Shown here: piece by piece, positions 1 to 64,000 of the stretch | How positions within the stretch are numbered: position 1 is the first letter of the stretch | Layout: each line of letters opens with the position of its first letter | NCBI RefSeq assembly: GCF_963506605.1 | Contig: NC_083283.1 | Span: 84,010,001 to 84,074,000, forward strand | DNA length: 64,000 nt | Source: Zootoca vivipara | Lineage: Eukaryota | Reading direction: 5' to 3' | Position numbers and translations under genes: made by a program | Notes under the pieces: generated by a model | What the model saw: only the letters and a program-made list of their open reading frames with translations | Database searches by the model: none | Told to the model about the DNA's origin: nothing

Positions 1-78
1 TCAAGTGTTATCAGGTCTGCCCTGGGGTCAAATTTAGTGCTCTTGTTGTTTCCTACTACTCAGGCTCACTGATTCTAT

Positions 79-1380
79 TCAAAACAAAATAAAAAAAATC
101 CTTCCAGTAGCACCTTAGAGACCAATTAAGTTTGTCATTGATATGAGCTTTTGTGTGCATGCACACTTCTTTAGATACACTTATATATACACTTGTATAA
201 CAGACCCTTATATATAGTGAGAGGGTGGGGAGGGGTATTTCTCAGAAGGGTGGTGGGAATGGGTGATTGACTGATAGGTGTGGTAAACCTGTTGACGACT
301 GTTAACGGCTACAATTGGTCTTACAGGAAAAAGCAAGGGGTGAGATGACTAAAGATAGCTTTATTATGTATAATGAGATAAGAATCCAATGTCTTTATTC
401 AGACTAGATCTCTCCATGGTTTTAAGTTTGGTAATAAGTTGCAGTTCAGCAACTTCTCTTTCCAGTCTATTTCTGAAATTCTTTTGTAATAAGACAGGTA
501 CTTTGAGATCTTGTATAGAATGTCCTGGGAGATTGAAGTGTTCTCCTACTGGTTTCTCTGTCTTGTGATTCCTGATGTGAGATTTATGTCCATTTATCCT
601 TTGGCGTAGGGTTTGGCCTGTTTGTCCAATATAGAGAGCTGAAGGGCACTGTTGGCATTTGATGGCATACACAATGTTAGAAGATAAGCAATTAAATAGT
701 CCTGAGATGGTATGTTTGATGTTGTTGGGGCCAGTAATGGTGTTGTCTGGGTGTATGTGGCAGCAAAGTTGGCATTTGGGTTTCTTGCTGGCTCTGGTAC
801 CAGTGTCCATGTTAACTCTGGTGGTTGTATTATTGTGGGTGAGGAGTTGTTTAAGATTGGGTGGCTATCTGTAGGCAATGAAAGGCCTTCCTCCCAGAGC
901 TTGAGAAAGAGAACTACAATTGTCTAGGAGAGGTTGTAGATCTCTGATGATGCGTTGTACTGTTTTAATTTGGGAACTGTATGTGATTACTAGTGGTGTT
1001 TATTTTCTTTTGTGGGCCTGTCTTGCAGAAAGTTCTCTCTGGGTATCAGTCTGGTTCTGTTGATCTGTTGTTTAACTTCATCAGGTGGATATTTTAGTTC
1101 TAAAAAGGTTTGCTGTAGATCTCTTAGGTGAGAGTCCCTGTAGAGTTGGAACAGATGCAGCTGTAATGTAGGGTATTCTGAGTAATACCCCTCCCCACCC
1201 TCTCACTATATACTGTATAAGGGCCTGGTGACTTCTGTTTCAGTGTATCTGAAGAAGTGTGCATGCACACAAAAGCTCATACCAATGACAAAGTTGGTCT
1301 CTAAGGTACTACTGGAAGGATTATTTTTTTAATTTTGTTTCGACTATGTCAGACCAACACGGCTACCTACCTGTAACTGA
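79..1380 (-). mobile_element. Penelope-like retroelement, 5'-truncated and decayed (GIY-YIG endonuclease end plus inverted pseudo-LTR copy)
   Basis: ORF 364-810(-) has the GIY-YIG signature (NIVYAIKCQQCPSALYIGQTGQTLRQRINGHKS...RLEREVAELQLI). Segments ~79-240 and ~1180-1345 are inverted copies of one terminal repeat. ATTCTATTCA flanks both sides (72-81, 1381-1390). Confidence 0.9.
1245..1282 (+). ncRNA. Minimal type-I hammerhead ribozyme remnant in the Penelope terminal repeat (probably inactive)
   Basis: GTAT-CTGAAGA-a-GTGTGCATGCACAC-AAAA-GCTC-ATAC gives stem I, the CUGANGA core, palindromic stem II, a GAAA box mutated to AAAA, and a minimal AGCU stem III. A second, more decayed copy lies at ~141-178(-). 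Confidence 0.65.
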
Positions 1381-1716
1381 ATTCTATTCAGTTAAGTCTT
1401 TCAAAGGCAGGAGATAAGAAGTTTGAGATTACAGAAGTCTAGAATAAGGTGTGAATTATCTAATCCAAAGATAAAGGAGCTCTTACTGGCTCCTTTGTAT
1501 TGAATGAGGTATGTCACACTTTATTCTAATTTAAGCAATTACAACTTGTTTTTCAGGCCAGTTCCACATATATTTTGGAGACAGCAATACATTCCTTGCT
1601 AATCCAATAATTCAAATGTTTGTTTTTCTTTTCTGATCTTGTTTAGCCAGCCACAGCAGCTATGTTGGGTAACAGACAGCCAAGGGAACTGCTTAACAGT
1701 TTGAGAATACAAACTA

Positions 1717-2060
1717 CAAGTGAAACTCGGAAAATTAGAATATTGTTGAAAAGTGCATTTATTTCAGTAATGCAACTTAAAAGGTGAAACCAATATATGA
1801 GATAGATGCATGACATGCAGAGAAAGATATGTCAAGCCTTTATTTGTTGTAATTGTAATTGTCGTTAGGTGGGTCAATTATAAATGGAATGTAATTAATG
1901 AAATGTTATAGTGATGTTTATTTTTGTTTATTTTTGTATTATTGCAACTATTTGTTTTATTCCAAAAGAAAGCATTTGTAAAAAGAAAAAGAAAAAATAA
2001 GTTGCATTACTGAAATAAATGCACTTTTCAATGATATTCTAATTTTCTGAGTTTCACCTA
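1717..2060. mobile_element. Tc1/mariner-type non-autonomous element with ~60-bp terminal inverted repeats
   Basis: CAAGTGAAACTCGGAAAATTAGAATATTGTTGAAAAGTGCATTTATTTCAGTAATGCAACTT is mirrored at ~1999-2060; TA on both flanks. Confidence 0.8.
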
Positions 2061-3213
2061 TATATGGGAACCTAGATATTATACACTTAAAGTATATATT
2101 AAACATATGCATTCTTGCTTAATCTCACAACTAACTTCATCCAACTGCATAAATTCACAAATATGGCTGTCTGACCACTTTTCCATCCTGCCTTCCTTAC
2201 ACCTGAATCCCAGTGTATGGTGGTGCTGCCAGTGACTATTTCATAGGGCAGGACAAGGTGAATCATGCTCTTGAAATACTGCAGTACTGAAAGTGCAGTG
2301 TATGTTCCATTTGAGGAGTAATAGTTATTGGCTGAGGAGCAAGGAAATACTACTAATTTGGCTTATCTTGTGAACTTGCCATTTAAATTGTTTAAGCATG
2401 GCAAAACCTCCTGTTTCCAAAAAAAAGGACAGGGTGAGGAGGGGAGGTCTGATCTCTTCAATGCTTTTAATTGATCTCTGAGACGTGGAGGAGAGGGAAA
2501 AGGAAAAGGCAACAAAACTTTCTTCAACTTTGTTTGGAAGGCAGATTTCTGCCTTGCCCACCCCCACCCCCCAACTAGGATTTCTCTCTCACACAGTTGC
2601 AAAACCACAGGAAATCTTATCTTGCTAGGTGCTGCCTAAAAACCCCATGCCCCCCCATTCTGTGACATCCAAGAAAAAGCAATGTAAAAGCAGTCATGCA
2701 AGTCACAGGTAGACTTTTGAATAGTGTCAAAAATTATTGCAAATGAGGGATCCAGCTGAGGACTTGATAAACTTTCTGCTGTCAAGTTGCAAGCAATCTC
2801 CAACTTAAAAGTGATAGAAAAATTGCAAATTCCATTTAATAGAGGGAAAGGTAGCTAGAGGGGTGGTTTATTATAACACAGAATATACTGGCCTGATTCA
2901 CATGTCAAAGTAACTCAAACTCTTGGCTTGTTCTTGGCAATAGTTGGTGATTAGGGAGCAGAAAGAGAGCTTAACCATGATGACAGGCTTCAGATGGCAG
3001 GCTAAGCCCAAAGGGTCAAGGTGAAGCAGAGCGGCTCTGCAGGCTCTCTTCTGGGAGCCCACACAGTTGCAAGGCCCCAGTAAGGCATAGCTGGACTTAC
3101 TATATTGTACAAACTAAGCCATTGTGTTTCAGTAGGCTGTTGAGGGGTGGGTGCACTGGGGTGGGGAGCGAGAGACACATGTTTTGTAGCTTACTCATGT
3201 TTCTGCTTTGCAG

Positions 3214-3273
3214 GTGAATATTCACAGAGAAGGAATTATTGAAGAGATCAAGAGACGAACATGTCTTCCCTAG
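3214..3273 (+). CDS. HARS1: Last coding exon of histidyl-tRNA synthetase (rest of gene lies left of the window)
   Basis: After the acceptor ttctgctttgcag the exon reads VNIHREGIIEEIKRRTCLP*, resembling the HARS1 C-terminus (VDVRREDLVEEIKRRT...). Position and orientation next to DND1 match vertebrate synteny. Confidence 0.8.
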   Translation: MNIHREGIIEEIKRRTCLP

Positions 3274-5411
3274 AGGTTTTCACTGGATTCCCTTGGGAAG
3301 ATTTGCTGAGACCCTTTTCAAAACATAATGCCTGTTTTGCTCGTAATGCATCCTTGGACGTGGGGGGGGGCGGTCCTCAAAACTGTATTTATTTTACCAT
3401 GGAGCTTCTTTTCACTGGATTTGAGGAGTGACAGGACATTATTTTATTTTTAAAGTTGCTCCTATAAAATAATTCAAAAGAACCTTTCTGAGTTGTTTTC
3501 TAGGGAACGCCATCTGCTCTGTGAGCATCTTGGTGTTTACACAGAGAGAGTGCATGACACTTTCAGCATTCTGGTCTATGCACTCTCCCTATTCTGACTT
3601 CATCTGCCGGCATCATATTAATAAAGCTTATTACAACCCCATGCTTTCTGCTGTGTTCATGTCTTCCCTTTCAGCTACACAAATGATGTGCAGCCGCCAT
3701 TCCATTTCCCAAATTAAGCACATTTCACAGCAGGGGTGCTATTTTACCAATCCTCCCCGTGTCAAGTAATTGGTTTTAGCTTTGGCCATGTGTTGCCTCA
3801 GGAGCAGACCTGATAGCCCTATTATTACTCACAGGAGCTGTTTACTTCTCCCTAACAAAACAACTCTTGCCACGGAGGCGCCGAAGGAGCCTCTCCAAGG
3901 TTGCTGGAAGGCAGCCCCAGAGAGCCGCAGGATGGATCGCGCTTTAGCCCACTGGACCAGCTGCAGAGTACAGAGATGCTGAGCAAAAGCTGCCTGCGTG
4001 GCTGGGTCCTGCTGGCGAGAGGCAGGAAAATCTGGCACTGGGTCAGGGTGTGTGTGTGGTTGGGTTGTGCGCGCATGGGACACCAAAGCGAGAGGGTGAC
4101 CCGGGAAGGGGTTAATGGGTCCGAGGGATCGGCTGGCTTTTTTCTTTCTTTTTTGCAGCGCTTCCATCTCCATTAACTTAGCTGCTTGTCACCATCTCCT
4201 TTGGAGTAGGGACGCACACCCCTCTGCTCACCCATTGCTGCTGGAGTTCCTGTGCTTAAGTGATTGGATTCCCCTATTGGCACTTTTTACATTTACTTGC
4301 TGCTGGGAGCTGCTTACCATATTTCTGGTCTTATTCCCGATTAAAAATTGATGATAACCATTTGGCAGATGTTAATGGGCTTAATGCAGCTCCTCTTCCA
4401 TTAGGGAGTGGGGAGGCTGTGATTTTCCTGGCTGGGTGCCTCCCTTATGCTTCCCAGCCAGGGAGAGAGGTCGGTGTGTTCCTTTCCCTGGAGAATGTGG
4501 AGGACCCAGAAGGCTGTCTAGCAAGGAGGGTGTTAAACGTCTTGAGACTTGGGCAGAATTACCTTTCCATAGAATTGTATAGTTGGGAGGGACCCCCCCC
4601 CCCAAGGGCCATGCAAGAAGCTCAACTATGATTGATGGCCATCCAAACTCTGCTTAAAAACCTCCAAGGAAGGAGAGTCCACAACCTCCTCAGAGAGCCC
4701 ATTCCACTGTCAAAACAGCTTTTGCTGTCAGAAAGTTCTTCCTGGTGTTTCCTTTTGGTCACATACCACTGGTCATGGTATTCACAATAATAAGTAATGC
4801 CTTGCTGAATGCTTCTATAGTGGAAAAGGATCTTATTTTTTAAAAAATAGAAACAGATAACCACAGATCAGATCAGGTCCCTGCCTGGAGAAGTGTACAA
4901 TCAGAATTTATTTCCGAAAGGGTAGCCATGTTCATCTGTTGCAGGAAAAAACTCGCTGCAGTAAGCAGTAAGCCACCAAGAGGCAGCAAACGAGCACTTC
5001 TGCCTCCCAGCCCCTCATCAGGCTTGGCTAAAAGAAAAGGAAGAAGCTTCAGCGCCAAACTATCACAAGTGGATCTGTGTTTGGCCACTTTGCCTCCCTC
5101 CTCCAGGGGTGAGGGGTTAAAATTAGGAGCTGGATTTGATCTGATCACTGGCAGTTTATTGATCTTTAAATCCTACCTAAGATAAACTGGATCAGCCCTA
5201 TAGATAGATCCCCAGCCAAGCTCTCCTGGGCAGCCCATTGCCACTAAAGAACGCTCCTTCAGCTCACCGAGTCTCACCTGGTGAATGGGGCTTGGGCTAG
5301 AGGGTGGTTTGGCAGGGCACATACCAAACTTTCTGTGGGATGGCTGCCCCTGGAGCCCTTTCCAGTGCCTGTCACAGAGAAGCCCTTTTTAAAAATTTAT
5401 TGGAGTATTTT

Positions 5412-5695
5412 AGTCATAGGATCACAGAACTGGACGGTTGGAAGGGACCCCTGAGGGTCCTCTAGACCAACCCCCTCCAGTTCAGGTATCACAGCAGAAG
5501 CATCTCACAAAATTGGTTTGCTCCATCTTCCCTGTGAACAGCCCTTCAGATACAACAAAATAACATAACCATTCACAGAGTTGGAAGGGAACCACCAGGG
5601 TCATCTAGTAGTCCAACCCCCTGCAATGTAGGAATCTTTTGCCCAACATGGGGCTTGAAACCACAACCCTGAGATTGAGTCTCATGCTTTACTGA
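5412..5695 (-). mobile_element. Two short CR1-type LINE 3'-end fragments
   Basis: Motif (cataga/cacaga)...gttggaagggacc...ggtcatctagtccaaccccctgc occurs twice; similar pieces lie at ~22240-22355 and ~40995-41130. Confidence 0.55.
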
Positions 5696-5900
5696 CACGT
5701 TTGTTTTCCCAAGCAGAGATAATGTGTAAGCGTGGTGTCAGCTCCCTAAAAAAAGGTCAACAACTCTGGGAAAGGCGGGGGGGCGCCGGAGGGAGGGATA
5801 TTTGCACCACAGCGCCAGACGGCCCTGGTAAACGTAAAGGGACCCCTGACCATTTCAAGAAGTTGGCCATCCGTATTTATCTAAATTCCAAAATATGATT

Positions 5901-6258
5901 AGGTATAAAGATAAAGGTAAAGGGACCCCTGACCATTAGGTCCCGTCGTGACCGACTCTGGGGTTGCGGTGCTCATCTCGCGTTATTAGCCGAGGGAGCC
6001 GGCGTACAGCTTCCAGGTCATGTGGCCAGCATGACAAAGCCGCTTCTGGTGAACCAGAGCAGCGCATGGAAATGCCGTTTACCTTCCTGCTTGGAGCGGT
6101 ACCTATTTATCTACTTGCACTTTGACGCGATTTTGAACTGCTAGGTTGGCAGAAGCTGGGACTGAGCAATGGGAGCTCACCCCGTCACAGGGATTCGAAC
6201 CGCTGACCTTCTGATCAGAAAGCCCTAGTTTCTGTGGTTTAACTCGCAGCACCACCTG
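5901..6258 (-). mobile_element. Sauria SINE
   Basis: (AGGTAA)n tail followed by gggacccctgaccatt...gactctggggttgcg...ggattcgaaccg...ctgtggtttaa; near-identical to the copies at 10810 and 14775. Confidence 0.9.
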
Positions 6259-6739
6259 TGGCGCTGACAGGCATTTAAATTAACAACAATGGTGCACTAC
6301 TCAGGTGTGAACAATCTCCAGCCTGCAAATATTCCGGGAGTTTTCACAGCTTGTCAGGCGTTATCTCTGCCTCCTGCAATCTTACTGTTCTCCTTAATCC
6401 TTACCGTAAGTATTGGGTGAAGGTGTCTTTCACACATAGTGGATTGCATGCGGAATGAGCGCCTTCTTCAAAGGAGTTCTGTGGTCAGCACAACAATGGT
6501 GGCAGGCTGTGCCACGGGGAAGTGTGAGACATGGATGAAATTTTTCTCCCTAAAAAAGAGACACTTGTTGAATGTCTGGAGTTGACGCCTTTCCCACCAC
6601 CAACAAAAGAACCCCTCCCAATTTGCAACGTTAGCAACATAAGGCTGTTCAGTAAATAGCCCACCAGTAATTCAGAATATTTTTAAATATCCTGTGCGTC
6701 TTTATTACTGGGGAAAAAACCCAAGTTCAGCCTGCAAGG

Positions 6740-7800
6740 AGGCTCCGCTTCTCTCCTGGCGGCTAAACTTAGCGGGCCGCCGGCGCTTCGGTTCGGCGCT
6801 ATGGAAGGCGCGCTTATGGCCCCAGCTGCGGCACGTGTGAATGGTGTGGGCTAGCTAATCAAAGGATTGGAAAGTGGTGGCGGTGCTGGTGGGAACGATC
6901 TCGGGGTCGAAGCGAAGAGAACGGCGGGCTTCGCCTGGCGCGCGCGCAAGGGATCCCGCTGACCAGGAAGGACCCCCGCCCCGGGAGCGCGTACACGGGG
7001 GGCGGAGGCGTGTGATTAATCTACCAATCAGCAGAGGAAAGCGGGCGGGGGAGCCGCCCCCGGGCTAGAAAAGGAGCGGCCGCCGCCCGCCAGTGAGGAG
7101 GGTGTGGCTGGGAAGGCGTTGCCCGAAAAGTACTGCACGCAGTTTTGGGGGGCCATGGATGGTGTGCAGGTAGGTAGTAGACTGAAGCCTCTTAGTTTTT
7201 TTTTCCTGTAGGAGGGAAGAGAAATGGTTGCGGTTGGAGGAGTCTGAGCCAAAATCTAGTTCTTTGGCGGACGGGGAGCTCGCCTGGCTCAAACCACGGA
7301 CCACCTGTGGCTGCTCTTACCTGGGAGCGAATCTCGTTGCGCTTAAAGGCGTGCTGACTTTTAGAGCGTCGCGGTTGCTACCCTGCTTCCCTCCCTCGCA
7401 AATTAATACAGGTTCAGTGTTATGCGGGGGGGGGGGGAGTCGGCTGCGCGGCACGAGGTCCTCTCGCGCAAAGGGACTCTCCAAAATTGCTCCGAAGGAA
7501 TTGGGAACAATTGCTTTCTGAAATGAGGGTTGCGACTGACACGTGTCTTTGCGAGACCGCTCTTGACCGTGATTGATTACTGAGGTACTGGTCCTGTCCC
7601 CCACCCCCAAAAAAGAGAATAACTCGATAAAGCTTTCGCTTCTTTAAAATCTGCTCAACTTCTGCGGTCTCCGGGCTCGGAATCCGCCCGTGTGGAGGGA
7701 CGCGCCCGGCCCTGGATAGGCATTACCTTCTTCAATGGCCGAAGGCGGCCGCGTTAGTTGCACTCCTTCCCCTAAAAGCGAAGCCCCGTTGCTGAAGTGT
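6740..7800 (+). promoter_or_regulatory. CpG-island promoter of DND1
   Basis: CpG-dense segment over the first coding exon, with GC boxes, CCAAT at 7024-7028, and CACGTG E-boxes at 6832-6837 and 7540-7545. Confidence 0.7.
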
Positions 7801-10800
7801 GAGCGGCTTGTTAGTGCTGCCAGCGCCGGAGTCGTTGTGACCCCGAAGTACCTTGAACGTTCCCAAGGTGCTCCAGAAACAAACGCTCTGCTTCATGGGG
7901 CTGACCAGCAAAAGCTTCGTCGTTCCTGGGCTGCTGCTTCTGGAAGGCCTGAGCATGGGCCTCCCTTAATGCCATCAAGCAGCTGGATCGAAAAGATCCA
8001 TTATGGAGAATATCTGCTTGGAAGTGCCAAATTAGGAAAGATGACCCAAGTCCGCCCCTGATTCCATGTTGTGTTTGTAGGTGTCTTGTCCTGCATGGAG
8101 CGAGGAAGTAAACCAGGCTAAAAAAACTGCCCTTCTGGCTTGGGTGGAAGAGACTGGAATCAAACTGGTACAGATCAATGGCCAGAGGAAATACGGTGGC
8201 CCTCCACCAGGTAAGTAGAAGATTATCAGCCTGGGATACACAGATCTGTCACCCAAGTATCACTTTTAGAAATACTGGTATGTGCTTAAGCTGCTTGGAG
8301 GCAATTGGAAGGTTACCACCTTTCAATTGTCATTTCTGGTTGCTGGAAATCTCACAAGCTGTTGCCCAGTGGGTGAGGGGAGCCTGAATTTCCCTGCTAA
8401 TGCCCAAGCCCACAGAAGTTTCATGAAGCCTATTTTACTTGCTTATTGTACAGAATTGTAATAGAAATTGCTAAAAACTAAAGGCATTCACGTATGCTAC
8501 TGCCTGAGGTCTTTCCCTTTGCTGTAGAATCTTGTATGGGGATGAAGCTGGTACTGTATAAAAGACAAGACGGTTACGACATGGAATCCTTTTATTTACT
8601 TTAAGACAATCAAGCATTGTTTTCACCCTCCATCAACTCGTGTGGTGTAGTGGTTAAGAGCAGTAGACTCCGTAATCTGGGGAACCGGGTTTGTGTCTCC
8701 GCTCCTCCACATGCAGCTGCTGGGTGACCTTGGGCTAGTCACACTTATTTGAAGTCTCTCGGCGTGTTTGTTGTGGGGGAGGAAGGGAAAGGAAAGGAGA
8801 ATGTTAGCTGCTTTGAGACTCCTTAGGGTAGTGATAAAATGGGATATCAAATCCAAACTCTTCATGGAACCTTATGGAGAGACACTTTCATTTGATTCCT
8901 TTCTTGGAACGTCTAAAATGGCAACCATCAGCTGCTATTTTTATTTTCTGTACAACTACTGAGCTCTTTTCCCTTGTATGGAACATTTAAAAAAAAGAAG
9001 AGTCAATTATGCGTCTTCTTTTTCTTTTTCCGCAGGTTGGACTGGCAGTGTTCCACCACCTGGCTCTGAGATTTTCATAGGGAAGATTCCACAGGATATA
9101 TATGAGGATAAACTAATTCCTCTCTTCCAGAGTGTTGGGAGGCTCTATGAATTTCGTCTCATGATGACGTTCAGTGGGCTTAACCGTGGCTTTGCCTATG
9201 CGAAATACGGAAACAGACGCAGTGCCCAGGATGCTATTGCCATGCTCAACAACTTTGAAATCCAGCCCGGCCACTCCATTTTGGTCTGCAGAAGTACAGA
9301 CAAGTGTGAGCTCTCCATTGATGGTTTGTCTCTCTCTGTGAGAGAGGGACACCTTCTTCCAATGCTGCAGGAACTTACTGCCGGAGTCCTGAGTGTTTCC
9401 TTGCACCCAAGCCCTTTCAGAAGGGAGAGGCAGTTGGCAGAGGTGAAATACAGCTCCCACCAGGCTGCTGCAATCGCCAGGAAAACGCTTGTGGAAGGTT
9501 TGACTCATAAATATAGCAGTAAAGTATCATGTACTATAGGCAATAGAGGCTCGGAGCATGGGGTGCAGATGGCTCCTTATTGTATCCACCACTCAAGTAC
9601 AGGAGCCAAATTCCACCCGCATCATTCAGCCCGGAGACTGAGGTTCACTTCCAAGGGTCTTCTGGCAATTCCCTTACTGTGGGAAGTGAAATTTCAGGGA
9701 ACCAGGCAAAGGGCCTTCTTGGCAGTGGCACCTTCCCTGTGGAATGCCCTCCCTTCAGATGTCAAGGAGATAAAGAACTTACACAACTTTTAGAAGACAT
9801 CTGAAGGCAGCCCTATATCGGGAAGTTTTTAATGTTTGGCTTTTTTATTTGAAAAATACATTTTTTGGAAGCCAGCCAGGTGGGAGGGGTATAAATAATA
9901 AAATTATTGTTGTTATTATTATTATTATTAGTATTAAGTGGCACTGGTCACCTAGTTACCTGCCAATTTCACCTTCATGGAAATTTCAGTGACAATATTA
10001 ACTACTGAGAACTATTACATCATTTAATGTACATGAGAACTTTAGAGCTATCACTAGTGCATACAAACTCAAATTATGCAAGCAATGCAATTAGTATTCA
10101 TATATTTTTAAGCTGTCTCTTTCATATGTCGTCTACTTTTATTTTTTCCTGCACTGCTGTCAATTGCGGGTGGAATACTGTTAGGAGAGGCCTATATTTG
10201 AATCAAATTTTAAATTGTTTCTTCTGTTCTGCAGGTAGTTTGTGCCTCTGTGGAGATGACATTGAAGTGGATTGGCTGAAACCAAATATAAAACAGGAAC
10301 TCCACAGTGCCTCCGTTCAGGGCTTTCCGGAGATTCCACCATCCAATTTTTCCCACAGAGATTCCCCCTACAAAGCACCTTCTGGGCCTGTGCAATCCCC
10401 AGTGGGCAGTGTGCTGGACTACCTGAATCTGCAATGCAAGGAACGGCAGCTGGGGCTCCCTGTATTTCTTACAAAATGTATGCAAAAGAATCATGAAGGA
10501 TGGTTACAGTTCTGGTATCAAGTGGTGATACCTAAATACCCATCGCCTTTCAGTGGGTTTATCTGGATCAAGCCAGAACGTTCTGGCTTGGGGGCCCACG
10601 AAAAGGCCAAGGATGCAGTGGCGTTGCAGCTACTCAAAGCTCTGGGTAAGTGTTGTTGCACAACTTCATCTTGGAAGCAGTGCTTCAGATTTGCTGAAAG
10701 GGAGCAAAGAGGCACTAGGTTGCCTTCAGGTCTCCCAGATGGTGAGCAAGGCAGGTGAAATCCTCAGCTAGGTCATGGGGCTTTTAACTGTTATAAAATT

Positions 10801-11690
10801 GATATAAGGAGGTAAAGGTAAAGGGGCCCCTGACCATCAGGTCCAGTCGTGTCCGACTCTGGGGTTGCGGCGCTTGTCTCGCTCTATAGGCCGAGGGAGC
10901 CGGCGCTTGTCCGCAGACAGCTTCCGGATCATGTGGCCAGCATGACAAAGCTGCTTCTGGCGAACCAGAGCAGCGCACGGAAACGCCGTTTAACTTCCCG
11001 CCAGAGCGGTCCCTATTTATCTACTTGCACTTTGATATGCTTTCGAACTGCTAGGTGGGGAGGAGCTGGGACCGAGCAACTGCCAACCTTCTGATCAGCA
11101 AGTCCTAGACTCTGTGGTTTAACCCACAGCACCACCTGGGTCCCCTAAACCTACCTAAATTAGCATTCTTTAAACAATATTTTTTTGTCAAAGAAGGATG
11201 CCTATTCTGTTCACCCAGCTTGCCACACTGAGAGATTGAAGCTAATGAATGGTGGCAGCATTTTATATAGAAGAGCACAGGGCTGAGAGGGGTAAGTTGA
11301 AGCTGGAGGTAGAAAACTTGCCTTCACTTGCTTGAGACTGCAACTCTGTACCTGTGGGTGCCCTAGATATCATTGGAACCTGGCCGGAGGTCCCTCGCAC
11401 TACAAATTCTTTCAACTTTCCAGGCTAGGCTGCCTGGAGAGAGAATGCCTCTGGGGCATCCCTAAGAGACATCAAGATAACAAGGGTAGAGGGTGAGACA
11501 AGTGGAGGCCAGTGCATGGCCTTTTCAGCCTCCAAGCACTTCAGAAAAGGAGTTTTCCTGCCTTGTATGTTTGCAGAATAGGTGCCTTCCTGGTGGGTTC
11601 CTGTTTTGAGTGTGTTGACTGCTTTTCTGTATGTTGGCAACCCTAAAGCCTAACCTATTTCTCTTTCCAACAGGATGCCCAATGGTGTAA
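7155..11690 (+). CDS. DND1: Dead end protein homolog 1 (germline RNA-binding protein, 2 RRM + dsRBD-like), 5 coding exons, ~344 aa
   Basis: Exons 7155-7169, 8081-8210, 9036-9497, 10235-10645, 11674-11690; all GT-AG, phases consistent, 1035 nt. Motifs [66 protein letters not shown]. Exons 1 and 5 are tiny and less certain. Confidence 0.93.
8639..8863 (+). mobile_element. tRNA-derived SINE (Squam3-like) in DND1 intron 2
   Basis: Head TGTGGTGTAGTGGTTAAGAGC (box A), body ctgggtgaccttgggctagtcac, tail gatatcaaatccaaactcttc. The same 3' end occurs inverted at 22779-22880. Confidence 0.8.
9615..9930 (+). mobile_element. L2-type LINE 3' fragment with (TAT)n tail
   Basis: Encodes [17 protein letters not shown] (L2 ORF2 C-terminus) and ends in ttattattatt; homologous to 59229-59612(-). 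Confidence 0.8.
10810..11144 (-). mobile_element. Sauria SINE in DND1 intron 4
   Basis: Same sequence as the 5901 and 14775 copies, with a short internal deletion. Confidence 0.9.
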
Positions 11691-12732
11691 GAGAACAGTC
11701 TTCAAGTTCGAGAGAGGTCTGTGTCTCCTGTCATTGTCCACTAAAACCAGCTTGGATAAAATCCATGGGGAGAGAAAGTGTGCCTGGCATCTTGTCTTTG
11801 TTTTTTGGAGGAGAAGCATTGCTGCTTTTGGAGTCTTGTTAGATTTTAAATAGGTTGTCCATGCAGATCTCAGTACGAAATTGTTTTAAGTTAAGTTATT
11901 TGAGTATCCTTTTCAGTTTGGGGAAATAATGCATGCGTATTTCTCGACAGGCAATCTTAAGTTGGGGGCCTATCTTGCTTTCACAACTTTATTTCTGCCC
12001 CTCAGGCATGACAAGTACTGTGTAAAACTCTAGGGATGACTCCCGCCCGTTCCAACACCAAGATTTAGGGCTGCTTATTTTCTTTGTTTACACATAGAAA
12101 ACATTATTATTCTTTTTATTTATTTAAGAGTTTGGAGAGCTTTCTCACTTGTTTGTGACAGTTTGAATTTGTTTTGTAGCTTTAGGCAAGGGGCATTGGA
12201 CAATTTTTCATGCACAAAGGCTAGCCTTTTGCTTTAGGAGGAAACCCGCCTGTACTGATTATGTCTTCCTGGGGATTCAGGATGGTGTTCCCTGAATTCC
12301 TTCATGTGCCTCTTAATAGCAGAACACCAGGTGCCTTTTTAACACTATAAAAAGTTCCCAGTGAATAACAAAATGGATGTATGAAGATTTTAGGGAAAGG
12401 ATCAGGCAGAGTCCCTTAAAATTTTGACTTTTTAATGTGCATCAAAAATAGTGAATGGCTAACATAGGCACTTGAATATTAAAATTGTTTTGAAAGAAAT
12501 AAGTGTTGCAATATCCTTGTGTGAATCATTTGAAATCTGATAGATGATGTTATGCTGGGTTTTGTTTATTTTATTTACAATATAAAATCCACAAAATACA
12601 TTTCTGTTGTGTCATGTTGTGTGTTTCAGAGAGTCCCCCTTCTGTATTGAAGGTTCAGGAGCCCTATCCCCTTTTTGTGTCTGGCTACCCTCCTTTGAAA
12701 GTAGTAGTTAAACCAGTACATACATATAAGAC

Positions 12733-26000: not shown

Positions 26001-26440
26001 TCCATATAATTAAAGCTATGGTTTTCCCAGTAGTGATGTATGGAAGTGAGAGCTGGTCACCAAAGAATTGATGTTTTTGAATTATGGTGCTGGAGGAGAC
26101 TCTTGAGAGTCCCATGGACTTCAAGATCAAACCTATCCATTCTGAAGGAAATCAGCCCTGAGAGCTCACTGGAAGGACAGATCGTGAAGCTGAGGCTCCA
26201 ATACTTTGGCCACCTCATGAGAAGAGAAGACTCCCTGGAAAAGACCCTGATGTTGGGAAAGATGGAGGGCACAAGAAGAAGGGGACGACAGAGGATGAGA
26301 TGGTGGGACAGTGTTCTTGAAGCCACCAACATAAGTCTGACCAAACTGTGGAAGGCAGTGGAAGACAGGAGTGCCTGGCGTTCTCTGGTCCATGGGGTCA
26401 CGAAGAGTCGGACACGACTAAATGACAAAGCAACACCATA
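23044..26440 (+). mobile_element. BovB/RTE LINE, composite of a young internal segment (23169-25439) inside an older decayed copy
   Basis: The 817-aa ORF has AP-endonuclease motifs (GDWNA, NQIDYIL, SDH) and RT motifs (QAGFR, GVRQGCILSP, YADD). The BovB 3' end (HGVTKSRTRL) is at ~26390-26430. 23044-23168 repeats 24400-24524, and 25450-26090 repeats 24783-25439 with many lesions. Confidence 0.95.
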
Positions 26441-26909
26441 ATGAAGACAAGCATCATTACCCAGTCTTCCAGTTGAAACGATGGCAGGGGCAGCTGTAGG
26501 CTTTTTGTTGCTGCCAGCATTGAGCTAATCACTCCCTTCTGAAGCCCCACTGCTGTTATGATTAACTATGCAGGCATCTCCTGCACCCCACCCCAAAAAA
26601 CCCTTTTGTAAAAAATAAGAAAAAGGTACGTAGTTTGAACCGTGGTTAAAAGCTGCTTTCAAATGCTGTTGCAATGCTGCTCCCCATCACTTGAGTGCTG
26701 GTTCAGTATACCACAAAAAACATATTGTTGATGAAGGGCAAAGTGCAAGTGATGCCATACTATGCAAACAAATGTAATGTTAAATAGCTCCCTCCAAAGC
26801 TCACCCACCCAGGGAAATCTAGCACTAAGTGCTCAATTGCCTTTTTTTTTTTAAATTACTTTCATGTTTTTTCAGTTTTACAGTTACATCTTCTTTTCCA
26901 AACTATATA

Positions 26910-27147
26910 CAGTCGTACCTTGGATCCCAAATGCCTTGGTTTTGGTTCCTAAACACTGCAAACCCAGAAGTGATTGTTCCGGTTTCCGAACGTTCTTTTG
27001 GAACCCGAATAGACAGGGCTTTCACAGCTTCCAATTGGCTGCAGAAGCTTCCTGCAGCCAATCAGAAGCCGTGACTTGGTTTCCGAATGTTTTGGAAGCC
27101 AAATAGACTTCCGGAACAGATTCTGTTCGACTTCCAAAGTATGACTG
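26910..27147. mobile_element. Tc1/mariner (Tigger-like) MITE
   Basis: CAGTCGTACCTTGG...CCAAAGTATGACTG with TA flanks. Confidence 0.8.
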
Positions 27148-27613
27148 TATAATAAATCAATTTGACTTCCCACCCAGCATTTCATGACACTTCATGATAC
27201 ATCTTATTTGACTGCATATACATTAGATCCTTCACCCAATTTTCCATACCCTCTTAGCTTTCATATTGTCAACTGTTGGTCACAAAGTACCCCTGCCTGG
27301 AATTTATGTGCTCAATTGACTTTCATGCAGTTCCAAATGAACTTTTTAATCATGCTAACAGTGGGACAAGGTATCAGCCTAAATTTGCTTCACCTTTGCA
27401 CTAGAAGAGAGAAAATGAAAATGAAGTTTGTGTGGGGATTTGATAAAGGGGATACTTTATCTCTATTAGCAGCCTCTTGTGTCCTTGAAGGAAGTGTTTT
27501 CTCACACCACAATCGGTGGTGCTTCAAACCCCACAGAAATTGATCTTTTTGTCTCAACTTCATTGAAATGAATGTACTTTGATTAATACACTTCCATATC
27601 CAAACGTCTAGTG

Positions 27614-27749
27614 CAGGCATCCCCAAACTTCGGCCCTCCAGATGTTTTGGACTACAATTCCCATCTTCCCCGTCCACTGGTCCTGTTAGCTAGGGATCAT
27701 GGGAGTTGTAGGCCAAAACATCTGGAGGGCCGCAGTTTGGGGATGCCTA
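27614..27749. mobile_element. Palindromic hAT MITE
   Basis: Same family as 12733; TSD GTCTAGTG. Confidence 0.9.
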
Positions 27750-29007
27750 GTCTAGTGTTTGCCTTTCTACAAAAGCCCAAGAATGAGGAAGCAGCCAGTG
27801 TGCTTCAGCCTTCCTTTTCCATGACCAAATTAGCAGATTTTTTAAGAGACTTTGTTAACCAAGGGAAACTATGGCTCATCTCCTGCCACAACTTTGCCCA
27901 CCGATTGCCAAGAGTGGGACAGGCACCCAAGCACCTGTATGCCAGCCCAAAAGCCCAACTGTTCGTTGAAGAAGATGCTGAGAACATCCAGTAACTATGG
28001 AATGTCAAGGGTGAAAGGAAAAGTCAAAAGTAGAAGGGAACTGGCCTGATTGAGTACTTGCCAGTTTGAGTTTCTAACCCTAATAGGGTTACTTATAATA
28101 TAAGGCAGATGAGTATCTCAACTGTGTGGTTAAAAGACCAGATTTATTCTGCAGTTTTCCACACCAATGCCTGGTAATGGTTTTAAGTTATGCAAATATT
28201 ATTCAAATAGAGCTGATTTATGTAACATTTATACAAGTGACAGAAGTACACACAATCCCTGTTGTATCTGATCAAGACATGCTAGTTAGTATAAGATATA
28301 AGATCGCTGTTAATGTTAACCTCCCTGTCATGTTATTTTTGGAAAAATATTATTTTTAATTAAACTGTATCCAAATGTTTCCTTTTCTTCTCTGCAATCT
28401 GTTCCGTATTTAACTTTTTGTTTATTATAAAGCAGTTGAGCTTCCAAACTTGAGAAACAACAGTATTCTTTTAAATGCTCCCCTAGAGACATTAATGAGC
28501 TGGGAGTGAGGAGAAAAACGTAAAGACACTGCAGAACATTATTGATTGACATCATATTCTAACAATCAACTCAAGACTTGCCATAATGCTTTTAATAGAA
28601 TGAAGAAATTATTACTTTCCAAAAGCAAATACCCCCCCCCCCCCTCATCATACTATTCAAGGAAAGTCTTAACTGCATTACTGTTTACAAGAAAAGAAAA
28701 AGATCAAAAGGTTTGTAATACAGACATCAATAAGAGGTTTTATTGCATCTTAAAAGGATTACAAGACACAAAAACCTAAAGTACAGGCTCCCAGCGAACA
28801 GGCACCAGTGCTGCCAATACAGGACAAGATGTGGCAAGAAGGTTCCTCAGCAGACTCAGCAGCTGGCCTTTGTGCTTATATGCCCAAGACATGATTCTGA
28901 GAGCAGGAAACAAATTAGCTTTGCTCCAGAGCAGGAAGAAGATCTAAACACTTCCATCAAAGCCCCATTTCCAGTAGTGCTGAAGGGGCCAGGAGTTCAC
29001 GGTAACT

Positions 29008-32000
29008 TCAATATTTTGGTCTCTTCACCTCAACCCTGAAAATACAGACATTTATGAGACGCATGATACAGAAGAGTCCAACACAGAATGCAGCTCGCAG
29101 GAAGTAAAATTTACAATCAGTGGGACTTCAGCACTAATGCAACTCTCCCAGGCATGCTCTTGAGTCTTCAGAGTTGCACTCCATCATAGAAACAGACATG
29201 CTCACTAATGCGAAGAATCTGCACTTTGTGCAGTAATACATATCACCTTTCCAAGCCATGAGAACAAAATATGGCCTTCAGGGATGGTAACATGCAAAGG
29301 TACTAAAACATACAAAAGAATCCTTCTGGCAGGTGCCAGATCATAAAACCTTTTTCTTCAGCTAACAAGTACTGCAGAGGCAAGGCTTCTGCTAGAATCC
29401 AGTTACAAGCAGCGCATCAGAACTAAAGGACCAGAGGAGAGCTTCAGCCTTTTTTACAAGGCTGACATGGTGAAGACTGAATGGGCAGGTAATTTCAGTG
29501 GGATTCTGATCTATCGGCACCCACATATTGCTAGCAATAAAACCGTAAAGGGGTGGGATGAAATAGCAGATAAACTGCTTGGGCAAAACTCTACAGCTGC
29601 GCACCCACAAACAATTCTGAATATTCAATTAAGAGGTGACAGAATAAAGGTGAGGCCCTATTTCAGGTTTATGTGCACCCCATAATTAATGAATCATAGT
29701 TGAGGGTCTGGACAATTGGACTTGTGAAAGGTGTAATTTGGCCTCACTTTTTAGGAATGAAAAAAATAATGCATGGGTCAGAGCAAAAACCTTCAAGGAG
29801 AATATTCCTCAGTCCATACATGCTGAACCCTCACCCCCCTGGATCACAAAACCACCATAACTAAGTCACAGCACTCTGTTGAAGACCCATACAGCAGCAG
29901 ATTCCCAAGTAAAAGCATTTCTACTAACCCATCAGCCTCCAACTTCTTCCTTTTCTCGATGATCTGCAGAGAAGTTATAATCACTGCATTACAATTACTG
30001 TATTATGTATACAGGGTTGTATCCAACAACATAATTAAGTTTGCACAAGGACTTCCACTTGCACAACAAAACTTCCCCTCCCCCCACATGCCTCTCAGAT
30101 CTGTTCTGGAGCAGGTTTGGGGGCAGCACTGGCAGAGGGCAGTTCCATTGCGCAAACTAAACCACTTCATTAGACTGCTCCTCTGCTTTCCCTTGTGTAA
30201 CAGATCAAATGCCGATGTAGCCTGCTAGAAATCAGTTGTTTTCTGTTATGTGTTGTTGCATGCTCCTTTGCTAAACCTCAGTGCAACAACACATAACAGT
30301 AAGCTGGCCAAAGATCCATTCTCCTCTTAATCTTAAAATAAACTCTGGAAAGTGTCTGTGGTACTCTGAATAAAGTTCTGGAAAAAACCCAGCACATTCA
30401 GATGGGAAAAGGGAATATAACTAAAGAGCCATTCTACTCAAAATGCTCACCGCACTGATCTTTTTCCACTGCCGATCCAACTCCGCTTTGTCATTGGTCT
30501 CCTTGAAACGACGCGTCTTACGGCCTTCAGACATCTTAATTCCATACTGGAAAGCCGCTCTAGGATAAAACAGCAAAAGCTCTAAAATGGAGGTGAAATT
30601 CCTTCAGCAGCAAGGCTAGGTTCAAAAAAGCCTTCCCATGGTCTAAATATACATTCCCACCAATGTTACAGGAAGCAGCTGGCTTGTAAGGTTCTCCCAA
30701 AAGGTCAAAATGTTGGACCCACCATAACCCACTGCTTCTGCTTCTCCCATTCTTACCCTCAGGACAAGTGGCAAACTTACTTGGGAAGAGCCTCTTTGTT
30801 ATTCATGTACTCGCTATATTCTTCTTGTGTGTCAAAGTCCCAGCGACCAAGGGGTCCCTTTTTATTTCCCTTGAGGAGCAAGAAAAAAAAGATAAACTTA
30901 ACATATCTGTGTAGGAGAACCATATTTCTGCAGGCCTCCCTAAGAAACAGCAACCCAAAATTCCATTGGACTCCCCACAACTATCTTGTCAAGGAGGAAC
31001 ATTGAAGACCACTCTGACCCTTGCTATAATAGTTTTCTACTTGCAAGGAGGTTGGTTGATATATTGAGGAGGACCTAGGGTGGGGAGAGGATTAGTCCCA
31101 CACAGGCAGCCTGAAATCTACAAATTTCATTCTGCCACAAGCCAGGCCACAGTGTGAGGAGCTGCCACCACACAGTCCAATGGAAAATGTGAAATCTTAG
31201 GCAGTTCAAAATCTACACTCTAGGAGACATCACAACTAACAATATTGCCCCCAAATATCAGCCCCACCCTGAAGTAGAAATGCTTATCTTGAAACTAACA
31301 AATTGACAGTTTACCTGATCCATTTTGCTGTAGTCTACTTCTTCATCACTGTCCACAGCCATGTCATCCATGCTAAAAAGAAAAGGGATACAATTGGATG
31401 CTCTTATTTATACTTGCAGCCCCAAGTCTGGATAATTCCAAGTTTCACCAATTTGCAAAGACTCCAGATTAATATAATTTGCTAGCCAGTGAAGAGGAGT
31501 ACTTAATCACAAATACTGCAAACAGCTGCCCTTAATATTGGCCACTAAATATTAGGATAAGGCAAGTAAATATACTGCTTGGCTTCATGTGGTTCCCCAG
31601 AGCCCACAACCCATTTCGAGGAATACTTACGTTGCAGGGTAGCATTCAGCATAGCTGTTTGACATCCCAAAGAAGTCGCCCAATTGCTTTTTGTCTTCAG
31701 GCTTTTTTAATGTGCCCAAAGTTAAGGGAACATATAATACAGGCATATCTAGAGTCAGAAAGCATCTGACATAGGATAGTGTTGTCACCCAAAGTAATTT
31801 GGGAGTTTAGATCTATATGGGATGGCAGGAGAATAGAAAAGAAGCAGTCCTTGAGAGTCAACAAAGTCCCACATTTTTCCTTAGCAAGCCAAGGAGATAA
31901 TGGCCCAAAAATTTGATGGTAAGAGATGGACCCTCCCCACTTGCTCCAATTCTCCATCTATAGCAGCTACTTCTTTACGGACACCAGCAACACATAAGGC

Positions 32001-35000
32001 AAGTTACAGGTATTTGGAAATACCTTTTCCCTACACTTGTTTGTCTCACATTGGTAATTAAAACACTCTACCATGTTAGTTCAAGGCAAGATAAATCTTC
32101 CCATCCCACCTTGCTCTCAGAAGCCAGTAGCCAGCAGCTTCTTGGTCACTTGAAACATACACGGATCTCAAAAAGGAAAAGTGGGGAAAGGATCTCCTAT
32201 GAACGACAACTGAATACTTAAAACTAAATGCTTCTGCCTAAAGGACCAGTGTCTTCTGGAGCTTTCCCAACTACACAAGAGGAAAGTATAACCTTCAAAT
32301 GAAGGTCTTGAGCCTAGAGCGAGAGACAATTTTCTATAAAAGAGGCTAGTAAAGATACATCAAACAGCCAACTGTAGCCATTTGCACCCAGTGCCAGCAC
32401 ACATTTGTATATGCATATAAAAAGGATATGATTCTGGCCCTTCCCAGCCAGCTGCACCAGCAAACTTCTCATTGATTGATTTAATCAACTCTTTGGCTGA
32501 GCCAGGTCCTGGAAACAGTTTCATAAGAAGGTTAAGAAAGAAGCATACCTTTGGTTCAAAAGAACCTTTTATTTTAATGTTTGAAATGGTTAAAAGTTAA
32601 AATGTATAAAATTGTGAAAAAACCAATTAATGTTATTTTTTAAAAAAGAAAGAAGCATACCTTTGTCGATATCAATAGGCTAAGGAGGAAAGAAAGAGCA
32701 CATTACTCTAACATGGCAACTAAAAAGCAAGATGAACATCAGCCTTTTGTTGGGAGCAGGGTGAAGTGGTGCAGGCCTGTTAAGTGCTAATTCTTCTCCA
32801 TACACAGTATACTCCACTGCCTTCTCTCCCTTGCCTCTCATCCTGAGCCCAGATTGGAAAATCTGCACCATTTAACACATACAGTCTCAACTTCTTTAAA
32901 ACAAATCACCAGTATCAAATTATCCCTACCTCTAGGAGGATTTTATACTCATTTTATCACTGCAAGTTCCGGTAGTGGTTGGGTGCCAGGCAAAAACATT
33001 CCTCTTCTTCTAGCTGATTAAACCATCTATGTCCTTTTAAATGTGGGTGATTATTTATTGTTTGTTACTATGTTATGTATTTTTGTGTTTTTATATTGTA
33101 ACCAGCCCTGTGACCCTTGGGAGGAAGGGAGGTATAGAAAGTTGTCATGGCCAGAGTACAGTACTGTCTGCTTACCTCATCATCAGCTTTGGGTTTCTCA
33201 AAGTAGCTGTGCCTCTTCTTCTCCTCCTCACGTTCACGCTCTCTCTCTCGGTCGCGCTCACGATCTCTCTCATGTTCCCTGTCTCGCTCTCGCTCTCTTT
33301 CCCGCTCTCGGTCCCGTTCCCTGTACCTCTCTCGCTCCTTCTCTCGTGGCACTTTTGCCGCAGATGGCACATAATCACCAATGTCCTCAAAAATACTTTT
33401 TGCCAAAAAGATACAAATTAAAAAGGCATGAAACGTAAATATACACTAGCCTCAATGACAGTAGAACATTTCTTACAGGCTCCTTGAACAAATTACTCCA
33501 TCAATCAATCCTGCTACCAATCTGATGGATCCCAAGGTGGCTTCTTCTTGCTAAAATATTACTGTTTCCTGCACTCTGGGAGAGTGATAAGCCAAAATTA
33601 GCCCACTTATTCCCTCCCAAGGTCTGCTGGAGGAGCCTTCAAGACCTCTCATTTCAACCAAGTAAGAGCTTCTCGTCAAGGGTGCCAAATGCAATTAAAA
33701 GGAGTCTTGCTAAAACCCTGGAGGATAATCCACCCAGCAAAGAAGGCAGCTTACTTACCTCATATCTGCTTCTGGAGGTTTCTTTTCATCTAGTTTTCCT
33801 ACAAACAGAGAAATCAGAATAAGCCTACTTCTGTATTCATGTTATCCGTTTCAGCTTTGTTGTCTTAGGAGGGGATAATGAAAACACTATATTGCAGATA
33901 TATGTGACATCTGTGCATTGTGGCATGTGAAACTACATGCTTGACAGTTGCGGTCACTCAGCTTGTGCCTCTTCACCTGCCAAAGAGGCAAGAAGATGCA
34001 GATTAAATACAGTTCACACTAACTTCTCCCACTTTAAGTGGTTTCCTCAACTAGGAACTCATCCCTGCAGGGTAAAAAACAACACTAGCATCAGAATTCT
34101 GATAAGCAAAATGTCTGGTGTCTCCCTGCCATTTGTTTAATTTGTCCACATTTTAACGACACTTTCCCCGTCAATGCCCCTTGTGCTTATGGGAAAAGAT
34201 CCCGTCAGATCCGTACATCCCGTCAGATACAAGGCCCACCTTTGTCTTTCTTCTTCAACTTTTTGTTACGAGTGCCTTGCCTCAAGTAGGAAAGAATCTG
34301 GGTCAGTTTACTGATCACGATGTCATTTGTAGTCAGTGTTGTTTGGGCCTAGAAGCAAAGTCAAAGGTATCAGACCCCAATAGATAATGTGTGCCTCATC
34401 ATACACACAAGAAGAAAAGCACCTGCTAATTCAGAGAAAGCATTCATAACTTTTACCTCCATGGTAGGGCAATCTGCCTTGCTTCGGATCAAGGTGGTAG
34501 GAATATCTGTGTCTGCATATTCATCATCAAGATCCACCACATACGCCATCCTCCCTGGCAGGAAGAGCTCATTTCGCTCATATGCCTTGCTCTTGAATAG
34601 CATCCGGTAGATGTTTCGACCTAGGAAGGATGGGGATTTGGTGACACTAGAATATTTCAGCTACTTGCTCATGGTACCATGATAGTCACAACATTGCAAC
34701 CAAAGTACATAGAACATATATGAACATGCCTACCCAAACGAGTCTTGAATTCAATTTTGTTTTCTGGATCTTCATCTTTTCTAAGAGAAACAAAATGAAT
34801 AGATATAATACGCCTCTTCTCTAGACTACATTCTCTGTTAAACTAGAACAGGCATAGGCAAACTCCGGCCCTCCAGATTTTTTGGGACTACAATTCCCAT
34901 CATCCCTAACTAACAGGACCAGTGGTCAGGGATGAAGGGAACTGTAGTCCCAAACATCTGGAGGGCCGGAGTTTGCCTATGCCTGAGCTAGAAAGTCACA

Positions 35001-38000
35001 AGCCAGAGTTTGTCTTGTTACCACTTACTTGGTTTCTTTTTGGGGCTTCTCCATCAGTTCCTCTTCTTCCTTTTCTTTGCTGGAAATCTCAGCACGCACC
35101 TGACCAGAGAGAAATTTTCTTCAAAATCCTAGCAGAGTCCCAAAACCCAACAAATTGGATAAGGTATAGATGCCCTTTATCTTACACGTTGGCAAAGGAA
35201 TGTATGTTGCTCTGGAGTTACCTGTGTGGCAGTATCAATTGGTAATCTACACAGAAGATATGAACCTGAAGTTATTTGCATGAGTCTGTGCCAGTGTTAC
35301 GTTACTCCTGGTTTTGTTACTAATTTTGGGTGGGTGTGATTTTTATCACACCATGTGTGATCTGTATACAATGTATGTATATGAAGACCTCAAAAAATGC
35401 TACTCTAAACTATAATTTATAAACAAGATTGTAACTGAAAAACAAATAAACAGTAGTATTTATTTATTTGTAATAGCCTTAATCTCTTCAGGAAGAGATA
35501 AATTACCAGCACAAGGTGGAGGCTGAATAAAGTCAAATTTCCCCCACCTGTTGCTTTATTCGCATTTGAAAAATACAGTCAGTGGCCATTCAGACAGAGG
35601 AAGTACCAGGTGACCACATATATGAAGTAATTTATCTTATGCAGTTATACAACTGCAAAACTGCGTAACTTAACAACCAACAACAATCTCTTAACAACCA
35701 AATCTCTAGCAGCCAATAAAAGACACTGAAGATTTATGAAATATGTTCTTCAGAAAAAGCATTGCAGAAAATTAGCTCTTAAAGCAGAGAGCATAATCCA
35801 GAGTTATTCCAAAATTCTAGACAAGTTTAATACTGCATAGATTATCATAGTGTTCTTGATCAAACAGAAGTAAAAAAATCCTTAAAGGGACAGACATTAC
35901 ATATCAAATATGGAATGGTGGCAAAGGGAATAGCAATTTAGCTATCAACAACATGCATTACTGGAGAGCTCACTGAACACATGGGGAAGAGGTTCTCCAA
36001 CTTGAGAATTGCTGACTTACTATTGTATCTTCTGGCTTACCTTCTGTAGCAAAGCAAAATCCAGACCCTTCACCAAGTGAGTGTGCTCCATGTCACCACC
36101 CAAGAATTTGGACTCCTGAATCAACTGGCGCCTCTTTTCTGCAGCTGATTTGTCCCTAAGGCAATAAAAATAAACTCCATGACATCAGAGCCACATTGTA
36201 TTGCAAAGCAGAAAGGCAAAAACAGTAACTGCACTCACGCTTCTGCAGTGGGTCCCACTGCCCTGTAGTTAGCAGTTGTGCTGATCAGCTCTGTTTCCTC
36301 GTAGTCCTTGTTGACACCATCTCTTCTCTCCTTTGCACGGTCCCTGTATTTCTCAGCCAGCTCCCTCTCTCGCTCAATCTCTTGTTGGCGTAGCTTTGCA
36401 TAGTAGCTGGTGTGAAAAAAACAAACCGATTATCACTGAAATATTCAGACCATGGTATTATAAGAGAATTCCCAGTTCTCTTAACAGCTTCAGAGATAAT
36501 AGCTAGAATCTCGAAGGCTTGTCTCTGGCATCTCCAGTTATAATGCCTTTTTCTGGACCTGCCTCCCTGAAGTGATGCGCTACACATGGCTACAGGTTTT
36601 ATAGACATGTCACCAATACTTCATGCTCAATGATTTCAAAGGCCACAGAAAGATCTAATAAGATCAAGAGGATAAACAATACCCCACCAAGCTCCAAGTG
36701 AATCACTGACTGAAGTCACAAGTGTAATCTCAGCACTACAACCAGGGTAAAAGTCAAGATGGCAGAAGCACAGAAAACTAAGAGTGTCCAAGTGTTTCTG
36801 AAGAGGTCCACCACTATAAAGAAGGTAATTCAATGGGGATAAATAAGGCATAACATTTATTTTAAGGTCAATTAATCACTGGGTATCCCTCTCTTAGCGA
36901 GGAGACAGCCAAGCGCCCGACGTTTTCTGGCAGGGTTTTTTATATAGGATTTCCCCTCCACATTAAGGAAACATTAGGAAAGCTTTGGATCAAGATCTCT
37001 CAATTTACCTTTTCTTTTTTCTCCTCCGAGCAGCTGGATCTTCATCTTCATTGTACTCTCTTGGCATCCTAAACAGGACAAAAAATTGTGCTCACAGAAT
37101 GCCCAACTTTGAGAGTGTGTGCTAGGAACATGCTTGGGATAGGTCATTTCATGCCATTTAATAAAACAACTAGTTCAGTCAAAGGAAGCCAAAGGTGACC
37201 ATGAAAGCCTTCCGAGTAAGAGTTTTGAGGATGCTTTAAGATTTGCATATAGATTTTGAGAGCTAGGTAGCATACTGGCAAAACCTAGGAGCTGTAAAAT
37301 CCCCAAAACAAAATTTATCCCAGTCATATATGGTAGCGTTCTCTCAGTCTCTGCCCATCTCATTAACAATTTAGGATAATACTATCTTATCTCTCATTGC
37401 TCTAAGGAATGATATAATGTATGTGAAATGCTTTGAACACTCAAAAGCAGGGGTAGCCAACTTGATGCCCTCTTGGTAGCCAACTCCCATCAGCCCTAAC
37501 CAGCATGGCCAATGATTGGGGTGATGAGAGTTATAATCCAGCAACATCCAGAGGGCACTAAAACAATACTGCTGCTCTAAAGTGTTATATTACTGCCAAG
37601 CATGATCACTATTGTTTTAAGATCAATGTATTAGCCTCATTAGATACCTAATTCTGAATTTAGTTTCTTTCTATTTTGTGCCCAAATTATACAGAATACA
37701 CAAACTTATGCCAAAACGAAGTACTGTACTGAATAAATATGTACCAGCTGACCAGGGGTGGGCAGGGGACAGGGAGAAAGACCTCAACAAAGTTTTGTTA
37801 AATAATACAGAAATTACATGCTTACTCATGATGGCGAGACTTGGAAGGTGGTGCAGATGTTGGAGCTGCTCGTGGGGTCATAAGAAGTTTTCGGAAGTCT
37901 TCATTGGTCAGTTTAGATCTAGAATAAAAACAATTGTGATTTACTGCCAAAAAACCCACAGTTCATTATCCTGCCTTCAACACATCATGATACAAGATTT

Positions 38001-39639
38001 ACTGAAGGACAAAAACTTTCCAAATTCCATTTTATGATACCAAATAGCCAACATGTTTGTATGGACTGAAAAACCTCTGCAAGCAAAACAAAAACAAAAA
38101 CACAGGCATCCATTGGCTATCCTGTCTTCTTCCATTGGTTGAAGCAGGAAAATTAGCTGATGGATGGTGGGACAGTGGTGGGTGGGAGGACACAGAACAA
38201 AAACAAAATGCATTAGGGCCATTGCAGGACACACTATTGTTCCATCATGATTTGGTAGCTGTAATGAACTACACATCATAAGAATTCCACTTATCCAGTT
38301 CTTTTGGTACTTTGCAATAGTAGTGGCATGAATCCAGAACTTTTCAGTAGTCTTGCTAGCCGGGCTCATGGTTGCCAAGACCCCTTATCCCTAACTACAT
38401 GCTGCATCTCTGTATGAAGCTATGGACAATCCCCTGATCCCACCTCCAGTTTCAAGTTCAGAATTGTCCATGTGGCTGCCTTGGGATTCACTATCCCAGC
38501 ACAACTGGTAGGATAATCTCACCCCTCCCCAGCTCTAAGGTCGAAAAAAGAAGGATGGGCAATCCTTGAATCACCCTTGTTGGAAGCCAATAAAACATTC
38601 ACCACAGTGAGTAGTTTAGAGACACTTAGACAGCAGCAATGAATAAAAACAGGACGCTTGAACCATCTAATACAAAACATAACTAAAAGTTCTACTCACT
38701 GGTGAAAGGAATGAGAATCATCCACCTCATGGCCATCTGGGGCCAGAGGATTAGAGAACGGCTCACCTAGAAAGAAGAAAAAGAAGTAATTCCAAGCCAA
38801 CGCAATACACATGCTGTGCTGCCAAACATGTAAACACACCATTTGCATAGATTATTACAGGGTTTTCATTCAGAAATTAAGCCACCCAGAGAAAGAGAAA
38901 CAAACAAACAATGAAGATGGAACTTCAGTTTGTCAGGAACTCCGGCTCTGCAATGAGTTGTGTGACCAGCTGCTATCTCTGCTCCAAGTAAGTGATTGAA
39001 TACAAAGTTAGCAAAGAGCAGGAGGCTCTAAGAGCAGGAGTGAGGAACCTACACACACACAATGTTTTTGAACTGCAATTTCCATCAAACCCAGCAAATG
39101 CGGCTAACGGCAAAAGTAAAATGGGAGTTGTAGTACATCAGTGCCTGGAGGGCTGCAGCGTTTTCCCCACAGCTACTCTGGGTTGCCACTGCCTACCCAA
39201 GGCAGGATCGCCCCCTACCTTCCCAGCCACCCCGCAGATTAAGCCCCAGGCAATGTGCCACAGGAGCAACTAAATACATTTATCTATTTACCGGTATTTC
39301 ACAAAATGTACACATCCCTTGGTGGTTGTTAAAACAACACAAAACCCTCAGAGCGGTTTACACAAAGGTGAGGCGATAAAATCGAGAGATTCACAACCCC
39401 ACATAGGAACGTGGAAAGGATGTTTTCGGCAGGCGCCCCAAAGGGGGACACGGCGAAGGCGCCTGCCTGGTCTCAAGCGCAAGGGAGTTCCGAAGCGCCG
39501 GGTCCACGGCCGCGCTCTTCCGGGGTCGCGGTCGGTGCCTCATCGGCAACTATATCCCCCCTCCACCGCTCCCCCCCCCGAGAAACACGGACTCCCGCCC
39601 CCGCGCTCTCCGGGGACACTCACTCTCCCGCTCCGGCAT
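29008..39639 (-). CDS. IK: Protein Red (IK), spliceosomal B-complex factor, 20 coding exons, ~555 aa
   Basis: Exons 39624-39639, 38700-38766, 37826-37918, 37009-37068, 36239-36406, 36041-36155, 35029-35099, 34734-34780, 34457-34620, 34240-34348, 33759-33798, 33176-33395, 32661-32679, 32430-32508, 31631-31711, 31315-31372, 30781-30869, 30451-30559, 29929-29963, 29008-29035; 1668 nt in phase. Includes MPERESEPFSNP, KLTNEDFRKLL, RE/RD repeat, GRWDFDTQEEY, VEVKRPKY*. AATAAA at ~28739-28744(-). Confidence 0.97.
31712..32429 (-). other. U12-type (minor spliceosome) AT-AC intron, IK intron 14
   Basis: Donor ATATCCTTT (32429-32421), branch site TCCCTTAAC (31729-31721), acceptor AC; the joined exons read GWEGPES-LKKPEDKKQ in frame. 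Confidence 0.93.
34849..34985. mobile_element. Palindromic hAT MITE in IK intron 7
   Basis: CAGGCATAGGCAAACTCCGG...CCGGAGTTTGCCTATGCCTG; TSD A(A/G)CTAGAA. Confidence 0.88.
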
Positions 39640-39879
39640 CTTCGCTCTCGCCGCCGCCGCGGGTCTCGGCCTGAGGTAAAAAGAAGCACAACAACAACGC
39701 AGCGAAACCCCTTCGCTTTTCCCACAAGGCACCGCGCGGCGGAAGGAGGCGGGGAAGCGGCACAGCCTATGACCCACAACGCCCTGCGCGGAGATCGAGA
39801 ATATAGAGAGAAATAATATTATATAAACCTGTCTGCCATTGCTTCAATAGCAAAATTCCGGGTTTACTTGGGAAGCCAC

Positions 39880-39938
<59 letters not shown>

Positions 39939-40600
39939 TCCCCTGGCAGGGGGTTGGGGCGTGAAAATTGACGCTGGAAATCCTTGTTTACCAAGAAGAT
40001 AAGCGGTTCCTACCTTCTTCTGACTTGGGCTTTATTTCATGTGGTCACACACACTCACATTTTATTTTATTTTTAAATAGCCTTGCCAATCCAAAATAAT
40101 TGATATACATTTAGACTCGAGCATGAAACATTGGGTTTCCAATGGGTTGACCTTTGGTCGGTCTCTATTCAGCCCCAGGGAGAGAGACGTCGGGCGGGGA
40201 TAGAATTAGAAGTTCCCGCATTGCACCTTTGTATATCACTCTATTTATTAAGTCTATGGTTCGGTGCAGCCGATTGATTGATTTACCCACAATACCACGC
40301 GACTCCCCAGGAGAACTTTGCATAACCACGCCCGTCGCGTTGTGCTGGTTGGCCGCGAAGACGACAAGAATAAACCAACGGGACGCGCCGATTGGCCAGC
40401 AGGTTGAGCTTCGGGGAGCGGGGGGAACTCCGAGTGCCAAGATGGCGGCCTCCTCAGCTGCGCGGGTCGTTCAGGGTGGCCTCTCTCGGAACCTCAAGGA
40501 GATCCGGATCCACCTCTGCCAGCGGTCGCCGGCCAGCCAGGGGGTCAGGTACGCGAGAGGAGGGGAGGCCTTTCCCTCGCCTGACAGCCCGGCCTTCTCC
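39420..40600. promoter_or_regulatory. Head-to-head promoter region of IK and NDUFA2
   Basis: Start codons at 39639(-) and 40442(+), ~800 bp apart; two CpG-rich patches; CCAAT (ATTGG 40391); YY1 motif AAGATGGCGGC at the NDUFA2 start. Confidence 0.75.
39881..39938. repeat. (TAT)n microsatellite between the IK and NDUFA2 starts
   Basis: About 19 perfect TAT units. Confidence 0.95.
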
Positions 40601-43600
40601 GCTCATTTTTTTAAAGGTTGCAACTTGATAGGTCGTGGGGTGTGGGGAGATGCTCACAGCCAGCTTTATTATAATAATTATTGTCACTGTCACATATTTA
40701 CTGTGCTCATGTCCCGCTTTTTTCCCTTTCAGGGACTTGAAGCGGCTTAGAGATAAAAAATTAAGAACCGCTAAATAAAAATAGGAAAAGCAATAATTAA
40801 AAACAATTAAGTATTCATAGAATTCTTAGCCTCTCTCTGTTTCGCAAGGTGAGGTTTGCTGGTTTGCTTAGGGAATGGGGGGCGCCGGCGTGAAAGGCAG
40901 TTAACAGTGGCCGTTAGTTGTCCTTTTGCATGTTCGTATCAAATACTTGAAAAAACTCCCGGAACAAGGCATAGTGGACTTGTACTCAAAAAGGAATCAT
41001 AGAATCATAGTAGGGTTGGAAGGAATCCCAAGGGTCATCTAGTCAACCGCCTGCAATGCAGGAATCTGAACTAAAGCATCCAGGGCAGATGACCATGGAT
41101 GCTTTATCTGAGATTCCTGCATTGCAGGGGTTGGGGTGTGTGTGTGTGTGTGTGTTAGAATAAAAACAGCAGAGCACCAGCTTTACTACTAGGAACGGAC
41201 ATTGGTTTTGAATCACAAAAGTAAAGGTAAAAACCATGTTGATTAATAAGGGGGAAAGCCCAAAAGGTGTATTATTTTTATTATTTATTAAATTTGTATA
41301 CCGCCCTTTATCTGGATCACAGGGCAGTTCACAGCGCAAAAATAAAAGATAAAAACACAAAATATTTAATAAATCAAGAACAAAACCATACAAATAACCC
41401 ACATTTTAAATGATAAAGGATGTTAATCAGCTAATAATATTAGAAGCAATACCTTTACAAGGCCAACTCGTGCTTTAATGGGGGGGGGGAGCGGGAAGAG
41501 TAAAAAATGAGGCTCTAATAAATACTCCTATCTTGGCAAAGGTGCTGTGGGTGACCTAACACAAATTTTGGTAATTTGATTTGGATGTATCCAATAGGTC
41601 AACCCACCTTGAACATCTTATTGTTATAGCAGCTAACCAGCCGAGCAGAGAAGCCACAAAGCCAAGTCCAGTGCTGTTCTAGTTATCGTTATATATACAG
41701 TATATGCCACTGAAGAAGTTTGCTAAAGCTTAAACACATCTGGTATCCTCAGGATATACTGAACATTACTGGATTATATTAACCTCTTTTAGGCTACTAG
41801 AATTTTTTTAAGGAAAAAGGTGATACACAGTTAAACCTCGGTTCCCGAATGGCTCCGTTTTCAAACATTTCAGCTCCCAAAACCGAAAACCTGAAAGTAA
41901 ATGCTCCGGTTTTCAAACTTTTTTGGAAGCCGAACATCCGACACGGCTTCCGCTTGAGTGCAGGATGCTCTTGCAACCAGTTGGAAGCCGCTCCTCAGTT
42001 GTTGAACATTTCGGAAGCCGAACAATCTTCCGGAATGGATTACTTTCAACAACTGAGGTTTGACTGTACTAGTCATATTGTTTTCTTCACACCTTGCTGA
42101 GCTTTAGCTCAGTTTTTTAAAAACTGTGTTCATGGGGAACTGGGTTTTTAAGAAATTTGTAATGTTGGACAAGCTGCACTGAAATACAGTGTACTTATCA
42201 CTACAGCTCTGGAATTTTGTTGGATGTGTTTGGAGCACAGCCAGATGTTTAAAAAATGGCAAGACCCCTAGAACATGCGCCCCAAACCCTGTGCTCCAGA
42301 TAAATACAGTATGGGAAGTATTCTCTGAATGTTTGACACTTGAAAGCCACTATCTATATTGTCAGAGGGCCTGGTATGGCTACTCTAGAGTAACGACTCC
42401 AGCATGGTCTTTTAAGGTTTTTATTAAGTGCTGATTATTTACAGTGTTCAGAGCAGTAAAAATGCATCCTTAAGGTGAGGTGTCTGAACTCCCGAATGGC
42501 GATTGGCGCGTTTTCTTCCAGCACCACAGCTTTGGCAGACCCAACCTCTTCCCCCTACGTTTGCGTCGCAATTCGGGAGTTGGGGGAATTGGCCTCCCCC
42601 CTGTGCGTCCAACTTCCTGTCCCACCTGCGGCTTGGGCTCCACAACCTTGCCTGAGCCTCGGACACCACTTCCTGACTCTCCGCTGGAGGCAGAGCTCTC
42701 CTTACTCTCTCCCGCGCTTGGGGATGGGCTGGAACTTAAGATGGGAGGGACTTCCCTGTATCCCTCGTCCCTCACATCCATCCCCCTCCCAGGCTCCTCT
42801 CCCCCCCTTCCTAGTGGCTCTCCGCTTGCTGGGGACGAGTGAAACCCCAAGAAGTCTGTGGCATCCGAGCCTGTGGGTGTAAAAATTTCCCCCCAATCCT
42901 GCGATCTTTCTCCTTCCCCCTGAGAAGACGGGAATCCCAAGAAGTCAGTGGCGTCAGAGCTGGTGGGAGTAAAAATGTTCTGCCAGTCCTCTCCTGCCTC
43001 TGACGTCGTTGACCTCGGTGAAACCCACACCTCTTCTTCCGTGTCCTCAAATTCCGCTTCCCATCTCCATGGAGAGCTCCTGCCTGCTATCCCTTCCTCC
43101 TGCCCCTCCCCCTCTCCTTCCCTTTCCATGTGCCAGGGCTTGGGCCTGTGGGGGAACAGGGCGTGGAACTCTTCCACTAAAAATTCCTCAGGTACTTCTG
43201 TGGCCGGTATCCACTCATTGTGGGACGGCGGAGTGTCCTCCCATGCTATCAGGTACTCCAGTCCTCTCACCCCTCTCCTTGAGTCTAAAATCTCAGTTGC
43301 CTCATTGAGCTGTCGGGCGTCTCCCGTCTCCCCCCCTCCCTCTGGAGGCTGATCGCTGTCCCTGAACCTGGTACTTTCCCTGTACGGCGACAGCAGCGAT
43401 CTATGAAACACTGGGTGCACTCTCATGTCCTCCGGCAGTGCTAGCCTGAAGGCTACCGGGTTGACCTGTTGCGTGACCGTGAAGGGGCCCAGCCTCCTGG
43501 GTGCTAACTTCTTGCATCGCCCCCTGGTGGGAAGACCTTCCGAGGATAACCAAACCTTGTCCCCCACCCTGATGACCTCTCCCGGTCGCCTGTGGCGATC

Positions 43601-46600
43601 TGCCCCCTTCTTGTACGCTTCCTTGGCCCTCTCCAAGTGTTCTCTGAGCTGCTGGTGCACCGTCTCCAGGTCCTCTGCCCAATCCTCTGCCTGTGGGCCC
43701 TCCTCCTCCTCCTCCCCCTCCCTCTCCGGGAAAGATCTGAGGTCGCGCCCGTAGTTGGCCTTAAAGGGCGACACCCCTGTGGAGACGTGCACCGCATTGT
43801 TGTAGGCAAATTCTGCCAGTGGCAGGCGATCCACCCAGTCCGTTTGCCTCTGGCTGACGTAACATCTCAGGTACTGCTGCAGAATGGCGTTGACCCGCTC
43901 CGCCTGTCCATTGGTTTGCGGGTGCCTAGCCGTCGACAAGCTGACCTCCACCTGCAGGAGGTTCATGAGCCGCCGCCAGAACCTGGAAACAAATTGGCGG
44001 CCACGATCCGAAATAACCCTTAAAGGCAATCCATGCAGTCTGAATACGTGGTCAACAAACAGTTTGGCCGTCTCTTCTGCCGAGACCGCCCTGGCACACG
44101 GTATAAAATGGCACATTTTGGACATGAGGTCCACCACCACCAACACTGCGGTCTTGCCCCTGGACGACGGCAGGTCTGTGATGAAGTCCATGGACACTAC
44201 TTCCCACGGCCTGTGCGGTGTGGCTAAGGGCTCCAGCAAACCTGCTGGTGGCGCTCTGACCACCTTTGCTCGCTGGCAGGTGTCACATCCCCTTACATAA
44301 TCCCGAACATCCTCCCGCACCCCTGGCCACCAGAAGTGTCTCATGACTAGGTGAGTGGTTTTGTCCCTTCCAAAATGACCCGCCGTTGGGTTGTCGTGCA
44401 TCTGCTTGAGGGCCTTACCTCTCAGCTGTTTGGTTGGTAGGTACAGGGCTCCCTTGTAAAAAAGCAAACCCCTCCTTTCCTCAAAGTCTTTGGCCTGCTC
44501 CCCCCCCTCTCAGTTCTCTGAAGATGCGGGTGGCAAATTCATCAGCTGCTGTCAGTGCTGTGAGTTCTGCCTCGCTCACCACTGCTGCTCCGCAGGACCA
44601 TGCTGATGGGGGGAAAATATGCCTGGGTGCCGGTGGCAACTCCTCCTCCATGTACTCTGGCTTGCGGGAGAGGGCATCCGCCCTGACATTCTGCTCTCCC
44701 GGGATGTAGTGGATGGAGAAGTTGAAGTTCGAGAAGAACTCTGCCCACCGTATCTGCCGCTGGTTGAGCACCCTGGCAGTTCTCCAGAACTCCAGGTTCT
44801 TGTGGTCTGTGCACACCTGGATGGGGTGCTTGGCGCCCACCAGGAAGTGTCGCCAGTGCTGGAACGCAGCGTGGATCGCGAGAAGTTCCCTGTCAAACAC
44901 TGTGTAGTTGCGTTCCGGCTGGGTCAGCTTCCTGGAGAAGAAGGCACAGGGTCTCCACTCTCTGTTGGCGTCCAGTTGCAACAGAATCGCTCCCAGAGCC
45001 TTGTCCGAAGCATCTGTCTCCAGGCGTAGGGGCGCATCCTGCACCACGTGGAACAGGTGCTGGTCTGAAGCGAATACCCTCTTGAGGCTTTCGAACGCTG
45101 CTTGCGCCTCTGGTGTCCACCGGAACTTCTGCTTGCCTCTCAGGCAGTCGGTGATAGGAGCCGTGACGCGAGAGAAGTTCTTGATGAACTTCCTGTAGAA
45201 GTTCGCGAAGCCTAGTAGGCGTTGGGCATCTTTGCGCGTCCTGGGGCTGTGCCAGTCCAGGATGGCCTGCACCTTGTCCTTGTCCATCGCCAGCCCCTTG
45301 TCTGACAGCTTGTAGCCTAGGAAGTCCACTTCTTTGGTGTGAAACTTGCACTTCTCCAGCTTCACATACAGGTGGTTGTCCTTCAGGCGCTGCAATACCT
45401 CCCTGACATCCTTCACATGCTGCACTGGGTCATTGGAGTAGATAAGGATGTCATCCAGAAAGACCAAGCAGTTCTTGAAGAGGAGGGACCCCAGGACGTG
45501 GTGCATGAAGGCCTGGAAGCATGCTGAGCCCCCTTGCAACCCGAAGGGCATCACCAGATATTCAAAAGAGCCCAGAGGCGTGAACATCGTGGTTTTCCAT
45601 TCATCACCCTCCCGGATCCTAATCAAGTTGTACGCCCCTCTTAGGTCGAGCTTGGTGAAGATCTTGCCCCTGCGTGCCGCTGTCAGGAGATCATCCACTC
45701 TGGGCATGGGGAAAGCCACTGGCTCTGTCACCGAATTCAGCCGTCTAAAATCCACCACCAGACGGCGCTGTTGCGTGTCTTTCTTGTCCACCCAGAAGAC
45801 CGGGCTGCCCCCTGCTGCCTTGCTTTCTCTGATGAACCCCCGCTTGAGGTTCTTGTCGATGAAAGCGCGCAGATCCTCCAGTTCCTGATCTGACATGGCG
45901 TACAGCTTGGCTGGGGGTATAGTTGCCCCTGGCACCAGGTTGATCTGGCAGTCAAAAGGCCTGTGTGGGGGTAGGTGGTCGGACTCCACTTCGCTGAAGA
46001 CCTCCTGCAGGTCCCAGTACGGCTTGGGTATTGCCTCACCCCCCTTGACGTGCATGGTGGCCACCGTGGCTATCGGAGGCCCCTCCCCTGGTTGGTGCTG
46101 CATGCAATGTTCCAGACAAAAGTCCGATCCAAAAGTGATGCATCTCTGGTGCCAACTTATGGAGGGGTCGTGGCGCGTCAGCCAGCTCATGCCCAAGACG
46201 ATGGGGGGGTCTGAGATGGTTGTGACGTTGAAAGCCAGTGTCTCTGAGTGCCTTCCCACCGTCATTCTCATGGGGGGGTTTGATGCGTGATGGCCCCTCC
46301 CAGCAGCTCTCTGCCGTCAATGGTGGCCACGTGCAGGGGAAAATCCAGCTGCAGAAGTTGGATCTGGTGCTCTTCCGCAAAGTTTCTCGAGAAGAAGTTG
46401 GCTGAGGCACCACTGTCAATTAAGGCGAGGACTGTCAGGGGATAGCCATTTGGGAGCGTGAGCGTGACTTCTAGAACCACTCCTGCTCTGGGAGGGGTGG
46501 GCTGGCTGTGCTCCTCTCTGTGCGGGTGGGCGGGCGGGGGCTGTTGTCTGCTGACTGTGCCTGGCCGCTCCCCCTTGTCTCCTGCAGCCAGGCTGTCTCG

Positions 46601-49600
46601 TTTCCCTGCTGTGGTGCTGCGTCAGCTGGGGAAGGTACAACCGTTCCCGCCTTTCCTTGCCACTCTCTGCGATGAGGGCAGTCTCTGACGCGATGCCGGG
46701 GGGAGTTGCAGAGAAAGCAATTCCCGCCTCTTCCCTCCTTGCGTCTTGGCGCCGCCGGGGTTTGAAAAGCCCCCGCGCGCGCTCCTCCGATCTCCATCGG
46801 TTCCGGCTCTGGGCTTGGCCTGGGCGGGTGTGGGGGCGGGCCCTGGGGTGGGGTTTGGTGATGTGGTCTGTCCTGGGAGCGTGGGAACCAAGGTTTTGCT
46901 GCGCGCGTCGCTTGTTTGTCATTCCATCTGGATTCCTGTCTCACCCCCACCGCTAGCGCCGCTTTGCTTAACTCATCCATCGTTCGCGGTTTGGGACCTC
47001 TTGCCAGCTCATCCTTAACGTCTGCGTGCAAACCCATGTAGAAGGCTGATTTCACTGGCTCACTTTGCAGATCCCACCCCAGTTTGTGCACCAGCATGGT
47101 GAATCTCGCCCAGTAGTCCCTAACTGTCGATTTTCCTTGTGTTAAGTTATGAAGCTCCTCTTTAGTGGCCTCCATTTCACTGTCACTAGCGTACATTATT
47201 TTTAAAGCTTCTAGAAATAATTTTGCGTTCTTCATGCAAGGATTTTTTTGCGCGATGAGCGGTCTTACCCATTCTCGGGCGGCCCCCGTCAAATGCTCTA
47301 TGATAAAGGAGACTCTGTGCGCGTCATCTGGGAATTCTGCTGCATGCAATTCCAGCGCATAATTTATTTCTGTCTCGAATCCTAGGTACTCCCTAGGGTC
47401 GCCGCTAAACTTGGTGACTAGGCTCTGTCCCCTTCTCACTTGGACTAGCTGCGGCTGGGGCACCCCCCCACCTCTAGCGGCTTTCTCCTCTTCCAACTTT
47501 TTCTGTAGGTCCAAAACCATCACCCTTAGCTGTTTCTCAGTCTCCTCTTTTGTCCTCACCTGGTCCACCAGCTTGTTCAGCTCCTCCTGCGCCCCTCGCG
47601 CTTCCTCCTGAGCGGCATGCAATTGCTGCTGTGCGTGCGCTGTGAGGTTCTGCAGCTCCTGCTTCGCTGCTTCGGCCTCCAGCCTCCAATGCTCAGCCTC
47701 TTGAGCGCTCATCGCTGCACTCCAAAGTAGCCAAAAAAAGATTCGGGAGTTGCTGTCAGAGGGCCTGGTATGGCTACTCTAGAGTAACGACTCCAGCATG
47801 GTCTTTTAAGGTTTTTATTAAGTGCTGATTATTTACAGTGTTCAGAGCAGTAAAAATGCATCCTTAAGGTGAGGTGTCTGAACTCCCGAATGGCGATTGG
47901 CGCGTTTTCTTCCAGCACCACAGCTTTGGCAGACCCAACCTCTTCCCCCTACGTTTGCGTCGCAATTCGGGAGTTGGGGGAATTGGCCTCCCCCCTGTGC
48001 GTCCAACTTCCTGTCCCACCTGCGGCTTGGGCTCCACAACCTTGCCTGAGCCTCGGACACCACTTCCTGACTCTCCGCTGGAGGCAGAGCTCTCCTTACT
48101 CTCTCCCGCGCTTGGGGATGGGCTGGAACTTAAGATGGGAGGGACTTCCCTGTATCCCTCGTCCCTCACATCCATCCTACTGACTTTTCATGAAAGTGTA
48201 GAACACCCTCCGCCTAATGCATGCTGGTGTGTTTGCTTCTTGTTTGCAGAGATTTCATCAAACAACATTATGTGACTTTAAAGAAAGCAAATCCAGATTT
48301 CCCTATCCTGATCAGAGAGTGCTCAGATGTGCAACCCAAACTCTGGGCTAGATATGGTGAGTTTGGTGGGGGGTGTATGTTACAAGTTTGCTATACAATT
48401 AGGTAGAAATAATATGTTGGACAGTTTAAGTATTAGTCTTTCCTTGAGGAATAAAGCTTTTCAGCCCTGCCTGGATTTTTATTGTTGAAGGCCACTAGCA
48501 AACACTTCTCGGACAACTCCAGCCCAGTAAGCCACTTACACTTTCTCCCCACAACTGCTCCAAATCTGCTCTGTAATGTTTTCTCTCCTATACAAATAGA
48601 TTGTGCCGGAAAACATTTCCATTGACAGACAACAGAAACCTTGGCAGTTTTTTCAAATGTTGGCTGGTAGCTTACATGAAGTATCTAGTGCAGGGGTCCC
48701 CAGACTTACCGGCGTTTGGGCCGGTTCCCACCGCGCCGATCACGCGGCGGGCCGGAGGGCGGGGGAGCGCGCGCCCGTGCGCATGCGCACGGGCGCTTAC
48801 TGGCGCGGCGGCACGCTTCCAGGGTGGGGAAAGCGCCGAAAAAACCGTTGTGCGCATGCGCGTGGGCCTCCCCCGACCCGGAAGTGCACCAGAAATGACT
48901 TATTCCGGGTCGGGAGAGGCCCATACGCATGCGCACAAAGGATTTTCGGCGCTTTTTTCCCAACCCGGAAGAGCGCTGCCGCGCTGCGCACCGTAAGAGC
49001 GGGCGGCAGCGGCGGGGGTCGTCGCGGGCCGGATTGGCAGGCTAATTGGGCCGCATCCAGCCCCCGGGCCGTAGTCTGGGGACCCTGATCTAGTGGGAGC
49101 AGAGCTGGCACTCTCTTCTGATAGAAATATTTCAAATATGTGTCCCCAGGGTGCTTTCCCCCCTGGAGTTACCTTTTAGAATTTTTAAACAAAAATGTTT
49201 TTTTTTTAAAAAAAACCGAGTTAGAGAGCTGCTTTTGTTAGACAAGGAAATTGCTGCATCTCTGTAATGCAGAAGGGATGAAGAGAAAATGGATAAACAT
49301 AAGACAGGAGAGTGGATAGAAATGGTCTGTGGCTGCCAGAGAGGAAACTTAATTGAGCACATGGCCTATGGCAAATAATGAATTATCTCCCTCTCTCTCC
49401 CCCCCACCAAAGGGCTCTTGTTTCAACACTTATCCCACTCATTTTCTTCCAAAATAGGAGCTGTTGAAAAAGTTCAACAGTTTTTAAGTTTTAAAGTAAA
49501 CTTAGCTAGTCTTGACTTAATTAAGGCTCAGGCCCAACTTAATATTTCTGATACCTGGCACCATGAGGCCTCTTTACTAGTACTTTGTCAGATACATCTA

Positions 49601-50354
49601 AATGGAGAATAGTGCCATATGAATCAATAGTGTCAGTCCTACAGCAGACTAGAGCGTTCTCAATAGCTAAAGTAGCTGAGGACTGAGGTGATAGTGAAAA
49701 CCTTTCTTCTAGCTTTATCTGATGTGGCAGCTTTGATGTCAAGTGGGTGGTCCACAAAGTGTGGGGGAGCTAAGGATGGACCTGCTGGCCAAATCCTGTT
49801 CCCCACCCCTGAAGCAGAAGTGAATGTCAGCTTTCCTGAAAAGCATTTGTCTGCACCACGTCTGTGATAGCGCATCTAAAACCAATGCAGGTTATAGGTG
49901 GAACACATCCCCCTTGGGCACTGCATTTCAGTTTTTAATGTAGTGGTTCCCTGAAAGTAGAAATCCCTGTATCATGCATTGTCTGTGCAGGGCATTTTGT
50001 TCCCTAACACTGCTTGTCAGTGAAATTGTAGGAAAGTGAGGCTGCTATGTGTATGCATTTCCTGAGGTTTTTTTGTTTTTGTTTTTTTGCTGTACCTACA
50101 TTTACATCTGAGTACATAGTAAAGCAGAGCATGTCTAAAGGGAGCTGTTAGCAGTGTAGGTTGCAAATATATGGTGGCTCGATAAAAGTGTCTGAAATCA
50201 TTTCTTCAAATGAAAACCGTCTATGGTATATGCCTTTCACCCAGCTTTTGTGTTTTCTTCAGCGTTTGGCAGAGAGAAGAGTGTGTCACTGAATAACCTA
50301 AACCTGGACCAAGTTGCCAAAGCCTTGGAGAATGTTGTTAACAGCAAAGCATAA
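40442..50354 (+). CDS. NDUFA2: NADH:ubiquinone oxidoreductase subunit A2 (B8), 3 exons, 101 aa
   Basis: Exons 40442-40548, 48250-48356, 50263-50354: [64 protein letters not shown]; AATAAA at 50393-50398. Confidence 0.97.
41828..42066. mobile_element. Tc1/mariner (Tigger-like) MITE
   Basis: CAGTTAAACCTCGGTT...AACTGAGGTTTGACTG; related to 26910-27147. Confidence 0.75.
42360..42776 (-). repeat. 3' LTR
   Basis: 417 bp; no difference from 47754-48170 found by eye; preceded on the minus strand by the polypurine tract. Confidence 0.95.
42470..46600 (-). pseudogene. Pol polyprotein (protease, RT, RNase H, integrase, chromodomain, long C-terminal tail), interrupted by two homopolymer frameshifts
   Basis: LIDSGA (PR); MPFGL and FLDDILIYS (RT); ETDAS, RELLAI, TDHKNL (RH); H-H-C-C, SMDF/SDRG/QAER, GPF (IN). 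Frame breaks at the G7 run 46272-46278 and the C8 run 44500-44507. Confidence 0.93.
46471..47712 (-). CDS. Gag (sushi/PEG10-like): coiled coil, capsid, PEPMEIG motif, CCHC zinc knuckle
   Basis: Intact 413-aa ORF with [56 protein letters not shown]. Confidence 0.93.
   Translation of the reverse strand: MSAQEAEHWRLEAEAAKQELQNLTAHAQQQLHAAQEEARGAQEELNKLVDQVRTKEETEKQLRVMVLDLQKKLEEEKAARGGGVPQPQLVQVRRGQSLVTKFSGDPREYLGFETEINYALELHAAEFPDDAHRVSFIIEHLTGAAREWVRPLIAQKNPCMKNAKLFLEALKIMYASDSEMEATKEELHNLTQGKSTVRDYWARFTMLVHKLGWDLQSEPVKSAFYMGLHADVKDELARGPKPRTMDELSKAALAVGVRQESRWNDKQATRAAKPWFPRSQDRPHHQTPPQGPPPHPPRPSPEPEPMEIGGARAGAFQTPAAPRRKEGRGGNCFLCNSPRHRVRDCPHRREWQGKAGTVVPSPADAAPQQGNETAWLQETRGSGQAQSADNSPRPPTRTERSTASPPLPEQEWF
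46536..46606 (-). promoter_or_regulatory. -1 programmed ribosomal frameshift signal (G GGA AAC + predicted H-type pseudoknot)
   Basis: Slippery site at 46606-46600 in the gag frame; stem 1 GCCUGGCUGC/GCGGCCAGGC; loop GGGGG can pair with downstream CCCCC; the -1 frame is open into the protease. Confidence 0.85.
47754..48170 (-). repeat. 5' LTR
   Basis: Matches the 3' LTR; AATAAA at 47814-47819(-); predicted transcription start at 47891. Confidence 0.95.
48691..49087. mobile_element. Young CpG-rich non-autonomous hAT element in NDUFA2 intron 2
   Basis: TIR CAGGGGTCCCCAGACT...AGTCTGGGGACCCTG; 8-bp TSD ATCTAGTG; internal inverted repeat at ~48830-48957. Confidence 0.9.
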
Positions 50355-50623
50355 GGAAAACAAATGGCAGCTGAATTTAAATCAACTTAGAAAATAAAGC
50401 TGAAGTATCTTGTTTAAGCCAAGATGGTCCCCTGTAAGTTGATTCTTCTCACACTCTATTGTTAATCTTTGCACACCCAGTGCTAGGCTAAAGAACAGAG
50501 AATAGTAAACATCACAGGATAAGGCTTCTTTAGAAGTGCCAGGGATATTTACTTTTACCACTCTTCAGAAAAACAAGAAAGTGTTCTGTTCACAGGCTTG
50601 TTAGCAACAAGCCAGCATCACTA

Positions 50624-53600
50624 TCAACTTTGTAAGGAAGTAGACTGTAGATTTTCAGCTGAAGCACGAAGGGGACAGTTCTGGGGGAGAGCAGTCAGCT
50701 GGTTGGCAGTCCAAATGAGCACTTTGACCCGTTCTTGCAGCTGTAGTTTATCCTGATGCTGCTCTAGGGCCTGTAGTCCTGACTGACCTACAAAATCAGT
50801 GACAACCTGGGGCAAGAAAGAGAAGACCAAAGTTAGTTCTGAGCTTGCTCATAACTCTTGAGCCTTCAGAAAATACAGGAACGGCAGATAGCCAAATACC
50901 TCTGGCCAGTGATGGAAGAGGAGATGCAGTAGTTCAAGATCTTGAGCCACCACTTGGTCATCAGGAAGGGCAAGGATGCTAATGAGGGGGAAGACTACAG
51001 CCTTCTGATGCAGTGCCTGGCAGTAGGCAGGGCCCTTAGCAGCTATGTTGCACAGCACTGTCAGAACCTGAAGAAGACACCAAAAGGCTAAGGTTAGGAT
51101 TCTGCCACTCTAATCTTTACAGTAGTATCAAGGAACTTATGTGGCCTTAAATATCTGGCACTGGTTGCTTACCCGTTTGCTTTTCACTGCCTTCTCTTTG
51201 AAGATTAAGTAAGTTGTACCAGCTAGTGACATACCTGGAACTTCCTATATTGTTGAACTGATGCTCAGTATATGTAATGATGCTGATGCATCTCTCTTAA
51301 TTTCAATTGGGTTGGAAGCAAGAAGGGCACCCTCAAGCAAAATGAAGGTTTCCACATAGCTAGTGGAACCCTGAGGAATACTAGCATGGCTCGGGACCCA
51401 ACTACCTTCCCCAGTACCAACCACCTTGGACCCTACAATCAGCAGGTGAGGCCTTGCTGGTGAGGGCTGCCTAGTTGGCGTTGACCTGTGACAGAGCCTC
51501 CTTAGTGGCAATTCCTGGTAAAGTGCATTTGTTTCCCTCACCATTGACTTTCAGAAAGAGTTTAAAAACATTACTGTTTAGCCAAGCATTTGATGGCTGA
51601 AAGATACTGCTCCTGGCAACCCTTGAAATCACTGGTTGAGAAAATGTTTAATTGCTTTTAGAATGCTTCCTCCCTTTGGGAGGAAAGGCAGTATATAAAT
51701 TAAATAAACTCCCTAAGCCCCTAAAAACCCCTTGGAAAAATGGTGTATTACAGAACCAAAAGACAAAAACTGACCAAACAGCAAAAAAAGTTGTGCTAAG
51801 AAGAATTTAAGTACAGAATGAATCTCATCGCCATTGACAAATCCAGTATTTATAAATTAGTATTTTGATTCTACTAAATACCCTTTTAAATGTGTTTATG
51901 GGAGAGGGGAGGGAGGTTATTGCATTCGGTTTGTGGTATTTTCCCCCTTGTTTTTATTATGTATTTTGCATTTTTCTTTCCTATTTTTATGTTGTGAACC
52001 ACTTTGAGATCTAAGGATGAAGGATTGTATACAAATTGAACAAATTATAAAGTAAGAATAATTTAAAAAGACAGATTGCCAGTTTCACATCAGTGGCTGA
52101 AGTGGCTGTTAAGAGCCATCCCCTTAGCAATTTGGGGATGGCTCTTAGTCCATCTGCAAGCAATTTGAACACAACACACTTCAAAGTGGTGGCTCTCAGC
52201 ACCCATCAGCTGATGAACACTAAAAGCCAACCAGCTGCACTAGGGGGTTCCCAATGGATACTTCCTAGTATGGGTTACAGGTAGGTAGCCGTGTTGGTCT
52301 GGGTCGAAGTAAAATAAAAAAATTCCTTCAGTAGCACCTTAAAGACCAACTAAGTTTTTATTTTGGTATGAGCTTTCGTGTGCATGCACATGAAAGCTCA
52401 TACCAAAATAAAAACTTAGTTGGTCTTTAAGGTGCTACTGAAGGAATTTTTTTATTTCCTAGTATGGGTGATTTTGGTGAGGCTCTCTACCAATACCAAT
52501 CAGTATTAAGAGGCAGCCCTACTTGCCAAAAGTCACCTTCCCCAAAACTGCACAAAGTGAATATCCAGTTTCAAATTCTCTGGTGTTCATAGAGGGGAGG
52601 AAATCCATCCTCAACCCTGATCAATACTGTAACCTACCAGCAAGCTCAGCCTCTCGTAGCACAAGAGTTTCAGTAGAGATGGAAAGAGGTCTGGGTTGAG
52701 CAAAGCAGAGCATGATCTGATGCTGTCAGCTGGGGGAAAAGAAAGAAAAATCTCAATCCCTATTGGCATTCTGTTCAACGGAAAAAGTGAGCTACCTGGA
52801 AGAGTCATCTGCAGAGGAAACTTTCAGCATGCTTACAGTAGGCAGCTAAAACAGGCTTTAACTACTGAATCTAGCCTTTCCCAGCCCCAATGGAGAGAAG
52901 CCTAGGATGCATGAGCAAGTCACCCTAGTTTTTTGCTGCATGGAGCAAGGATACTAGATCTCACAAATCATATCGTCTGCCTGAAAACCTCTCTGTACTG
53001 GAAACTTTTAATAATACCTTATTCTGTATGCCACCTAGACAACAATGTTATTGAGTGACTTTAAATGGGTGTGCAGGTGGGTTTAAATCCTGCATCATCT
53101 TAGGAGCAGGGGTTAGATCTTTTCAGTCTGACAGGATTCAATGCAAACCCTGATTCAGGATGGTGTTTGGATTGCAATCACCTGCTAAAATGGACACCCA
53201 CCTACAACCCCCATCCCGGCTTTAGCAAGAGGATTCCATGCAACCCCCTTCATGTATCAGAAGGAGGTATGCATCAAAATCTCCTGCTAAAGGGGTGTTT
53301 TCACATTGTTTTAGCAGGTGATTCCATACAAGCCTGCTAAAAGGATGGGGGAAAGCCTCTTATTTTTAGCAGCACCTTGCACGTGATGTCATGTGATTGA
53401 GAAGCAGGCAGCCCCAGCTACCAATCCTGATAAGAATCTGGCTTGTGGAGCCACAAAGGTTCCCCACCACCACCACCCTACCCTGTTATAAATAAAGTAA
53501 ATTATTAGGCTGTAAAAGAAAATTCTAATCTCATCAATTTATTGTAACTGTTGAGATCTACCTAGCCTTAGTACTATCAAGGTCAATATTCTTTGCCCAA

Positions 53601-56600
53601 TTAGAAGAATCCAATAGATAACGAAGGAGAGGCAAGGCAGCAGTACCACTTGCTTGGTTTCTCATCTAGTGCTGTGTGTGCCAGGATATACCTGTCAGGT
53701 TGTTGACGAGCCACAGACACTCCTGGGCAATGAACAGGTGTTCAGAGACAAAGTACTGTATGAATCCAAACAAGGCCCTTAGAAGTCTCTCTTCCTGTTC
53801 TACGAGCTCACCATCGCCCACTTCATCTTCTGCAAGAAGATTGGCAACACACCGCACCACAGGACAAATCAACTGACAAGAGAATTGAAAGAAATACATT
53901 CAGAAGGAGAGTCAGGGAGCACAGCCAGGCACCTCAAATATATTTCCTATTTACTTTACCAGTTCTACACCCTCAACTGAAGTTGTTGACATCACAGAAG
54001 CCAGTTCTAGCAGCAGCTGCACAAGGGATGGCACAGTCCTTTGAGAGATCAGCAGTGAGTTGTTCACCCGGCTACAGAAAGGAAAAAAAAGGACAGCTAT
54101 CCCACTTCAATAGGACTAGGTAGAGTCCCACCTCTATCCAACCCATTAAAAGGCTTTTCTCCTATTCAGTCTGCTCAATTTTCAAGTGAAATCAGTTTTT
54201 GAATATGCAAAGTTGAAAGTGGGGGGAATGGGATGTCAGAAATAGTTGTAAGGTGCAGGCAACAGTAGCCATGAAAAACAGTTAGACTTTGTGACCTTGC
54301 TATATTATCACACTCATCACCCTGGCTTTACAGGAAGGGGTTAGCTCAGTGGGCCTTAGGCCATTTTCAGGTGGACCTCACTTGACAGCTTCAGGGGACC
54401 AGCAGGATTTAAAACCAAAGGATAATGCCCACTTATCAAGATGACGGGCATGGATAAAAATGATCTGTCAATAAAGAGCCAACATTTTCCATTCTTCATA
54501 TTTCCTCAGCAAAGAGGTGGGAGGTGGGGAATGTAGTTTGTTTACAAAGCAAATATTTGTGCAAGCTTCCCTGATCGGAGTCAGGCCCATGCCCTTTGCA
54601 TCTTTGTTCTCAATGTGCACTACCAACATGCATAGACAATCCACCTCCACGGCTCACTCAAGAATCCTAACCCACTATTTAGGACCTCCTATGTGCCACA
54701 GAAACACATTTACCTACAAATAATGTAGTGAAGACCCCATGCAAATTCCACTGCAGCTCCTATTCCTTCTTCCAGGTTGGAACAAACCAAGTGAAGCATG
54801 TCTTTGGGGAGGGTAGAATTTAGGACCAAGCTGGGGGCAGAAGAAGAAGAAAAAAATCTGTTTAGTTAATAGGGGAACCGTGTCAACTATCCCAGAGGCA
54901 GAGAGTGATAGTAGTTGGAGGAGATATATTGCTTTTGGTAGCTTTACACACACCTTTCTGTATAGTTTTAAGGACAAGCCACATGTCATCTACCATTCCA
55001 TAGATATATTTGACCAAAAAGACCTAACTGACTTTTTAAATATATCTGTTTTAGTGAAGGGTTGAGGAAGATAGACATGAAACTCCTTCAACAGCTCCAC
55101 TGTCAGGACATGGCCATCAGGCATGGCCTTTTAACAAGATGCCCACCTCTCCTCAAGCCACATGAGTTCCTCCCTCCCTCCCAGCCGCCCCAAAACTTCA
55201 GCATTTCAGAAACTAAATGTGCAGCTTATTATGTACAGTACTTGCTTAATTAACATGCAGCACTTGGAATGTTAAAAGGGTACTTTGAACAGGACAAGGT
55301 ACCAAGATTCACATGATAGCACTTGATACTTCATATCAAAATACAGTGCATAATTTGTGGGGTTGATCTTCTTGCAACACCGATATAAATAAAAGTGACA
55401 GTTTCTATGAATCTAACTGTAAAGTAAGGATATGAAAGACATCATAAAATAAAGGAAGAAATTTCACAGGGCATAGGCAAGGTCCACCGCCTAAAATGCT
55501 TAACACCACACAAACTCCAATGAGAAAGATGTTGGTGTGGCAAAAGAAATCTTCAGGATTTTAAAGCCAGATCATCCCATTAATGTTAAAGACTAAGGTA
55601 ATAGCTGAAGTATGTCCCCATAGAAAGTTTATTTGTGGAGTTGATTGATTCACTTCTGCTGCCAGCATACAGGAGACCCAGGTTTGAATCCCCACTCAGG
55701 CATGAAGCTCACTGTGTGACCTTGAGCCAGTCACCATCAGGGTTGTTATGAGGATGAAATATATATATAAAAATATATAATTTATATAAATGCAATTGAT
55801 AAAATAAAATAAGTTAGTAAATGAGTGACACCGAGATTGGTCCCTGGTGTGCACATAAACTTTTTTTTAAGGGATTGGAGTAACCAAGAAGGAAGCTGGC
55901 TATGTCACGCACGCACACACAGATACAGGTCAAATTCTGAAATGAAGAGATTATTCCACTTACGGTATGATTTCAGCTGGAGCTTCCTTAGACTGCAAGA
56001 GCTGTGACAGAACGTAGCCTACACCTTCCCGCACCACCACATGAGGGGACTGAAATCAGAGTACAACAGTCACCATCCATTGGTTCAGAGTAAAAGGCTT
56101 CAATGTGCTATGTACCCTGTGGAAACACATATGTGGTTGCAGGAGTGGAGGGTGCTGAAGTTACAAATATAAGCAAAAAGCTTAATGATACTAAGAACAA
56201 CAAGCTGCTCTTTGAGAACATCTTATTAATTGCTTTCATGGATTATTGTATAATCAAATGAAACAAGCCACAATAAATCATTCAGTTCTGGGCAGCAGGA
56301 TTCAGAGTCCTCAGTCTCTGTGTTGCGTCGAGGGATTCCACTTATTCTAACAGTGGTAAATGGATAGTGCATGACTCAAATGCACTCTTTGATTCGACAA
56401 GGCTTGTACGCAGCTGGCATTCAGAGTGTCTGAGCAAAGACTGTTTCCCACTTACCTGGATGCAGGATGCCAATACTGGGATAATGCCCTGAGGTAGAAG
56501 TTGTTTCTTCACAGCCGTCATCTCAACCACCAAGTTCCCCAATGTGTACAAACACAGCTCCTGAAATACAGGGAGGAACATGCTCCATATTCACCATTCT

Positions 56601-59232
56601 ATAACTGCAGCTTCTTGCACAATGCTACAATACCTGCAAACAACTCTAGGGACAGGAAACATTTCCACTGGAGCGGAGAGTAGCTGAGAAGATTTGGAGA
56701 TGCAGAGCTGTAACAGCTCAAGCAGCAAGAAGAAATACAGTCATACCTCGGTTTAAGTACGCTTCGGTTTGAGTACTTTCAGTTTAAGTACTCCACAGAC
56801 CCATCTGGAACGGATTAATCCACTTTCCATTACTTTCAATGGGAATGGGAAAGTTCGCTTCAGGTTAAGTACGGACTTCCAGAACCAATTACACTCATAC
56901 TTCAGGTTAAGTACGCTTCAGGTTGAATACTCCGCGGACCCGTCTGGAACGGATTAATCCACTTTCCATTACTTTCAATGGGAAACTTCGCTTCAGGTTA
57001 AATATGCTTCAGGTTAAGTACAAACTTCCCGAACCAATTGTGTACTTAAACCAAGGTAACTCCAATGAGAAAGATGAATTTTTTTATTTTGCTTCGACTC
57101 AGACCAACACGGCTACCTACCTGTAACTTAAACCAAGGTACCACTGTACAAGCAATGGAAGCATATATTTCTGAAAATAATATTAATGTGATCAATAACT
57201 TTACACCAATTGTCAGAGGTCAGCATCCATGTGAGCCTTTGCTACCACCCTTCAATGGGAGACCTCCTATCCAATGAACCTTACAATGATTCTTCCAACT
57301 ACCGTATAGCCGGACTACAATCACTCCCTCATTCCAGGATGTACTTGCAGCCAAGTTCACGTCACTGCAAAAGGCCCAGGCAGCCACAACTTTCTCTAGT
57401 CTTCACATTTACCTCTCCCATGTTCTTCAGACCTTTAATCCACACTTTTCTGGTATCTAGTGGCCTATCACTGGGGCACATTTGCTTCAAATGTGCAAAA
57501 GGGCCTATTTTATCAGATAAAATCCAATTAAGTTGAAGTCAATAGCAATGTACTTTGTTCCATCTTGAGCCACTTTTTAAACTCAAAAAATAAGAGTATG
57601 TTGGAGGGGATAGTTTTCATACTCTGTAATGTGGAGCCAGGTGTAGGCAAAAGGTCACACTTCATTTGCCTTACCAGAAGCTGGAACAAGCAGAGTACTG
57701 CCGGCCTGGATCTTACCATAAGGGCTACACTGTGTCCAGAGAGGTACGTCAAGAGGTAGGAGGTTGCTGGCAAACACGCCTCAACCACATCAGGGTCCCT
57801 GGAGTGGGAGAGTTCATGTAAACAGCGAGCTGCATCCATCTGCAGATCTGCCAGATTGCCAGTGAAGAGACCAACCAGCACACGCATACTGCCCTCCAGC
57901 CTACAAAATTAAAACACCATCTTTATGTAGTCCTCTGCCACATCACATACTCTTTCTATTTATCTGTTCGACTGAAGGAAAGTAAATGTGAAGTTGGAGC
58001 TATCCCAATAGCCTAATAGTTGTCACTATTGCTCCTACTATCATTATTATCATCATATTTATCTTTTACATTGACATAGCCACTCACCCAAAAATATTCC
58101 ATGGGATATTACTGTTCATCTGCATGGCCCAGGAAATCAGACAAATTCCAACTGAAGGGTGCTTAACACAGTGTTTCCCAACCTTGTGCCTCCAGATGTT
58201 TTCGGACTACAATTCCCATCATTCCTGACCACTGGTCTTGCTAGCTAGGAATGATGGGAGTTGTAGTCCCAAAACATCTGGAGGCAAAAGGTTGGGAAAC
58301 ACTGGCTTAACAAACCTAAACAACTTGACAACTTATTTCCCACCCACCCCAAACTGGAATAGAACATTGGAAAGTTTATTTAACCCGGATTGGAACAGTA
58401 TATAAAGTTTACCCATTCTTCCCACACCAAACCCCCACAAGTTAGTTCAGGTTATCAATTCAAAGTTAGAGTCTGTCTTAAAAAAAACATGAGGTTGTGC
58501 ACACACTAGACACAGCCAAAGAATAGTGAAAACAAACATCCAAAGTCTAAAAGAATATTTGTCCTTAGGAGGCTTGTATACTTAGCCCTCTTCTCAACCC
58601 AGAAAACAGCAGGGAGGACAGAAACGTTAACAGACTAGCATTCAACAACCTGTTGGATGAAGAGGAGAGCATTTTTGTACGCCAGAGAGTGCCTCTCTTC
58701 TTCTGGGGTGCTCATCTAATCTCTGGAGCTGCCACACTTTCAAGGTCATGGACACCTAACAGAAATCCAGCTAACAAGGAAGTTGGACCTCTCTCCACTT
58801 AAGTTGGGTTGTTTCTGCGCAAGGTAAGATGGTGTACTGCACCTAAATAGTTCCATTTACTTCAACACAGACAAGCAGCACCCCCCAGAATAGGTGTCTG
58901 CAGGTCAAGTGCACATTAACTAACCTGATGAATTTCTGCTGGTTTTCTCTGTGCTGTAGTCCTCGTCGAAGGAGACGCAGAGATGTTGCCCTGTCTTCTT
59001 TTCCTCTTTGGATGTTTTTCAGCAGCTGTGAAATCTGCTAGTGAGCAATACTGAATCAATGACAGACCTTGGAGAGAAAGCAAATCTCAGGTGGAAGCCT
59101 CTCGCTGCTGTCCACCTCTGTGGTATGAAGGGCTCAAACAATCCTGGTGTCTCATAGACCAGGGTGTGGTGGGCTATGAAATTTAACTATTTAACATCTC
59201 TTTTGAAAGAAAAAGGACATCAACTTGAAATA

Positions 59233-59283
<51 letters not shown>

Positions 59284-60222
59284 TTATTATTTATACCCCG
59301 CCCATCTGGCTGGGTTTCCCCAGCCACTCTGGGCAGCTTCCAACAGAAATATTAAAATACAATAATTTATTAAACATTAAAAGCTTCCCTAAACAGGGCT
59401 GCCTTCAGATGTGCTCTAAAAATCTGGTAGTTGTTTTTCTCTTTGACATCTGGTGGGAGGGCGTTCCACAGGGTGGGTGCCACTACCGAGAAGGCCCTCT
59501 TGCCTGGTTCCCTGTAACTTGGCTTCTTGCAGCGAGGGAACCACCAGAAGGCCCTCGGCACTGGACCTCAGTGTCCGGGCAGAACGATGGAGGTGGAGAC
59601 GCTCCTTCAGGTAATATTACTTGGGCATTGTACTGCTTACATGGCACTTTCATATACTGTGATCATAAGCTAGCTATAAATCAAAAATATCAGTTATCTC
59701 CAAACAAATCAAAGGGATGTGTGATTAAATGTTTTAATATCTAACACCCAATCAACTTCAAAAAATGGACGATCTTCCTACCTCTTCTTCAGTGAAAGGA
59801 GCTGCTGCCCCACTGTCCATTCCAACCTGCCCTTCATCCATTAAGGTGTCTTCACATAAAAGCCGCTTGCTGATCAACTGCTGATGCCTCCGCGCCCTCC
59901 GTAGAGCTGCAAACAAAGCAGCATATTGTTACCAAGCTGCCGCAATACAAGGAGCAAAACAAAGGAGCAAAAAGAGCTTGTTAAATGTTAATTACTGCCA
60001 CAAAGAGCAAAGTAATATGCAACTCTCTCTCGTCCCAATAAAGCTGCAGAAGGAAGTCACACACAAACCTGACTCGCACTCTCTTCTCCAAGTCCGCAGG
60101 TCCTCCACGCTGCAGTTGTGTGGCCCCCAGCGGCTTTTTCTCCAGCTCCTTGGACCAGTGACTCCATGGGAGGCAGCAGCTGTGGCTGCTTCAGCACCCG
60201 GGACTGACCCAAGAGAAATCAT
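50624..60222 (-). CDS. TMCO6: Transmembrane and coiled-coil domain protein 6 (importin-alpha-like IBB + ARM repeats), 12 coding exons
   Basis: Exons 60069-60222 (start uncertain), 59782-59906, 58925-59034, 57717-57900, 56456-56560, 55964-56049, 54714-54830, 53960-54071, 53692-53872, 52638-52729, 50900-51067, 50624-50806; all in phase. Motifs ALRRARRHQQLISKRLL, AARCLHELSHS, ELCLYTLGNL, AVEFAWGLHY, ECLWLVNNLT; syntenic with NDUFA2. Confidence 0.92.
52276..52455. mobile_element. Penelope terminal-repeat fragment inserted as a near-perfect palindrome
   Basis: Homologous to ~1257-1378; 14-bp TSD TTCCTAGTATGGGT (52262-52275, 52456-52469). Confidence 0.85.
56738..57146. mobile_element. Tc1/mariner MITE with an internal tandem duplication and a nested ~67-bp insert
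   Basis: CAGTCATACCTCGGTTTAAGTAC...TTAAACCAAGGTACCACTG; TA flanks; repeated ctggaacggattaatccactttccattactttcaatggg. Confidence 0.8.
58169..58304. mobile_element. Palindromic hAT MITE
   Basis: Inverted near-copy of 14114-14249; TSD GCTTAACA. Confidence 0.9.
59229..59612 (-). mobile_element. L2-type LINE 3' fragment with an expanded (AAT)n tail
   Basis: Encodes KRAFSVVAPTLWNALP...LKAALFREAF; (AAT)n at 59229-59283. Confidence 0.85.
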
Positions 60223-60439
60223 AGCTCCTGCTCTGAGCCTGGGCTGCCCTCTTAGACAGCAGGCAGCAACATATAGAGCGCCCCCTCCTAAAAATGGGGG
60301 CAGAGCCGGTCCTTTTAAAGGGACCAGCAGCTGGTCACTACTGTCGGCTCCCAACTCGTGTCCACAGAGCCACGCATTTGCGTGCAATTATTATAATATA
60401 TATATTTATTTGCACCCCGCCTTTTTTCCTGACATGATA

Positions 60440-60830
60440 TAGCTCGCCCGGCGCGGGCCACGGCTGAAGGGCCTTCTCCCTCTTCCCAGCAAGGGGCTGC
60501 CGCTCAGAGGAGCCCGGCCTGCCTCTCAGGGGCCAACACCAGCAAGGCCGGGAGGAGGAGGAGGGCGGGGAAGGTCTCTGGATGGCAAGAGAGATGGACA
60601 AGCAGAGCCGCCGCAACGGGAGTGAGGGCTGGGCGGAGGCCTTGGTCCAGGGCACAGACCAACTCCGCGCGGTTGCCAGGACAACAAACCCAGAGCTATC
60701 AGACGGGGTCGCGGCCGGAGGAAAGGAAGTAAAGAGAAGGAGGGGCAGACATCTTGGCGGATGTTTCAACTATCGGCTCAGTGCGCCTGCGCAGAGCATG
60801 GGACTTTTGCCCCTCCGTCCGGGAAAGGAA
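60440..60830 (-). promoter_or_regulatory. CpG-rich promoter of TMCO6
   Basis: CpG-rich segment upstream of the first coding exon; NRF1-like TGCGCCTGCGCA at 60782-60793. Confidence 0.6.
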
Positions 60831-62701
60831 AAAACTCAATGAAAGGAACTATAGACTCAAAAAGAGTAGAGTCGTCGAGCTTCCTGGATGAATCAGTTCC
60901 TGTGTCACATTGCGATGCTATCTTCAACCGTCTCCCAGGGGCAGAAGTGAGGGATGCCCTTAGGAATTCGAGGTTTTACTTTAGCATCATTTGGGAACGA
61001 GATGGGAGCAAAGAGATGTGGTCATTCAGGTTTTATAATTTATACTGCCTATTCCAATGCACACACATTAGCCTCTTACTGAAGACAGGGAGGGTGAGTT
61101 TGGCAGAAAGCTTGCGACTACGTAACAACAGCCCTACAGCGTAGGCCAATGTTTAATATTGGGACTAGGGGGTTCGAACTAAGGCTGAGGGCGGTTTGCC
61201 ACAACCCTGCAGTACACGTCACTGCCCTCCCCCGCGATCAAGTAAAACAATAGAAATACAGCACTTTACTAACTGACCAACCATGTAGGTTCTCCCCACC
61301 CCCAAAACAAAAATCCTGACTACGCCCATGAAGCAACGGAAGTTTTTTCCCCTTTTCCTTCTTGTGAACACTTGCCCTGTGGGAAGAAAGAATATATTGT
61401 GAGGGTAGTTTATGATAGCCCTGCTGTGAAGCCTACTGTTAATGCTACAAGTCAGATATTTTTAGGGCGGGAGAGGTGGTTTGAGAGGGGTTTGAGTTAC
61501 CGACAAAAGTTCCCCGAAGAAAGCACCCTACATACAGGTTGCAGCAAAGGCGTCAGTCTACTCATATTAATGCTTTGGGGGGGGGGGCACGTTGAAATAT
61601 CCACCCTATAGCAGCTCGTGGATCTGCACCAGCCTAAGCAAGACATTTTGAGAAAAATCATATACAAAGTCCAGTGTTCGCCATTAGGATATACACCTAG
61701 ACAGTATACATTTGAAAAGGGACCCCACCATATCTAACCACAGCAACTGCTGGTTTAGTGTGATTCTTACCAGCTGATTGGCCTGATCAACCAATTCATA
61801 GGATTGATTATCAGAATAATGTGTGTGTATCGAAGTGTTAATTATAAAAGTTGTACAGTATTTATCATAAGCTGAATAAAGCATCACAAAGGCATTTTGC
61901 GTCTGTCTTCTCTTGCATCTGTAAGAAAAAATACCAGTGGTCACTGGCTGCTGTATAAAATCCCTTTTTAGGACAATCAGGTACATCAACCATGACATGA
62001 TGAAAGCTGGAAAAATCAGTATACAGTACATTGGCTATTTGGTGATCAAGAACCTGATTGGCTAACAACCTCAGGCCAAATCCAGCAGCCAACTGCATGC
62101 AGAGCAGAAGCCTTGTGCTCCACTGCCTTGACCAGCCTTGACAGTAGGCAGAGAGAAGCAGCTGCCTCAGGAACAGATGCTGGGCAATGTACAGTTGTGA
62201 GGTCTCTGAGGGGGAGAGAACGGGGTGCCACATTGCCTGCCCAGTGTCCCCTGAGCAAGCTTGCTGCCTTCATGGGTGCTGACCAGTGTTGATGTGAAAT
62301 TTAGTAGCTGTGTCTACTAGGACAACATTTTCCCTTCAACTCAGGGAGCAAAATACCTTCTTGGAGAATGCAGATTAAATGGGTTTAAAAAAAAAAAAAC
62401 CACATTAATTTTTTTTAACACACGTGAAGACATAAGTGAGAAAGAACACAAACCACATCCTTGGTTGTTTCTTTTAGTTTCTTTGTGGTCATGCTAGCCT
62501 AAAATTAATTGATTTATGTGGACAGCTCACTTCCCCACCCCAGAGGATTAAAAAAAACTGTTGAAACTGGAAATTCAAGTCTGTCCGTCCGTCCCCTGCC
62601 CCATCTATGAAGGGAACATGACGGAACTGGTTGCCATCAAGAAAACAGAAAATGCATATTCATTATTTTGGCATTCCCTTCATGTTACTGAAATACATTT
62701 A

Positions 62702-62944
62702 CAGTCATACCTTGAGTTGTGTTTGCTTCACGTTGCGTTTTTTCAGGTTACGAACGCGGCAACCCCGGAAGTGTTTACTTCTGGGTTTGCCGCTTCGTGC
62801 ATGCACAGGAGCCATCTGCGCACTTTGCGCATGTGCAGGAGCACTCTATCGTGTCATACGCAGAAGCGGCGCCCTACTTACGGACTTTTCGGGGTGTGAA
62901 CGGCACCCCAGAACGGATCACGTCCATAAGTAGAGGTACCACTG
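62702..62944. mobile_element. Tc1/mariner (Tigger-like) MITE
   Basis: CAGTCATACCT...AGGTACCACTG with TA flanks. Confidence 0.75.
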
Positions 62945-63182
62945 TATTAACCTTTATGGGCCTTGGTAAAAACCAGTTCTAGTATTATTTACATAGATCC
63001 TCAAGAATTTGCATGAGTTTTATATACAAAGCATGCAAATTGGTAAAAATGCAAACAAAAATAAGCTTAAAAGCACTATCAGAACATTATCGGTACTGTA
63101 CCGCCAACATAAAAATTAGCACAGTAAAATCCAGTACATGGCAGCATTCAGGAAGATCCCTCCTCTTCAGGGAGGGGGGGCT

Positions 63183-63945
63183 TTGCGGGCGGGACCCGCT
63201 ATACGCACCGAGCAGGGGGGGTGTTCGGCTCCCTGCTCCACCTATACCTGCTGCCGCACTCAGGCCCCTGGCTGGCCAATAGGGCCAGCTCGTGGGTGGG
63301 GTTTACCTGCTTGAAAAGAACGCGGCAGCCTCCGGATCTCCCCTTCTGCTGCTGCCCCTCAACGGATCTCCCGCCCACCCTCCCTTTAGGTCTTGCCTTA
63401 GGGTGTTTGCTTTGACCTTGCTATGGACTTCGGTTGGTCGCCTTTGGTTGCCCAGGGGGCCTGGTAGGAGTTTTTTTATCCAATTGGCTAATTGGCACCG
63501 GCCTCTTGGTTTTTCCGCCTACCTCATAGCGATTCGTCACAACTTCTTCAGTATTTGGCAGTAGGCATTGGAATATGGAGTTGTCTGATGTGTTTGAGGA
63601 CTGGTTGTGGCCATCATCCAACCCTCCTCTTATAGGGGTATCCCCTTAAGGGATCCGGCGGTCATGGATCCCGTCCGACGCCCTGCTGGTGGCACGACCC
63701 CCGTAGACACCAGGGGGATCTTTCAGTTGTATTTGCATTAACAGACGCCTTTCCTTGGGGTGTTAACCTGATACGACCCCCCGCTGAGCGGGAAGGAGTC
63801 ATGCTTGCTAGAGAGTCCAATGCCTAAGCCAATACCTCTCACTTGCTCTAACCAATAAAGTTGTGGCTTTATTCTACCCATTAACTCAAATACCCTGTGT
63901 CATTGTGTCTTTATTTCTCGCAGGGGGCGGGTCCTGGAACCGCAA
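63183..63945 (+). mobile_element. Probable LTR (~760 bp) preceded by a polypurine tract
   Basis: Inverted ends TTGCGG...CCGCAA with subterminal GGACCCGC/GCGGGTCC; AGGGAGGGGGGG immediately upstream; CCAAT boxes; AATAAA at ~63854; CpG-rich. Confidence 0.55.
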
Positions 63946-64000
63946 TGCAACTTCCCTGTTTGCTTTTTATACCACATTAACCACATGCTGTCTGCTCTGA

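Follow-up and report, generated by a model that had tools for sequence, protein, structure and literature searches.

The window, by which we mean the whole stretch of 64,000 nucleotides of Zootoca vivipara DNA that was analysed, contains an NDUFA2-like gene with its exon 1 peptide at about 40472-40579 and exon 2 from 48250, the latter matching Pfam L51_S25_CI-B8 (E 3e-14). An LTR retrotransposon lies antisense within intron 1 of this gene, which is of an expressed type, in agreement with an earlier sequence-only reading that had placed the element inside an intron. The element and its parts are as follows.

42360..48177, minus strand: complete-length Ty3/gypsy (chromovirus-like) LTR retrotransposon, 5818 bp, recognized by paired LTRs and ordered Pfam domains
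47754..48177, minus strand: 5' LTR (TG...CA), from direct-repeat comparison
46471..47712, minus strand: gag ORF (Pfam Retrotrans_gag, Ty3_capsid)
44481..46271, minus strand: PR (C-terminal part)/RT/RNase H ORF (Pfam)
42470..44467, minus strand: integrase (IN) ORF, 665 aa, with Pfam Integrase_H2C2, rve, SH3_Tf2-1 and Chromo followed by a long tail
43163..43300, minus strand: chromodomain, IN aa 390-435 (Pfam Chromo, E 3.4e-6, 27.3 bits, cut-off 25.1)
42785..43162, minus strand: internal IN tail, aa 436-561 (126 aa), acidic (23% D/E) and Ser/Thr/Gly-rich
43019..43066, minus strand: upstream degenerate unit, read from the tail sequence, with a W-x-x-x-F helix part and an acidic linker, and W-V-S-P at the place of FxGF
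42932-42991, minus strand: motif unit 1, E-D-W-Q-N-I-F, a 9-residue S/T/D linker and F-L-G-F
42842-42901, minus strand: motif unit 2, Q-D-W-G-E-I-F, a 9-residue S/T/D linker and F-L-G-F
42784..42809, minus strand: polypurine tract, inside the open IN frame and abutting the 3' LTR on its upstream side
42360..42783, minus strand: 3' LTR, from direct-repeat comparison

The two LTRs are 424-bp direct repeats at an offset of 5394 and are 100% identical, the element is young, and the Pfam domains of gag, RT/RNase H and IN stand in the expected order. The earlier label 'sushi-type' was examined as far as Pfam SH3_Tf2-1, which is present, and a placement of the element among vertebrate chromovirus-like elements, and the element has the chromoviral trait of a chromodomain at the C-terminal side of its integrase. 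The frame of the PR/RT/RNase H ORF differs from that of the IN ORF and from that of an upstream open PR-like segment; because the open reading of pol is divided among three frame segments, the window copy may lack autonomy. About 104 codons of the Pol/IN ORF lie inside the 3' LTR (stop at 42470-42472), and the ORFs of relatives also enter their own LTRs and finish in peptides of a similar kind, basic and LLCWKR-like. In the DNA of organism A the family is highly repeated, and in organism B the tail is near-identical (3 differences in 480 nt, 0 in the motif cores). RNA reads across the family's tail were very few, too few to judge expression. As a single antisense intronic insertion (n=1), the window copy is uninformative on insertion preference.

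Pol runs past the chromodomain into the acidic tail, where both units quoted in the sequence-only reading are exactly present. Residues that promote disorder make up 71% of the tail and those that promote order 19%; the corresponding figures for the IN core are 57% and 36%. A single-sequence AF2 model had a pLDDT of 35 throughout, chromodomain included, and was thus uninformative on disorder and on the putative helix. A back-translated D-F-L-G-F pattern was found at just the two unit sites in the 64 kb (0.10 expected; 0 of 100 shuffles reached 2). The degenerate unit upstream of them resembles the second unit of relatives.

The two units had been described as a 30-aa (90-nt) tandem repeat. Their 20-codon cores are alike (77% nucleotide identity), but they do not form a clean repeat, given that the 10-codon spacer has a random level of identity (23%) and that TRF called no tandem repeat at the two units. 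The cores differ at 4 amino acids (E/Q, Q/G, N/E, S/G) and by 8 synonymous changes, and the W, IF and DFLGF residues are kept while synonymous positions differ, as the same reading had noted. In this codon-level comparison, which covers the two window units only and not the lineages, 8 of about 12 synonymous and 6 of about 48 non-synonymous sites were changed (pS 0.65, pN 0.13, pN/pS about 0.2). The codons indicate that purifying selection acts on the two units at the protein level.

The units were compared with the class of TND-interacting motifs (TIM) and LEDGF IBD-binding motifs (IBM), the definitions of which were drawn from reviews. In a TIM a helix carrying F/V/L/I is followed by a linker of 8-16 residues, which is acidic, rich in S/T and G and phosphorylated by CK2, and by FxGF; no TIM is without the helix and the acidic linker, and every TND has a set of TIMs of its own, FxGF being present in and essential for all known LEDGF/HRP2 partners and optional for other TNDs (PMC9987994). 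The consensus D/ExExFxGF was confirmed from the literature, as were the MLL1 residues F129/F133 (i/i+4) of the helix and F148-L149-G-F151 (PMC8022399). Phosphorylation of CK2 type in the linker raises affinity in this class, and the DFxGFDE sequence of JIL-1 binds the fly LEDGF-type domain. The helix hydrophobics of the window units are W-Q-N-I-F and W-G-E-I-F, the linkers contain D/E and S/T and are 8 or 9 residues long in 15/15 motif instances of the clade described below, and FxGF is present within D-A-T-D-F-L-G-F, with T for the consensus E at -2. The units thus have every sequence-level feature of the published TIM/IBM class, and the suggested resemblance to it was borne out. The literature search found no paper on such motifs in an LTR retrotransposon.

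The motif was then followed in related elements. Five diverged lizard lineages, whose IN cores are 57-72% identical to that of the window copy, keep one or two units, and in an alignment of their tails the sole invariant tail columns were W, F, F, G and F; apart from these key residues and their spacing the five tails were unalignable. The conservation among related elements that the proposal implied is present, within one clade. FxGF was found in 15/15 instances with the F, G and F columns invariant, and [W/F]-x-x-x-F in 12/15, with a one-residue shift in the P0007/8/10 lineage. The full D/E-x-E-x-FxGF was seen in unit 1 of P0005/P0126 and of P0084, and P0019 has it in each of its two units. 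Linker composition varied over the 15 instances (0-7 D/E and 1-5 S/T per linker), the window units having 2 D/E and 4-5 S/T and the linkers of the P0007/8/10 lineage zero D/E. One or two CK2-type S/T-x-x-D/E sites per linker were found in 11 of the 15 instances scanned (one in each window unit) and none in P0006 or P0007/8/10. Because the window linkers are weakly acidic (2 D/E of 9), with T at -2, and the P0007/8/10 linkers are without D/E, the candidate binding would need phosphorylation or be weak.

In composition-preserving shuffles the bipartite pattern had p <= 6e-5 in each of five matching lineage tails, and the tail of a sixth lineage (P0007) does not fit the pattern as written. The motif carriers form one clade (SH-aLRT 100), requiring a single change on the 91-row IN-core tree, and their sister group, a family from Anolis, has no such motif. 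Decayed copies carry motif knock-outs, FEEF in P0013 and V-S for V-F in P0127. Known carriers are few, namely Podarcis muralis proteins, two further contigs and the Zootoca vivipara genome of the window. When the 126-aa tail was compared by phmmer with 1.84 billion representatives, 4 matches and no true homologue were returned, the matches being three bacterial repeat proteins and the tandem-repeat ORF P0001 (shared N-F-T-P-T-S-Q-D-A-T-D). A homologue search limited to the chromodomain and tail of the window returned nothing, and one with the P0005 tail returned only P0005, P0013 and P0084. The 60-aa two-motif stretch had one chance match (E = 1) among PDB sequences, and the ESM Atlas search was blank.

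The chromodomain sets the carriers apart from their relatives. Group I chromodomains have an aromatic cage, Y-W-Y, and group II chromodomains are without cage residues 1 and 3; the latter are reported from plants only and are still taken to direct integration (PMC3605345). In place of the Y/F - W - Y/F cage, the window chromodomain has N - W - T. The chromodomain comparison showed that cage residues 1 and 3 are absent in all motif carriers and kept in about 65 relatives, and the tails of all scorable cage-intact relatives (about 65) are 4-141 residues long, nearly all below 40, with the motif absent. The coincidence of cage loss and FxGF tail in one clade is circumstantial support for the proposed role, and has the look of one targeting module traded for another. 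Loss of the cage is no proof of lost chromodomain function, because plant group II chromodomains, likewise without both aromatics, are taken to direct integration.

We consider it somewhat probable that the two units work as short linear motifs of a flexible integrase tail, imitating host TIM/IBM sequences so as to dock on LEDGF/HRP2. In such a complex the W-x-x-I-F amphipathic helix (compare MLL1 F129-x-x-x-F133) would enter the first hydrophobic pocket of the TFIIS-N-terminal-type five-helix bundle, the 8-9-residue acidic or phosphorylatable linker would lie on the basic patch of the TND, and FxGF, the part required by LEDGF/PSIP1 and HRP2/HDGFL2 according to the literature, would fill the second pocket. 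An intasome docked in this way on the H3K36me3 readers LEDGF/HRP2 would be tethered to transcribed gene bodies, and in the carrier clade the tether would replace or supplement the chromodomain that has lost its methyl-lysine cage. The LEDGF mimicry put forward in the sequence-only reading thus stands as far as the presence of the units, class match, fixed spacing, purifying selection and retention in the clade are concerned; from these we infer the host partner, a dependence on phosphorylation and an effect on insertion sites.

Selection on the units shows a function and does not tell which function. The units may be selected short linear motifs with another purpose or partner (an activation-domain-like diaromatic motif, an LC3-type motif, an adaptor or nuclear-import ligand, or a role in IN stability or multimerisation), having no part in TND-based target choice. 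In acidic surroundings W-x-x-x-F is compatible with other diaromatic motif classes as well, and E-D-W-Q-N-I fits the acidic W-x-x-I of LC3-interacting regions. However, W-x-x-[ILV] fails in several instances (W-E-E-Q, W-E-A-G) whereas F at +4 never varies, and these other classes leave unexplained an invariant FxGF at a fixed distance of 8-9 residues, a bipartite geometry that defines the IBM/TIM class. We regard another purpose as unlikely.

Less likely still, the units could be true TIMs with a partner among the other TNDs of the elongation machinery (TFIIS, IWS1, Elongin A, MED26 or PPP1R10/PNUTS), which would couple integration to elongating RNA polymerase II and not to H3K36me3 nucleosomes. 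This would fit a class in which helix and acidic linker are common to all members and each TND chooses its set, and also the degenerate unit at 43019-43066, in which helix and acidic linker stand without an FxGF, as in ligands of non-LEDGF TNDs. It does not account for FxGF being invariant in 15/15 instances though optional outside LEDGF/HRP2, and a partner requiring FxGF is the best explanation of so strict a retention. That the units were duplicated neutrally in a 3' region which is open by accident and has no function, and that they resemble host motifs by chance, is very improbable and was rejected: the region is G+C-rich, so that long open frames come easily, the ORF even enters the LTR, pol of this copy is split between frames and the tail had no true relatives among the 1.84 billion representatives, but the low pN/pS between units whose synonymous sites are close to saturation, the random level of identity in the spacer, the recurrence of key residues and spacing in five lineages with otherwise unalignable tails, the shuffle result in each matching lineage and the expected knock-outs in individual decayed copies (P0013, P0127) all contradict it.

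Docking on LEDGF/HRP2 is accordingly the reading that we carry forward. Its wider form, that the clade swapped a heterochromatin-reading chromodomain function for a phospho-tunable FxGF tether to LEDGF/HRP2 and so independently reached lentiviral gene-body targeting by way of the cellular disordered-motif mode, is put forward tentatively, at a little under even chances. A small number of retroviruses and yeast elements are known to choose their integration sites by tethering, and to our knowledge almost nothing is known on integration-site choice of vertebrate LTR retrotransposons. If LEDGF/HRP2 binding is true, the lizard element would be the first outside the retroviruses with a demonstrated LEDGF/HRP2 tether, and would offer a clear case of a host short linear motif mimicked in the manner of viruses and a natural swap of targeting modules in which a chromodomain cage was lost and an FxGF tail gained. 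The idea would help to explain the presence of such elements in introns of expressed genes, and the motif could serve as a compact natural peptide tag for steering integrases to gene bodies.

Among known systems, the closest likeness is to the cellular IBM/TIM proteins (MLL1/KMT2A, JPO2/CDCA7L, POGZ, IWS1, ASK/DBF4, MED1 and Drosophila JIL-1), which have a disordered motif of the same bipartite layout with acidic residues before FxGF. These proteins often carry two or three copies each and the window integrase carries two, and MLL1 F148-F151 reads FLGF, as both window units do. The differences are that the carrier of the candidate motifs here is a retrotransposon integrase and not a host transcription factor, and that the linker is at the short end (8-9) and, in the window family, S/T-rich instead of acidic. 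POGZ, which goes back to a domesticated pogo transposase and binds LEDGF via FxGF, is a transposase-derived carrier of an IBD-binding motif; unlike the lizard element it belongs to the host genes, its source being a DNA transposon and not an active retroelement, and it has no known role in target choice.

Short peptides in integrase tails that set the insertion profile are familiar from other elements. A peptide in the unstructured C-terminus of Ty1 IN docks on the host protein AC40, the C-terminal tail of MLV IN binds the BET ET domain, and the targeting domain of Ty5 IN binds Sir4. MLV, Ty1 and Ty5 differ from the lizard element in host partner and motif chemistry, and none of them is known to use a TND/IBD. 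With the chromoviruses the lizard element shares its chromodomain-bearing Ty3/gypsy organization, and it is without cage residues 1 and 3 like plant group II; in contrast to the plant elements, the cage was lost here in a vertebrate clade and coincides with the gain of an FxGF tail. HIV-1, as a lentivirus, uses the LEDGF IBD through its integrase to reach transcribed, H3K36me3-marked gene bodies, and the same route is proposed for the lizard element. HIV-1 IN presents a prearranged site on a folded protein whereas the cellular partners use an unstructured IBM, and the lizard element, for which nothing in the analysis pointed to a prearranged surface, would follow the cellular, disordered mode. 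It would then represent a convergent use of the LEDGF domain by a mechanism unlike that of HIV-1.

The two 20-residue units that the sequence-only reading had described in the tail of a gypsy integrase, as candidate ligands of the LEDGF domain (IBD) or of TFIIS-N-terminal-type domains (TNDs), were found exactly as quoted at 42932-42991 and 42842-42901, each composed of W-x-x-I-F, a 9-residue S/T/D linker and FLGF. Back-translated D-F-L-G-F had two matches in the 64 kb, both in the units, compared with 0.10 expected. The units had also been called a tandem repeat, and the 20-codon cores are alike (77% DNA identity), but the repeat is not clean: the 10-codon spacers share 23% identity, the random level, and TRF reported no tandem repeat at the two units. 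A putative third unit lies upstream (43019-43066), in which W-x-x-x-F and an acidic linker are kept and W-V-S-P stands where FxGF is expected. The cores differ at 8 synonymous positions on about 12.3 sites (pS 0.65, near saturation) and at 6 non-synonymous positions on about 47.7 sites (pN 0.13). These values indicate that the unit duplication is old and that both copies have been maintained by selection at the peptide level rather than the DNA level.

The element and the exons flanking it are as follows.

42360-48177, minus strand: LTR retrotransposon, 5818 bp, with two LTRs of 424 bp that are 100% identical
46471-47712, minus strand: gag (Retrotrans_gag, Ty3_capsid)
44481-46271, minus strand: PR-C-terminal/RT/RNase H ORF (domain matches)
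42470-44467, minus strand: integrase ORF (Integrase_H2C2, rve, Tf2-1-like SH3, Chromo)
~40472-40579, plus strand: NDUFA2-like exon 1 peptide
48250-48355, plus strand: NDUFA2-like exon 2 (Pfam L51_S25_CI-B8, E 3e-14)

The encoded order is gag, PR-C-terminal/RT/RNase H, integrase. The integrase chromodomain (aa 390-435) is followed by 126 open internal codons, and the frame continues past the polypurine tract and then for about 104 codons inside the 3' LTR. This LTR-coding stretch (42470-42783, minus strand) has identical letters at 47864-48177. The Pol/IN frames of relatives likewise enter the LTR, and their LTR-encoded ends have in common Y-R-E-x-P-P-[IL]-[IL]-S-S, a cluster of basic residues resembling an NLS and, close to the stop, L-[LW]-C-W-K-[KR]. 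These shared peptide features suggest coding constraint on part of U3; an ORF reaching into the LTR has a precedent in plant CRM elements (PMC3605345). Read as assembled, pol consists of three open segments in two frames (minus strand; frame 2 is open to 46271, frame 1 between 46316 and 44484, and frame 2 again from 44509 onward). The two apparent frame changes, real or assembly errors, flank RT/RNase H (46316-46271 and 44509-44481) despite the identical LTRs, and the second sits in a G-rich run. The 5' LTR is followed by GCAACTCCCGAATC... (47741-47891, minus strand), which is unlike the usual tRNA primer-binding site. No target-site duplication was seen at 42350-42360 / 48177-48190 beside the 100%-identical LTRs, the plus-strand flanks being ...CTATAT and TACTGA (TCCTAC if CA is the LTR end); inter-copy recombination, imprecision of the boundary or the assembly itself are possible reasons.

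Most of intron 1 of a plus-strand NDUFA2-like gene (complex I B8 subunit) is occupied by the element, which is antisense to the gene. Between the outer end of the 5' LTR and the downstream exon 2 acceptor 72 nt remain, and the polypyrimidine tract is intact. The earlier remark that this copy sits in the intron of a gene is thus correct, as a single case that is no measure of targeting. In organism A, DNA contigs show the family to be highly repetitive. A contig under a second organism label spans 42666-43145 with three differences, none of them in the motif cores, and among the variants listed none falls inside the cores. RNA raw reads were few; related families account for most of them, and nearly all are from a single strand.

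In the database, the relatives of the integrase are proteins of lizards, the majority from Podarcis muralis, and share 57-72% identity with it. Outside the units their tails cannot be aligned with the window tail, and all that reach past the chromodomain bear one or two units of like build. Among 15 instances from five lineages, the helix part is [W/F]-x-x-x-F (with a one-residue shift in the lineage of database proteins P0007/8/10), the linker is 8 or 9 residues of D/E/S/T/G/P in 15/15, the second part is FxGF in 15/15 and the distance from the chromodomain end is conserved. Conservation across related families had been proposed as a check, and in the five-lineage tail alignment W, F, F, G and F are the sole invariant columns. 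In composition-preserving shuffles the bipartite pattern gave p <= 6e-5 for every one of the five lineage tails that match it as written; the pattern was derived from the same data, which makes these values descriptive. Decayed single copies carry the expected knock-outs, FEEF in P0013 and V-S replacing V-F in P0127. Homologue and representative-protein searches did not widen the host range. Outside the window, protein P0001 is an 889-aa ORF in which a unit of about 70 aa is repeated in tandem about 12 times, every unit containing N-F-T-P-T-S-Q-D-A-T-D, a near-match to an 11-residue stretch of the window tail; it looks like a satellite grown from the corresponding tail part of a related element.

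In a tree of 91 integrase cores, from which chromodomain and tail were left out, motif carriers form a single clade (SH-aLRT 100), so that one gain suffices; an Anolis carolinensis family that lacks the motif is sister to it. All carriers lack aromatic chromodomain cage residues 1 and 3 (N..W..T in the window vs Y/F..W..Y/F in relatives), and the motif occurs in 0 of about 65 scorable cage-intact relatives, whose tails are nearly all 4-40 residues long and in a few cases up to 141. The cage-intact sister family (P0035) has a 115-aa tail with V-V-T-D-E-E-E-N-L-G-F, an acidic run then x-L-G-F in which the first F is absent; this stretch may be a forerunner of the motif or a degenerate version of it. 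Chromodomains lacking exactly residues 1 and 3 are termed group II and were previously reported only from plants, where a targeting function is still ascribed to them (PMC3605345), so cage loss is no proof of function loss. A swap of targeting modules would leave this picture, cage loss together with an FxGF tail; it is one evolutionary event and hence not a statistical correlation.

In TND-interacting motifs (TIMs), a short helix bearing F/V/L/I is obligatory; an acidic linker of 8-16 residues follows, with abundant G and S/T phosphorylated by CK2, and then FxGF, which is optional among TIMs generally and present and essential in all known LEDGF and HRP2 partners; several proteins carry two or three in series (PMC9987994). 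The LEDGF IBD consensus is D/E-x-E-x-F-x-G-F, and MLL1 makes contact through helix residues F129 and F133 and through F148-L149-G-F151 (PMC8022399), the same FLGF tetrapeptide as in the window units. In Drosophila, JIL-1 uses DFxGFDE to bind the LEDGF-type domain of the fly. In every sequence-level feature the lizard units agree with TIMs and IBD-binding motifs (IBMs), a class of which binding itself is also a defining trait, and the full D/ExExFxGF is matched by the first units of proteins P0005/P0126 and P0084 and by both units of P0019. The window units are the second least acidic among the instances (2 D/E, 4-5 S/T and one S/T-x-x-D site per linker, D-A-T-D preceding FLGF), and their binding, if any, is probably phosphorylation-dependent.

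We regard it as very likely that the units are some kind of functional motif under selection. Somewhat better than even is the narrower proposal that they dock on a TND, with LEDGF/PSIP1 or HRP2/HDGFL2 as the likeliest partner because FxGF never varies. The tail would then be a flexible arm with two, perhaps three, docking peptides that tether the intasome to transcribed genes through their H3K36me3 chromatin, and the paired units would give avidity or bridge a dimeric reader. A partner or purpose outside the TNDs is unlikely, though the strongest of the alternatives: the units could act as a diaromatic W-x-x-x-F ligand, an LC3-type W-x-x-I, an acidic activation-type peptide, or in stability or import. 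Another TND as the partner is less probable still, and chance resemblance is very improbable.

A literature search retrieved no description of an IBM or TIM in an LTR-retrotransposon integrase, and a full-text query with the tetrapeptides was blank; the nearest case is the domesticated pogo transposase POGZ, which bears an FxGF motif (PMC8022399). HIV-1 integrase offers the IBD a prearranged folded site, whereas the mode proposed for the lizard element would be the cellular one of disordered motifs. Closest in logic to this proposed arrangement are the tail peptides of the MLV, Ty1 and Ty5 integrases, short C-terminal stretches that set the insertion profile.
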